A DNA stretch of 59,476 nucleotides from an uncultured Gemmatimonadota bacterium (GCA_964613475.1 CAZTGV010000001.1:1-59476), one strand, 5' to 3'. Positions 1 through 59,476 are shown, numbered from the stretch's first letter. Program-made: numbers and translations. Notes: generated by a model not told the origin, from the sequence alone.

Positions 1-708
1 CGCTGCATCGAGGTGCCGGGGGTCAGCCTGGAGCTGTGCGGCGGGACCCACGTGCGCACCACCGGGCAGATCGGGTTGTTCAAGATCGTCCAGGAGACCG
101 GGGTGGCGGCCGGCATCCGCCGGATCGAGGCGATCACCGGCCACCGCGCCTACGAGTGGGTGCTCGAGGCGGAGGCGCTGCTGGACGGCCTGTCGGAGCG
201 GTTGCGGGCTCCGCGGACGGAGCTCCTCGAGCGGGCCGAGCGCCTCCAGGAGGAGCGCCAGCGGCTGGAGGCGGCGCTCGGCGGCCGGCGCGGGGAGGCC
301 GCCGAGCGCGCGGTGGCGGAGCTGGTGGCGGCGGCGGGCGCGGCGCCCGAGGGCGCGCGGGTCGTCGCCCGGGCCGGCGTGCGCCTCCCCGCCGGCACGG
401 ACCTCCCCGCCTTCGCCGACCGGCTGCGGGAGGGCCTCGGATCGGGCGCCGCGGTCGTGCACGTGGTGCTGGAGGACGAGGGCGAGCCGGAGAAGGCCGC
501 CTTCCTGGCGGTGGTCACGGACGACTGGGTCCGGATCGGGGTGCGCGCCGGGGATCTCGTGCAGGCGGCGAGCCGGGCCACCGGCTCCGGGGGCGGCGGC
601 CGGCCGCATTTCGCGCAGGGCGGCGTGGGCGATCCCGCCCGCGTCCCGGAGGCGCTCGAGGCCGCGCGGGAACGGGCCGAGCGGGCGCTCCGGGCGGCCG
701 CCCGCTGA
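1..708 (+). CDS. alaS: Alanine--tRNA ligase, C-terminal part (5'-truncated by window edge)
   Basis: Editing-domain motif [30 protein letters not shown] and C-terminal DHHA1 GGGG+PHFAQGG; frame is open from base 1. Confidence 0.97.
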
Positions 709-1148
709 CCGGTCGGGCGCGCCTGGGCGAGGCGGTGGCCGGTCGCGGCCCGGCGCCGGCGGTGCGGACCTGGCTCGAGCCCCGGTTGGGGGCGGCGCCG
801 CCGGAGCTCGCCGCGGCCATCCGCGATTGCCTCGAGCGCGCCGCGCCCGCGCCGGAGCGCGCCGTGCCCGACGCCCTGGCGCGCGCGGCGGAGGAGACGC
901 TCGCCCGCGTGGCGGCGGAGCCCCAGACCCGCGAAGCCGCGGTGCGCCTGCTCGCGGCCGACGCCCTGCTCACCTACGCCTTCGAGGCCGCGGCCGAGAC
1001 CGGCGCGGACCTGCGGGCGCTCGCCGACCGGTTCGGCCCGGCGGGCGCGCTGGGGCGGCGCCTCGCCGCCCTCGCCGGCTCGGCCGGAGCCGTCCCGGGC
1101 GCTCGCGAAGACACCGGGGGCCCGGCGTCCCCGGAAGGAGGCGCCTGA
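705..1148 (+). CDS. Hypothetical small helical protein ([13 protein letters not shown] motif); start uncertain (CTG705 overlapping the alaS stop, or GTG735)
   Basis: Fills the gap between alaS and the SDR gene; its TGA overlaps the SDR ATG (TGATG 1146-1150); protein-like amphipathic composition in the 3' part of ORF 36..1148. Confidence 0.7.
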
Positions 1149-2038
1149 TGACCGCATGGCAGGGAGGCGAGCTTCCGCCCCGAGGCGAGCTCACGAGAGA
1201 CGGCCTTGGAGCCGTCCGGATGCCGGGCCTGGCCGGCCGACGGGTCCTGGTCACGGGGGGCTCCCGCGGGATCGGACGCGCCACGGCGGTGCTGCTGGCC
1301 CGCTGCGGCGCGGCGGTCGGGATCGCCTACCGCTCGGCGCACGAGGAGGCGGAACGGGCGCTGGCCGCCGTGCAGGGCGCGAGCGCGCAGGCGGACCGGG
1401 GTGCGAGTCCGGGCGCGGAGGCGGGGGGCGCCGCCGGGAGTCACGGACCGCCGCCGTGGCGCCACGCGGGCGACCTGTCCCGCGAGGCGGAGGTGGCGGC
1501 GCTCTTCGAGCGCGTGGACGTCGAGTTCGGCGGGCTGGACGCGTTCGTCGGGAACGCGGGGATCTGGAACGCGGAGGCGCGACCGCTGGAGCTCCTCGAG
1601 CCCGACGCGTGGCGCGAGATGGCCGAGGCGAACCTCACCTCCGTCTATCTCACCACGCGGGAGGCGGTCTCCCGCATGGGGGAGGGCGGCCGGATCGTCC
1701 TCGTCTCCTCCACCGCCGGGCAGCGGGGGGAGGCGGGCCACGCCCACTACGCGGCCACCAAGGGAGGCATCCTCTCCTTCTGCAAGTCGCTGGCGGTCGA
1801 GCTCGGACCGCGAGGCATCACCGTGAACGCCGTCGCTCCCGGCTGGGTGGACACCGACATGAGCGCCGCCGTCCTCCGCGGCCCCCGCCGCGCCGCGGTG
1901 GAGCAGGAGATCCCGCTCGGCCGGGTGGCGACGGCCGAGGACGTGGCCGGTCCGATCGCCTTCCTCCTGAGCGACCTGGCCCGGCACGTGACCGGCGAGG
2001 TGCTGAACGTGAACGGCGGAAGCGTACGGTGCGGGTGA
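1148..2038 (+). CDS. SDR family NAD(P)-dependent oxidoreductase (FabG-like)
   Basis: TGGSRGIG Rossmann motif, NAG, YAATK catalytic YxxxK, VNAVAPGWVDT. Alternative start ATG1220. Confidence 0.93.
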   Translation: MTAWQGGELPPRGELTRDGLGAVRMPGLAGRRVLVTGGSRGIGRATAVLLARCGAAVGIAYRSAHEEAERALAAVQGASAQADRGASPGAEAGGAAGSHGPPPWRHAGDLSREAEVAALFERVDVEFGGLDAFVGNAGIWNAEARPLELLEPDAWREMAEANLTSVYLTTREAVSRMGEGGRIVLVSSTAGQRGEAGHAHYAATKGGILSFCKSLAVELGPRGITVNAVAPGWVDTDMSAAVLRGPRRAAVEQEIPLGRVATAEDVAGPIAFLLSDLARHVTGEVLNVNGGSVRCG

Positions 2039-3381
2039 GCGGGACCGACGGCGACGCCGGCGCCTCCTTCCGGCCCCCCGAGGCGCTGCTGCGGATCGCG
2101 GAGACGCTGGAGAGCCGCGGGTTCGAAGCGTGGGCGGTGGGCGGGGCCGTCCGCGACGAGCTCATGGGTCGGCACCGGGCGGACTGGGACCTGGCCACCG
2201 ACGCCCGTCCGCCGGATGTCCGGCGGATCTTCCGCCGCACGGTGCCGATCGGGATCGAGCACGGCACGGTCGGCGTGCTCGCCCCCGACGGCACCCTGTA
2301 CGAGGTGACGACCTTCCGGCGCGACATCGAGACGGACGGACGGCACGCTGTCGTGCGCTTCGCGGACACGATCGACGAGGATCTCGGCCGCCGCGACTTC
2401 ACGATCAATGCGCTGGCCTGGCGTCCGGCGACCGACGAGCTCCGCGACCCGCACGGGGGGCGGCGCGACCTCGAGGAAGGGGTGCTCCGCGCCGTGGGCG
2501 ACCCGGCCGCGCGCTTCGCGGAGGACTACCTGCGGGTGCTGCGGGGGCTCCGGTTCGCCGGCCGCCTACGGTTGCGGATCGAGCCCCGGACCCGGGAAGC
2601 GCTGGACGAGGCGGTGGGCGGGCTGGAGCGGCTCTCGGCGGAGCGGGTGCGCGAGGAGCTGGTGAAGGTCGTCGGCGACGCGCGGCCCTCGGAGGCCCTG
2701 CGCCTGTACCGGGAGACGGGGGCGCTGGAGGGCTGGTATCCGGAGGTCGTCGAGGCGATCGGCCGGGTCGGGGAGGGCGCCTGGGAGCTCAACCTGGGCG
2801 CGGTGGACGCGATCCCGGCCGCGCGCCCGATCCTCCGGCTCGCCCGGTGGCTCGTTCCCGTCGGCGCCTCCGGCGAGCAGCGGGCCGAGCGCGCCCGGGC
2901 CCTCATGGAACGGCTGCGATTCGCGAACGCCGAGGTGCGGCGGGTGGCGGACCTCCTCCTGCATTACGAGCCGCTCGTGAGCCCGGTGGATTCCGCCGCG
3001 GACCTCCGCCAGTGGCTCGCGGACGTGGGACCGGCGGCGGCGCGCGACCTCTTCCGCCTGCACCTGGCCGATGCGCGCGCGGCCGGCGCCTCCGAGAAGG
3101 GGCGCTACCTGGTGGCCGCCTGGCGCCGCGTGCACGAGGAGCTCCTCGCCCATCCGCCGCTCGCCCTCTCCGACCTGGCGATCGATGGCAACGACCTGAT
3201 CGCGCTCGGCGTCCGGCAGGGCCCCTACGTGGGCATCCTGCTGGACGAGCTGCACGCCGAGGTGCTCGAAGATCCCTCGGAGAACGACCCGGAGCGGCTG
3301 CTGGCGCGGGCGCGCGAGCTGATGGCCTTGGGCGGGCTCGGCGAAGCGCGCGGTCCCGCCGCGGTGGACGGCGATGCCTGA
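2035..3381 (+). CDS. cca: Class II tRNA nucleotidyltransferase (CCA-adding enzyme / poly(A) polymerase family)
   Basis: VGGAVRD, DWDLAT (DxD), [28 protein letters not shown]; GTGA overlap with the SDR stop. Confidence 0.9.
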
Positions 3382-4795
3382 GGAGCCGAGCCTGTTCGGG
3401 TCCGGGCCCGAGGAAGCCGGTCGCGGGGGCTTCGGCGCCGGTCGCGCGGGACCGCTCGAGGTGGACGATCCCCGGGCGCCGCTCGCCGCCCGGATGCGTC
3501 CCCGCACGCTGGAGGAGTTCGTCGGTCAGGAGTCGCTCGTGGGGCCGGGACGGCCGCTCCGCGAGCTCATCGAGCGGGACGGCGTGCCGAGCCTGATCCT
3601 CTGGGGGCCGCCCGGCTCCGGGAAGACGACCCTGGCCGCGGTGATCGCCCGGCACGCGCGGGCCGCCTTCGTCCCGTTCAGCGCGGTGACCGAGGGGATC
3701 CCGCGGGTCCGCGAGGTGATCGCCGAGGCGGAGACGCGCCGGCGCGCCTCCGGTCGGCCCACCCTGCTCTTCGTGGACGAGATCCACCGGTTCAACCGCG
3801 CGCAGCAGGACGCGCTGCTCCCGCACGTGGAGACGGGCCGCATCACCCTGATCGGCGCCACCACCGAGAACCCCAGCTTCGAGGTCGTGGGGCCGCTGCT
3901 CAGCCGGACGCGGGTGTTCGTGCTCGAGCCCCTCACGGCGGAGGAGGTGGAGACGATCTGCCGCCGCGCCCTGGCCGACGAGGAGCGGGGGCTGGGCGGC
4001 CGGGTGGAGGCGGATCCGGAGGCGCTCGGGCTGCTGGCGACCGGAGCGGACGGCGACGCCCGGCGGGCGCTGAACGCGCTGGAGACGGCGGCGGCCCTGG
4101 CCGCCGAGCGCGGCCAGGGGACGATCGGGCGCGACGAGGTGGAGGCGGCCCTCCAGCGCCGCTATCCCCGCTACGACAAGTCCGGGGAGGAGCATTACAA
4201 CCTCATCTCCGCCCTGCACAAGGCGGTGCGGGGCTCGGACCCGGACGGCGCGCTCTACTGGCTGGCGCGGATGCTCGAGGCCGGCGAGGACCCGCTCTAC
4301 CTGGCGCGCCGGCTCGTCCGCATGGCGGCCGAGGACGTCGGGCTGGCCGACCCGCGGGCGCTCGAGGTGTGCATGGCGGCCCGGGACGCCTACCATTTCC
4401 TCGGCTCGCCGGAGGGCGACCTGGCGCTGGCGGAAGCGGCCGTCTACCTGGCAGCGGCGCCCAAGTCGAACCGGGTCTACGAGGCGTTCGGGGCGGCCCG
4501 GGGCGCCGCCCGCGAGACCCCGGCCGCGCCGGTGCCGCTCCACCTGCGGAACGCCCCCACCGCGCTCATGCGGGAGCTCGGCTACGGGGCCGACTACCGG
4601 TACGACCACGCCTATGATGAGGGCGTGGCCCCGCAGGACTACCTGCCGCCGGAGCTGGCGGGCCGCCGTTTCTATCGCCCGGGCGGACGGGGCGAGGAAT
4701 CGGAGATCGCCCGCCGCCTGGACGCCGCCGCGGAGGCCCGCCGGTCCCCGAAGGAGCCCCCGGACGCCGGGATCCGCGAGGAGGAGACAGGGTAA
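3374..4795 (+). CDS. rarA: Replication-associated recombination protein A (MgsA/RarA AAA+ ATPase)
   Basis: [63 protein letters not shown]. Confidence 0.96.
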
Positions 4796-4805
4796 CGGGA
4801 TCCGT

Positions 4806-6107
4806 ATGCCGGACATGATCGAGGTCCGACCCTCGGAGGAGCGCGCCATCCTGATCGGGGCGCCGCCCCTCGACATGCCGCAGCCGATCGTGGACGAGCA
4901 CCTCGAGGAGCTCGCCCGCCTGGCCGACACCGCCGGCGTGCGGATCCTGGGAAGCGTCGTGCAGCGCCTCGCCTCGCCGAACCCCTCGCTCTACATCGGG
5001 AGCGGGAAGGCGGACCAGCTCCGCGGGGTGGTGGAGGAGGAGGGCGCCACCCTCCTCATCTTCGACGAGGACCTCTCGCCCGCCCAGGGCTCCGCCCTCG
5101 AGGAACGGCTGAACGTCCGGATCATGGACCGGACGGAGCTCATCCTCGACATCTTCGCGCTCCGGGCCCGCACCGCGGAGGCGAAGCTCCAGGTGGAGCT
5201 CGCCCAGCTCGAGTACCTGCGTCCGCGGCTCAAGCGGATGTGGACCCACCTGTCCCGGATCGGCGGCGGCATCGGCGCCCGGGGGCCGGGCGAGCAGCAG
5301 CTCGAGACGGACCGCCGGATCATCGACCGGCGGATCGCGCGGCTGCGGCGCGAGCTGAAGGACATCGCCCGGGCGCGGGACACCCGGCGCAAGGCGCGCC
5401 GCGGGGAGTTCCAGGTCGCTCTGGTCGGCTACACGAACGCGGGGAAGTCCTCGATCCTGCGGGCGTTGTCCGGAAGCGACCTCTTCGTCGAGGACCGCCT
5501 GTTCGCAACCCTGGACTCGGCTACCCGCGCCGTGGAGCTCGGCGACGGCCACCAGGCCGTCCTCACCGACACGGTCGGCTTCATCCGAAAGCTGCCCCAC
5601 CACCTGGTCGCCTCCTTCCGCGCCACGCTGGAGGAGGCGCGCGCGGCGGACCTCCTCCTGCACGTGGTGGACGTCTCCGCGCCGAATTGGGAGCAGCGCA
5701 AGGAGGTCGTGAACCAGGCGCTCGTCGAGGCGGGCGCCGCCGACCGACCGACCCTGCTCGTCTTCCACAAAGTGGACCGGCTCACCCACGCCGAGGAGGA
5801 GGCCCTCCGCGCCCGCTCCACCGCCGTCCTGGGACCCCACGTCGCCACCTCCGTGCTGGAGCGGGACGGCCTGCGGCCCCTGCTCGAGGCGCTCCGGGCC
5901 GCCATCCGGGACCGGCTGGCCACGGTGCGCGTGAGCTTCCCGGCCGCCGATGGCCGCACGCTGGCCGAGGCGTACCGGGAGGGCGAGGTGTTGCGCCGGG
6001 AGCTCACGAACGGACGGATCGTGCTCACCGCCCGCGTTCCGGAGGCGGTGGTCGGCCGGTGGCGCGGGCAGGCCGGGATCGAGGTGAGCCGGCAGGACGC
6101 GGCTTGA
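4806..6107 (+). CDS. hflX: GTPase HflX
   Basis: IGSGK, DRTELILDIFA, AKLQVELAQL, GPGEQQLE, GYTNAGKSS, LFATLD, DTVGFIRKLPH. Confidence 0.97.
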   Translation: MPDMIEVRPSEERAILIGAPPLDMPQPIVDEHLEELARLADTAGVRILGSVVQRLASPNPSLYIGSGKADQLRGVVEEEGATLLIFDEDLSPAQGSALEERLNVRIMDRTELILDIFALRARTAEAKLQVELAQLEYLRPRLKRMWTHLSRIGGGIGARGPGEQQLETDRRIIDRRIARLRRELKDIARARDTRRKARRGEFQVALVGYTNAGKSSILRALSGSDLFVEDRLFATLDSATRAVELGDGHQAVLTDTVGFIRKLPHHLVASFRATLEEARAADLLLHVVDVSAPNWEQRKEVVNQALVEAGAADRPTLLVFHKVDRLTHAEEEALRARSTAVLGPHVATSVLERDGLRPLLEALRAAIRDRLATVRVSFPAADGRTLAEAYREGEVLRRELTNGRIVLTARVPEAVVGRWRGQAGIEVSRQDAA

Positions 6108-6952
6108 GCGAGCGCCGCCTGGCGATCCTCGGCCCCGGGCGCATCGGGCGCTCGCTGGCCCTGGACCTCGAGGCGGCCGGGCTCTTCCGCTCCGTGGACC
6201 TGCTGGGCCGCGACGACCCGCTGCCGGGCCGGCGCCGAGTCCCCGACCCGCTCCTCTTCTGCGTGCCCGACGACGCCCTGGCCGGGGCCGCGGCGCGCGC
6301 GGCCGCCGCGCTGAAGGCGGCCGGCGCCCCGCCCGGCCGCGCCCTCCACACGAGCGGTCTCCACCCGGCCGAGATCCTGGCGCCGCTCCGGAAGGAAGGG
6401 TGGTCCGTGGCGAGCTGGCATCCGCTCCGGGCGGTCGCCGCCCCCCGGGCGGGGGCCTTCCGCGGCGCGGCGGTCGGCCTCGAGGGCGATCCGGAAGCGG
6501 TGGCGCTCGGGGAGCGGCTGGCCCGGGCGGTCGGGGCGCGGCCGCTCCGGATTCGCCCCGACCGGAAGGACCGCTACCACGCCGGCGCCGTGTTCGGGGC
6601 CAACTTCGTGGCGGCCTGCCTGGCCGTGGCGCTGCGGGAGGTGCGCGCCGCGTGCGAGGACGACGCGCGGCTGGAAGACCTCCTCCCGCTCGCCCGCTCG
6701 GCCCTGGAAGGTCTGACCGCCTCCGGCCTCCCCGGGGGGCTCACCGGCCCGGTCGCGCGCGGCGACGCGGGCACGGTGGCGCGCCACCTGGCGGCGCTCG
6801 ACGCGCCGACCCGCTCCCTGTATCGTGCCCTGGCCGCGGAGCTCCTGCGCGCGGCGGGGGCCGAGCTGGAGCCCGCCGCCGCGGAGCGGCTCGCGCGGCT
6901 CCTGGAGCCGGCGGAGGCGGCCCGGTCCCGCGCCGAGCCCGCCTCCTCCTGA
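6104..6952 (+). CDS. Rossmann-like + DUF2520 domain oxidoreductase (PanG-like)
   Basis: GPGRIG Rossmann start, [36 protein letters not shown]; TTGA overlap with hflX. Confidence 0.85.
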
Positions 6953-7025
6953 GGCCCCCGCGCCGGAGCGGCGCGGCACGGGCGTCCGAACAGCCCCGAA
7001 ACCAGCGCTCGGAGGGCCGCGAGGC

Positions 7026-7766
7026 ATGTCGGACATGCGCCTGTACGTCAATCTGGACCACGTCGCCACCGTGCGCGAAGCGCGCCGCACGGTGGAGCCG
7101 GACCCGGTGCGGGCTGCCGTGCTGGCGGAGCTGGGCGGCGCGGACGGGATCACCGTCCACCTGCGGGAGGACCGGCGCCACATTCGGGAGCGGGACGTCT
7201 CGCTCCTGCTGCAGACGGTGCGGAGCTGCGTGAACCTCGAGCTGGCGGCCGAGGATGAGATCCTGGGCCTCGCCGAGGAGTGGCGCCCGCTCCAGGCGAC
7301 GCTCGTCCCCGAGCGGCGGGAAGAGGTCACGACCGAGGGAGGGCTGGACCTGGCCGCGTCCGGCGACCGGGTGGAGCGCGCGGTGGCGCGCCTGCGGGAG
7401 GCGGGGATCCGGGTCGCGCTCTTCGTCGACCCGAGCCCGGAGGCGGTGCGGCGCGCCGCCTCCCTCGCGGCCGATGCGGTGGAGCTCCACACGGGCGAGT
7501 ACGCGAACGCGGCCGACGCGGACGATCGCGCGCGCGAGCTGGACCGCCTCGTCCGGGCCGCCCGCCTCGGTCGCGAGGCGGGGATCGACGTGCACGCGGG
7601 GCACGGGCTCACCTACCGGAACGTGGCGCCGGTGGCGGCGATCGCCGAGTGCGAGGAGCTCAACATCGGCCACTCGATCGTGAGCCGCGCCGTGTTCGTC
7701 GGGCTCGAGCGGGCCGTGCGGGAGATGAAGGAGATCGTGCTCCGCGCGCGGAAAAACGCCGGGTGA
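7026..7766 (+). CDS. pdxJ: Pyridoxine 5'-phosphate synthase
   Basis: [63 protein letters not shown]. Confidence 0.97.
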
Positions 7767-7815
7767 GGGGGATCCGGCCCGACCTTCCTCGTTCCGCCCT
7801 CCCCCGGGTCCGCCC

Positions 7816-8862
7816 GTGACGCGGCGACGGGCGGTGGCGGCGCTCGGCCTCCTCGTCTCCGTGGCCCTCCTCTGGTGGGCGCTGCGGGACGTCTCGCCGG
7901 CGGAGCTGTGGGCCCGCCTCCGGGCGGCCGACCCGTGGCTGCTCGCCGCCTCGGTCGCGGTGGCCACCGGCAGCTTCGTGCTCCGGGCGTTCCGGTGGCA
8001 CGCCCTGCTGGAGGCGGCGCTCCCCCGCTCCTCCTTCCTGTCGCGGTTCCGGGCGGTCTGCATCGGCTTCATGGGCAACAACCTGCTCCCGCTGCGGCTC
8101 GGCGAGTTCGCCCGCATCTACACGCTGGCGCGGACGGAGCCGATCGGCATGAGCGCGACCTTCGCCTCGCTCGTCCTCGAGCGCCTGTTCGACGGCCTGC
8201 TGCTCGTGCTGCTCCTCTTCCTCGCCCTCGCCACCCCCGAGCTGACGGGCCGGGGGCCGGCCGTGGTGCGAAGCGCGCCGGCGATCGCCGCCGGGCTGGT
8301 GGGGCTCGGGCTGACGGTGCTGTGGCTGGCCGCCCTCTTCCCGGAGCGGCTGACCGGCTGGTTCCGCCACCGGCTGATGCGCCCCTTCCCCGACGGCTGG
8401 GCCCGCCGGCTGACGGGCCTGGTCACCTCCTTCATCGCGGGGCTCGGGGCCCTCCGGCGGCCCGGGACCTTCGCCCGCGTGCTGGGCTGGACGGCCGTGA
8501 TCTGGGTGTGGAACGCGGTCTCCTTCTGGCTCGGCTTCCTGGCGTTCGACATCCGCGCGCCGGGCTTCGCCGGCGCCGTCTTCCTGCAGAGCCTGATCGC
8601 CCTCGCGGTGTCGCTCCCCTCCGGTCCCGGATTCTTCGGCCCGTTCGAGGCGGCGGCCCGGCTGGGGCTCGGCCTGTACGAGGTGGATCCCACGCAGATC
8701 ATCGCCTTCGCCGCCGGCTACCACATCCTCACCTTCATTCCGGTCACCGTCCTCGGCCTCTGGTACCTGCACCGGCTCGGGCTGACCTGGGCCGAGGTCG
8801 GCCACAGCGAGGAGGTGGTGGAGGCGGCCGTGGAGCGGGCCGGGGAGGGCGGCGGTGGCTGA
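7816..8862 (+). CDS. Lysylphosphatidylglycerol-synthase TM region / flippase-like membrane protein (UPF0104)
   Basis: Multiple hydrophobic helices; IGFMGNNLLPLRLGEFAR, ERLFD, PSGPGFFG motifs. Confidence 0.85.
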   Translation: MTRRRAVAALGLLVSVALLWWALRDVSPAELWARLRAADPWLLAASVAVATGSFVLRAFRWHALLEAALPRSSFLSRFRAVCIGFMGNNLLPLRLGEFARIYTLARTEPIGMSATFASLVLERLFDGLLLVLLLFLALATPELTGRGPAVVRSAPAIAAGLVGLGLTVLWLAALFPERLTGWFRHRLMRPFPDGWARRLTGLVTSFIAGLGALRRPGTFARVLGWTAVIWVWNAVSFWLGFLAFDIRAPGFAGAVFLQSLIALAVSLPSGPGFFGPFEAAARLGLGLYEVDPTQIIAFAAGYHILTFIPVTVLGLWYLHRLGLTWAEVGHSEEVVEAAVERAGEGGGG

Positions 8863-9817
8863 GGCACCCGCCGGACCGGGCGGTGGGGAGACGGGCGGGG
8901 AGAGAAGGGTGGTCCTCGACGCGTGGGCCAAGGTGAACCTGCGGCTCCGGGTCTTCCCGCCCGACGCGACGGGCTTCCATCCGCTGGAGACGATCTTCCT
9001 CCGGATCGGGCTCGGCGACGGGGTGGAGGTGGAGCCGGTTGGGTCCGGCCTCCGGCTGGAGGTGGAATGGGAGGGGGCGCCCGAGCCGCTCCCTTCGGGC
9101 GAGGAGAACCTGGCGTGGCGCGCGGCGGAGGCGTGGTGCCGGGCGGCCGGGCGCGCGCCGGCGGCCCGCATCCGGCTGCGCAAGCGGATTCCGGTAGGGG
9201 CGGGATTGGGCGGAGGGAGCGCCGATGCCGCCGCGGTGCTGCGGGCGCTGAACGCCGCGCACGGCGAGCCGCTGGGGGCGCCCGCCCTGCTGGCGCTGGC
9301 GGGCCGGTTGGGGAGCGACGTGCCCTTCCAGGCGCTCGGGGCGCCGATGGCGCTCGGGTGGGGTCGCGGCGAGCGCCTGCTCCCGCTCGCCCCGCCCCCC
9401 GCCCGCCCGGGCCTGGTGGTCCTGCCGCCCTTCCGGATCGCCACCCCCGATGCGTACGGGTGGCTGGACGCCGATCGCGCGAGCGCCGCCCCGCCCGGCG
9501 CGGAGGCCGGCGCGCTGCCGCCGCCGGAGGCGCTCGCCCGGTGGGAGACCCTGGAAGCCCTGGCCGAGAACGATTTCGAGGGTCCGGTGTTCGACCGTCA
9601 TCCCCCCCTCGCCGAGGCAAGGGCCGCTCTCCTGGGGACGGGGGCGCGGGTCGCCCTCCTCGCCGGCTCGGGGGCCGCCCTGTTCGCCCTCTGGTCCGAG
9701 CCGGGGGCGCGGGATACGGCGCGGGCCGGGCTCGGGCCGGCCCTCGGGGAGGGTTGGCGGCTGCTGCCCGCGGAGGCGCCGCCGGCCGCGTCGGACGCGG
9801 CGCGAGACGCGGTGTGA
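8855..9817 (+). CDS. ispE: 4-diphosphocytidyl-2-C-methyl-D-erythritol kinase
   Basis: AKVNLRL, FHPLET, KRIPVGAGLGGGSADAA (GHMP motif), LGSDVPF, NDFE, GSGA. Confidence 0.95.
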   Translation: MAEAPAGPGGGETGGERRVVLDAWAKVNLRLRVFPPDATGFHPLETIFLRIGLGDGVEVEPVGSGLRLEVEWEGAPEPLPSGEENLAWRAAEAWCRAAGRAPAARIRLRKRIPVGAGLGGGSADAAAVLRALNAAHGEPLGAPALLALAGRLGSDVPFQALGAPMALGWGRGERLLPLAPPPARPGLVVLPPFRIATPDAYGWLDADRASAAPPGAEAGALPPPEALARWETLEALAENDFEGPVFDRHPPLAEARAALLGTGARVALLAGSGAALFALWSEPGARDTARAGLGPALGEGWRLLPAEAPPAASDAARDAV

Positions 9818-9889
9818 AAAGATGTGCGGCCGCCCTGCAAGAAAGTGTGTCGGGCGCCCCCGAACGGCGTCACGGCGTGGCGGCCGACG

Positions 9890-9919
9890 TTGACGCTCGC
9901 GCGGCGCGGGCGGCATCTT
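9890..9919 (+). promoter_or_regulatory. Putative sigma70-type promoter of tRNA-Gln
   Basis: TTGACG (9890-9895), 18-nt spacer, CATCTT (9914-9919), 11 nt upstream of the tRNA 5' end. Confidence 0.5.
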
Positions 9920-9930
9920 CGGGAGCGCGC

Positions 9931-10001
9931 TGGCCCCTCGTCTAATGGCAAGACCCCGGCCTTTGGAGCCGGTAATCCAGGTTCGAATCCTGGGGGGCCA
10001 A
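9931..10001 (+). tRNA. tRNA-Gln (anticodon TTG), CCA not encoded
   Basis: Acceptor TGGCCCC/GGGGCCA, D arm GTC..AATGGCA..GAC, anticodon stem CCGGC/GCCGG with loop CT-TTG-GA, T arm CCAGG-TTCGAAT-CCTGG; followed by A then TTC. Confidence 0.97.
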
Positions 10002-10147
10002 TTCGCCGCCGCCGACCGGGGTCCGCCCGGCAGGCGCCGAGGTATCGTTCCTGCTGCTCCGGGATCGGTCCGAACGGTCCGCCGGGCGGGGGCCGGCCCG
10101 CTTCGTGGCGGTGCTCGGGGCGGTCGGCGCGGGGAGGAGGCCCAGAG

Positions 10148-11344
10148 ATGCTCCACGAAGGGTTCGGCCGGTTCGGCGCGCGCGCGAGGATCCTGGCGCT
10201 GTCCGGGATCCTGGCGTGGACCGGGTGCGACGACTTCGGGCTGAGCGTCGGCGGCGGAGGCGGCCCTCGGGAGCCCACCGAGGCCTCCCCCGCGTTCGTG
10301 CAGATGGGCGCCGGCGGCGCGCACAGCTGCGCCGTGCTCGACGATGGGCGGATCGCCTGCTGGGGCGAGGGCGAGCACGGGCGACTCGGCAACGGCTCCA
10401 CGCAGGACCGCTCCACCCCGGTGGCCGTCCTCGGCGTCACGTCCTACTCCCAGGTGAGCCCCGGCGCCGAGCACACCTGCGCGGTGGCCGACGACGGCCG
10501 CGCGCACTGCTGGGGACGCGGCGCCGATGGGCGGCTCGGCAACGGCTCTCTCCAGGATCGCCTGTCTCCGGAGCCGACCCTGGACGCGCTCACCTTCGTG
10601 CAGGTGAGCGCCGGCGGCCGGCACTCCTGCGGCGTGACCGAGGACGCCGAGGCGTACTGCTGGGGCCGCGGCGCCGAGGGCCAGTTGGGCAACGGCTCGC
10701 TGCAGGACCGGGCGGACCCGGTCCGCGTCCTCGGCACGCAGCGCTGGGCGTCCGTGAGCGCCGGCGACCTCCACAGCTGCGGCATCACCGAGGAAGGGGA
10801 CGCGTACTGCTGGGGTCGCGGCGAGGCGGGCCGGCTCGGCACGGGGAACGACCGCGACGAGGCGGCCCCGGTCGCCGTGCTCGCCGCCACGCGCTTCGGC
10901 GCGATCGCCGCCGGCGGGCGGCACACCTGCGCGGTGGCGGAGGACGGGGCCGCCCATTGCTGGGGCGAGGGCGAGCACGGGCAGCTCGGCAGCGGGTCGA
11001 CGGCCGACCGGCTCCAGCCGGAGTCGGTGCTCGGGCCGCAACGCTTCGTCGGCCTGTCCGCCGGGGCCGAGCACACCTGCGCCGTCACGGAAGACGCCGA
11101 GGCGTACTGCTGGGGCCGCGGCGACGACGGACGCCTCGGCACGGGGAGCGTAGCGAACGTGGCGCAGCCGGAGCGGCTCTCCGGGGGCCAGCGCCTCCGC
11201 GAGATCGCCGCCGGCGACCGCCACTCGTGCGGGATCGACGCGCTGGGCTTCGGGTTCTGCTGGGGCCACGGAGAGTCCGGCCGTCTCGGCATCGGCGGCG
11301 AGGGCTCGACCCCCACCCCGATCCGGGTCGCGGGCCAGAACTGA
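10148..11344 (+). CDS. RCC1/BLIP-II-like 7-bladed beta-propeller protein, probable lipoprotein
   Basis: Seven consecutive 50-aa repeats with consensus SAG..H[ST]C[AG]..D..A.CWG.G..G[RQ]LG.G; N-terminal signal ending in AWTGC; GGAGGAGG upstream. Confidence 0.88.
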   Translation: MLHEGFGRFGARARILALSGILAWTGCDDFGLSVGGGGGPREPTEASPAFVQMGAGGAHSCAVLDDGRIACWGEGEHGRLGNGSTQDRSTPVAVLGVTSYSQVSPGAEHTCAVADDGRAHCWGRGADGRLGNGSLQDRLSPEPTLDALTFVQVSAGGRHSCGVTEDAEAYCWGRGAEGQLGNGSLQDRADPVRVLGTQRWASVSAGDLHSCGITEEGDAYCWGRGEAGRLGTGNDRDEAAPVAVLAATRFGAIAAGGRHTCAVAEDGAAHCWGEGEHGQLGSGSTADRLQPESVLGPQRFVGLSAGAEHTCAVTEDAEAYCWGRGDDGRLGTGSVANVAQPERLSGGQRLREIAAGDRHSCGIDALGFGFCWGHGESGRLGIGGEGSTPTPIRVAGQN

Positions 11345-11387
11345 GCCCGGGCGCCGGCCGGCGGCCGACCCGAGCCGGCGTCCGGCG

Positions 11388-11436
11388 GATCCGCCTGGCC
11401 GATCCCCACCGCGATCCGCCCGGCCGATCCCACCGC
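11388..11436. repeat. Imperfect 25/24-bp tandem duplication, intergenic
   Basis: GATCCGCCTGGCCGATCCCCACCGC directly followed by GATCCGCCCGGCCGATCCCACCGC. Confidence 0.8.
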
Positions 11437-11539
11437 AACGTCCCTCCCCGCCGCGGGTACGCGCTCCTCCCGGGCGGGCGGAGGCGGCCGGAAGCGGCCG
11501 GCCGTCGCTCCCCGCCGCAGCCGAGAGCCGCGGGAGCCC

Positions 11540-13624
11540 ATGAGCCGATCCAGCAACCGACTCGCCGGCGAGAAGAGCCCCTACCTCCTCCAGCACGCCC
11601 ACAACCCGGTGGACTGGTACGCCTGGGGCGACGAGGCCTTCGAGGTGGCCCGCCGGGAGGAGAAGCCGGTCTTCCTCTCCATCGGTTACTCCACCTGCCA
11701 CTGGTGCCACGTGATGGAGCGGGAGTCCTTCGAGGACGAAGAGGTGGCGGCGCTGATGAACGAGGCGTTCGTCTCGGTGAAGGTGGACCGGGAGGAGCGT
11801 CCCGACGTGGACGCCCAGTACATGACCGTCTGCCAGATGCTGACCGGCGGCGGTGGGTGGCCCCTCACCGTGCTCCTCACGCCGGACCGCCAGCCCTTCT
11901 TCGCCGGCACTTACTTCCCGAAGGAGAGCCGCGGCGGCCGCATCGGCATGCTCGACCTGGTGCCGCGTCTTCGTCGCCTGTGGGACGAGCGGCGCGAGGA
12001 CGTGGCGAGCTCGGCGGAGCGGATCGTGGCGGCGCTCCGGGAGGCGGCGGCCGCCGAGCGCGAGGGCGAGCTGGGCGAGGGAACGCTCGAGAACGCGTAC
12101 CGCCTGCTCGAGAGCCGCTACGACGATCTGCAGGGCGGCTTCGGCTCGGCCCCCAAGTTCCCGACGCCGCACAACCTCCTCTTCCTTCTGCGCTGGTGGG
12201 AGCGGACCGGCGAGGAACGGGCCCTCGAGATGGCGACCGAGACGCTCCGCGCCATGCGCCGCGGCGGCATCTACGACCACGTGGGGGGCGGCTTCCACCG
12301 CTATTCGACCGACGCGCGCTGGCTGCTCCCCCACTTCGAGAAGATGCTGTACGACCAGGCGCTCCTCGCGCTCGCCTACATTGAGGCGCACCTGGCCACC
12401 GGGGTGCCGGGGTTCGCCCGCACCGCCCGCGAGGTGCTGGACTACGCGCTGCGCGACCTCCGCGACCCGGGCGGCGGCTTCCACACGGCGGAGGACGCGG
12501 ACAGCGAGGGGCGGGAAGGGGCGTTCTACCTGTGGACGGACGAAGCGCTGCGCGAGGTCCTCGGCCCGGAGGACGCCGAGCTGGTCCGCCAGGTCTACAA
12601 CGTGGAGCGGCGGGGGAACTTCGCCGAGGAGGCGACCGGGCGCCGCACCGGCGAGAACGTCCTCCACCTGCGGAAGCCTCTCTCGTTGTTGGCCGCCGAC
12701 CTGGGCACGGCCGAGGACGCGCTCCGGGAGCGCCTGGAGGCGATTCGGAGCCGGCTGTTCGAGGCCCGCGAGGCACGGCCCCGCCCCCTCAAGGACGACA
12801 AGGTGCTCACCGACTGGAACGGGCTGATGATCGGCGCGCTGGCCGTGGCGGGGCGGGCGCTCGGCGCTCCGGAGTACGCCCGGGCCGCGCGGGAGGCGGC
12901 CGAGTTCCTGCTCGGCACGCTGCGGGACGAGGAGGGCCGGCTGCTCCACCGCTTCCGGGACGGCGAGGCGGCGATCCCCGGCACGGCCGACGACCACGCC
13001 TTCCTCGCCTGGGGGCTCGCCGAGCTGTACCAGACGGAGTTCGAGCCGCGCTGGCTGGTCGAGGCGCGGGCGCTGCTGGAAGCCCTCGAGGCGCGCTTCG
13101 CGGACGAGCGGGCGGGGGGCTACTTCCTCTCGCCGGCGGACGCCACCGACCTCCCGGTCCGCCAGAAGGAGGTGTACGACGGAGCGGTGCCGTCGGGCAA
13201 CTCGGTGGCGTACCTGGCGCTCCTGCGCCTGGCGAGGCTGACGGCGGAGACGGGGCTGGAGGGTCGGGCGGCGCGGCTCGAGAGCGCCTTCGCCGCCGAC
13301 GTGGCGCGCGCGCCCGCCGCCCACACGTTCTTCCTGCTCGGTCTCGACTTCCGGCTCGGCCCGGTGCGCGAGGTGGTGGTGGCGGGCGACCCGGCGGACG
13401 GCCGCACCGAGGCCCTGCTCGGGGCGCTCCGGTCCCGATTCCTGCCGCGCACGGTCGTCCTGCGGAAGGGTCCGGAGGAGGCGGAGCGGCTGGCGGAGGT
13501 GGCGCCCTTCACCCGCGGGCACCGACCGCTCGACGGCCGCCCGGCCGCCTACGTGTGCGAGGCGTTCACCTGCCGGAGGCCGGTGAGCGAGGTCGAGGCG
13601 ATGCTGGCCGGCCTCGACGCCTAG
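11540..13624 (+). CDS. Thioredoxin-domain protein YyaL/SSP411 (DUF255 + (alpha/alpha)6 barrel)
   Basis: [68 protein letters not shown]. Confidence 0.95.
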
Positions 13625-13678
13625 CGGCGGGCTCCCGGCACGGCTCGTCCCCGGTCCGCGGCCTCTTCGCGCGGCCCC

Positions 13679-15010
13679 TCAGGGCGCGTAGAGGATCCTC
13701 CAGATGCGGCCGCCCTGGTCATCGGCCACGTAGAGGGAGCCGTCGGGTCCCACGGCGAGGCCGGACGGCCGGTGGGCGGCCTCGCGGGGGTCCACCCGCT
13801 CGCCGGCGAAGCCGTCGGCGAACACCTCCCACTCCCCCGCGGGCTCGCCCCCCTCGAACGGTTGGAAGGTCACCTTGTACCCGCCCTGCGGGAGCGGCGC
13901 GCGGTTCCACGAGCCGTGCCAGGCGATGAACGTGCCGTTCCGGTACCGCTCGGGGAACATCGCGCCGTCGTAGAACAGGAGGTCGTTCGGCGCCCAGTGC
14001 GCCGGGTAGGCGACCTCCGGCTCCTTCACGTCCGCGCACCGGCCCACTTCGCGGCCATTTCCACCATACTCGGGCGCCAGCACCTTGTGGCCGAGCTCCG
14101 CGTCGTGGTAGCAGTAGGGCCAGCCGAAATCGTCGCCCTCGCGGAGGCGGACGAACTCCTCGGACGGCTTCTCGGCGCGCTGCTCCGTGGTGAAGCGCTC
14201 CGGCCACAGCTCGTCCAGCTGGTCGCGCCCGTGCTGCGCGCCCCACAGCTCGCCCGTCCCGGGATGCACGGCCAGGGCGAAGGTGTTCCGCAGCCCGGTC
14301 GCGAAGCGGCGTCCGTCCTCCTGTCGCTGGCCGGTCCGCCCGGCCTCGAAGACCCAGACGCCCCCGCTGTCCTCGAGCTGCGGGCAGGGATCCCGGCCCG
14401 GCGAGCCCGCGGTCCGGGGCTCTTCCTGGCAGGCGTTGGAGGGCGCCCCGACGTTCATGAAGGCGCGCCCATCGGGGCCCAGGGTCGCGTTCTTCGCGGC
14501 GTGCCCCCGGCCCGGCCCCGGCAGATCGGCCACGATCGTGTCCGGGGGGCCGACCGGCTCCAGGCGGCCCTCCTCCCAGCCGTAACGGAGCAGGCCCCAA
14601 TCCGGCGCGAACCACACGGCGCCGTCGTGGAAGGCCATCCCGGTTCCCCCGTCGTCCGAGAAGCGGACGCGGACGTCGGCGCGTCCGTCCCCCGTGGTGT
14701 CCCGGAGCGCCAGCGCGCCCCCCGGGGATTCGCGTCCGCCGCGCAGAGCCACGTACAGGTCGCCGTTCGGGGCGACCGCCAGGTGCCGGGCCGCGCCGAC
14801 CTCGTCGGCGACCACCAAGGCGCAGAAGCCGTCCGGCAGTGTCAGGCCGCCGTCGTCGGGGTCGCAGGCCGGCGCCTCGGCGCCGGCGCGCCCGGCGTCT
14901 CCGTCCTGCCGCTCGAGGCTCTCGGCGCCGCCGCACCCGAGCAGGAGCAGGCCGATCGCGGCGGAGGCGAAGGGGATGAGGGGTCGGTCGAGCCGAAGGT
15001 GTCCGTTCAT
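13679..15010 (-). CDS. PQQ-dependent sugar/sorbosone dehydrogenase family lipoprotein (6-bladed propeller)
   Basis: Lipobox LLLGC, ATGLRN, DFGWPYCY, AHWAPNDLLFY, HGSWNR, RPSGLAVGPDGSLYVADD. Confidence 0.88.
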   Translation of the reverse strand: MNGHLRLDRPLIPFASAAIGLLLLGCGGAESLERQDGDAGRAGAEAPACDPDDGGLTLPDGFCALVVADEVGAARHLAVAPNGDLYVALRGGRESPGGALALRDTTGDGRADVRVRFSDDGGTGMAFHDGAVWFAPDWGLLRYGWEEGRLEPVGPPDTIVADLPGPGRGHAAKNATLGPDGRAFMNVGAPSNACQEEPRTAGSPGRDPCPQLEDSGGVWVFEAGRTGQRQEDGRRFATGLRNTFALAVHPGTGELWGAQHGRDQLDELWPERFTTEQRAEKPSEEFVRLREGDDFGWPYCYHDAELGHKVLAPEYGGNGREVGRCADVKEPEVAYPAHWAPNDLLFYDGAMFPERYRNGTFIAWHGSWNRAPLPQGGYKVTFQPFEGGEPAGEWEVFADGFAGERVDPREAAHRPSGLAVGPDGSLYVADDQGGRIWRILYAP

Positions 15011-15176
15011 GGGTTGGTCTCCTGCCTCCTTCGATGTCGGCGTGGGGACGCGGCGGGTCGGTCGGCGGCGGCTCCCGGGCCGTCATGTCGTCTCGTTCGG
15101 GGCGTGGAACTTGCCCTGTGAGGTTCGCGCCCGTCAAGCGGACGGGCCGCCGGACGGGACCTGCCGGACCGGACGT

Positions 15177-15191
15177 TGGCATTTCCCTTGC
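15177..15191 (+). promoter_or_regulatory. Putative sigma54 (RpoN) -24/-12 promoter
   Basis: TGGCATTTCCCTTGC matches TGGCAC-N5-TTGC with the exact GG-N10-GC spacing, about 115 nt upstream of ATG15307. Confidence 0.7.
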
Positions 15192-15306
15192 GAAACTGGC
15201 CTACGTCGGGGCCGGCTCGTCAGCCGGTCACAGGCTGAAAAGCCAACGACTTCGCGAGCGTCGGGCCGCCGGCCCGGGGCCTGAACAGACACGAGGGAGG
15301 AGCGAC

Positions 15307-15972
15307 ATGAGAGCGCGCAGGACTACGATGCTGGCGCTCGTACCCATGCTGAGCATCGCCCTGATCGGCTGTCCCGCTCCCGAGGAGCGAGAGGATGTCG
15401 AGACCACGGCCGAGGAGACGTGGGAGGACGTCACTCCCACGGACGAGGGGGCGACGTTCAGCCTCGATGCCATGCGGGACAGCGGCGTCGAGGGCGACGT
15501 CCAGCTGACGGGGACGGCGCAGCAGATGACCGTCGCCATCACGTTGGACGAGGCGCCGGCCCAGCAGCAGTACACGGCCGTCCTGCACACGGGGACGTGC
15601 GACCGGCCCGGCCAGATAGTGCGGGAGCTGAGTACCGTAACGGCTCCTGCCGATGACGGCGGCTTCATGGACGAGGGCGCGGACGCCACGACCACGGACG
15701 ATCCGGCCACGACCGAGGACCCCGCCGCGACGGAGCAGCAGCAGGGCATCCGTGACGGCACCATGCAGGCCGACACCGCCCGGACGACCGTCTCCGGTCA
15801 GGATCTCCAACCGGGTCAGCAGTACGTCATCGTGCTCCACGGCATGGACCAGCAGAGCGTGGCGTGCGGCGAGTTCCCGGATGACTGGCAGGAGCAGGTC
15901 AGAAGCGATGAGGGCATGACCGGCATGCAGGATCGCGGTACGACCGGTCAGGACCCGACCACGACCGGCTGA
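15307..15972 (+). CDS. Hypothetical acidic lipoprotein with Cu/Zn-SOD-like (CHRD-like) beta-sandwich remnants
   Basis: RBS GAGGGAGG, lipobox LIGC, motifs LHTGTC, VIVLH and VACG; Thr/Asp/Glu/Gln-rich insert and tail. Confidence 0.75.
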   Translation: MRARRTTMLALVPMLSIALIGCPAPEEREDVETTAEETWEDVTPTDEGATFSLDAMRDSGVEGDVQLTGTAQQMTVAITLDEAPAQQQYTAVLHTGTCDRPGQIVRELSTVTAPADDGGFMDEGADATTTDDPATTEDPAATEQQQGIRDGTMQADTARTTVSGQDLQPGQQYVIVLHGMDQQSVACGEFPDDWQEQVRSDEGMTGMQDRGTTGQDPTTTG

Positions 15973-16005
15973 CCGCGACCACCCTCCCGGTGGCCCAGAA
16001 AGCGG

Positions 16006-16221
16006 GCGCCGGAGAGGTCCGAACTCAGCGAGCGGCCCGAGGCGCCGGAGCACCCGGTGCCCGGGCCGTTCGTCTTGCGGGTCGCCTTTGAAGCCCCGAC
16101 GGCCGTTTCTCCTAGCCGTCGCCCTCGTCGCCCGACCGAACGCGGCGCGGGCCGTCGGGTCCTGCGGCGCGACCGCCGCCGCTTGCTCCGCGCGCCGCGA
16201 ACGGCCAACCTCTCCGAGCGC
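16006..16221. other. Nested inverted-repeat (foldback) structure in a 330-bp intergenic region
   Basis: Nested stems: 16006-16018/16208-16221 (13 bp, one bulge), 16064-16072/16198-16206 (9 bp), 16077-16085/16169-16176 (8 bp, one bulge), 16095-16104/16150-16159 (10 bp). Confidence 0.5.
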
Positions 16222-16303
16222 GCGTGTCGCCGCGGACGCTCCGGGCGAGGGGCGGTCCGTCCGGCGGTCTCGCGGAAGGACGGTCCCCGAACCCGGAGTG
16301 CTG

Positions 16304-18973
16304 ATGCAGAGCGCCCCCCCGGAGCCACCCTCCCGCGCGCCCCGCGCGCTCGCCCTCGGACTCGCGCTGTCGCTCGCTTCGGCGCTCCCGCTCGCCTCGC
16401 AGGAGCCCGGCCCGCCGGTCACCTCCGCCGAGGTGCCGACCCCGAGCTCGCACCTCGGCTGGGAGCCGGGGGCGGATCACAGGCTGGCGGACTACGGCGA
16501 GATTCTGAGCTACTTCGAGGCCCTGGACGCGGCCAGCGACCGCCTGCGGCTGGAGCGGATCGGGGAGACGGCCCAGGGGCGCCCGATGGTGCTGGCGATC
16601 GTGTCCAGCGAGGAGAACCTCCGCTCGCTGGACCAATGGCGGGAGATCGCGCGACGGCTGGCGCTGGGAGCGGATGCCGACAGCGCCACCGCCCGCCGCC
16701 TGGCCCGTGAAGGCCGGACCGTGCTCTGGATCGACGGCGGCCTCCACTCGACCGAGGTGGCCGGCGCCCAGTTCATGCCGACCTTCGCCTACCGCATGGT
16801 GACCGACGAGACGGAAGAGGCGCGTCGGATCCGGGACGAGGTCGTGCTCCTCATCATGCCGGTCATGAACCCCGACGGGCTGGACATGGTGACCGAGTGG
16901 TACCGCGAGCAGCTCGGCACGCCCTTCGAGACCGCCTCGCTCCCGCGCCTCTACCACGAGTACGTGGGGCACGACAACAACCGGGACTGGTTCATGCTGC
17001 TGATGCCGGAGTCGCGGGCGGTGGCGCGGCAGCTCTGGCACGTCTGGCATCCGCAGATCGTCGTCAACCACCATCAGACCGGCACGCTTTCCCCGGGGCG
17101 CATGTTCATCCCGCCGTTCGCCGACCCGGTGAACCCGCGGATCCCTCCGCTCGTGGTGGCCGCCAACAACTTCCTCGGGGCGGCCATGATGCGCCGCTTC
17201 ATCGAGGAGGGGAAGCCGGGGGTGATCTCGCGCCACCGCTTCTCGCAGTGGTGGAACGGCGGGATGCGGACGGCCCCCTATTTCCACAACCAGGTGGGGA
17301 TCCTCACCGAGGTGGCGGTCGACCATTACGCGACCCCGCGGTTCCACGACCCCGACTCGCTCCCCGCGATGCACAGCAGCGGGATCCCCGGCGACCGCCC
17401 GAGCACCTGGTACCCGCTTCCCTGGGAGGGGGGCTGGTGGCGCCTGGCGGACCAGACGCAGTACATGCTGACCGCCTCCTTCGCGGTGGCGGACCAGGCG
17501 GCCCGGCTCCGGGAGTCCTGGCTGATGGGCACGTGGCGGATGGCCCGACAGGCGATCGAGGCGGGCCGGGTCGGCTCCCCGTTCGCCTACGTGGTGGATC
17601 CCGGCGCCCAGCACGACCCGGGGGCGGCGCTCGAGATGCTGGAGACGCTGCGCCGGGGCGGGGTGGAGGTGCTGCGCGCCACCGGGCCCTTCGGCGCCGG
17701 CGAGCGGCGATGGCCGGCCGGCGCGTACGTGGTGCCCGCCGCGCAGCCGTACCGCGCGGCCGCGCTCGACTTGCTGGAGCCGCAGGCGCACCCCGACCGG
17801 CGGCTCTATCCGGACGGGCCGCCCGACCCGCCGTACGATCTGGCCGGGTGGACGCTCCCGATCCAGATGGGGGTGGAGCCGGCCCGGATCGAGGAGCCGT
17901 TCGAGCTGGACGCGGAGCGGGTCGCCGGCACCGAGCTGCCGCGCGGGGGGGGCGAGGTGCGGGGGGAGGGCCCCGCCTACCTGCTCGATCCGAGCGCGAA
18001 CGACGCGATCCGCGCGGTGAACCGGCTGCTGGCGGACGCCGCGGAGGCGGCCACCGACGCCACCGTCGCGGTCGGCCGGGCTCCGGAGGCCTTCCAGGCG
18101 CGGGGACGACGGTGGCCGGCCGGCACCTTCGTGGTGCGGGCGGGCCGCGCGCGCCTGGAAGGGCTGGCGGCCGGGCTCGGCCTGGGCTTCGTCGGCGTCG
18201 GCGAGGGGCCGGCCGGGGTCCGGCCGCTCAGACGCCCGCGGATCGGCCTCTACCGGAGCTGGGTCGCCAACATGGATGAGGGGTGGACGCGGTGGCTGCT
18301 CGAGCGCTACGGGTTCGCCTTCGAGACCCTGCACGACCGTGACATCCGGGAGGGCGACCTGTCGCGCTTCGACGCGATCGTCCTGCCCGACCAATCGGCC
18401 GACCGGATCCTCAACGGCCACGCCCCGGGCACCATGCCGGAGCCGTACGTGGGCGGGCTGGGCGCGGAGGGGGCGGCCCGGCTCGCCCGGTTCGTCCGGG
18501 ACGGCGGCCTGCTCCTCGCCCTGGACGGGGCGGCGGACTTCGCGATCCGGCAGCTCGGCCTGCCGCTCCGGAACGCGGTCGGCGACCTGGAGGAGGAGGA
18601 GTTCTTCATCCCCGGCAGCCTGCTGCGTCTCTCGGTGGACCCGGAACATCCGGTCGCGTGGGGGATGCGGGAGGAGGCGGCGGCCTTCTTCGTGCGCAGC
18701 CGGGCGTTCCGCACGATCGATCCCGCCGCGGTGGGCGAGCGGCGCGCGCCGCGCGAGGTCGAGGTCGTCGCGCGCTACGCGGAGGAGGACCCGCTGCTGA
18801 GCGGGTGGGAACTCGGGGCGGAGCGGCACCTCGGCGGGCGGGCCGCCGTGGTCCGCGTTCCGCTCGGCGAGGGCAACGTCGTCCTGGTCGGGTTCCGGCC
18901 CCAGTTCCGCGCGCAGCCCGCCGGCACCTTCAAGCTCCTGTTCAATCCGCTGCTGGCGGCCGGTCTCCGGTGA
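16304..18973 (+). CDS. Secreted M14-family zinc carboxypeptidase with C-terminal glutamine-amidotransferase-like domain
   Basis: Signal peptide, WIDGGLHSTE (HxxE), MNPDG, GHDNNRDWF, NHHQ; C-terminal MDEGWTRWLLE..FDAIVLPDQ..FV.DGG. Confidence 0.88.
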   Translation: MQSAPPEPPSRAPRALALGLALSLASALPLASQEPGPPVTSAEVPTPSSHLGWEPGADHRLADYGEILSYFEALDAASDRLRLERIGETAQGRPMVLAIVSSEENLRSLDQWREIARRLALGADADSATARRLAREGRTVLWIDGGLHSTEVAGAQFMPTFAYRMVTDETEEARRIRDEVVLLIMPVMNPDGLDMVTEWYREQLGTPFETASLPRLYHEYVGHDNNRDWFMLLMPESRAVARQLWHVWHPQIVVNHHQTGTLSPGRMFIPPFADPVNPRIPPLVVAANNFLGAAMMRRFIEEGKPGVISRHRFSQWWNGGMRTAPYFHNQVGILTEVAVDHYATPRFHDPDSLPAMHSSGIPGDRPSTWYPLPWEGGWWRLADQTQYMLTASFAVADQAARLRESWLMGTWRMARQAIEAGRVGSPFAYVVDPGAQHDPGAALEMLETLRRGGVEVLRATGPFGAGERRWPAGAYVVPAAQPYRAAALDLLEPQAHPDRRLYPDGPPDPPYDLAGWTLPIQMGVEPARIEEPFELDAERVAGTELPRGGGEVRGEGPAYLLDPSANDAIRAVNRLLADAAEAATDATVAVGRAPEAFQARGRRWPAGTFVVRAGRARLEGLAAGLGLGFVGVGEGPAGVRPLRRPRIGLYRSWVANMDEGWTRWLLERYGFAFETLHDRDIREGDLSRFDAIVLPDQSADRILNGHAPGTMPEPYVGGLGAEGAARLARFVRDGGLLLALDGAADFAIRQLGLPLRNAVGDLEEEEFFIPGSLLRLSVDPEHPVAWGMREEAAAFFVRSRAFRTIDPAAVGERRAPREVEVVARYAEEDPLLSGWELGAERHLGGRAAVVRVPLGEGNVVLVGFRPQFRAQPAGTFKLLFNPLLAAGLR

Positions 18974-20058
18974 GCGAGGGGCTCGCCTGGCGGACGTTGG
19001 TCGCGTGGGGGCTCCCCCTCGCCTTCATCCTGGTCGGAGCCCTCGCCGGCGTGCTCTTCGAGCGAGTGGCGGTCCGGCGTCTCCGTCGCCTGGCCGCCCG
19101 CACCGCCTGGGAGTGGGACGACGTCCTCCTCCTGTCGCTCCGCCGGGCGCCCACCCTGCTGCTGACGGCGGCGGGCGCCTGGACCGCCACCCGGATCCTC
19201 CCGCTCGAGCCGGATGTCCAGCGGATTCTCGAGAAGATCCTGATGGTGCTGGTCATCTTCTCCCTCACCCTGGTGATCGCGCGGGCGGCGGGGGAGGGGA
19301 TCCGGCGGTACGCGGCGCGGCAGGGGACCTTCCTCCCCGCCAGCTCGTTGGTCACCAATGTGGCCAAGCTGGTGATCTTCATCCTCGGCGGGCTGATCAT
19401 CCTGCAGAACCTGGACATCCAGATCACCCCGATCATCGGGGCGCTCGGCCTCGGCGGGCTGGCGGTGGCCCTGGCGCTCCAGCCCTCGCTCTCCAACGCG
19501 TTCGCCGGCTTCCAGATCATTGCCACCCGCCAGGTGCGGGAGGGGGACTACATCAAGCTGGAGGGCCAGGAGGAGGGGTACGTGGTGGACGTCCGGTGGC
19601 GGAACACGACGATGCGCTCGATCCTGGACGACTTCCAGGTCATCATCCCCAACAGCAAGCTGGCCGAGTCGATCGTCATCAATTACAGCCTCCCCTCGCG
19701 GCCTCTCTGGGTGCGGATCGGCGTGGGCGTGAGCTACCGGAGCGACCTGGAGCAGGTGGAGCGCGTCACCCTGGAGGTGGCGGACGAGGTGTGGCGCGAG
19801 TTCTCGCACGCGCGCGAGGGGGAGGAGCCGGCGCTGCGCTACAAGGAGTTCGGCGACTCGGCGATCACCTTCCGGGTACGCATCATGGTGGACGAGTTCC
19901 AGATGCAGCGGATCGTCATGCACGAGTTCATCAAGCGGCTGCACGCCCGCTACCGCCGCGACGGGATCGAGATCCCGTGGCCGATCCGCACCCTCAACGT
20001 GCCGCGGCCGATCCCCGTCGCGCTGCAGGACGAGCGGCCGGAGGGGCGGGGTGCCTAG
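18970..20058 (+). CDS. mscS: Mechanosensitive channel, MscS family (copy 1)
   Basis: LGLGGLAVALALQPSLSNAFAG, GDYIKL, IIPNSKL, GVSYRSDLEQV, EFGDSAITF, GIEIPWP; GTGA overlap with the peptidase gene. Confidence 0.92.
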   Translation: MSEGLAWRTLVAWGLPLAFILVGALAGVLFERVAVRRLRRLAARTAWEWDDVLLLSLRRAPTLLLTAAGAWTATRILPLEPDVQRILEKILMVLVIFSLTLVIARAAGEGIRRYAARQGTFLPASSLVTNVAKLVIFILGGLIILQNLDIQITPIIGALGLGGLAVALALQPSLSNAFAGFQIIATRQVREGDYIKLEGQEEGYVVDVRWRNTTMRSILDDFQVIIPNSKLAESIVINYSLPSRPLWVRIGVGVSYRSDLEQVERVTLEVADEVWREFSHAREGEEPALRYKEFGDSAITFRVRIMVDEFQMQRIVMHEFIKRLHARYRRDGIEIPWPIRTLNVPRPIPVALQDERPEGRGA

Positions 20059-22049
20059 GACCGGGGCGGCGCAGGGGGCGCCGGGGCGCCGTCCCGGTGC
20101 TCGGGCACGCCGGCCGGGCCGGACGGCCGGTCCTCGTCCGTGGGAACGGCCTCTTCCTCGTCCATGTCCAGGATCTCCAGCACCCGGTCGCCGTCGAGCT
20201 CCTCGCGCTCGAGCAGCGCTTCGGCCAGGCGGTCCAGCGCCGGGCGGCGCTCCTGCAGGATCCGGTGGGCCCGGCCGTACGCCTCGTCGAGCAGCTCGCG
20301 CACCGCCTCGTCCACCGCCCGGGCGGTCGCCTCGCTGTACTCCCGGCGGCGCGCGATCTCCTCCCCCAGGAACACCTCGTCCTGCCGGCCGCCGGGCGCC
20401 ACCGCGCCGAGTCCCTCGGCCATGCCCCAGTCGAGGACCATCTTCCTCGCCAGCCGGGTGGATTCCTTGAGGTCCTGCTCCGCGCCGCTGGTCCGCCGGC
20501 GGAAGACGAGCGCCTCGGCCGCGCGACCGCCCATCATCACCGTCAGCCGGTCCAGCAGGTACTCCCGCTCGTAGAGGTACTTCTCCTTCTCCGGGAGCTG
20601 CTGGGTGACGCCCATGGCGCGTCCGCGCGGCACGATCGTCACCTTGTGGATCGGGTCGGTGTGAGGGAGCACCGCGGCGAGCACCGCGTGCCCGGCCTCG
20701 TGCCACGCGAGCGTTCGCCGCTCGTCCTCGGTGAGCACGAGCCCCTCCCGCTCCAGGCCCAGCAGGATCTTGTCCCGGGCCCGGTCGATGTCGTCGCGCT
20801 CGATGCGGTCCTTCTCCTCGCGCGCGGCGAGGAGGGCCGACTCGTTGAGGAGGTTCTCCAGGTCCGCCCCGCTGAAGCCGGGCGTGCTCCGCGCCAGCTC
20901 CTCCAGATCCACGTCGTCCCCGAGCGGCTTGTTGCGGGCGTGGATCTTCAGGATGTCCTCCCGGCTCCGCTGGGTGGGCAGGTCCACCATGACCCGACGG
21001 TCGAAACGGCCCGGACGCTGCAGCGCCGGGTCGAGGATGTCCGGGCGGTTGGTGGCCGCCATCACCACCACGCTCTCCGCCGGCTCGAAGCCGTCCATCT
21101 CGGAGAGGAGCTGGTTCAGCGTCTGCTCCCGCTCGTCGTGCCCGCCGCCGAGGCCGGCGCCGCGCCGCCGGCCGATCGAGTCGAGCTCGTCGATGAAGAT
21201 GATCGCCCGTCCGGCCTTCTTCGCCTCCTGGAAGAGGTCCCGCACCCGCGAGGCGCCGACCCCGACCAGCATCTCCATGAAGTCCGAGCCGGTGACCGAG
21301 AAGAACGGCACGTCCGCCTCCCCCGCCACCGCGCGCGCCAGGAGCGTCTTGCCGGTGCCGGGAGGCCCGACCAGCAGCACGCCGCGCGGGATCTCCCCGC
21401 CCAGCCGCTGAAAGCGCTCCGGGTGCTTCAGGAACTCGATGATCTCCCGCAGCTCGGTCTTGGCGCCCTCCAGCCCCGCCACGTCGTCGAACCGGGTCTC
21501 CACGCTCTCCCGGTTGTACGGCTTCGCCTTGCTCCGCCCCATCCCGAGGATGCCCTGGCCCTGCTGCTGCGCGCGGCGGAAGAAGATCCAGCCGAGGAAG
21601 ATGAGTAGGAGGAAGGGCGCCATGTAGAAGAGGATCATCCAGAGGGAGTCGTCGCCCGCCGGCTCGGTCCGGACCTCGACCTGGCGCTCCCGGAGCTCCT
21701 CCAGGAGCCCCTCGTCGCCGAACGAGGGGAGGTGCGTCTCGAAGGCGGCGTAGCGCTCCGCGGCCCCCTCCTCGTCCAGCCGCTCGGCCGGTTCCCGCAG
21801 CTCGCCTCGGATCTCCTCGCCCTGCACCGTGATGGAGGCGATCCGGTCCTCCTCGAGGTGCTCGCGGAAGGTCGTATAGCTGATCTCGGCGCGGTCGTCC
21901 CGCTCCAGCCCGCCCGGCCCGAACAGCCAGAACCCCGCCGCGAGGGCGAGCAGGAGCCAGAGCAGGCCGCGCCGGCGACGCGACTCCAGTCGCCGGCGAA
22001 GTTCCTTGCCCCGGTCCTCGCCGTCCGTTCCATTCTGGAAGGGAAGCAT
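20055..22049 (-). CDS. ftsH: ATP-dependent zinc metalloprotease FtsH
   Basis: Two TM helices, [39 protein letters not shown] zinc motif. Start placed at ATG22049; the ORF extends to 22127. Confidence 0.95.
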
Positions 22050-22179
22050 CTGTCGGACGTCCTTCCGATGCGGCGGGGACCTCGCCGCGCATGCGCCGGT
22101 CCCGCGGTTTTCTGCGTGATCCTGCAAGTCTGAGGCGAGAAAAGCGAATGGCGGTCACGACGAGCGGGGGAGCGATCGG

Positions 22180-23466
22180 GTGACCTTCCTCGACCACACC
22201 TGGTACGGCAACTCCTTGCGCGCGTGGCTGGTGGCCGCGGCGGTCCTCCTCGGGACCCTGGGACTCCTCTGGGTCCTGGAGCGCGTCCTCGCCTGGCGCC
22301 TGGAACGGGCGGCGCGGGCGCGGCAGGCGGAGGCGACCGAGGCCGCGGAAGCCGCCGACGCGGGCGGCGCCGGGACGGCGGAGCCGGTCGCGCCCCCCGG
22401 ACCGGCCCTCGGGAAGGGCACCGGCCTGCCGGACCTGGTCTCGCACCTCGCCCGGCGCACCAAGGTGCTCTTCCTGCTCGTCGTCGCGGTGTACGCCGCC
22501 TCGCACGTGCTGACCCTGCCCGAGCGGACGGTGACCGTGCTCACCCGGGCGGCCGTCATCGCCCTCCTCCTCCAGGCGGGGATCTGGGCGAGCGCCACCG
22601 TCACCTTCTCGATGCGGCGCTACCGCCACCGCGCCCTCGACGAAGACGCGGCCAGCGTGACGACCATGTCCGCGTTGAGCTTCGTGGGCCGCCTCGTCCT
22701 GTGGGCGCTCGTGCTGCTGCTGATCCTCGACAACCTGGGCATCCAGGTGACCGCGCTACTGGCGGGCCTCGGGATCGGGGGCATCGCGGTCGCGCTCGCG
22801 GTCCAGAACATCCTGGGCGACCTGTTCGCCTCCCTCTCCATCGTCCTGGACAAGCCGTTCGTGATCGGGGACTTCCTCATCGTGGACGAGTACCTGGGGA
22901 GCGTCGAGCACATCGGCCTCAAGACGACCCGGCTGCGGAGCCTGTCCGGCGAGCAGCTCGTCTTCTCCAACAGCGACCTGTTGAACAGCCGCATCCGGAA
23001 TTACGGCCGCATGTTCGAGCGGCGGGTGCTCTTCTCGATCGGGGTGACCTACCAGACGCCACGCGACAAGCTGCGTCGCATCCCGATCATGATCCGGGAG
23101 GCGGTGGAGGGGCGGGCGCTGACCCGCTTCGACCGGTCCCACTTCAAGGAGTACGGGGACTTCTCCCTGAACTTCGAAACGGTCTATTACGTGCTGAAAC
23201 CGGACTTCAACACGTACATGGACATTCACGAGGAGATCAACCTGGAGCTGCACCGCCGGTTCGAGGAGGAAGGGATCGAGTTCGCCTATCCCACCCGGGT
23301 CGTCTACGCGCGCTCGCTGGATGGGGCCGCCGCGCCCGCCACGGTCGCGGACGGGGCGCGGGAGGCCGCCGGTGCGTCGGCGGGGGACCGCGGCGCCCGG
23401 CGCGGCGGCGGCGCGGGTCCCGAGGAGGCGCCCGGCGCCCCGTCCGAACGCGGGACGCGCGAGTGA
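22180..23466 (+). CDS. mscS: Mechanosensitive channel, MscS family (copy 2)
   Basis: LGIGGIAVALAVQNILGDLFAS, DKPFVIGDF, VEHIGLKTTRLRSLSGEQLVFSN, GVTYQT, GIEFAYPT. Confidence 0.93.
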   Translation: MTFLDHTWYGNSLRAWLVAAAVLLGTLGLLWVLERVLAWRLERAARARQAEATEAAEAADAGGAGTAEPVAPPGPALGKGTGLPDLVSHLARRTKVLFLLVVAVYAASHVLTLPERTVTVLTRAAVIALLLQAGIWASATVTFSMRRYRHRALDEDAASVTTMSALSFVGRLVLWALVLLLILDNLGIQVTALLAGLGIGGIAVALAVQNILGDLFASLSIVLDKPFVIGDFLIVDEYLGSVEHIGLKTTRLRSLSGEQLVFSNSDLLNSRIRNYGRMFERRVLFSIGVTYQTPRDKLRRIPIMIREAVEGRALTRFDRSHFKEYGDFSLNFETVYYVLKPDFNTYMDIHEEINLELHRRFEEEGIEFAYPTRVVYARSLDGAAAPATVADGAREAAGASAGDRGARRGGGAGPEEAPGAPSERGTRE

Positions 23467-24983
23467 GCGAGATCCCGCACGCCGGCGAGCCCGGGCGAGG
23501 TTCGGCCGACGCCCGGCTCGTGGTGGTATCCAACCGCTTGCCGATCAAGCTCACCCGGAACAAGGGGAGCGACGAGTGGCGGATCGAGCCCGGATCCGGC
23601 GGGCTGGTGACCGCCATGGCCCCGGTGCTTCGGCGGCGGGGCGGACTGTGGATCGGCTGGCCCGGCACCGTGGAGGAGGACGGGGTCGAGCTGGAGCCGC
23701 TCCTGCCGCGAGTGGTGGAGCGCTTCGGCTATCAGCTCCAACCCGTGCCCCTGACGGCGGACGAGCGCGACAACTTCTATCTCGGCTTCTCGAACGAGGT
23801 CGTGTGGCCGCTCTTCCACGACCTGCAGACGCTGTACAACTTCGATCCCGCGTACTGGCGCACCTACCGGACGGTGAACCGGAAGTACGCGGAGGTGATC
23901 GTCGCGAACGCCCGGGCCGGCGATTACATCTGGGTGCACGACTACCACCTGATGAACGTCGCCCGCGAGCTCCGGGACCTGGGCTTCGAGGGCCGGATCG
24001 GCTTCTTCCTCCACACGCCCTTCCCGAATCCGGACATCTACCTGAAGCTTCCGTGGCGCTTCGAGATCCTGCAGGGCCTGCTCCAGTACGACCTGCTGGG
24101 CTTCCAGACCGTGCGGGACCGGCGGAACTTCCTCCACTGCGTGCGCCGCCTGCTGATCGACGTGCCGATGGCGGGGTCCGGGGCGGTGGTGACGTGCCGG
24201 GTGGACGGCCGACCGATCCGCGTCGGCAGCTTCCCGATCAGCATCGACTTCGAGGCGTTCGCGGCCCTGGGCGGCTCGCCCGAGGTGGCCGCCCGCTGTA
24301 GCCGGCTGCAGGAGCGGCTGCCGGGCCGGCGGCTCGTCCTCGGGGTGGACCGGCTCGACTATACGAAGGGGATCCCGTACCGGCTGCAGGCGTTCCGGAA
24401 GGCGCTGGAGCGGTTCCCGGAGCTGCGGGGCCGTCTGTCGCTCATCCAGGTGGTGGTCCCGAGCCGCGAGAACATCCCGGAGTACGCGGACCTCAAGGAG
24501 GAGATCGAGCGGCTGGTGGGGCGGATCAACGGCGAGTTCACCGAGTCGGGGTGGGTGCCGATCCACTACATCTACCGGAGCCTGGAGCGGGAGGACCTGG
24601 TCGCCCACTACCGCTGCGCCGAGATCGCCTTCGTGACGCCCCTCAAGGACGGCATGAACCTGGTCGCCAAGGAGTACTGTGCGGCGAACGTGGACGAGTC
24701 CGGCGTCCTCATCCTGAGCGAGTTCGCCGGGGCGGCCGACCAGCTACAGGAGGGCGCGCTGCTGGTGAACCCCTACGATCTCGAGGGGATGGCCGAGGCG
24801 ATCCACCGGGCCACGCGGATGTCGCCGGAGGAGCGGCGCGACCGGATGCGGAAGCTCCGCGCGGCCGTGCGGTCGCAGGACATCTTCTGGTGGACCGACC
24901 TGTTCCTCAGGGCCGCCACCGCCGAGAGCCTCGAGGGCTTCCCGGATCTCCCGGACTACACCCCGCGCGCCCGCGCCTCCTGA
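23463..24983 (+). CDS. otsA: Alpha,alpha-trehalose-phosphate synthase (GT20), no phosphatase domain fused
   Basis: [60 protein letters not shown]. Confidence 0.95.
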
Positions 24984-24985
24984 GC

Positions 24986-25003
24986 GGCGCCCGGCCGGGC
25001 GCC
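24986..25003. terminator. Perfect 18-bp GC palindrome just after the otsA stop (possible terminator hairpin, no U-tract)
   Basis: GGCGCCCGGCCGGGCGCC equals its own reverse complement. Confidence 0.4.
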
Positions 25004-25033
25004 TCCCGGAGGGCCGCGCCGTCGTCCGTTACA

Positions 25034-25062
25034 TTGACAGGGCGTGGGGCGCTCGGTATGGT
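25034..25062 (+). promoter_or_regulatory. Sigma70 promoter of the prs-rplY-pth operon
   Basis: TTGACA (25034-25039), 17-nt spacer, TATGGT (25057-25062). Confidence 0.8.
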
Positions 25063-25152
25063 GCGCGGCTGTGGATTTTCCGGTGCGCCCGGTACGCGGC
25101 CGCCCGGTCCGTCGCGAGCACGCCCCCGCACCAGAGAGCGAACGAAGACGAG

Positions 25153-26112
25153 ATGCCGGAACTGTCGGCCACCGCGAGCCCGCTGCTCCTGCTCTCCGGG
25201 ACGGCGAACCGCGCCCTCGCCGAGCGGATCGCGGCCGAGCTGGACCAGGCGCTGTGCGACGTGACGATCAAACGGTTCGCCGACGGCGAGATCTTCGTCC
25301 GGATCAACGAGAACGTCCGCGGTCGCGACGTGTTCCTGATCCAGCCGACGAACCCGCCGGCGGAGAACGTGCTGGAGCTGCTGATCCTGATCGACGCGGC
25401 CAAGCGGGCGTCGGCCGCGCGCGTGACGGCCGTGGTCCCGTACTTCGGCTACGCGCGCCAGGACCGGAAGGACCAGCCGCGGGTGTCGATCGCGGCCAAG
25501 CTGATGGCGAACCTGATCACCGCGGCCGGCGCCGACCGGCTGCTGTCGATCGACTTCCACCAGCATCAGCTGCAGGGCTTCTTCGACATCCCGGTGGACC
25601 ACCTGTACGCCTCGCCGGTGCTCATGGAGCACTTCCGCGGCATGGGTCTGGACAACCTGGTGGTGGTGGCGACCGACGTGGGCGCCGCGAAGATGGCGCG
25701 CGGCTACGCGAAGCGTCTGGGCGGGGACCTGGCGATCGTCGACAAGCGGCGTCGCGGCCCCAACGTCGCGGAGTCGCTGAACGTGGTGGGGGACGTGGAC
25801 GGGAAGCGGTGCGTGATTCCGGACGACATGATCGACACGGCGGGAACGATGACCAGCGCGGTGAAGATCCTGCGCGAGCGGGGCGCCACCGACATCTACT
25901 GCGTGGCCACCCACGCGCTGCTCTCCGGCCCGGCGGTCGAGCGCCTGGCGTCTGCCGACGTGCAGGAGATCATCGTGACGGACACCGTGCCGGTGCCGGA
26001 GGAGAAGCGGCGGGCGCTCGAGAACCTGCGGGTGCTCTCGGTCGCGGGCCTGCTGGCCAGGGCGATCGAGAACACGCACTACAACCGGTCGGTGAGCTCT
26101 CTCTTCAACTGA
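25153..26112 (+). CDS. prs: Ribose-phosphate pyrophosphokinase
   Basis: FADGEIFV, PYFGYARQDRKD, DFHQHQLQGFFD, DVGAAK, DDMIDTAGT. Confidence 0.98.
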   Translation: MPELSATASPLLLLSGTANRALAERIAAELDQALCDVTIKRFADGEIFVRINENVRGRDVFLIQPTNPPAENVLELLILIDAAKRASAARVTAVVPYFGYARQDRKDQPRVSIAAKLMANLITAAGADRLLSIDFHQHQLQGFFDIPVDHLYASPVLMEHFRGMGLDNLVVVATDVGAAKMARGYAKRLGGDLAIVDKRRRGPNVAESLNVVGDVDGKRCVIPDDMIDTAGTMTSAVKILRERGATDIYCVATHALLSGPAVERLASADVQEIIVTDTVPVPEEKRRALENLRVLSVAGLLARAIENTHYNRSVSSLFN

Positions 26113-26190
26113 CGGATCCCCGCGGCGGGGCGTGATGGACCGGCCCGCGGGCCGGAACCCGCGGCGGGCGTACGGATACGAGGCGACGCA

Positions 26191-26892
26191 ATGAGACGAC
26201 AGGAGCGATTGGAAGTCGAGCGCCGGGCGCGGACGGGCAAGGGTGCGGCGCGCCGCATGCGCCGCGAGGGCTACGTGCCCGCGGTCGTCTACGGCCACGG
26301 CGAGGCTTCGGAGAACGTCAAGGTGCGGGCGGAGGACCTGGATTCCCTCCTCGGCCGGATCAGCGTGGACAACACGCTGATCGACCTCGCCCTGGACGGC
26401 TCCGACACGCAACGGGTGCTGATCCGCGAGGTGCAGCGCCATCCGGTGCGGCCGGACATCCTGCACGTGGACTTCTTCCACATCCGCGAGGACGAGAAGA
26501 TCCGGGTGGACGTCCCCCTGCGGCTCGTCGGGGAGGCGCCCGGCGTGGAGGAGGGCGGCATCCTCCAGCAGAACCGCCACGAGATCGCGATCGAGTGCCT
26601 CCCGAGCGACATCCCCGAGGTGTTCGAGCTCGATGTGAGCGCCCTCGAGATCGGCGACTCGCTGCACGTGCGCGACCTGGATGCCGGCGGCGTGACGCTG
26701 CTCGAGGAGCCCGATCTCACCCTGTGCACGGTCGTGCCGCCCTCGGTGATGGCCGTGGAAGAGGAGGAGGAGCCGGAGGCGCTCGAGCTGCTCGAGGAGA
26801 TGGAGCCGGAGGTGATCGGTCGCCGCCGCGAGGAGGAGGAGGGGGCGGAGGAGGAGCCGGCGGAAGAGCCGGAGGAACCGGAGGAGTCGTAG
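26191..26892 (+). CDS. rplY: 50S ribosomal protein L25 / general stress protein Ctc with acidic tail
   Basis: GKGAARRMRREGYVPAVVYGHG, EVQRHPV, LHVDF, GVEEGG; Glu-rich C-terminus. Confidence 0.96.
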   Translation: MRRQERLEVERRARTGKGAARRMRREGYVPAVVYGHGEASENVKVRAEDLDSLLGRISVDNTLIDLALDGSDTQRVLIREVQRHPVRPDILHVDFFHIREDEKIRVDVPLRLVGEAPGVEEGGILQQNRHEIAIECLPSDIPEVFELDVSALEIGDSLHVRDLDAGGVTLLEEPDLTLCTVVPPSVMAVEEEEEPEALELLEEMEPEVIGRRREEEEGAEEEPAEEPEEPEES

Positions 26893-26953
26893 CGCTCCGG
26901 CCGGACCGCTCCCGTCCGCCCGCCCCGCCGCGCCGGCGCGTCCGTCCCTCGGC

Positions 26954-27514
26954 TTGAAAGTCGTGCTGGCGCTCGGGAACCCGGGCGATCGCTACCGGGA
27001 CACGCGGCACAACGTGGCCTGGTGGCTGGCGGACCGGCTCGTCCGCGACTGGGAGTTCCCCCCGTTCCGCGCTTCGGGGCGCGCCGCGTCCAGCGGCGGA
27101 CGGGTCGGCGACGCCCGGGTGGAGCTGATCAAGCCGCTCACCTACGTGAACCGGAGCGGGGACGCGCTCGCCCCGCTCCTCGACCGCGAGCTGGACCCGG
27201 AGCACGACCTCCTGGTGCTGGTGGACGACGTGTGGCTGGAGCCCGGCGTCATTCGGCTCCGCGCCCGGGGATCGCCCGGCGGGCACAAGGGGCTCGCCTC
27301 GATCGAGCGCGCGGCGGGAACGGCCGCCTACGCCCGGCTCCGCATCGGGGTCGGGCGACCGCACGATGAGCGGATCGAGATGGCGGACTGGGTGCTGTCT
27401 CCCCTCCCCGCGGGCGAGGAGGAGCGCGTGCTCGCGGCCTTCGGGCCGGCCGTGCGGGCCGTGGAGTGCTGGGTGGCGGAAGGGATCGAGGCCGCCATGA
27501 ACCGCTTCAACTGA
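26954..27514 (+). CDS. pth: Peptidyl-tRNA hydrolase
   Basis: LGNPG..Y..TRHNV, KPLTYVNRSG, VDD, GGHKG, RLRIGVGRP. Confidence 0.95.
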   Translation: MKVVLALGNPGDRYRDTRHNVAWWLADRLVRDWEFPPFRASGRAASSGGRVGDARVELIKPLTYVNRSGDALAPLLDRELDPEHDLLVLVDDVWLEPGVIRLRARGSPGGHKGLASIERAAGTAAYARLRIGVGRPHDERIEMADWVLSPLPAGEEERVLAAFGPAVRAVECWVAEGIEAAMNRFN

Positions 27515-27529
27515 CAAGGAGAGGATGCC

Positions 27530-29704
27530 GTGGCACAACTCAGCGACTGGGCGCTCTGGCTCGGGCTGATCGGGCTGGCGTTCGCCTGGGCGCTCTTCAC
27601 GTACGTGAAGCGGCAGCCGACCGGCACCGCCACCATGACCGAGCTGGCGGACATGATCCACGCCGGGGCGATGACCTTCCTGCGACGAGAGTACTCGGTG
27701 CTGATCCCCTTCATCCTGGTGGTGGCGGGGGTCCTCTGGTTCCTGATCGGGGGGCGCACCGCGGCGGCGTACGTCTTCGGCGCGGTCTGCTCCGCGGCCG
27801 CCGGCTTCATCGGCATGCAGGCGGCCACCCGGGCCAACGTCCGCACCACCGAGGCGGCCCGGTCGCACGGCCAGGCGCGGGCGCTGCGCGTCTCCTACAG
27901 CGGCGGGGCGGTGATGGGCCTGGCGGTGGCCAGCCTGGGGCTGGCCGGCATCGGGCTGGTGCTGCTCATCTACCGGCCCGAGGTCGTCGGGTACCGGACC
28001 TTCGGCGAGATCATCAGCGGCTTCGCCATGGGCGCCTCCACGATCGCGCTGTTCGCCCGGGTGGGCGGCGGGATCTACACGAAGGCGGCCGACGTGGGGG
28101 CGGACCTGGTGGGGAAGGTGGAGGCGGGCATCCCCGAGGACGACCCCCGGAACCCGGCCACCATCGCCGACAACGTGGGCGACAACGTGGGCGACGTGGC
28201 CGGCATGGGCGCGGACATCTTCGAGTCCTACGTCGGCTCGGTGGTGGCGACGATCGTGATCGGGGCGACCAGCCCGCTCATCCTGGCCGGCTCGCAGCTC
28301 GAGGCCGTGGCGCTGCCGATCCTCTACGTGATGGTGGGGCTGCTGGCGAGCGCGATCGGCATCCTCTCCGTCCGCCTGCTGGAGCGCTCCAATCCGGCCG
28401 CCGCGCTCCGCAACACCACCTTCATCGCGGCGGGCCTGTTCTGGGTCGGCGCCTACTTCATCACCATCCACCTGCCGATCTTCCCCGAGGACGCGGGCCT
28501 GTGGCAGTGGCTGCATCCCCACGCCGGGCCGTTCTGGGCCATGCTGTTCGGCTCGCTGGTGGGGATCTTCATCGGGCTGGCGACCGAGTACTATACGGCC
28601 GGCGCGCCGATCCGGAAGATCGCCGACGCGTCGCAAACCGGCTCGGCCACCAACATCATCACCGGCCTGGCGGTGGGGCTCGAGTCCACCGCCGTTCCGA
28701 TGCTCCTGATTTGCGGTGCCATCTTCCTCGGCTTCCAGTTCGCCGGCCTGTACGGGATCGGGATCGCCGCTGTGGGCATGCTGGCCACCGTGGGGGTGAC
28801 CATGACGGTCGACTCCTACGGCCCGGTGGCGGACAACGCCGGGGGGATCAGCGAGATGAGCGGCCTGGGGCCGGAGGTGCGCGGCATCACCGACAGCCTG
28901 GACGCGCTGGGCAACACGACCGCGGCGATCGGGAAGGGGTTCGCGATCGGCTCGGCGGCGCTCACCGCCCTGGCGCTCTTCTCCGCCTACTCGAACGCGG
29001 TCGGGTTGACGGTGGACGGGATCGACCTGGTCGACCCGCTGGTGGTGATCGGGCTCTTCGTGGGCGGCGTGACGCCCTTCTTCATCGCCTCGCTCACCAT
29101 GACGGCGGTGGGCCGGGCGGCCGCCGGGATGGTGGCGGAGGTGCGTCGGCAGTTCCGGGAGATCGCCGGTCTGATGGAGGGGACGGCGAAGCCCGACTCC
29201 GCCCGCTGCGTGGACATCTCCACTCGCGCGGCGCTCAAGGAGATGATCCTCCCCGGCCTGACCGCGATCCTGGTGCCCGTGCTCGTCGGCTATTTCCTGG
29301 GCGTGCAGGCGCTGGGCGGCCTGCTGGCCGGGGCGACGGTGAGCGGCGTCCTGCTCGCCCTGTTCATGGCGAACGCGGGGGGCGCCTGGGACAACGCCAA
29401 GAAGCACATTGAGGCCGGCGCCTACGGCGGCAAGGGGAGCGACCCGCACAAGGCGGCGGTGGTCGGGGACACGGTCGGCGACCCCTTCAAGGACACGGCC
29501 GGGCCCTCCATGAACATCGTGATCAAGCTGGTGAGCGTGGTCGGGCTCGTGCTCGCGCCCTGGCTGGCGGCGGTGCACGGGCGCGTCCCGCCCGAGGAGG
29601 CGCCGCCGGTCGAGGCGGCGGCCGAGATCTCGGCGGCCCTGCTGCAGGCGATCGAGGTCGTGACGCCGTCGGCGGAGGCGCTGGGGAGGCTCGTGGCCGG
29701 CTGA
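27530..29704 (+). CDS. hppA: Membrane-integral ion-pumping pyrophosphatase, K+-dependent, Na+-PPase-like
   Basis: [80 protein letters not shown]. Confidence 0.96.
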
Positions 29705-29805
29705 CCGGCGGTTCGGTCGATCCCCGTTCACCGAGGCGCGCGCCGCGGCGCCGCGTCCCGGCACCGCGCGACGGCGGGCGGGTACGGAGCACGACGGACA
29801 CAGGA

Positions 29806-29869
29806 TTCTCCTGCCCCGGCCCTCGGGCCGGGGCCGCCCGGGGCACCGTGCCCCAAGACCGAAGGAGAG
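29806..29869 (+). promoter_or_regulatory. Putative S6:S18 autoregulatory leader of rpsF
   Basis: TTCTCCT (29806-29812) pairs with the SD-containing AGGAGAG (29863-29869); CCG (29859-29861) lies just 5' of the SD; two internal hairpins. Confidence 0.6.
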
Positions 29870-29873
29870 GAGC

Positions 29874-30245
29874 ATGCGAGACTACGAAGCGGTGTACATC
29901 TTCCGGTCCGCCGCCCCCGATGAGGAGATCGAGGGCAAGCTGGACCGCTACCACGGCATCGTCTCCGGGAACGGGGGGGAGCTCACCGCCGTGGAGCACT
30001 GGGGGAAGCGGCAGCTCTCCTACCCCATCCGCAACGATGCGACCGGTTACTACGTCGTCTCCCAATTCACGGCCGAGCCCGGCGCCGTCGAGGAGCTCGA
30101 GCGCGTCCTCCGGCTCGACGAGGGCCTCCTCCGTCACCTGATCGTCCTCCGCGAGGGAGAGCTGCCGACGCTGCCGTCGAGCCGCGTCGAGGAGGAGGAC
30201 GAGCAGGAGGACGAGGACGAAGACGGCGACGACGAGGAGGAGTGA
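29874..30245 (+). CDS. rpsF: 30S ribosomal protein S6 with acidic tail
   Basis: MRDYEAVYI, WGKRQLSYPI, GYY, LRHLIV. Confidence 0.97.
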   Translation: MRDYEAVYIFRSAAPDEEIEGKLDRYHGIVSGNGGELTAVEHWGKRQLSYPIRNDATGYYVVSQFTAEPGAVEELERVLRLDEGLLRHLIVLREGELPTLPSSRVEEEDEQEDEDEDGDDEEE

Positions 30246-30248
30246 GCG

Positions 30249-30467
30249 ATGGCGTTCCGAAAGGTTTGTCGGCTGTGCGAGCGCAAGGTCGATCGGGTCG
30301 ACTACAAGGACGACCGACTGCTGGACCGCTACATCTCCGACCGGGGGAAGATCCTGCCCCGGCGGGCCACCGGCGCCTGCGCGCGCCACCAGCGGCAGCT
30401 GGCCCTCGCGATCAAGCGCGCCCGGTTCCTGGCGCTGGTACCGTACATCAAGGGCTATCACGGCTGA
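30249..30467 (+). CDS. rpsR: 30S ribosomal protein S18 (Zn-ribbon Cys retained)
   Basis: [40 protein letters not shown]. Confidence 0.97.
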
Positions 30468-30529
30468 CGGGCCGGCGCGGGCGGGACGCGGGCTGAGCGA
30501 GATCCCGCCGGGGAGCGGGAGCGGTCCGG

Positions 30530-31459
30530 ATGAATCGGCGCGGCTGGTCGCTGGCCCGGGCGGTGGGCCTCGCCTTCCTGGTGGTGGTGCTGTCGCCGAT
30601 CAATCCGCTCGTGCTGGTGTGCGTGCCGCTCGCGGTGCTCCTGCTCGCCTATCGGCTTCGCAGCCCCTGGTCGGTGGCGCTCGCCGCCCTCCTGCTCCTC
30701 GCCGCCTTCGGCATGGTGCCGGAGCGGCCGTCGCCCCTGTGGCACGCCGAACGCGCCTGGGCGCTCCTGGTGGCCGGCGGCTTCGTGCTGGCCGGCGTCC
30801 TCCGCTTGCGGGGTGGCCTGCTGGTCCGCTGCCTGCTCGGCGTCGGGACGGGAGCGCTGGCGATCGCCCTCTCCGCCGCCGCGAAACCGGCGGTGATCTC
30901 GGAGGTGGACTGGTGGGTCGAGGCCCAGCTCGGGCGGGCCGCGCGGATGGCGTCCGGCTGGCTGGCGGTGCCGGAGAGCCCCTGGTCGGGCTTCGGCACG
31001 GCCGTGCGGGACATCGTGGAGCTCCAGGTGCTGCTCTACCCGGCCCTCCTGGCCCTGGCGACGCTCGCCGCCCTCGCGGTGGCCTGGTTCGTGATCGTCC
31101 GTCTGGAGGGCGTGGGCGAGGCGCTCGCCCCGCTCCGGGACTTCCGTTTCCGGGACGAGCTGGTGTGGCTGCTGATCGGCGGCATCCTGCTCTTTCTCCT
31201 CCCGGCCGGCGAGTGGGCCGAGCGGCTGGGGGAGAACGTCATGGCCTTCATGGGTGGGCTGTACCTGCTCCGCGGTCTCGCGGTGCTGGTGTGGTTGGGG
31301 GCGGCCCTGGTCACCTCGGCCTGGTCCGCCGCCCTGTGGACGGCCCTCGCGCTGCTCTTCTACCCTGTGGTGGTGGGCGCGGCGCTCCTCATGGGACTGA
31401 GCGACACGTGGTTGGACCTGCGGGAGCGGGTTCGGCGGGCGACCGACGACGGCGGCTGA
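30530..31459 (+). CDS. YybS/DUF2232 family membrane protein
   Basis: Polytopic hydrophobic protein between rpsR and rplI; FRFRDELVW, LGLSDTWLDLRER-like C-terminal motif. Confidence 0.8.
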   Translation: MNRRGWSLARAVGLAFLVVVLSPINPLVLVCVPLAVLLLAYRLRSPWSVALAALLLLAAFGMVPERPSPLWHAERAWALLVAGGFVLAGVLRLRGGLLVRCLLGVGTGALAIALSAAAKPAVISEVDWWVEAQLGRAARMASGWLAVPESPWSGFGTAVRDIVELQVLLYPALLALATLAALAVAWFVIVRLEGVGEALAPLRDFRFRDELVWLLIGGILLFLLPAGEWAERLGENVMAFMGGLYLLRGLAVLVWLGAALVTSAWSAALWTALALLFYPVVVGAALLMGLSDTWLDLRERVRRATDDGG

Positions 31460-31529
31460 GCCGCGGACGCATCCGGATACCCCCGGTCGGGCGCGCGGTC
31501 CGACCGGGATTCACGAGAGAGAGGCGGCA

Positions 31530-31976
31530 GTGGAGATCATCCTGAAGCGAGACGTCGAGAACCTCGGCGAGGCCGGGGAGGTCGTGGACGTGAAGCCCGG
31601 CTACGCCCGCAACTACCTGATCCCGAGGGGATTCGCCATGCGGGCGACCGAGGGCAACCGGCGTCGACTGGACGAGGAGCGCCGGCACATCCGGCGAGCC
31701 GAGGGTCGCGAGCGCGAGCGGGCCGAAGGGCTGGCCGAGAAGCTGGACGGGCTGGCCATGACGTTCACCGTGCTCGCCGGCGAGGGCGGCAAGCTCTTCG
31801 GCTCGGTCACTCCCGCGGACATCGCCGACCACCTGGCCAGCGAGGGTCTGGAGGTTGACCGGCGGACGATCGAGCTCGAGGAGCCGATCAAGGAGCTCGG
31901 CGTCTACCAGGTGCCGATCCGTCTCCATCCCGAGGTGCGGCCCGAGGTCAAAGTGTGGGTCGTGGCGGAGGAGTAG
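31530..31976 (+). CDS. rplI: 50S ribosomal protein L9
   Basis: MEIILKRDVENLGEAGEVVDVKPGYARNYLIP, GKLFGSVT, IKELG. Confidence 0.97.
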   Translation: MEIILKRDVENLGEAGEVVDVKPGYARNYLIPRGFAMRATEGNRRRLDEERRHIRRAEGRERERAEGLAEKLDGLAMTFTVLAGEGGKLFGSVTPADIADHLASEGLEVDRRTIELEEPIKELGVYQVPIRLHPEVRPEVKVWVVAEE

Positions 31977-31988
31977 CGGTCGGCCGGC

Positions 31989-32387
31989 ATGGGTCAGGCG
32001 CAGCGGGGCGAGGGACGCTCGGGCGTGCTGGACGGACTCGGCGGCGGGCCGCACCCGGATGAGCTGGCGCGTGCTTCGGTGGCGGCCCTGGAGCGGAACG
32101 CGCGCGAGCCGGTCGTGCTGGACCTCCGCGGGCTGTCGGATGCGACCGACTACTTCCTGATCGCTTCGGGCGATTCCGACGTCCACACCCGGGCGATCGC
32201 GGAGAACGTCCTCGAGCGCATGGAGGCCGGCGGCTTCCGGCCGGTCGGGGTGGAGGGGAAGGCGCAGGGCCGGTGGATCCTGATGGATTTCGTGAACGTG
32301 ATCGTGCACATCTTCCTGCCGCGGGTCCGCGAGTTCTACGGGCTCGAGACCCTCTGGGGAGACGCCCCGCGGCAGTCCCTGTCCTAA
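31989..32387 (+). CDS. rsfS: Ribosome silencing factor RsfS
   Basis: VLDLRGLS.ATDYFLIASG, WILMDFVNVIVHIF, REFYGLETLW. Confidence 0.94.
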   Translation: MGQAQRGEGRSGVLDGLGGGPHPDELARASVAALERNAREPVVLDLRGLSDATDYFLIASGDSDVHTRAIAENVLERMEAGGFRPVGVEGKAQGRWILMDFVNVIVHIFLPRVREFYGLETLWGDAPRQSLS

Positions 32388-32459
32388 CGGGTCGCCGAGG
32401 GCGCCCAGCCACTCGGGCGTCTCGGCGCTCCGCGAGGCCCGCCGCGGGGGTCGCGTTTC

Positions 32460-32489
32460 TTGCGGCCCTTTTCGGCCGGCGGCTATCTT
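32460..32489 (+). promoter_or_regulatory. Putative sigma70 promoter giving a leaderless mRNA for the SPOR/smc unit
   Basis: TTGCGG (32460-32465), 18-nt spacer, TATCTT (32484-32489), then 5 nt to GTG32495; no SD. Confidence 0.55.
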
Positions 32490-32494
32490 CCTCC

Positions 32495-34132
32495 GTGTCT
32501 CACCGTTCGAGCCACGCCCTCCTTCGGGGTCGGTCGGTCGTCCTCGCGCTGCTCCTCGCCGGGTGTGGCGGGGATCGGGATCCGTCCGCCGAGCCGGCGC
32601 CCCGCGGCGTGGAGCTTGTGGCCGGCACCTCCCTGGAGCGTTACGGGCTCCTGACCGTTCCGCGGGAAGGCGGCCCGGCCTCGCTCCGCGCCGTGGAGTC
32701 GCCCGAGCGGGTGCTGTGGACGGGCTCGACCGAGCTGCCCGCCGCCGTCGAGGCGCGGCCGCTCGGCGCGTCGGTCGTGCTCAAGACGGCCGAAGGCGCG
32801 ATCCACCGGTACGATCCGGTGAGGGACCGCCTCGAGGAGTTCGGGAGCGTCTCCTCCGATGCCGTGTGGACCGGGTACGGCGATCGCGGGCTGTGGGTGG
32901 ACCGCCGCGAAGGCGTGGTGGTCGCGGTGGGCGAGGAGGGCGCCTGGCGGTACGACCTCTCCCGTCCCCTCCGGTGGGCGGCGCCGGTCGAGGACGCGGG
33001 CGTGGTCGCCCTGGTCGGTGCGGAGGAGGGACCGACCCTGTGGCTCCTCCGGGCCGGACAGCCGGAGCCCGAGGCGGTCGGCCGGGCCGACGTCCGGCTG
33101 CCCGCCCTGGTGACCGCGTGGGGACGGCGGCTCGTCTTCACCGGCGCGGACGGCCGTACGCTCGTCACCATCGGGCTTCCGCAGCTCGCCGAGGTGGACC
33201 GCTTGGAGCTCGAGGGGGAGGCGGGGGCGCTGGCGGCCTCTCCCTCCTCGCACCAGCTCTACGCCGGCACCGCCTCCGCGCCGCGGGTGGTGGGCGTCAA
33301 CCGGTTCACCGGGCGGACCTGGTCGCTGGCCCGGCTGGAGCGTCCGGCGCGCGCCCTCCGGCCGACCCTGTTCGGCGACGGCCTGCTGGCGCACGACGGG
33401 GCCGAGACCTGGTGGCTGTCGCTGGAGGGGGGAGCGCCGACCGCGCTGCCCACGGAGTGGCGGGAGGACCTTCCCCTCGGCCTTCCCGGGGGCCGCGTCC
33501 TCGCCCTGCGGGACGGGGTGGTCCGACTGCTGGGATCCGACGGAGCCGAGATCGGTCCGGCCCTGGAGGATGAGACCGACGCGTGGTGGGTGCCCGTGCG
33601 GTGGCGCCCGCTGCGCCCGGCGGTGGTGGCCACGCCGGCCGGCGAGCGGGAAGGGGAGGCGGAGGCGCCGACCGCCGGGGAGGACGCGCGGGAGTCGGAG
33701 GCCGTCGTCGCCGGCGCGGACCAGGACGGGCGGACGCCGGGCGGCGAGGCGGGGGACGCGACCGCGGACGTCGAGACGGAGCGGCCGGAGCCGGCGGCGC
33801 CCGAGGTCGCCCGGCCCGACGCGCCGCCGCCGGACGAGGCGCCGGCGGCGCCGCGGGAGATGGACGCGGGCTTCTACGCGATCGTCGCCTCGTCCCAGCG
33901 GTTGCCCGGGGTGGCGGACCTGGCGAGCTCGTTGGGCGAGGCCGGATTCCCGGCCCGCCTACAGCGGCACCGGGACGAGGCCGGCGAGATCTGGTACCGT
34001 TGTCTGGTCGGACCGTACGCCTCGCGGGAGGGGGCGGAGGAAGCGGCGGCCACGCTTCGCCGCGAGAGGGGGTTGCAGGGGTGGATCACGGAAGTGGCGC
34101 CGGACGTCCGGACCGAAGAGATCCAGGGGTAG
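32495..34132 (+). CDS. Lipoprotein: predicted beta-propeller-like N-domain, acidic linker, C-terminal SPOR domain
   Basis: Lipobox LAGC, beta-rich Trp-containing repeats, Ala/Glu/Pro linker, SPOR-like FYAIVASS..WYRCLVGPYASREGAEEAAATL. Confidence 0.8.
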   Translation: MSHRSSHALLRGRSVVLALLLAGCGGDRDPSAEPAPRGVELVAGTSLERYGLLTVPREGGPASLRAVESPERVLWTGSTELPAAVEARPLGASVVLKTAEGAIHRYDPVRDRLEEFGSVSSDAVWTGYGDRGLWVDRREGVVVAVGEEGAWRYDLSRPLRWAAPVEDAGVVALVGAEEGPTLWLLRAGQPEPEAVGRADVRLPALVTAWGRRLVFTGADGRTLVTIGLPQLAEVDRLELEGEAGALAASPSSHQLYAGTASAPRVVGVNRFTGRTWSLARLERPARALRPTLFGDGLLAHDGAETWWLSLEGGAPTALPTEWREDLPLGLPGGRVLALRDGVVRLLGSDGAEIGPALEDETDAWWVPVRWRPLRPAVVATPAGEREGEAEAPTAGEDARESEAVVAGADQDGRTPGGEAGDATADVETERPEPAAPEVARPDAPPPDEAPAAPREMDAGFYAIVASSQRLPGVADLASSLGEAGFPARLQRHRDEAGEIWYRCLVGPYASREGAEEAAATLRRERGLQGWITEVAPDVRTEEIQG

Positions 34133-34146
34133 CGGTCCGCCGTCCC

Positions 34147-35556
34147 GTGCGGGACAGGCCCGAGCTCGAGGCGCGCTTCCTGGCTCGCCAGGTGCCTCCC
34201 GAGGCGCGGGTCGTGGCGCTCGCCTTCTCCGGCGGGGAGGCGGAGCGGGCGGCCCGCGCCGCCGACGCCGCGGCCGCGGGCGTGGCCCGTCGCCGCGAGC
34301 ACACGCTTCTCGTGTGCTGTGAAGGAGGCGGCTCGGCGCTCGACGCCATCCTGGACGCCTCGGAGTCGCCGGGGCTGCTGGCGGCGCTGACGGGCGAGGA
34401 GCGTCTCACCGCGATCGCCCTGCGGCGTGAGGACCGTCCCTACGTGTACCTGCCGGCCGGCGGCCGATCCCTCGACCCGGAGGCGCTGCGTCCCGACGGC
34501 CCCTTCGCGGCCTTCGTGCGCCGCGTCCGAGAGCGCGGAGGAACCCTCCTGCTCTTCGCGTCCGAGGAGCTGCTGGCGGTGAGGGCGTTCTCGAGCCTGC
34601 TGGACGGCTACGTGGCCCTCGGGGACGTATACACGCGCCCGGCCACCCCCGGCGTGCCGCAGCTCGCCCGGCTGGATTTCGAGGAGCCGCGCGCCGCCAC
34701 GGAGGTCCGGAGCGCGCGGGACGAGGCGGCGGCGGGAGCGGACGAGCCCACGGCGGGGAACGAGCCCGCGGCGGCGACCGAGCCGGACGAGCCCGCCGCG
34801 GAGTCCGCGGGAGAGGGCCTCGACGGCCCGCCGGACGGCGAGGCGCGGCCCGGCGGATGGCGTCGGCATCGCGCGCGCGTGAGCCCCCCGCTGGCTCGCA
34901 TCGCGGCCGGGGTGGCGATCGTGGCGCTCCTCCTCGTCGGTTGGTGGGCGGTCGCCCGAGAGGCGGCCGCTCCCGGACCGGCGGGCGGGAGCGTGGACGT
35001 CGCGAGCGCCGACGAGGTCGACCTGGCCGTGGACGGCGAGGCGCTTCTCGCGGCGGTGGACGGCTCCCCCGAGCTTCCCTATTCGGTCCTCATCGCCAGC
35101 TACGCGGCGGCGGCGGACGCCCGGGAGCGGATCGACCGCCTGCGGCGAGCGGACGAGGGCCTCTTCTTCATCGCGCCCACGCCGGTTCGGGGCGCCATCT
35201 ACCACCGGGTGTTCGCCGGCGCCCGGGCGGGCCCGGAGGCGGGGCGGGCGCTCATGCAGCGGCTGGTCGCCTCGGGGCGGAAGGAGACCGCCAGCGCGTG
35301 GGACGTGCGTCCGGCGGGGCTGGCCTTCCGGCTCGGGCTCTTCGCCTCGGAGGGCGCCGCGCGCCGCGCCGCGGAGGCGCTGGAGGAGGAGGGGGTGCCG
35401 GCCTACGTCCTCCCGGCGGGGGAGGAGGACACCCGCGCGTGGCAGGTGCTGGCGGGAGCGTACGAATCGCGAGCCGCCGCCGGGCCGATGGCGGCGCTGC
35501 TGGAGCGGGAGGGGCTGGCGGTGGACCTGGTGACGCGCAGAGGGGAGGACCGGTGA
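34147..35556 (+). CDS. Membrane protein: degenerate MinD/ParA/BY-kinase-like domain, linker, TM, two SPOR domains
   Basis: N-domain follows the MinD/Wzc pattern but lacks GKT; TM IAAGVAIVALLLVGWWAVA; SPOR-like YSVLIASY..YHRVFAG and FRLGLFAS..WQVLAGAYESR. Confidence 0.75.
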   Translation: MRDRPELEARFLARQVPPEARVVALAFSGGEAERAARAADAAAAGVARRREHTLLVCCEGGGSALDAILDASESPGLLAALTGEERLTAIALRREDRPYVYLPAGGRSLDPEALRPDGPFAAFVRRVRERGGTLLLFASEELLAVRAFSSLLDGYVALGDVYTRPATPGVPQLARLDFEEPRAATEVRSARDEAAAGADEPTAGNEPAAATEPDEPAAESAGEGLDGPPDGEARPGGWRRHRARVSPPLARIAAGVAIVALLLVGWWAVAREAAAPGPAGGSVDVASADEVDLAVDGEALLAAVDGSPELPYSVLIASYAAAADARERIDRLRRADEGLFFIAPTPVRGAIYHRVFAGARAGPEAGRALMQRLVASGRKETASAWDVRPAGLAFRLGLFASEGAARRAAEALEEEGVPAYVLPAGEEDTRAWQVLAGAYESRAAAGPMAALLEREGLAVDLVTRRGEDR

Positions 35557-38500
35557 GGATCAAGTCGCTCACGCTCCATGGCTTCAAATCGTTCGCGGAC
35601 CGGACGGAGATCGACCTCCACGAGGGCATCACCGCCGTCGTGGGCCCGAACGGCTGCGGCAAGTCCAACATCTCCGACGCGCTGCGCTGGGTGCTCGGCG
35701 AGCAGCGGCCGACCGCCATCCGGGGCTCCCGCATGGAGGAGGCGATCTTCGGGGGGACGGCGGAGCGCCGGCCGATCCATCGCGCCGAGGTCTCGCTCGC
35801 CTTGTCCAACGAGGACGGGACGCTCTCCCTCCCGTACAGCGAGGTCGTCATCGGGCGCACCGTCCACCGAGGCGGGGAGAGCGACTACGCGTTGAACGGG
35901 GCGAGCTGCCGCCTCAAGGACATCCAGGACCTCTGCCGCGACACCGGGTTGGGCGCGAACGCCTACGCGGTGATCGAGAACCGGATGATCGACGCGATCC
36001 TGAGCGACCGGGCGGAGGAGCGGCGCGCCCTGTTCGAGGAGGCGGCCGAGATCGGGCGCTACAAGGACCGCCGGCGCACGGCCCTGCGCCGGCTCGAGCA
36101 GGCGGAGGCCGACGTCCAGCGGCTGGACGACGTGCTCGGGGAGGTGCAGTCCAAGGTCCGCTCGCTCGCCGCGCAGCGCGGGAGGGCCGACCGGTACCGC
36201 CGGCTGCGCGACCGCCGGCTGCAGCTGGAGGTGGCGTGCGCGGATGCCCGGCTCGAGCGCACCGCCCGGGCGCTGGAGCGGGCCGAGGAGGAGCTCGAAG
36301 CGCTCCGCGACCGACGCCCGGGGGAGGAGACGGCCCTCCGCACGGCCGAGACCGAGGCGGAGGCCCTGCGGGTTCGACTCGCCGAGCGGGAGCGCGAGCG
36401 CTCCGCGGCCGCGCGGCGCCTGGAGGAGAGCCGCCGGGCCGTGGAGGCGCGGGAGCGCGAGCGTCTGGTCGCCGAGGAGCGGGCGGCCGCGGCCCGGGAG
36501 CGGATCGCCGCCATCGACGCGGAGCGCGAACGCCTCGCCCTGCGCCGGGCCGAGGTGGAGGCCGAGGGCGAGCGAGCCGAGAAGGCCGCCGAGGCGGCGA
36601 CGGCCGCGGTGGCGGAGCGGGCGGAGCGGTCGGAGGGGCTCGCCGAGGAGGCGGAGCGGCTGGACGCCCGGCGTCGGTCCGCCGCGGAGGGGGAGGCGGC
36701 CGCGCGCGCGCGGCTCGAGGAGGCGGAACGGGCGCTCGGCCGGCTGCGGGCGGAACGCGAGGCGGCGGAGGATCGGCTCGCGGAGCGCTCCGAGGAGCTG
36801 GCCAGCCGGCGCGAGGCGGCCCGCGAGCTGGAGGCCGCCGAGTCGGAGCTGCGGGAGACGGAGGCGGAGGCAGCCGCGCGGGAAGCGGACGCGGCCGCCG
36901 GCGTCGATGCGTCGGAGGCTCGGGTGGAGGCCGCGCGCGAGGCGCTCGAGGCTCGCCGGGCGGAGGCCCGGACGCTGCGAGACCGGCTGGCGGAGGCCGA
37001 GGGGACGCTCTCCTCCCTCCGCGCGCGGCAGTCCAGCCTCGAGTCGTTCCTCGCCTCGGGGGGCGCGCTGCCCCCCGTGGTGCGAGCGCTCCTGGAGGAG
37101 GGCGCCGGCGGGGCCCGCCTGCACGGCGTCCTGGCCGACGCGATCCGCGCCCCGGCCGACCTGGCGACCGCGGTGGAGGCCCATCTCGGCGCCTACCTGC
37201 ACGCCATCCTCGTGGAGGGCTGGCGCGACGTCGAGCGGCTCCGCGCCTGGCTGCGCACGCGCGAGGGCGAGGACGGGCTCCTGCTGCTTCCGCTCGACCC
37301 GGGACCGGCCGGCCCGGGGACGCCGCCGCCCGCCTCGGGCCGATCGCTGCTGGACGCGGTGGAGGTGCAGGGTCGCGGAGCGGACTGGGCGCGGTCGCTC
37401 CTCGGAGACGTGGCGCTCGCCGAGGCGGGCGCGCCGCCGGAGCGGGGCGCCTGGGTGCGGGCGGACGGCGTGGGCCAGGACGCCCGCGGCGCGGTGCGGC
37501 TCGGCCGGCCGGGCGGAGGGCGCGGGGCCCTGCGCCCGCGCGCGGAGCTGGAAGCGCTGCGCGACCGGACGGCGGAGGCGGCGGCGGCGCGGGAGCGCCT
37601 GCGCGGGGAGCTGGAGGCGGCGGAGGCCCGGGCGGCCGAGGCGGAGGCCGCGGCGCTCGCCCGGGAGCGCGAGCTGGAGGAGGCCGCGCGCGCGCGCCGC
37701 GATGCCGCCGCGGAGCGGGAGGCGGCGGAGGCCCGCCGCGAGCGGCTGGCCGCCGAGCGCCGGGAGGCGGCGCGCCGGATCGAAACGCTCGAGGACGCCC
37801 GCGCCTCGGTGCGCGGCCGGGCCGAGGAGGAGGATGCGCGGCTCGCCGAGTTGAAGGCCGCGCGGGAGGCCGCCGAGGCCGCGCTGGCCGAGGCGCGCGC
37901 CGCGGCGGAAGCGGCGCGGGAGGCGTGGGAGGCGGCCCGCGACCGGCTGCACGACCTGCAGCTCGAGGCCGCCCGCGCCGAGGCGGACGTGCGCGCGGCG
38001 TCCGACGCCCGCCGGCGCGCGGCCCGGGCGCTCGAGGAGCTCGACGCGCGGGCGCGTCGTCTCGCGGAGGAGCGCCGCGGCCAGGAGGAGGCGGTTCAGC
38101 GGGGGCGCGCGGCCCTTGAGACGGGCGAGGAGGAGCTCGACCGCCTGCTCGAGGCCCACGCCCAGACGGAGGGCGAGATGCGGGCCGCCGAGCGTCGTCT
38201 GGACGAGGGACGGGCCGAGCTGGACGAGCGGGAAGCCGCCCTCCGCGAGGCGCGCCGTACGGAGCGGGAGCACGCCGAGCGGCGCCACGCCCTGGAGCTC
38301 GAGGTGGCCGAGCTGCGGGCCGCGCGCGCCTCGGTCCGCGAGCGCCTGGAGACCGAGTGGGACGCCACCCTCGAGGAGCTCCGCCCCCGGGTCGAGCCGC
38401 CGGAGCCGGAGGCCGGCGGGTCGGAGGCGTGGGAGGAGGAGCTGGAGGACGTCCGCCGTGGCCTCGCCCGGCTCGGACCGGTCAATCTGCTGGCCGAGGA

Positions 38501-39086
38501 GGAGTACGAGGAGGAGAAGGAGCGGCTGGACTTCCTCCTCGCCCAGCGCGAGGACCTGGTCGAGGCGCGCGACGACCTGCGGGACTCGATCCGGCGGATC
38601 AACCGGACCGCCGCCGACGCGTTCGAGGCCACCTTCGACCAGGTGCGGGAGAACTTCCGGCGCACCTTCCGGACCCTGTTCGAGGGCGGCGAGTGCGACC
38701 TGTGGCTCGAGGATCCCGAGGACCCGCTCGACTCGGCGATCGAGATCTCCGCCAGCCCGCGAGGCAAGCGGACGCAGCGCATCCACCTCCTGTCGGGTGG
38801 GGAGCGCGCCCTCACCGCGCTCGCCCTGCTGTTCGCGATCTATCTCGCCAAGCCGAGCCCCTTCTGCCTGCTGGACGAGGTGGACGCCCCCCTGGACGAG
38901 ACGAACGTCCTCCGCTTCGTCCGCATGTTGGAGCGCTTCAAATCGGACACCCAGTTCATCGTGATCACGCACAACCCGCGCACCATCGAGGCGGCGGACT
39001 GGATCTACGGGGTGACGATGCAGGAGCCCGGCGTCTCCTCGATCGTCGGCGTGACCTTCGACGAGATGGCCGGGCAGGTCGCGTGA
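35553..39086 (+). CDS. smc: Chromosome segregation protein SMC
   Basis: LHGFKSF, VGPNGCGKSN, long coiled coils, hinge, LLSGGERAL, LLDEVDAPLD, VITH; GTGA overlap with the upstream gene. Confidence 0.97.
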   Translation: MRIKSLTLHGFKSFADRTEIDLHEGITAVVGPNGCGKSNISDALRWVLGEQRPTAIRGSRMEEAIFGGTAERRPIHRAEVSLALSNEDGTLSLPYSEVVIGRTVHRGGESDYALNGASCRLKDIQDLCRDTGLGANAYAVIENRMIDAILSDRAEERRALFEEAAEIGRYKDRRRTALRRLEQAEADVQRLDDVLGEVQSKVRSLAAQRGRADRYRRLRDRRLQLEVACADARLERTARALERAEEELEALRDRRPGEETALRTAETEAEALRVRLAERERERSAAARRLEESRRAVEARERERLVAEERAAAARERIAAIDAERERLALRRAEVEAEGERAEKAAEAATAAVAERAERSEGLAEEAERLDARRRSAAEGEAAARARLEEAERALGRLRAEREAAEDRLAERSEELASRREAARELEAAESELRETEAEAAAREADAAAGVDASEARVEAAREALEARRAEARTLRDRLAEAEGTLSSLRARQSSLESFLASGGALPPVVRALLEEGAGGARLHGVLADAIRAPADLATAVEAHLGAYLHAILVEGWRDVERLRAWLRTREGEDGLLLLPLDPGPAGPGTPPPASGRSLLDAVEVQGRGADWARSLLGDVALAEAGAPPERGAWVRADGVGQDARGAVRLGRPGGGRGALRPRAELEALRDRTAEAAAARERLRGELEAAEARAAEAEAAALARERELEEAARARRDAAAEREAAEARRERLAAERREAARRIETLEDARASVRGRAEEEDARLAELKAAREAAEAALAEARAAAEAAREAWEAARDRLHDLQLEAARAEADVRAASDARRRAARALEELDARARRLAEERRGQEEAVQRGRAALETGEEELDRLLEAHAQTEGEMRAAERRLDEGRAELDEREAALREARRTEREHAERRHALELEVAELRAARASVRERLETEWDATLEELRPRVEPPEPEAGGSEAWEEELEDVRRGLARLGPVNLLAEEEYEEEKERLDFLLAQREDLVEARDDLRDSIRRINRTAADAFEATFDQVRENFRRTFRTLFEGGECDLWLEDPEDPLDSAIEISASPRGKRTQRIHLLSGGERALTALALLFAIYLAKPSPFCLLDEVDAPLDETNVLRFVRMLERFKSDTQFIVITHNPRTIEAADWIYGVTMQEPGVSSIVGVTFDEMAGQVA

Positions 39087-39195
39087 GCACTCGTCGGCCC
39101 GCCGCCGGCCCTCGCGTGCGCCGCCGCGACGTCGTCCCGGCCTCGCGCGCGGGCGGCTCGCGTTCGCCTCGGCGCGCGACGGCGTTGAGCCCGCG

Positions 39196-39969
39196 ATGAC
39201 GCTGCGCCTCACCGTGGTGGGGAGCGGGACGGTGGTGCCGGAGGGCGACCGCGGCGGCGCCTGTCATTTCCTGGAGGCCGGGGAGCGGCGGATCCTTCTG
39301 GACTGCGGGCCGGGCGCGGTGCAGGGGCTGGCGCGGCTGGGGCTCCCGTGGGCGGAGCTCACGGACCTGGCGATCACGCACTTCCACGCGGACCACGTGG
39401 GGGCGCTCCCCGGGCTCTTCTTCGGCCTCCGGCACGGGATCTTTCCGGCGCGAGAGGCGCCCCTGGACGTCTGGGGGCCGCCGGGCACGGCACGGCTGTT
39501 CGAGCGGCTGGCGGACGCCCTGGGCGAGTTCCTGCTCGACCCGGGATTCCCGGTGAAGGTGAACGAGCTCGCGCCGCACGGCGACGCGGCGCCGGGGCGG
39601 AGCGTCCTGCTCCGCAGCCGTCCCACGCCGCACACGGACGAGAGCCAGGCGCTGCGCCTGGAGGCTCCGGAAGGATCCGTCGGCTACACGGGGGACACGG
39701 GACCCGACGAGGGGCTGGGCGCGTTCTTCGAGGGCGTGGACATCCTCCTGTCGGAGTGCTCGCTCCGCGACGAGGAGGTGGGGGACAACCACCTGTCGCC
39801 CGGACGGGTGGCCCGGCTGGCGAGCGCGGCCCGGCCCGGCGTGCTCGTCCTCACGCACGTCTACCCGCACGTGCGCGCGCAGGCGGACCCGGTGCGGCTG
39901 GTCCGCGAGGCCGGCTACGCCGAGGGAGAGGTGGAGCTGGCGTTCGACGGGTGGAGCCGCACGCTGTGA
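39196..39969 (+). CDS. MBL-fold metallohydrolase, RNase Z/BN-like
   Basis: VVGSG, LLDCGPG, ITHFHADH (HxHxDH), YTGDT, SECS, HL, LTHVYP. Confidence 0.85.
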   Translation: MTLRLTVVGSGTVVPEGDRGGACHFLEAGERRILLDCGPGAVQGLARLGLPWAELTDLAITHFHADHVGALPGLFFGLRHGIFPAREAPLDVWGPPGTARLFERLADALGEFLLDPGFPVKVNELAPHGDAAPGRSVLLRSRPTPHTDESQALRLEAPEGSVGYTGDTGPDEGLGAFFEGVDILLSECSLRDEEVGDNHLSPGRVARLASAARPGVLVLTHVYPHVRAQADPVRLVREAGYAEGEVELAFDGWSRTL

Positions 39970-40074
39970 AGGCGGGCTGAAGCCCGTTTGTTGACGAAGG
40001 CCCCAGCCTCCCAGAGCTTTGCGGGACCTGGCGCACCGCGGATCGCCTCGAACCGATGCGGATGAAGGGGACCT

Positions 40075-41142
40075 ATGCTCGTCGTGATGAAGCACGACGC
40101 TAGCCCGGAGCACATCGAGGGTGTGGTGCGCACCATCCAGGCGATGGGCTATCGGGCCGAGCCGATTCCCGGCAAGCAGCGGACGGCCGTGGGGCTGGTC
40201 GGCAACGACGGCCGCGTCGACGCGGACCGCCTCGTCTCGCTGGACGGCGTCCTCCGGGTCATCCACGTCTCCCAGCCCTACAAGCAGGTGAGCCGCGAAT
40301 GGCGGCCGGACGACACGGTGTTCGATCTGCCGAACGGCGTCCGGGTGGGCGGCCCGGACGTGGTCGTCATGGCCGGTCCCTGCGCGGTGGAATCCGAGGA
40401 GCAGATCCTCCGGACCGCGCGGCGCGTGGCCGCCGCGGGCGCGGTGCTCCTGCGTGGCGGCGCCTTCAAGCCGCGCACGTCCCCCTACTCGTTCCAGGGG
40501 CTCGGCGAGGAGGGCCTGCGCCTCCTGGCGCTCGCCCGCGAGGAGACCGGGCTGGCGATCGTGACCGAGGCGCTGGATCCCGAGGCGGTCGAGCTGGTCG
40601 CCGAGTACGCCGACGTCATCCAGATCGGCGCCCGGAACATGCAGAACTACTCGCTCCTCCGGGCCGCGGGACGGGCCGGGAAGCCGGTCCTGCTGAAGCG
40701 CGGCATGTCCGCCACGGTGAAGGAGCTGCTCCTGGCGGCCGAGTACATCGTGCTCGAGGGGGAGCCGCGCGTCATCCTGTGCGAGCGGGGGGTTCGCAGC
40801 TTCGACGACCACGCGCGGAACCTGCTCGACCTCACGGCGGTGGCTACCGTGCAGGAGCTCTCGCACCTGCCGATCATCGCGGATCCGAGCCACGGGACGG
40901 GGGCGCGGCAGAAGGTGCCGCCCATGGCGCGCGCCGCGGTCGCCGCCGGCGCCGACGGGATCATGGTGGAAGTGCATCCGGATCCGGCGAGCGCCGTCTC
41001 CGACGGCGCCCAATCCCTCACTCCCGACGCGTTCGCCGAGCTGATGGGGCAGCTCCGCACCATCGCGGGCACCATCGGCCGCTCGCTGGCGGAGCTCCCC
41101 CCGGCGCGCGCGCGACGGCCGCGCCAGGCCGTCGGCGGCTGA
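40075..41142 (+). CDS. aroF: 3-deoxy-7-phosphoheptulonate (DAHP) synthase, class I-beta with N-terminal regulatory domain
   Basis: AGPCAVES, RGGAFKPRTSPYSFQGLG, QIGARNMQN, LKRG, CERG, DPSHGTG, EVHPDP. Confidence 0.96.
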   Translation: MLVVMKHDASPEHIEGVVRTIQAMGYRAEPIPGKQRTAVGLVGNDGRVDADRLVSLDGVLRVIHVSQPYKQVSREWRPDDTVFDLPNGVRVGGPDVVVMAGPCAVESEEQILRTARRVAAAGAVLLRGGAFKPRTSPYSFQGLGEEGLRLLALAREETGLAIVTEALDPEAVELVAEYADVIQIGARNMQNYSLLRAAGRAGKPVLLKRGMSATVKELLLAAEYIVLEGEPRVILCERGVRSFDDHARNLLDLTAVATVQELSHLPIIADPSHGTGARQKVPPMARAAVAAGADGIMVEVHPDPASAVSDGAQSLTPDAFAELMGQLRTIAGTIGRSLAELPPARARRPRQAVGG

Positions 41143-41161
41143 CCCCGGCGGCCGACCCGTC

Positions 41162-41524
41162 GATCGGAGGGCGCGCGGCCACCGCGGCGAGGCGCTCGCC
41201 GAGAGCCATCTCCGGCGGACCGGTCTGCGCATCCTGGACCGGAACTGGCGGGCCGGCCGCCGCGAGCTGGACCTGGTGGCGGGCGAGGGCGATGTCGTGG
41301 CCTTCGTGGAGGTGAAGGCACGCGGCCCGGGCCCCCAGGACCCGCTCGAATCCTTGGGCCCGGCGAAGCGGCGGGACCTCCGCCGCGCCGCGGCGGCGTG
41401 GATCCGGGCGCATCCCGGCGTCGGAGGGGAGTTCCGCTTCGACGTGGTCGCCGTCCGCTTCGCCCCCGGCCGGGCCCCCGAGATCGAGCATGTCCGGAAC
41501 GCGTTCTACGGGGATGACGTATAG
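41162..41524 (+). pseudogene. yraN: YraN (UPF0102) PD-(D/E)XK family protein with no in-frame canonical start; possibly frameshifted
   Basis: GHRGEALAESHL..RILDRNWR..ELDLV..VAFVEVK..RFDVVAV. No ATG/GTG/TTG in frame between TGA41042-41044 and GTG41276, which lies inside the conserved domain. Confidence 0.75.
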
Positions 41525-41584
41525 AGGAGGTGGATCCTCGAGGGGCCGTCGGCCGGCACGGCGGTCGGTCGGGGAGGGGGGCGG

Positions 41585-41614
41585 TTGCCCACACGTCCTC
41601 CCGAGGGCTATCCT
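41585..41614 (+). promoter_or_regulatory. Putative sigma70 promoter of SRP RNA
   Basis: TTGCCC (41585-41590), 18-nt spacer, TATCCT (41609-41614), a few nt before the RNA terminal stem. Confidence 0.65.
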
Positions 41615-41617
41615 GAG

Positions 41618-41718
41618 GATGCCCCAGGCCCGTGGGGCCGGAGCGCGTGAATCCCGTCAGGACCGTGAAGGTAGCAGCGGTAAGCGCGTGAAGGTCGCCA
41701 CGATCAGCCTGGGGCGTT
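41618..41718 (+). ncRNA. ffs: Signal recognition particle RNA (small bacterial 4.5S)
   Basis: Domain IV GTCAGGACC-GTGAA-GGTAGCAGC; terminal stem GATGCCCCAGGC/GCCTGGGGCGTT; upstream of dnaX-ybaB-recR. Confidence 0.92.
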
Positions 41719-41923
41719 TTCGTGTCCATTCGCCCGTCGTCTTGGCCGCGGCTCCGCCCCGCGTCCCGGCTGCCGCCGTTCCGGCGTCCCGGGCTCCCGA
41801 TCCACCCCCTCGGCGCATCGACGCGGCCGGCGCGATCCGTTAGTTTCGAGCGCGCCACGGCGCCCCGCCGGGCGCTTCGAGCCGACCGCCGAACCGACGC
41901 CGAACCCGATCCTAGAGGACGTC

Positions 41924-43663
41924 GTGCCCATGCACCGAACCGCCCTGGCCCGTACCCACCGTCCGCGTCGTTTCGAGGAGATGGTGGGCCAGGAGGCGGT
42001 CAGCCGGACGCTCCGGGCGGCGATCGAGGGCGGGCGGGTCGCGCACGCCTACCTGTTCTGCGGCCCTCGCGGGGTGGGGAAGACGACGGCCGCCCGCATC
42101 CTGGCCATGGCGCTCAATTGCCCGAACGCGGAGGCCGGAGAGCCGTGCGGTCGCTGCGATTCCTGCGAGCGGATCTGGTCCGGGCGCGCGAACCTCGATG
42201 TGGTCGAGATCGACGCGGCCAGCCACCGCGGGGTGGACGACGCCCGCGACCTGCGGGAGCGGGCCATGTACGCGCCGACCGCCGAGGACCGGTGGAAGGT
42301 CTACATCGTGGACGAGGCGCACATGCTCACCCGAGACGCGTGGAACGCCCTCCTGAAGATCCTGGAGGAGCCGCCCCCGCGGGTGATCTTCGCCTTCGCG
42401 ACCACCGAGCCCCAGAAGATCGAGCAGCAGGCCGCGCCGGTCCTCTCCCGCTGCCAGCGCTTCGACTTCCGGCGCGTCTCCGTGCCGGACATCGTCGCCC
42501 GCCTGCGCCAGGTGCTCGAGGCGGAGGGCGTCGAGGCGGACGAGGCCGGCCTGGTGGGGATCGCCCGGCGGGCGGACGGGGGGGTTCGCGACGCCCTCTC
42601 CCTCCTGGACCAGGTGCTCTCGTTCACGGGCGACCGGGTGGAAGCGGAGGACGTGCGCCGGATGCTCGGGCTGGTGGAGGAGGAGCGCTATCTGGAGCTC
42701 CTGGAGGCGCTGGCGCGGCGCGACCGCGCCGCCGTGTTCCCCTTCGTGCAGGCGCTGCTGGACGCGGGCCACGACCCGGCGGAGTTCGTCCGTGGGCTGG
42801 CCGACGTCCTTCGGCTCTGCCTCGTCCTGCGGGCGGATCCCGAGGCGCGCCCCGAGGAGCTGCCGGCCGAGTCCCGCGAGCGGTTCGCGGAGGCGGCGTC
42901 CCGCTTCTCCGAGGAGGACCTGCTCCGGCTCCTGTTCGCGGTCGGCGACTTCGAGGCCTCCGGCCGGTTCCGGCGGAGCGCGCACCCGCGCATCCACCTC
43001 GAGCTGCTCCTGCTGCGCCTGGCGACCATGGACACGGCGGTGTCGCTCGAAGAGCTGCTGGCGGCGGCGGGCGGCGCGCCCCCCGCGCCCGGGCCGGGTG
43101 GTGGCGGAGGGGACGGCGGCAAGCGCGCCGGCGGGGACCGACCGCCCCCGAGGCGCGCCGGGCCCGAGGGTGCTTCGGCGGAGGGTTCGCCCGCGGGGAA
43201 GGCCCCGCGGGAGGGGGCGTCCAAGCGGGACGCCCGCCCGGCGGACGCGCCCCCGGCCGATGCCGACGGCGCGGCCGAGGATGCCCGGGCCTCGGAGTGG
43301 CTCCGCGCGTGGCGCGGGGCGCTGTCCGAGGCGAAGGGGCTGGGCGGCCAGAGGGTCGCGCTCCGGGGCGCCCGCGTGGAGGCCCTCCGCGGCGACGTGC
43401 TGCACCTCCGTGTGCCGCCGGGGCTGGTCGACGACCTGCGCGGCTTCCTGGAGGACCGGCGCCGTTCCGCGTCCCTCCGGGAGCGGCTCGCGTCCCGGCT
43501 CGGCGTGGATCCGGAGCGGCTGGCGCTGAAGGTGGCGGGGACGGGCGCCTCGCCCCGTATGACCGCGGAGGAGGCGCGCGAGCAGCGGCTGGCGGAGCTC
43601 ACCGCCCTGGACCCCCGGCTTCGGGACGCGGTAGAAGCACTCGACCTCACGATCAAGGAGTGA
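41924..43663 (+). CDS. dnaX: DNA polymerase III subunit gamma/tau
   Basis: LARTHRP..F..MVGQE, AYLFCGPRGVGKTT, EIDAASHRGVDD, DEAHML, LLKILEEPP, SRCQRFDF. Start GTG41924 or ATG41930. Confidence 0.97.
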   Translation: MPMHRTALARTHRPRRFEEMVGQEAVSRTLRAAIEGGRVAHAYLFCGPRGVGKTTAARILAMALNCPNAEAGEPCGRCDSCERIWSGRANLDVVEIDAASHRGVDDARDLRERAMYAPTAEDRWKVYIVDEAHMLTRDAWNALLKILEEPPPRVIFAFATTEPQKIEQQAAPVLSRCQRFDFRRVSVPDIVARLRQVLEAEGVEADEAGLVGIARRADGGVRDALSLLDQVLSFTGDRVEAEDVRRMLGLVEEERYLELLEALARRDRAAVFPFVQALLDAGHDPAEFVRGLADVLRLCLVLRADPEARPEELPAESRERFAEAASRFSEEDLLRLLFAVGDFEASGRFRRSAHPRIHLELLLLRLATMDTAVSLEELLAAAGGAPPAPGPGGGGGDGGKRAGGDRPPPRRAGPEGASAEGSPAGKAPREGASKRDARPADAPPADADGAAEDARASEWLRAWRGALSEAKGLGGQRVALRGARVEALRGDVLHLRVPPGLVDDLRGFLEDRRRSASLRERLASRLGVDPERLALKVAGTGASPRMTAEEAREQRLAELTALDPRLRDAVEALDLTIKE

Positions 43664-43668
43664 GCGGC

Positions 43669-44013
43669 GTGGACAACCTCAACAGCCTGCAGCAGCTCTT
43701 CCAGCTCAGCCAGCAGGTGCAGTCCCGGATGTCGGACCTGCAGCGGCGCCTGGAGGAGGAGACGTTCACGGCCCGCGCCGGCGGCGGCATGGTCGAGGTG
43801 ACGGCGGACGGCCGCGGCAACGTGCGTCGGGTGAAGCTGGACCCCTCCGTGGTCGACCCGCAGGACGTCGAGATGCTCGAGGATCTCATCCTGGCCGCGG
43901 TGAGCGAGGTGCAGCGCCGGGCGCGGGAGAAGTTGGAAGAGGAGATGAAGCAGGCCACGGGAGGCCTTCCGATCGGCAATCTCGGCAACCTCTCCGGGCT
44001 GTTCGGGGGCTGA
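43669..44013 (+). CDS. ybaB: Nucleoid-associated protein YbaB/EbfC
   Basis: AGGGMVEVTADG, DVEMLEDLILAA; AAGGAG RBS. Alternative start GTG43660. Confidence 0.93.
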   Translation: MDNLNSLQQLFQLSQQVQSRMSDLQRRLEEETFTARAGGGMVEVTADGRGNVRRVKLDPSVVDPQDVEMLEDLILAAVSEVQRRAREKLEEEMKQATGGLPIGNLGNLSGLFGG

Positions 44014-44055
44014 GCGCCGGGCGTCGCCGAGCCGGATCGGGAGGAGCCCGCGCCA

Positions 44056-44643
44056 ATGGGGGCGATCGAAGAGCTGATCGGCGAGTTCGCCCGGCTGCCG
44101 GGCGTGGGCCGGAAGACGGCCCAGCGGCTCGCGTATCACCTCCTGAAACGTACGCCTGAGGAATCGCTGCGACTGGCCCGGGCGATCCAGCGGGTGGTCG
44201 AGGAGGTGGCGGTCTGCTCCCGGTGCGGGAACCTGAGCGATCTGGATCCGTGCGAGTTCTGTCGGAACCCGCGGCGGAACCCCGCCCTGCTGTGCGTGGT
44301 GGAGGAGGCGTCCGACATCGCGGCGATCGAGAAGTCGGGTCACTTCTCCGGCCTCTACCACGTCCTCGGGGGACGGCTCTCCCCCCTGGACGGCGTGGGG
44401 CCGGACGACCTGAACATCTCGAGCCTGATGCGTCGGTTGCGCGACGGCGTCGAGGAAGTGATCGTCGCCACCAACCCGAGCGTGGAGGGAGAGGCGACGG
44501 CCACCTACCTGCACCGTCTGGTGCGGGACGTGGGGGGAGTCCGCGTGACCCGCCTGGCGCGCGGTCTCCCCGTGGGCGGAGACCTGGAGTACGCCGATGG
44601 GGTCACGATCGCGGAGGCGTTCTCGGGCCGACGGGAGATGTAG
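44056..44643 (+). CDS. recR: Recombination mediator RecR
   Basis: LPGVGRKTAQRLA, C4 zinc finger CSRCGN..CEFC, YHVLGG, TNPSVEGEATA, LPVGGDLEYAD. Confidence 0.97.
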   Translation: MGAIEELIGEFARLPGVGRKTAQRLAYHLLKRTPEESLRLARAIQRVVEEVAVCSRCGNLSDLDPCEFCRNPRRNPALLCVVEEASDIAAIEKSGHFSGLYHVLGGRLSPLDGVGPDDLNISSLMRRLRDGVEEVIVATNPSVEGEATATYLHRLVRDVGGVRVTRLARGLPVGGDLEYADGVTIAEAFSGRREM

Positions 44644-44690
44644 CGTTCGGGCCGCGTGGCAGAGGAAGAGGAGCGGAGAGAGGGAGCGGG

Positions 44691-45092
44691 ATGGCCCTGA
44701 AGATCTCGATCGCGGACAAGCTGCCGTTGCCGGAGGCGATCGCCGGCGGTGAGCGTCCCTTCGCCGGAGGCGGGGGCCGGATCCCCAAGGCCGTGAAGAT
44801 CGTCGGATTCGGCCTCCTGGGCGCCGCGGCGCTCACCGTCCTCGGCGTTTTCTTCGCCCGGGATCAGATGGTGCGGCACCGTCGGGAGCTGTTCAGTCCC
44901 CAGCCGCTGCGCCGTCTCGCGGCGCTCGCCTACCTGCGATCGCGGCCGCAGATCGACAACGTCCTCCTCCTGCGGGACTACCTGGCCTGGGAGGATCGGC
45001 CGCTCCTCCGCAAACGCGCCGCCACGATCCTGGAAGAGATGGAGGCGAGCGTGGCGGAGGAGGAGGCGTCGGGGCTCCAGACCGGCGCCTGA
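44691..45092 (+). CDS. Hypothetical single-TM protein
   Basis: RBS-like AGGGAG before ATG44691; TM IVGFGLLGAAALTVLGVFFA; RRELFSPQPLRRLAALAYL..LLRDYLAWE. Confidence 0.8.
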   Translation: MALKISIADKLPLPEAIAGGERPFAGGGGRIPKAVKIVGFGLLGAAALTVLGVFFARDQMVRHRRELFSPQPLRRLAALAYLRSRPQIDNVLLLRDYLAWEDRPLLRKRAATILEEMEASVAEEEASGLQTGA

Positions 45093-45118
45093 CCCGCCCC
45101 GGGGGAGGAACCGCCTTC

Positions 45119-45754
45119 TTGCGACCCAACCTCCCGAACCTGATCACGGCGGGCCGCGTGCTGGCGGCCCCCCTCGTCGCCTGGCTGCTCCTCGATCCAC
45201 GCCCCGGCCCTCGACTCGCCGCCTTCGGGCTCTTCGTGGCCGCGGCGGTCTCCGACCTGTGGGACGGCTACCTGGCACGCTCCCGGGGAGAGGTCACCTC
45301 CTTCGGCAAGATCGTGGATCCGCTCGCCGACAAGCTGCTCCTCCTCACCTCGCTCGTTCCCCTCTACCTGCTCACCGCGCGCGAGCCCGCGCTGGCGGGG
45401 CTTCCGCTCTTCGACCGGATCCCGCTGTGGGCGGTCATCGTCCTCCTCGGGCGCGAGGCGGTGATCACGGTGCTCCGCTTCGGCGCGGCCCGCCGCGGGA
45501 AGGTGGTTGGCGCCCGGTGGCTCGGGAAGCGGAAGACGCTAGCGCAAAACATCTTCATCGGCGCGGCCATCCTCTGGGTCGCGTTCCGCACCGGCGGGAT
45601 CGGCGAGCCGGCGGTCGGCTTCTGGGCGTTCTTCCGCGGCCTGCACGGCTGGTTCACGACCGCGTTCCTCGCGCTCGCGGTGGCGCTCACCCTCATCTCG
45701 CTGGTGACGTACCTGGCGGCGTTCTCGCGGATCTTCGCCCGGAAATACACGTAA
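45119..45754 (+). CDS. pgsA: CDP-alcohol phosphatidyltransferase (PgsA-like)
   Basis: NLPNLITAGR, SDLWDGYLAR..FGKIVDPLADKLL, GREAVIT, GKRKT. Confidence 0.9.
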   Translation: MRPNLPNLITAGRVLAAPLVAWLLLDPRPGPRLAAFGLFVAAAVSDLWDGYLARSRGEVTSFGKIVDPLADKLLLLTSLVPLYLLTAREPALAGLPLFDRIPLWAVIVLLGREAVITVLRFGAARRGKVVGARWLGKRKTLAQNIFIGAAILWVAFRTGGIGEPAVGFWAFFRGLHGWFTTAFLALAVALTLISLVTYLAAFSRIFARKYT

Positions 45755-46291
45755 ATGTCCTCCGGCGAGGCGGGGGTCCCGGCCCGGGCCGTGCTGGACG
45801 GGCTCCGGCGGGCCGGGGCGACCCTCTCCGTGGCCGAGAGCTGCACGGGCGGAGGGCTTGGAGCCGCCCTCACCGCCGTTCCGGGGGCCTCCGACGTGCT
45901 GTGGGGGGGTGTCATCGCCTACCACGACGACGCGAAGCGCCGGCTGCTGGACGTCGATGCCGAGGTGATCGAGCGGCACGGCGCCGTGTCCGAGGCCGTG
46001 GCCCTCGCGATGGCGCGCGGCGTTCGCCGGCGCTCCGGGACCGCCTGGTCCGTCGCGATCACGGGGGTCGCCGGCCCGGGGGGCGGGCGGCCCGGCAAGC
46101 CCGTGGGGACGGTGTGGATCGCGGTCGTCGGCGCGCGGACGGAGGCCCGGGAGCATCGCTTCTCCGGCGACCGGGAGGCGATCCGGCGGGCGTCGGTCGC
46201 GGCGGCCCTGTCGATGCTGTCCGAGGCGACCGCGGTCCGGCGCTTGCGCGCGCCGGGGGAGCCCTCCGAGGATGCGTCCACCCCGGAATGA
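45755..46291 (+). CDS. cinA: CinA C-terminal domain / NMN amidohydrolase (PncC)
   Basis: [46 protein letters not shown]. Confidence 0.92.
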
Positions 46292-46315
46292 GGTCGGAGC
46301 GAGCGAGATGAGCCA

Positions 46316-47017
46316 ATGAGCGAGCGAGAGCGCGACGAGCGGCGGAAGGCCGAGGGCGAGGGAGAGCCTCGCGGCCGGGGGCGGAATCCGGAGGAGACTC
46401 CGCGCCCCTCGGTGGATGTCCAGGTCGAGGAGCCTGCCCGGTCGGCGCGGGAGGGAGCGGCCGCGGAGGAAGCCGGGGCGGAAGAAGGGCAGGGGGATGA
46501 AGCGGCCTCCGAGGACCGGCTCGGCGAGGAGCTCCGTCGCGAGGTCGAGGAGCTCGAGGAGCTGCGCGACCGCCATCTCCGGCTGGCGGCCGAGTTCGAG
46601 AACTACCGCAAGCGGACCCGGCAGGAGCTGCTCAAGACCCGCGAGATGGCCCAGGCCGACCTGGTGGGGCGGCTGCTCGATCCGCTGGACGACCTGGCCC
46701 GCGTCTCCTCGATCCCGGCGGATTCGACCAGCGTCGAGGCGCTGCACGAGGGGGTCGCGCTGGTGGAGCGGAAGGTGGCCAAGCTCCTGGAGGAGGCCGG
46801 CCTGGAGCCGGTGGAGGCGGAGGGCCGGCCGTTCGATCCGAACCTGCACGAGGCGCTCGTCACCGTGCCCACCGACGATCCCGAGCAGGACGACATCATC
46901 TCGCGGGTGTTCGTCACCGGGTACCGGTTCGGGGATCGACTGGTCCGCCCGGCCCGGGTGGAGGTCATGAAGTACCGCGCGGGGGAGGGCGAGGCCGAGA
47001 GAGACCGCGCGCGCTGA
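46316..47017 (+). CDS. grpE: Nucleotide exchange factor GrpE
   Basis: [42 protein letters not shown]. Confidence 0.96.
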
Positions 47018-48138
47018 TGGCGACCCGCGCCAAGGACCACTACGACACGCTCGGCGTCGCGGAGAACGCCTCCCAGGAAGAGATCAAGAAGGCCTACCGC
47101 GGGCTCGCCAAGAAGTACCATCCGGACGCGAACCCCGACGATCCGAGCGCCGAGCAGCGCTTCAAGGAGGTGTCGGAGGCGTACCGCGTCCTGTCGGACC
47201 CGGACCGGCGGAAGCAGTACGATCAGATCCGGAAGTACGGCGGGTTCGGCGGCATGGGCTTTCGGCCGCGCGGCGGTCCGGCGGGAGCCGGCCGGGCCGG
47301 CCGCGAAGGCGCCGGCGGCTTTCGCTTCGAGGACCTGTCGGACCTCGGTGGCCTGGGCGACGTCTTCAGCTCGATCTTCGACTTCGGCCGGAGGGGTCAG
47401 AAGCGCGAGGGGCCGCGACGCGGACGCAACGTCGAATACCTGGTGGAAGTGCCGCTCAAGGTGGCGGCCCGCGGCGGGAAGATCCGGGTCTCCGTGCCCA
47501 TGAGCGAGGAGTGCGCCACCTGCGACGGCGCCGGGGTGGCGCCGGGCGGCACCCTCCAGACCTGTCCCGAGTGCGACGGGAAGGGCACCGTCACCTTCGG
47601 GCAGGGAAGCTTCGCCGTGAGCCGTCCATGCCCGAACTGCATGGGGCGCGGCCAGATCCCGACCCCGCCGTGTCCCACCTGCAACGGGACAGGCCAGGTC
47701 CGGACGCGCAGGAAGATCAGCGTCCGCGTCCCCGCCGGCGTGGACACCGGCTCCAGGCTGCGGATCCCCTCCCAGGGAGAGCGAGGGCCGCAGGGCGGCC
47801 CCCCGGGCGACCTGATCATCCGCTTCCGGGTGAAGGACGACCCCTTCTTCACCCGCGACGGGCTGGATCTGATCGCCGAGGTGCCCATCAACATCGCCCA
47901 GGCGGTGCTGGGCTCGCGCATCCGGGTTCGGACCGTCGATGGCAAGAAAGTGGTGCTCCGCATCCCGCCGGGGACGCAGAGCGGGACCACCTTCCGGATC
48001 CGCGGCCAGGGGGTCCAGAAGGATTCGACGCGTGGCGATCAGCTCGTGCGGGTGACGGTCACCACCCCGGACGAGCTCTCGGAGGAGGGGCGGCGGCTCA
48101 CGGAGGAGCTCGCGCGCACGGAGGGGCTCAAGTACTGA
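47017..48138 (+). CDS. dnaJ: Molecular chaperone DnaJ
   Basis: J domain with HPD, G/F region, four CxxCxGxG repeats, GPPGDL. Confidence 0.97.
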
Positions 48139-48154
48139 GCGGCCTCGCGGCGGC

Positions 48155-49351
48155 CTACGCGATCACCCCGCCGCCCAGGACGACCTCGTCCCGGTAGAGC
48201 ACCGCGCTCTGGCCGGGGGTGACCGCGCGGCGAGGGGCCGCGAGGTCGAGCGAGAAGCCGTCCTCGCCGGCGCGGAGGACCGTGCCATCCACGATCGGCG
48301 CGCCGTGTCGGATCCGGACGCCCACCGTCTCTCCCGGCTCCGGACGGGGAGCGAGCCAGTTCGCCTTCACGGCCTCGACGCGCGTGGTGGCGAGCGCCTC
48401 CCGGGGGCCGATCACCACCGCGCGGTCCTCGGGGCGGATCTCGACCACGTACATCGCCTCCGGGAAGCCGCCGGGCAGGCCCTTCCGCTGCCCGACGGTG
48501 AAGTGCGCGTAGCCCTCGTGCGTCCCCGCCTCGCGGCCGTCCTCGAGCAGGAAAGGGCCGCGGGCGAGGGCGGGGTGGTCCTCGCCGAGGTAGCGGCGGA
48601 GCACGCCGGCGTAGTCGTTGTCCGGGACGAAGCAGATCTCGAAGGACTCGGGTTTCTCGGCGACCGACAGCTCGAGCTCCCGGGCCATCGCGCGCACGGC
48701 CGGCTTCTCGATCTCCCCGATCGGGAGGACCAGGCGGTCCAGGACGTCTCGCGGGATGCCCCACAGGAAGTAGGTCTGGTCCTTCCGGTCATCCTCGGCC
48801 CGGCACAGGGCGGCCCGGCCGTCCGCCGGCGCCCCGGCCCGTCTCCGGGCGCCGTCCGGCCTCACCCCACCCTCCCCCCCATCCGGCCCGGAGTCCTGCC
48901 CCCCGCGGCGGATCCGCGCGTAGTGGCCGGTCGCCAGGTAGTCGCAGCCGAGGGCGTCGGCGCGCCGCAGGAGGTCGCGGAACTTGGTGAAGCTGTTGCA
49001 CCGCACGCAGGGGATGGGCGTCCGGCCGGCCGCGTACTCGGAGACGAAGTCCTCGATGACGTCGCGAGTGAACGCCTCCTCCACGTCGTAGACGAAGTGC
49101 GGGATCCCGAGCCGCGCCGCCACCGACTTCGCGTCGGCGATCCCCTCCAGGCCGCAGCAGGAGCGGGCCGGCCCCTCCACCTCCGAGTAGCAGAAGGTCT
49201 TCATGGTGACGCCGACGGCGCGGAAGCCCATGGCGTGCAGCACCGCGGCGGTCACGCTCGAGTCCACGCCGCCGGACATGGCCACCAGGACGGCCGCCCC
49301 CGACGGCGCGGACCGCGCCCAAGCCGGGGCCCCGCTCGCGGGAGCGATCAC
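48155..49351 (-). CDS. mnmA: tRNA 2-thiouridine(34) synthase MnmA
   Basis: [60 protein letters not shown]. Confidence 0.96.
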
Positions 49352-49376
49352 GGTCTCGCCTTCCGTCCTCGCGCGC

Positions 49377-50567
49377 TCAGGCGGCCGTGCCCATGAGGCG
49401 CGCGCAGGCGCGGACCGTCGCTTCCGCGGCCCGCTCCACGTGCGCCCGCGTGGTGGCCGGCCCCATGCTGAAGCGGAGCGCCGCGTAGTCCTCGTCCTGG
49501 CCGATCCCCATCGCCTCGAGCACGTGCGAGCCCCCCGAGGCGCCGCTGCTGCACGCCGAGCCGCCCGAGACCGCGATCCCCGACATGTCGAGCGTCACCA
49601 GCAGGGTCGCCGCGTCGCAGTCGGGAATGCCGATGCTGAGGACGTTCGGCAGCCGCTCGGGCGCACCCTCGCCATGGATCCGCACGTCCGGCACGCCGGC
49701 GCGGAGCCGCTCGGCGAGCGCGTCCCGCAGCCCGCGCAGCCGCGCCGCCTCCTCCTCGCGCTCCTCGACCGCCAGCCGGGCGGCGGTGGCGAAGCCGACC
49801 GCGCCGAGGGGGTTCTGGGTGCCGGGCCATACCCCCCGCTCCTGCGAGCCGCCGTAGGTGAGCGGCTCCAGCGCCACCCCCTTCCGCCGGTAGAGCAGGC
49901 CGATCCCCACCGGGCCGCCCACCTTGTGGGCCGTGATGGTGAGCAGGTCCGCCGGCGCCCCCTGCACGGTCACCGGCAGCTTGCCGAACGCCTGCACGGC
50001 GTCGGTGTGGAAGCGCGCCCCGCGCGCCCGCGCCCGCTCGGCCGCCTCGGCCACCGGCTGAACCGTGCCCACCTCGTTGTTCGCCCACATGAGCGATACC
50101 AGGGTGGGCGCGCCGTCCCCCTCGTCCAGAGCCCGGTCCAGCGCGTCCAGCTCCACCGTCCCGTCCGCATCCACCGGCAGCGGGACGACCTCCGCGCCCT
50201 CCTCCCTCGCGCGCTCGGCCGCCCCTATACAGGCCTTGTGCTCAATGGACGAGACCAGGACGCGCGGCGGGCGCCCGCCGTCCCGATGGGCCCGCACGAA
50301 GCCGAGGATGGCCAGGTTGTCCGACTGGGTGCCGCCGCCGGTGAAGAAGACCTCGGCGCGCCCGGCGCCCAGGATCTCCGCCAGCGTCCCTCGCGACTCC
50401 TCGAGGCAGGCGTTGGCGCGCCGCCCGAAGGCGTGCGCGCTGGCGGGGTTGAAGCAGCGGTCCCGCGCCTCCTCCATGGCCGCCCACACCTCCGGACGCA
50501 AGGGCGCCGTGGCCGCGTAGTCCAGGTACACGGCCTCCGTCTCCGGTCCGTCGCTCCAGCTCGGCAT
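49377..50567 (-). CDS. iscS: Cysteine desulfurase (group I, IscS/NifS-like)
   Basis: [38 protein letters not shown] (PLP Lys), SGGSACSSG. Confidence 0.94.
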
Positions 50568-50729
50568 GGCGCCTCCTCGGGTGGGTCCGCGTGGGCTCCT
50601 ATCCGCCCGGACGCGGGAGGTTCCGGCACTCCTTTTCCGCTCCGTGCCGGCGGCCTATGTTCGAAGGCCCCGTACACTACGAGCGTCGGTTTTCGGACCG
50701 CAACCAGTTCGGCCGCGACCAGGAGGATC

Positions 50730-51077
50730 ATGGATCACGCCCGGCACCGCCTCGCGTCCCTCGCTCCCCCCGCCGCCTCCCTCTTCCGCGCCACCGTCCA
50801 CGGACTCGCCTTCGCCGACCGGACCCGCCACCTGGAAGGCCTTCGCCCGCGGGAGGCTCTCCTGCTCATCCCGGACCCGCCGGGGCGCGAGCCGGAGCAG
50901 GTCTGGGTCCACGTGGAGGGCGGCGATCCGGTGGGCCATCTGCCGGACGAGATCGGGCGCTGGCTGGCCCCCTGGATGCGGGGTGGCGGGCGCGCCCTGG
51001 CGCGGGTGCTCCGCATCGGGGACGAGACCGTCCCGAGCTGGAAGCGCCTGCTGATCGAGGTGCGCTGCCTGGCCTGA
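50730..51077 (+). CDS. Stand-alone HIRAN-like domain protein
   Basis: AGGAGG RBS; FRATVHGLAF, L..REALLLIPD, VWVH..G.PVGHLP, RWLAPWMRGG resemble the HIRAN pattern. Confidence 0.62.
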   Translation: MDHARHRLASLAPPAASLFRATVHGLAFADRTRHLEGLRPREALLLIPDPPGREPEQVWVHVEGGDPVGHLPDEIGRWLAPWMRGGGRALARVLRIGDETVPSWKRLLIEVRCLA

Positions 51078-51078
51078 T

Positions 51079-51813
51079 CTACATGGAGCGGACGGAGAGG
51101 GCGGTGATGTCGTCCACCGCCACCGTCTCCTCGGTCCAGAACGGCTCCCCGTAGGGCTCGCGGATCAGCGAGCCGTAGTGGCGGCTCTGCGTCTCCACCC
51201 GCTCGTAGAGCGGCTGTCCGGTCGGGAAGATCTCGCCGGCGGCCGTCTTGCCCTCGAACTGCGAGGCGTAGCAGCGGACCGCCTCCATCTTCCTGCGGAA
51301 CTGATCCCGGCTCAGCGGGACCACGAACGTCGGCTTCACCGGGTCCTCCCGGTAGGCGAGCGCGTAGAGCACCTTCTCCGGCCGCGCGGCCGGTCCGCCC
51401 TCCCAGTTCTTCAGCCCGGCCAGGAAGCAGGCGTCGCGGCCCAGCTCGGCGGCGATCCGGTGGTCGGGGTGACGCCCTCGCGGGAAGGGGAGGATCACCA
51501 CCCGCGGCCGCAGGCGGCGGATGCGGGCGGCCAGCGCCGCGCGGGTCTCGGCCGTGTTGAACAGCCCGGCGTCCGGCAGTCCGGCGTTCTCCCGCACCGA
51601 CACCCCCAGCACCTCGGCCGCGCGGGCCGCCTCGTCCGCCCGCGCCTCCGGCGTCCCGCGGCTCGCCGTCTCCCCGCGGGTGAGGTCCAGGATGCCCGTG
51701 CGGTGCCCCGCCTCGGCGCAGCGCGCCAGGGTGCCGCCGCAGGTGAGCTCGGCGTCGTCGGGGTGGGCGGCGATGGCCAGCACGTCCACCCGGTCTCCGT
51801 CCGGTCCGCTCAT
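51079..51813 (-). CDS. bshB1: Bacillithiol biosynthesis deacetylase BshB1 (PIG-L family)
   Basis: AHPDDAELTCGGT, DLTRGETASRG, RHPDH, KMEAVRCYASQF, YG..I...YGEPF. Confidence 0.85.
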   Translation of the reverse strand: MSGPDGDRVDVLAIAAHPDDAELTCGGTLARCAEAGHRTGILDLTRGETASRGTPEARADEAARAAEVLGVSVRENAGLPDAGLFNTAETRAALAARIRRLRPRVVILPFPRGRHPDHRIAAELGRDACFLAGLKNWEGGPAARPEKVLYALAYREDPVKPTFVVPLSRDQFRRKMEAVRCYASQFEGKTAAGEIFPTGQPLYERVETQSRHYGSLIREPYGEPFWTEETVAVDDITALSVRSM

Positions 51814-51910
51814 CGGCCTCCTCCGGAAGCTCCGCCTTCCGACTCCCCTCGCGCCGAACGGCTCCTCGCGGACCCCCGGCCGGCCGGCGCCGCGCCCCGC
51901 GCCGGGGGCG

Positions 51911-53314
51911 TCATTCGTAGCGCAGCGCCTCCACCGGGTCCAGCCGGGCCGCCCGGGCCGCCGGGTAGAGGCCGAAGCCGATCCCGGTCAGCGCCGCGGC
52001 CAGGAGCGCCGCCACCACGGACCACATCGGCACCTCGGCCGGCACCGGCGTCCAGGTGGTGAGCGCGTAGACGATCCCGCCGCCCGCCAGCAGTCCGGCC
52101 GCGCCCCCCAGCAGCGTCAGGGTCGACGCCTCCACCAGGAACTGCCACAGGATGTCCGTCCGGGTGGCGCCGGTCGCCTTGCGAAGGCCGATCTCCCGAG
52201 TCCGCTCGGTCACCGAGATCATCATGATCCCGATCACCCCCACGCCGCCGACCAGGAGCCCCACCCCGGAGAGGGCGATCATCACCGAGAAGAGAACGGC
52301 CGTCAGGTTGTTCCACAGGCCGAAGATCTCGTCCTGGGTGAGCACCTCGAAGTCGTCCGGCTGTCCGGGCCGCAGCCCGCGCAGCTGGCGCATGCGCGCG
52401 TGGACGAGGTCCACGGCGCGGTCCAGCCGCACCCCCATCTCCGGCCGCACGACGAGGCTGACGGCCCGGTCCCACAGCGGCAGGTACTTGTCCGTGGAGG
52501 AGAAGGGGAGGAGCACGTAGTGCGAGGCGATGCCCGCGAACAGGTTGTCCGGAGGCCGGTAGACGCCCACCACCCGGAACGGCGCGGAGGCGCCCGCCAC
52601 CAGCCCGATCCGCACGGTCCGACCGATCGGATCGCGGCCGGGGAAGAGGTCGGCCGCCGTCGCCGAGTCGATGACCGCCACCGCGGCTCGTCGCCGCTCC
52701 TCGGCCGCCGTGAAGAAGCGGCCGTCCAGGATCTCGCCGTTGTCGATCTCCAGGAAATCGGCGTTCACCGCGGCGAGGGTGATGAGCGCCCGCTGCCCGC
52801 CGGCCACCGCCTCGAAGCTCAGGAAGCTGAGGTCGGCGACCGGGGAGGCGCTGCGGATCCCCGGAAGCCGGGCGAGCTCCGAGGCGAACGCCGGGTCGAC
52901 CGGAGGCCGCCGCATGAACTCCTGCTCTTCCTCCTCCAGCCCCGTCTGCGGCTGTGCCTCGAAGGTCGCGTGCGCCACGTAGAAGGTGGTGGGCCCGCGC
53001 GAGGCGATCATCTCGGTGAAGCTGCGGTTCACCCCCTGGATCACCGCGGCCATCACCATCACGACCAGCACGCCGATCGTCACCCCCAGGATGGTCAGTC
53101 CGCTGCGGACCTTGTTGGCCCGCAGCGCGTCGAAGGCGATCGCCACCCCCTCGAGGAGCATGGCCAGGAAGCCGACGACCCTGCGGCGGCGCCGGTCGCC
53201 GAGACGGGTCGAGCCACGCCCGCCGCCGTCCAGCGGCGAGCCACGCCCCCTGCCGCCCACCGGCGACCCCCGACCCACGCCGCCCGCGTCGCGCCCGCCG
53301 CCCGCCGCGCTCAT
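51911..53314 (-). CDS. MacB-type ABC transporter permease (copy 2); alternative start ATG53161
   Basis: LRANKVRSGLTILGVTIG, GRFF, VGGVGVIGIMMISVTERTREIGLRKATGA, PAARAARLDPVEALRYE; ATGA overlap with the upstream permease. Confidence 0.93.
   Translation of the reverse strand: MSAAGGGRDAGGVGRGSPVGGRGRGSPLDGGGRGSTRLGDRRRRRVVGFLAMLLEGVAIAFDALRANKVRSGLTILGVTIGVLVVMVMAAVIQGVNRSFTEMIASRGPTTFYVAHATFEAQPQTGLEEEEQEFMRRPPVDPAFASELARLPGIRSASPVADLSFLSFEAVAGGQRALITLAAVNADFLEIDNGEILDGRFFTAAEERRRAAVAVIDSATAADLFPGRDPIGRTVRIGLVAGASAPFRVVGVYRPPDNLFAGIASHYVLLPFSSTDKYLPLWDRAVSLVVRPEMGVRLDRAVDLVHARMRQLRGLRPGQPDDFEVLTQDEIFGLWNNLTAVLFSVMIALSGVGLLVGGVGVIGIMMISVTERTREIGLRKATGATRTDILWQFLVEASTLTLLGGAAGLLAGGGIVYALTTWTPVPAEVPMWSVVAALLAAALTGIGFGLYPAARAARLDPVEALRYE
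53211..53291. repeat. Three degenerate 27-bp tandem units encoding 9-aa xxxGGxGRGS-like repeats in the permease N-terminal extension
   Basis: GAGCCACGCCCGCCGCCGTCCAGCGGC / GAGCCACGCCCCCTGCCGCCCACCGGC / GACCCCCGACCCACGCCGCCCGCGTCG. Confidence 0.65.
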
Positions 53315-54555
53315 TCGTGCCGCAGCGCCTCGATCGGGTCCAGCCGGGCGGCCCGGTAGGCGGGATACAGCCCCGAGGCGATCCCGACCACCAGGCCCAG
53401 CGCCAGGGCGAGCGCGACGGCCGGCGCCGATACCGCCGCCGGGACCGGCGACACGGCGGAGACGAGCCACGCCAGGCCCACGCCGCCGAGGATCCCGGCC
53501 GCCGCCCCCACCAGGGAGAGAACGGAGGACTCGGCGAGGAACTGGAGGAGGATGTCCCGCTGCCGGGCCCCGATCGCCTTGCGGATGCCGATCTCCCGCG
53601 TCCGCTCGGCGACCGAGAGGAGCATGATGTTCATGATCACGATCCCGCCCACCACCAGGGCCACCGAGACGAGGCCCGGCAGGGCCGTCATCAGCACCCG
53701 GTTGATCGCATCCCAGGCGCTCAGCAGGCCGCTCGAGGTCTGGATGTGGAAGTCGTTGTCCTGTGAGGGCCGCAGCCGCCGATCGGCCCGCAGCGCGCCC
53801 TCGGCGGCGTAGATCGCCGGCTGCAGCGCCTCCGCGCGGTCGACCTTGACCTGGATCTCCCGCACCTCCTGGCGGCGCGTGGCCATCGTCTGCTGGTAGG
53901 TGGTGAACGGGACGACCACCGTGGCGTCCCGGATGTTGCCGAGCAGCCCGCCCTGCCGCTCGAACACGCCGATGACCGTGAATCGCTCGCCGCCGAGGCG
54001 GATCGGCCGCCCGAGGGGCGTGCCGGTCGGGAAGAGCCGGTCGGCGATCTCCGCCCCGATCACCGCCACCTTGAGCCCGCGGCGATGGTCGAGCGGCGCC
54101 AGCGTCCGCCCCCGCTCCACGCTCCACCCGACCAGGGGCAGGTAGGCCTCCGAGCCCCCCATCACCCGGATGTTGCGGCGACGCCGCTGGCCGTGTCGCA
54201 CCTCCGGCAGGCTCCGGCCCGCCGCGTAGGCGAAGTGGAGCGCCTCGGGGACGGCCTCTCGGACGACCTCGACGTCGCGCAGCGTGAGGGGCGGGTTGCG
54301 AGCCTGCCGCCGCAGCTCCGCCTGCGACTGCGGACCGGTGACGACCTGGGTGCGCCGCAGGACTGTGAAGGTGTTGACGCCGGCGATCGCGCCGCCGAAG
54401 TCCTCGCGCACGTACCGGTCCACCCCCTCCACCAGCGTGATGACCGCGATCAGGAAGGTGATCCCGATGACGACCCCGAGGACGACGAAGGTGGACTTCA
54501 GCTTCTGCGCCCGAATCTGGGCGAGGGCCAGCTTGAGCCCTTCGAGCGGGCGCAC
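53311..54555 (-). CDS. MacB-type ABC transporter permease (copy 1)
   Basis: IRAQKLKS..LGVVIG, VGGIVIMNIMLLSVAERTREIGIRKAIGA, YPAYRAARLDPIEALRHE. Confidence 0.94.
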   Translation of the reverse strand: MRPLEGLKLALAQIRAQKLKSTFVVLGVVIGITFLIAVITLVEGVDRYVREDFGGAIAGVNTFTVLRRTQVVTGPQSQAELRRQARNPPLTLRDVEVVREAVPEALHFAYAAGRSLPEVRHGQRRRRNIRVMGGSEAYLPLVGWSVERGRTLAPLDHRRGLKVAVIGAEIADRLFPTGTPLGRPIRLGGERFTVIGVFERQGGLLGNIRDATVVVPFTTYQQTMATRRQEVREIQVKVDRAEALQPAIYAAEGALRADRRLRPSQDNDFHIQTSSGLLSAWDAINRVLMTALPGLVSVALVVGGIVIMNIMLLSVAERTREIGIRKAIGARQRDILLQFLAESSVLSLVGAAAGILGGVGLAWLVSAVSPVPAAVSAPAVALALALGLVVGIASGLYPAYRAARLDPIEALRHE

Positions 54556-54573
54556 CCCTGCGGCCTCCCTCGC

Positions 54574-55383
54574 CTAGACCCCGGCGGGCGCCGCGATCCT
54601 GGCGTCGTGGGACTCGACGAGGCCGTCCCGGAGGGTGATGACCCGCTCGGCGCGCCCCGCGATCTCGTACTCGTGCGTCACCATGATGATGGTCTGCCCC
54701 TCGGCCTTCAGGGCGTTGAACACGGCCATGATCTCGGTCGAGGTCGCCGAGTCGAGGTTTCCGGTCGGCTCGTCGGCCAGGAGAATGGACGGCTGGTTCA
54801 CCAGCGCCCGGGCGATCGCCACCCGCTGACGCTGCCCGCCCGAGAGCTCGTTGGGCCGGTGGTCCATCCGGTCGGCCAGCCCCACCTGCCGCAGCGCCTC
54901 GGCCGCGCGCCGCTGGCGCTCCCTGGAGGCGATGCCCGCGTAGATGAGCGGCAGCTCCACGTTGTGCAGCGCGGTGGCCCGGGGAAGCAGGTTGAAGGTC
55001 TGGAAGACGAAGCCGATCTCGCGGTTCCGGATCCGCGCCAGCTCGTCGTCCCCCAGGTCCTGGACCGGCTGGCCGTTCAGCACGTACTCGCCGGCGGTGG
55101 GCGTGTCCAGGCAGCCGATCAGGTTCATCAGGGTGGACTTGCCCGATCCCGAAGGCCCCATGATCGCCACATACTCGTTGCGGGCGATCTCGAGGTCCAC
55201 GCCGCGCAGCGCGCGGACGACCTCGGCGCCCATCTCGTAGTCCTTGGTGAGGCCCCGGGTCCGGATGATCGGCTGGATCCCGCCCTCCGCGGACCGCCCC
55301 GGCGCGTCGCCCCTCGACTCCATCGAGCCCGTCTCCTCGCTCCGTGTCTCCGGGATCCGACTGTCCACGTCCACCGGCCTCAC
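54574..55383 (-). CDS. ABC transporter ATP-binding protein (MacB/LolD-like)
   Basis: [40 protein letters not shown]. Start uncertain. Confidence 0.95.
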
Positions 55384-56705
55384 GGGGAGGCGGGCTCGGC
55401 CCCGTCCCGACCCGCCACGCCGCGGCCGGCGGCGCCGGCCGTGTCCGCCCGGCTCACCCGGACGCGCGCGCCGTCCCGGAGCTCCCGGATCGCCTGGTAG
55501 GGTCCGGAGACGACCACCTCGCCTTCCTCGAGGCCGGCGAGCACCTCGAAGTGGTTCTCCCCGGCGATCCCGATCTCCAGGGGCCGGAAGCGCGCCTCTT
55601 CGCCGTCCACCACGAACACGCCCTCCAGGTCTCGTCCACCCGCGACGACTCCGCGCCGCTCGTCGGGGACGTCCTCGGCCGGCAGCGCCTCCACCTGGTC
55701 CGCCGGGACCAGGGTGAGCGCGGTGATCGGCACCGCCAGCGCCTGCCGGCGGGTGGCGGTCACGATGTCGGCCGTCGCCGACAGGTCGGGTCGGATCCCG
55801 GGCGGCGGTTCGGCGAGGGTGATGCGCACCTCGAAGTCCACCGCGCGCTCGCTTCCCGTCCCGCCGGTCCCGGTCTGGCCCTGCGCGCTCCGCGGCTGTA
55901 GAGCCCCCGTGCCGACCTTGCTCACCCGGCCGGGAAAGCGCCGGCCCGGAAAGGCGTCGATCTCGACGAAGGCCGAATCGCCGGCCGACACGGCGGGGAT
56001 GTCCGTCTCGTCGACTTCGATCACCGCCTCCATGACCGAAAGGTCCGAGATCGTCATGAGCAGCGGGTCCAGGAAGCCGCCCTGGATGACGGTCTCCCCC
56101 GCCTCCACGTCGAGGCGCGTGACGCGGCCCGCCATCGGCGAACGGATCACCGTCTTGTCCAGTCGGTCGCGCGCCTCGCGGAGCGCGGCTTCGGCCTGCT
56201 CGACCGAGTGCTCCGCGGCCCGCCAGAGCGCCCGCTGCACCTCCGCCTCGGTGACCGCCCGCTCCACCTCCTGATCCGTGACGAGGTCCGGGGTGGCCTC
56301 CTTCAGCCGCCGGAAGCGGTCCGCGTCACGCTCCGTCTGCTGGTAGGCGGCCCGCGCCTGCGATTCCCGGGCGCGCGCCTCCGCCACGGAGGCGGAGGCC
56401 CGCTGGACCGCCGCCTCGTGCTGCGTGGGATCCAGGACCACCAGGAGGTCGCCTTCCCCCACGTCCTGTCCCTCGTCGACCGGCAGCCGGACGATGCGGC
56501 CGGGCACTTCGGCCCGGAGCTCGACCCGTCGCTTCGCCTCGATGTGTCCGGTGGCGGAGACGCGGGCGACGAGGTCGCGGCGCTGCACGGCCTCGGCGCG
56601 CACCTCGACGCCGCCGCCCCGGTCCTCGCGGAGCGCCAGGACGGCCAGGACCGCCAGTCCCAGCACCACCCCGACCCCGATCAGGACCTTCTTCCTCGTC
56701 GTCAC
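55380..56705 (-). CDS. Efflux periplasmic adaptor / membrane-fusion protein (MacA/HlyD-like)
   Basis: N-terminal TM, lipoyl halves ([11 protein letters not shown] / IRSPMAGRV), coiled hairpin, [15 protein letters not shown]-like motif. Confidence 0.93.
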
Positions 56706-56992
56706 GCTCCGCCTCGACCTTCGGTCACGCGCCGCCTCCCCCCCTCACCGCCGCTCCGCCCGGGAACCGGTACGCCGTTCGGCGCGCGCCGGTTTCCCCG
56801 CCACGGGCCATCGCGCCGCCGCGACGATCCGACGGGGCGCGGGGGTTCGGGAAGGGAACAGCTTACGGGCGCCGGACGCTGCACGCGACCGGCCGACACG
56901 GGGGGAAGGACGGGCCGGTCCCCGGCGTGAGCGGGGGCTGCCGGGCCCCGGCCGCGAGGGGGCGACGCGCGGCCGGCCGACGCGACGGGGAC

Positions 56993-57724
56993 TCAGCCGA
57001 AGGCGCCGGCGACCGCCGCGCCCACCGCCTGGAAGAGGACGTAGAGGCCCACCAGCAGGGCCGCGGCGCTCCCGGCCCGCCGGCCCGGATAGATCCGGCT
57101 CACCGCCACCCCGAGCACCGCCGCCGTCCACAGGCCGAACACGCTCAGGCCCCGCAGGAGCCGCTGGAGGTAGCCGCCCGCCTCCAGGAAGGGGGCCAGG
57201 AGGTGCAGGGAGAGGGTCACCTCCGGATCGCCGGCCAGGACCACCAGGCCGAGCGTCACCAGCTGGCCCGTGCCCCAGATGAGGTAGGCGTGCGCGGTGG
57301 CCGCCACGAGCTGCCGGTAGGAGGCCTCGCCGGCCAGCAGGAAGTCGTAGATCAGGATCAGCAGCGCGGCGACCAGCGCGATCACCACCGGGGGGACGAA
57401 GAGCGCGGCGCCCAGCACCCACCAGCGCGCCAGCTCCGCCATTCCCGCCACCTGCTCCGGAGTGGCCTCGGCCGGGGCCCGCGCGGCGAGGACCTCGCGC
57501 AGGATCTCGGTCGGAAGGAGCAGGTTGGCCAGGACGCTGAGCGCTACGACGAGCAACAGGGCGCCCACCCAGCGCGGCCGACGCGCCAGCTCGTCGAACA
57601 GGCGCGCCGGAGCCACGAAGACGCGCGCGTAGCGGACGGGGAGGCTCGAGGTCTCGGCCGGCCGCTCCGACGGAAGGGGCTCGGGTTCGGCGGTCACGGC
57701 GGCCGTCCTCGCGTCTTCGCTCAC
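56993..57724 (-). CDS. Yip1-domain membrane protein
   Basis: VFVAPARLFDEL..RPRW N-terminal motif, about five TM helices, SYRQL, FGLW. Confidence 0.8.
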   Translation of the reverse strand: MSEDARTAAVTAEPEPLPSERPAETSSLPVRYARVFVAPARLFDELARRPRWVGALLLVVALSVLANLLLPTEILREVLAARAPAEATPEQVAGMAELARWWVLGAALFVPPVVIALVAALLILIYDFLLAGEASYRQLVAATAHAYLIWGTGQLVTLGLVVLAGDPEVTLSLHLLAPFLEAGGYLQRLLRGLSVFGLWTAAVLGVAVSRIYPGRRAGSAAALLVGLYVLFQAVGAAVAGAFG

Positions 57725-57731
57725 GCGCTAC

Positions 57732-57760
57732 TGCATAGCCTCCGCGCCGCGTGGGGGCAA
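57732..57760 (-). promoter_or_regulatory. Putative sigma70 promoter (leaderless) for the Yip1 gene
   Basis: Minus strand: TTGCCC, 17-nt spacer, TATGCA, then 7 nt to GTG57724; the last base of the -10 hexamer deviates from T. Confidence 0.4.
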
Positions 57761-57792
57761 ACGCCGCGGGCCGAGCGCCGGCGCCGCGGCGT

Positions 57793-58527
57793 TCAGGGCA
57801 CCCGCACGTGCAGCCGGTTCTCGCCGGGCGTCGCGACCCGCAGCACCCGGCCGTCCGGGTCCAGCCACACCCGGTGGCGCCGGCCGTCGACCTCCACCTC
57901 CCAGCGGGTGGCCGCCCGGTCCTCGTCGCCCACCCGCACCGTCTCGGCCTGTCCGCGGCGGATGGTGGCGGTCGCCTGCCGGTTCGCCGCCGGCAGGATC
58001 ACCGGGATGCGGGCGCCGTCCGCCGCGTCCCCGAGCTGGCGGAACAGGAGGTAGAAGTGATGGGCGACCCCGTCCTCGAGGATCGCCACCGGTCCCGGGG
58101 TGAGGTACTCCTTCCAGCGCTCGCCCTCCTCCGAGGCGATGTGGAGGCGCAGGCGGTCGCCGCTCCACACGCCGTCCACCGCGCGGACATCCCCGGCGCT
58201 CGCCCGCAGGGCGTAGCTGTTCGGCCGGAACGAGGCGCTCGTCTGGAGCCGCACGTCCATCGAGGCCAGCCCGGGCGCGCCGCGCTCCAGGGTCAGCCGG
58301 CCGGCGGCGCGGAAGACCCCGTCCTCCCGGCGGACGGCGAACGTCTCCGTCCCGACCGACCGCTCGCCGACCCGGATCTCGAAACGGCCCGCCTCCACCT
58401 CCTGCACGCTCTGGCCGAGGGCGGCGGGCGCGCCGGCGACCACCAGCGCGGCCGCCAGCAGGGCGGCGGCTCCCGCCCGCGCGCCCGCGGTCCCCGCGGC
58501 GCGCGTCGTCCCGCTACCCTGTCGCAT
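57793..58527 (-). CDS. Hypothetical secreted beta-rich protein
   Basis: Signal peptide (AAALLAAALVVAGAPAALG), then alternating beta-strand pattern (GRFEIRVGERSVGTETFAVRR); overlaps the upstream gene by 14 nt. Confidence 0.75.
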   Translation of the reverse strand: MRQGSGTTRAAGTAGARAGAAALLAAALVVAGAPAALGQSVQEVEAGRFEIRVGERSVGTETFAVRREDGVFRAAGRLTLERGAPGLASMDVRLQTSASFRPNSYALRASAGDVRAVDGVWSGDRLRLHIASEEGERWKEYLTPGPVAILEDGVAHHFYLLFRQLGDAADGARIPVILPAANRQATATIRRGQAETVRVGDEDRAATRWEVEVDGRRHRVWLDPDGRVLRVATPGENRLHVRVP

Positions 58528-59281
58528 CGACCCGCTCCTCCGCGAACAGGCGATCGCCCACGTGCTCGACCAGGTAGTCATGGATCCGTCGTCCTTTCTC
58601 CGCCGACGCCGCGCTCGGCCGCCCGACCACTCCGGGCGAGCCCGGGCGCGGGATCGGCTCCGTGCCGTCCAGCAACGCGTCCAGCTCATCCGATGAGACG
58701 GGCGCGTCCAGCACCTCGTCACGGCGGACCAGATCGGGCGCCAGGTACAGGAGGAGGGAGGTTTCGACCTCGCCCGCCCGCTCCGGATCTGGCCGGCGAT
58801 CGAGAACCGGCGAGAGGTCCACCGCGTTCAGGTCGACCGCCCGGACGCGGGCCTCCTCGGTGATCGCGGTGAGAAGGCTTCCGAAGTGGGCCGCCCATCC
58901 CTGCGAGGTGAGGAGGATGAGCTCGCGCAGGCCCTGGGACTCCCAGGCGGCGATGAGCTCGTTCACCACCCGGTGGAGCGTCTTGGCCCGGAGCGGCGCC
59001 GTGCCCGCGTAATCCCGGTCCCGGTCGGAGGAAGCCCCGTACGGGAGCGTGGGCGCCACCAGCACCTGGTGACGGGCGGCCATCCCCTCGGCGATCGCCG
59101 TGACGATCCGCGTGTCCGTGTCGAGGGGCAGGTGGGGCCCGTGCTGCACGCAGGTCCCCACCGGCAGGAGCAGGCGTGGATCCCGGTGGATCCACCGGGA
59201 CGCCGCCAGCCAGGTCATCTCCGCCAGGCGGGGCGGCCGCGGGCCGCCGGCTTCCCTGCCGCCCTTCGTCGGCTGTTCCAT
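58514..59281 (-). CDS. Creatininase/MftE family protein with degenerate metal site
   Basis: LPVGTCVQHGPHLPLDTD, PTLPYGAS, AGEVETS, PGVVGRPSAASAEKG; GGAGGAG RBS before ATG59281. Confidence 0.85.
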   Translation of the reverse strand: MEQPTKGGREAGGPRPPRLAEMTWLAASRWIHRDPRLLLPVGTCVQHGPHLPLDTDTRIVTAIAEGMAARHQVLVAPTLPYGASSDRDRDYAGTAPLRAKTLHRVVNELIAAWESQGLRELILLTSQGWAAHFGSLLTAITEEARVRAVDLNAVDLSPVLDRRPDPERAGEVETSLLLYLAPDLVRRDEVLDAPVSSDELDALLDGTEPIPRPGSPGVVGRPSAASAEKGRRIHDYLVEHVGDRLFAEERVDATG

Positions 59282-59423
59282 CGCTCCTCCGACCCTCTCC
59301 TCGGGGACATCGCCGCGTGCGACGTTGGCCCGCCGGGCCCGGCCGGCGCAAGGCGTCGCGCCGGGGCGGGCGAGCGTACCCCGCCGTTGCCGCGGCGTTG
59401 AGGGCGCGGCGTAGGCTGGTCCC

Positions 59424-59476
59424 ATGGTCGCCGAGGTCGCCTCGGCCGCCGTGATGGGGCTGGAGGCCCGCCGCGT
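59424..59476 (+). CDS. YifB/ComM-like Mg-chelatase-family ATPase, first codons only (3'-truncated)
   Basis: MVAEVASAAVMGLEARR resembles the ComM/YifB N-terminus; preceded by TAGGCT-N6-ATG. Confidence 0.6.
   Translation, partial: MVAEVASAAVMGLEARR

Follow-up and report, generated by a model that had tools for sequence, protein, structure and literature searches.

Why should the smc gene of an uncultured Gemmatimonadota bacterium lie directly behind two genes for SPOR-domain proteins? The window, by which we mean the whole stretch of 59,476 nucleotides that was analysed, carries at 32495-39086 three plus-strand genes, here called P1, P2 and smc, and a sequence-only reading had proposed that they form a septum-chromosome coupling operon. 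Third-position GC in the three frames is 0.92-0.95, while long ORFs in other frames or on the other strand, for example a 1269-residue antisense ORF over smc, were dismissed by GC3 periodicity as chance products of DNA with 75% GC. P1 (32495-34132) ends in TAG, and a spacer of 14 nt (34133-34146, plus strand), which reads cggtccgccgtccc, precedes the GTG start of P2 at 34147. The junction of P2 with smc (35542-35556, plus strand) consists of a Shine-Dalgarno-like GGGGAGGA at 35542-35549 followed by a GTGA overlap, in which the start codon of smc (GTG, 35553-35555) is overlapped by the stop codon of P2 (TGA, 35554-35556). The 14-nt gap and the GTGA overlap had both been pointed out before, and both can be read directly in the sequence. 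Because of the stop/start overlap, P2 and SMC would be produced from one message, probably by coupled translation, and the spacing of the genes suggests that P1 is co-transcribed with them. The single promoter put forward for the operon was the weakest item of that description. A consensus scan over 31300-40200 found no sigma-70-type promoter; by eye, a weak promoter-like candidate, TTGCGG-N18-TATCTT (32460-32489, plus strand), ends 5 nt before the start of P1, which it would thus transcribe with almost no leader. Downstream of rsfS (31989-32387), a weak terminator-like hairpin followed by TTTCTTG (32436-32455, plus strand) is a candidate only.

P1 is a protein of 545 residues with a C-terminal SPOR domain, its reading frame identified by GC3 (0.92), translation and homologues. 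Its signal peptide (32495-32566, plus strand) ends in the lipobox LLLAGC, the sequence VVLALLLAGC agreeing with the pattern [LVI][ASTG][GA]C, so that lipidation at Cys24 is predicted. Of 47 homologues, at least 90% have this cysteine, the consensus being AACGG. The public gene call for P1 is 507 residues long, its later start removing the signal peptide. About 70 homologues were found, and every one with a named source is from Gemmatimonadota. Residues about 48-370 (32636-33604, plus strand) form a beta-propeller, modelled by AF2 as all beta at pLDDT about 95-98, and its Foldseek matches are generic WD40/YVTN propellers (E about 1e-10). The linker that follows (residues 377-448) is disordered, acidic and rich in proline, and it leads to the SPOR domain, residues 459-532 (33869-34090, plus strand), which scores 39.5 bits against Pfam model PF05036, was placed at the same coordinates by a scan of the genome, and is also seen in the AF2 model. 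P1 is probably an outer-membrane lipoprotein. In this, and in its C-terminal SPOR domain, it resembles RlpA and other SPOR lipoproteins, but where RlpA has a DPBB lytic-transglycosylase domain P1 has instead the beta-propeller and no recognisable catalytic family.

P2 (34147-35556, plus strand; GC3 0.92) is a bitopic membrane protein of 469 residues, modelled by AF2 at mean pLDDT 83.8. It consists, in order, of a BY-pseudokinase domain (residues about 20-176, 34204-34674, plus strand; pLDDT about 95), an acidic linker, one transmembrane helix (residues 249-274, 34891-34968, plus strand; a helix in AF2) and two periplasmic SPOR domains (35077-35277 and 35329-35508, plus strand), each recovered by Pfam, genome scan and AF2. 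A basic motif, WRRHRAR, stands just before the helix and by the positive-inside rule places the N-terminus inside the cell; WRRHR is conserved across the P2 alignment. Against a PF05036 cut-off of 21 bits, the two SPOR stretches of P2 together score 45.7 bits, and with the 39.5 bits of P1 this bears out the earlier assignment of both upstream proteins to the SPOR class. The genome encodes four SPOR proteins, the scan recovering the same three domains in P1 and P2, and these two would therefore not be the sole readers of the septal wall. SPOR domains bind glycan processed by amidases, which is present once constriction has begun, and this denuded glycan of the septum is the target to which they bring FtsN, DamX, DedD and RlpA. 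Localisation of P1 and P2 to the septum may be expected on the same grounds.

The domain architecture of P2 is new. Its topology is that of the proteobacterial proteins FtsN, DamX and DedD, with the N-terminus inside, one transmembrane helix, a flexible linker and SPOR at the C-terminus. In those proteins, however, the cytoplasmic part is short or unstructured and there is one SPOR domain, whereas P2 has a folded dead-kinase domain of ~160 residues and two SPOR domains, and a sequence relation between P2 and the three was detected in SPOR only. Some sources label homologues "DedD" or "DamX".

The best structural matches by Foldseek to the cytoplasmic domain are the BY-kinases VpsO, Wzc, CapAB and BceF (E 3e-5 to 1e-4; TM-score up to 0.65), with MinD, FleN and Soj forming a second tier in Foldseek and PDB profile searches (E 1e-5 to 1e-3). 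A profile of the domain searched against PDB sequences likewise finds Wzc (1.4e-15) and Etk (2e-15), so that fold and homology are both those of a BY-kinase. The catalytic motifs are gone. The Etk P-loop GATPDSGKT aligns to "aeeardwaa" in P2 and the Walker B DTPP to "vlPa"; Walker A (GxxxxGK[ST]) and the Walker B aspartate are replaced in every aligned member of all P2 families examined across the phylum, and there is no C-terminal tyrosine cluster, the linker after the domain having no tyrosine. With both Walker motifs and the tyrosine tail missing, P2 is not a kinase. The deviant Walker A of MinD and ParA, KGGxxGK[ST], was not found in P2 either. The term pseudo-MinD, first used for this protein, is thus apt at the level of the superfamily, and dead BY-kinase domain is the more precise description from Foldseek and the PDB profile. 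Each of the 27 members checked has an acidic domain, its net charge ranging from 0 to -13, and this makes DNA binding unlikely and argues for a protein as the partner.

A BY-kinase fold without catalytic motifs or tyrosine tail is how BY pseudokinases are defined, and two of these, EcpK of Myxococcus xanthus and HfsB of Caulobacter crescentus, are proposed, and partly shown, to be scaffolds that work independently of phosphorylation (PMC12004946). P2 shares their fold and their loss of the Walker motifs and the tyrosine-rich tail. EcpK and HfsB, however, are soluble, stand-alone cytoplasmic proteins, encoded in Wzx/Wzy polysaccharide clusters together with the kinase-less PCP-2 proteins they bind, while P2 has an acidic linker, its own membrane anchor and two fused SPOR domains. 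Its gene is flanked by those for a SPOR lipoprotein and SMC, polysaccharide genes are absent from the vicinity, and its neighbours here and in related loci are rsfS, P1 and smc. Compared with the Wzc-type kinases that it matches best (Wzc/Etk, CapB, VpsO and BceF), P2 is missing the P-loop lysine and threonine, the Walker B aspartate, the C-terminal tyrosine cluster and the PCP periplasmic domain, and the domain order is reversed, the kinase-like domain of P2 preceding the transmembrane helix.

The third gene, smc (35553-39086, plus strand), encodes a canonical bacterial SMC of 1177 residues, matching equivalog model TIGR02168 over residues 2-1167 with 917 bits (cut-off 567) and the Pfam models SMC_N and SMC_hinge with 224 and 36.6 bits. 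Its hinge motif (37467-37505, plus strand) reads G639-x6-G646-x3-L650-G651 where GG is expected at the end, just as the sequence-only reading had it. Across the phylum this final GG is degenerate (LG, VG, IG, LP or LS) or the segment is deleted, with or without P2. We considered whether the hinge varies together with P2 and rejected the idea, since SMCs that have no P2 upstream keep no canonical GG either. A hinge that is degenerate throughout the phylum regardless of P2 is no evidence of a special partner; the variant is a trait of the lineage and no argument against the identity of the protein as SMC. The hinge had no match in the PDB by sequence. The window contains neither scpA nor scpB, in agreement with the first description, and the two lie side by side on another contig (ScpA, C48:4629-5264, 101 bits; ScpB, C48:5360-5836, 174.5 bits). 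The parAB genes and three parS sites are on contig C5. Both partner systems of SMC are therefore encoded elsewhere in the genome, and both look ordinary.

The gene order itself is widely conserved. All 30 loci sampled from the same taxonomic order have P1-P2-smc, as do loci labelled Gemmatimonas (L137 and L150), and smc has a P2-type gene immediately upstream in 72 of the best 80 smc-anchored loci, all from Gemmatimonadota and not phylogenetically independent, as well as in 18 of 20 loci of another sample. Searching 5.8 billion proteins by profile recovered the set already obtained with the smc anchor. The 72 junctions include 27 with a 4-nt overlap, 13 with a 1-nt overlap and 16 in which the genes abut, for a total of 56, and the pairing by adjacency and overlap thus extends across the phylum. 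Adjacency spans at least two classes and reaches down to about 20% identity in P2. The P2 family, grouped at 50% identity, comprises at least 524 clusters and is distributed phylum-wide.

Does conservation of this kind mean that P2 acts on SMC? A possible, though rather doubtful, explanation takes up the idea of the sequence-only reading: P2, as one polypeptide crossing the inner membrane, would connect septal peptidoglycan with SMC-ScpAB or ParB and couple clearance of the chromosome to closure of the septum. In such a system the dead BY-kinase domain, possibly in a ring like the octamers of Wzc and CapB, would make direct contact with ParB or with the hinge or head of SMC-ScpAB, and P2, anchored through SPOR, would keep the chromosome in place, clear it away or organise it where the septum closes, with P1 extending the link to the outer membrane. 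In its favour are the adjacency and stop/start overlap of P2 and smc in about 90% of sampled genomes, and the behaviour of the junction when its surroundings change. A tail-anchored dead-kinase protein without SPOR still abuts smc in eight loci and in the genomes of family f6, so that cytoplasmic domain and membrane anchor stay beside smc after SPOR loss; the junction also persists through tandem duplication (loci L100 and L113) and despite a changed upstream context in family f3. P2 is seldom found away from smc, and genomes that have no P2 beside smc usually have none at all. Proteins of the ParA/MinD superfamily often connect to chromosome segregation. In Streptococcus pneumoniae, ParB and RocS work together with CpsD, a BY-kinase (bioRxiv 10.1101/359943), which offers a precedent for a septal BY-kinase or ParA-like protein functionally tied to segregation; CpsD, however, is an active kinase encoded in a capsule operon, has no SPOR domain, and is linked through ParB and the DNA-binding RocS rather than SMC.

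An apparent relocation of P2 in family f10 proved to be a different protein: the match in genome G062 is an ExeA-like AAA_22 plus SPOR protein, encoded next to a secretin gene and PilM/T2SS-M genes, and not an ortholog of P2. In that genome, smc is preceded by a homocysteine-methyltransferase/MTHFR-like ORF, identified by eye. A second copy of P2 in genome G337 has as neighbours an FAD flavoprotein, an MscS-like channel and a MacB-like permease, and this setting is uninformative on function.

The synteny control weighs against a direct bridge to SMC. Unrelated neighbors are nearly as well kept: the gene downstream of smc encodes an MBL hydrolase or a DAHP synthase in 50 of 63 loci, rsfS is upstream in 32 of 69, and rplI-rsfS is often upstream. 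The P2-smc junction, at 90%, is the best kept of the block, compared with 79% for the junction of smc with the MBL or DAHP synthase gene, the samples not being phylogenetically independent. Since unrelated neighbors are also well kept, gene order fails to single out SMC as the client of P2. Operons that conserve smc together with unrelated genes are known, for example rnc-smc-ftsY in Firmicutes. Moreover, in lineages without P1 and P2, the 4-nt overlap with the start of smc passes to rsfS, and several lineages keep smc without P2. The hinge of SMC, unusually divergent in this phylum, could be counted as a sign of an unusual partner, but it diverges whether or not P2 is present. The genome has the customary partners of SMC, ScpAB and ParABS, in ordinary form, and no P2-type domain is fused to SMC, ScpAB or ParB among the best 150 of the 524 family clusters. 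Direct binding of P2 to SMC is accordingly something we regard as possible but on the unlikely side. Of the septum-chromosome coupling operon first proposed, the conserved gene order stands (72 of 80 loci), while this order does not mark out SMC as the partner, given downstream genes that are nearly as persistent (50 of 63) and a hinge variant independent of P2.

We favor, at roughly even confidence, an explanation in which P1 and P2 are proteins of the septal wall, specific to this lineage and expressed together with smc, P2 being a nucleotide-independent scaffold. Both would be envelope proteins specific to Gemmatimonadota, their SPOR domains reading the denuded peptidoglycan of the septum. 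The propeller of P1 would present a docking surface in the periplasm, and P2 would span the inner membrane, held at the constricting septum by its two SPOR domains. The lost motifs predict that its cytoplasmic BY-kinase fold neither binds nor hydrolyses ATP and is not phosphorylated on tyrosine, and a fold unable to do these things suggests a docking role independent of nucleotide; by analogy with EcpK and HfsB, the domain may be a platform under the membrane and P2 a scaffold. Its client in the cytoplasm would be a factor of the divisome or division site, or possibly SMC. Output of division-site protein would be tied to that of condensin by the shared message. On present evidence, from comparison of loci, the tie between P2 and SMC would be one of co-expression in a conserved housekeeping block, rplI-rsfS-P1-P2-smc-MBL-aroG-like, although the best-kept junction, its survival of SPOR loss, duplication and change of context, and the rarity of P2 away from smc would fit a tie beyond co-expression.

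Two other proposals appear improbable. In the first, P2 docks the tail that a co-polymerase of the PCP-2/Wzc type has in the cytoplasm, its SPOR domains direct the export of capsule or EPS to the septum, and the adjacency to smc is incidental. All characterised BY pseudokinases do act on PCP-2 proteins (PMC12004946), and the genome encodes one genuine Wzc-like protein (C76, an 822-residue frame, 78.6 bits to the profile of the P2 N-terminal domain). One further protein, P0216, is a complete Wzc, with GNVR domain, Walker A GKT and tyrosine tail, that runs into a P2-type domain (174 bits), but it stands alone and could represent a pair of neighbouring genes joined through an overlooked stop codon. 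Neither the window nor any of about 130 related loci has polysaccharide genes beside P2, and P2 has its own transmembrane anchor and a domain order opposite to that of Wzc. The second, that P2 is the positioning factor the phylum seems to lack, a wall-bound landmark of present or coming division sites, analogous to MapZ, whose cytoplasmic domain recruits FtsZ or FtsA, could draw on the MapZ-like or FtsN-like topology of P2 (cytoplasmic domain, transmembrane helix, wall-binding domain), on the absence of any MinD above cut-off in this genome and on the apparent lack of known positioning systems in the phylum, where ParA-like candidates have been proposed (PMC11271474), but we think it equally improbable, because the amidase-processed glycan that SPOR targets arises after the onset of constriction, which suits late recruitment over site selection, because P2 is missing from several lineages of the phylum, and because the loss of its motifs should keep it from the ATP cycling typical of positioning ATPases.

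P2, as we interpret it, takes BY pseudokinases beyond polysaccharide export, the sole context described for them so far. It combines a dead domain of the ParA superfamily (BY-kinase) with domains predicted to bind the septal wall, and its gene appears hard-wired to the expression of smc. Gemmatimonadota are abundant in soil and sea, and very few members have been cultured. They seem to encode no Min, MipZ, PomZ, MapZ or SsgB, and they divide at unusual positions, with ParA-like proteins as candidates for a role in positioning (2024, PMC11271474). P2 now offers a concrete, testable candidate for functions at the division site or late in division, and for membrane anchoring of condensin. If its link to SMC is one of co-expression only, it would be a lineage-specific component of the divisome, a useful but unsurprising addition. 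If P2 does tether SMC to the septum, clearance of the chromosome would be coupled to closure of the septum in a phylum without Min or other known positioning systems.

The window has a GC content of about 75% and, with it, long ORFs in every frame; third-position GC was used to choose one frame per gene. The three genes so chosen, all on the forward strand, encode a SPOR lipoprotein, P1 (32495-34132; third-position GC 0.92), a bitopic SPOR protein, P2 (34147-35556; 0.92), and SMC (35553-39086; 0.95). The sequence-only reading, which had treated them as an operon, described the junctions correctly: 14 nt separate the TAG stop of P1 from the GTG start of P2 at 34147, and P2 overlaps smc by GTGA, with GGGGAGGA just before the overlap. 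Its putative promoter is the weakest element; a weak TTGCGG-N18-TATCTT, seen by eye only, lies immediately 5' of the P1 start, while a promoter scan of 31300-40200 found no site. Genes for L25, Pth, H+-PPase, S6, a DUF2232 protein, L9, and RsfS lie upstream on the same strand, with a weak hairpin downstream of rsfS, and genes for an MBL-fold hydrolase, DAHP synthase, and DnaX lie downstream. The source assembly totals 2.69 Mb in 188 contigs and is 89% complete. All homologs of P1 and P2 with a source name belong to Gemmatimonadota, one of them labelled Candidatus Palauibacter.

P2 is 469 residues long. In the AF2 model, with a mean pLDDT of 84, residues 20-176 fold into a compact alpha/beta domain (the cytoplasmic N-domain, pLDDT about 95). 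An acidic, disordered linker follows, then the motif WRRHRAR, a single transmembrane helix (residues 249-274), and two SPOR domains, which were also recovered as domain matches. By Foldseek against PDB, the best matches to the N-domain are catalytic domains of the bacterial tyrosine (BY) kinases VpsO, Wzc, CapAB, BceF, and Etk (E-values 3e-5 to 1e-3, TM-scores no higher than 0.65), with FleN, MinD, and FlhG in a second tier. A profile of 27 diverse N-domains, searched against PDB sequences, hits Wzc (1.4e-15) and Etk (2e-15), then CapB and VpsO, with FleN, Soj, and MinD lower at about 1e-5. Aligned to the profile, Etk places its P-loop GATPDSGKT against residues that are not conserved and its Walker B Asp against a hydrophobic one; this loss of catalytic motifs is common to every P2 lineage aligned, and the P2 linker contains no tyrosine. 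Judged by these fold and sequence matches, lost motifs, and Tyr-free linker, the N-domain is specifically a dead BY-kinase domain, a narrower identity than the earlier label of pseudo-MinD, which holds at the superfamily level. Its acidity (net charge 0 to -13 across the 27 members) points to a domain suited to binding protein rather than DNA.

A search of 1.84 billion representatives places 524 clusters (50% identity) in the P2-type family at an E-value below 1e-30. Of the 150 matches listed, 149 have the domain starting no later than residue 62; the exception, database protein P0216 (969 residues, from a public contig of 20,471 nt), carries it C-terminally. Its reading frame first encodes a full Wzc-type BY-kinase, with a GNVR domain, the Walker A motif EEGKTT, and the tyrosine tail YRRYFSPYGYGG, and then continues into the P2-type dead-kinase domain (residues 782-926, 174 bits). 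P0216 is either a true fusion or the result of a missed stop codon joining two neighboring genes.

At its N-terminus, P1 (545 residues) carries a signal peptide with the lipobox LLLAGC, whose Cys is present in at least 90% of 47 homologs. The public gene call of 507 residues is 38 codons shorter, leaving out window positions 32495-32608 and with them the signal peptide and conserved Cys. AF2 models P1, at a mean pLDDT of 81 (core 95-98), as an all-beta propeller at residues 48-370, which matches only generic WD40/YVTN propellers in Foldseek, then a disordered, acidic, proline-rich linker and a SPOR domain at residues 459-532, also found by domain match. P1 and P2 are not the only SPOR proteins of this genome, as two more are encoded at C56:9572-9769 and C31:14924-15088.

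Gene order across the phylum, proposed as a check on the operon, proved well conserved. P2 retrieved 30 loci from two families belonging to the order of this genome, and all 30 have P1-P2-smc. Among 20 phylum-wide matches to the P2 alignment, 18 immediately precede smc, which most of them overlap by 4 nt. One exception is an extra, SPOR-bearing P2 copy among unrelated genes in genome G337, whose smc keeps its own P2-type gene. The other was rejected as a P2: it is an ExeA/GspA-like AAA_22 ATPase fused to SPOR (L049, G062:C7, 5011-6912), beside secretin and PilM/T2SS-M-like genes, a different ATPase-plus-SPOR architecture that profile searches may take for P2. In the best 80 named loci anchored on smc, chosen independently of P2, a P2-type gene adjoins smc in 72: 60 with N-domain and SPOR, 8 with N-domain and a C-terminal transmembrane helix without SPOR, and 4 with the SPOR part alone visible at a contig end. 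P1 alone is adjacent in three, and neither gene in five; in three of those five rsfS is directly upstream of smc (L104 and L109, about 3947-4504, each with a 4-nt overlap; L111, 3943-4317). A last set of 20 genomes (G337, G062, and 18 in which the first search of the phylum had given no P2 match) was mixed, with a P1-type lipoprotein directly upstream of smc in many, a tail-anchored P2-type protein without SPOR in family f6, and an unrelated gene in family f10. P2 is absent genome-wide from five of the eight genomes lacking it beside smc.

Several variants of the locus were seen. SPOR-less P2 forms, with dead-kinase domain, acidic linker, and C-terminal transmembrane helix, abut smc in L054 (G337), L067 (G117), L091-L093, L097, L099, L106, L112, and L114. 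Tandem P2-type genes precede smc in L100 (587-1892 and 2192-4493) and L113. In family f3 (L056, L059, L060, L063), which has no rsfS there, P1 is preceded by a gene for a large protein that by eye resembles TolB-type repeats and then an outer-membrane beta-barrel.

The SMC itself is canonical (TIGR02168, 917 bits), and its usual partners, which the sequence-only reading had proposed to locate, are present: scpA and scpB are side by side on contig C48, and a ParA-like gene and parB adjoin on C5 (47872-49255 and 49459-50648), with three parS-like sites of 1-2 mismatches (TGTTTCACGTGAAACG, CGTTTCACGTGAAACA, CGTTTCACGTGAAACG) clustered just upstream. A MinD search of this genome returned nothing reaching the cut-off, consistent with a study in which Min, MipZ, PomZ, MapZ, and SsgB all seemed to be missing from Gemmatimonadota genomes (PMC11271474). 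The hinge reads G-x6-G-x3-LG, as first noticed, and a further 16, then 74, SMCs from the phylum show either a degenerate GG at the end of the motif or a deletion of the segment, irrespective of P2; on these alignments the variant is a lineage trait, not the marker of a special partner. The SMCs of L107, L108, L118, L033, and L034 lack the whole second hinge half (the G-x6-G-x3-GG segment) and are otherwise full length, about 1125 residues.

P2 might tether SMC-ScpAB or ParB directly, a role for which pneumococcal CpsD-ParB-RocS would be a precedent by analogy, and the P2-smc junction does persist through SPOR loss, duplication, and altered upstream context. Unrelated neighbors are also kept, however, making the whole neighborhood a conserved block: downstream of smc and in its orientation, 50 of the 63 smc-anchored loci with enough sequence carry a gene for an MBL hydrolase and/or DAHP synthase, and 32 of 69 have rsfS no more than 4.5 kb upstream. 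In these non-independent samples the P2-smc junction is just modestly better retained (90%) than that of smc with MBL/DAHP synthase (79%). The unrelated rsfS, moreover, re-creates the 4-nt overlap in L104 and L109 where P1 and P2 are lost, so a stop/start overlap is not specific evidence of partnership. With the hinge variant also independent of P2, we regard a tether as a tentative possibility. A polysaccharide-export scaffold, for which precedent and the single Wzc-P2 fusion or merged call P0216 speak, is improbable; a MapZ-like landmark is similarly improbable.

Full-text literature searches found no paper that links SPOR to BY-kinase, or to SMC in Gemmatimonadota. Each single part of the set is of a known kind; the combination of SPOR with a dead BY-kinase, and its fixed place beside smc, appear undescribed. 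The identities of the parts are secure. The septum is the destination of SPOR proteins, and the known BY pseudokinases EcpK and HfsB act as nucleotide-independent scaffolds binding a membrane partner (PMC12004946). The most economical reading, to which we give roughly even chances, sees in P1 and P2 septal-wall proteins specific to this lineage; P2 would offer, through its dead-kinase domain, a docking platform under the membrane, and co-expression would tie the production of both to that of SMC.
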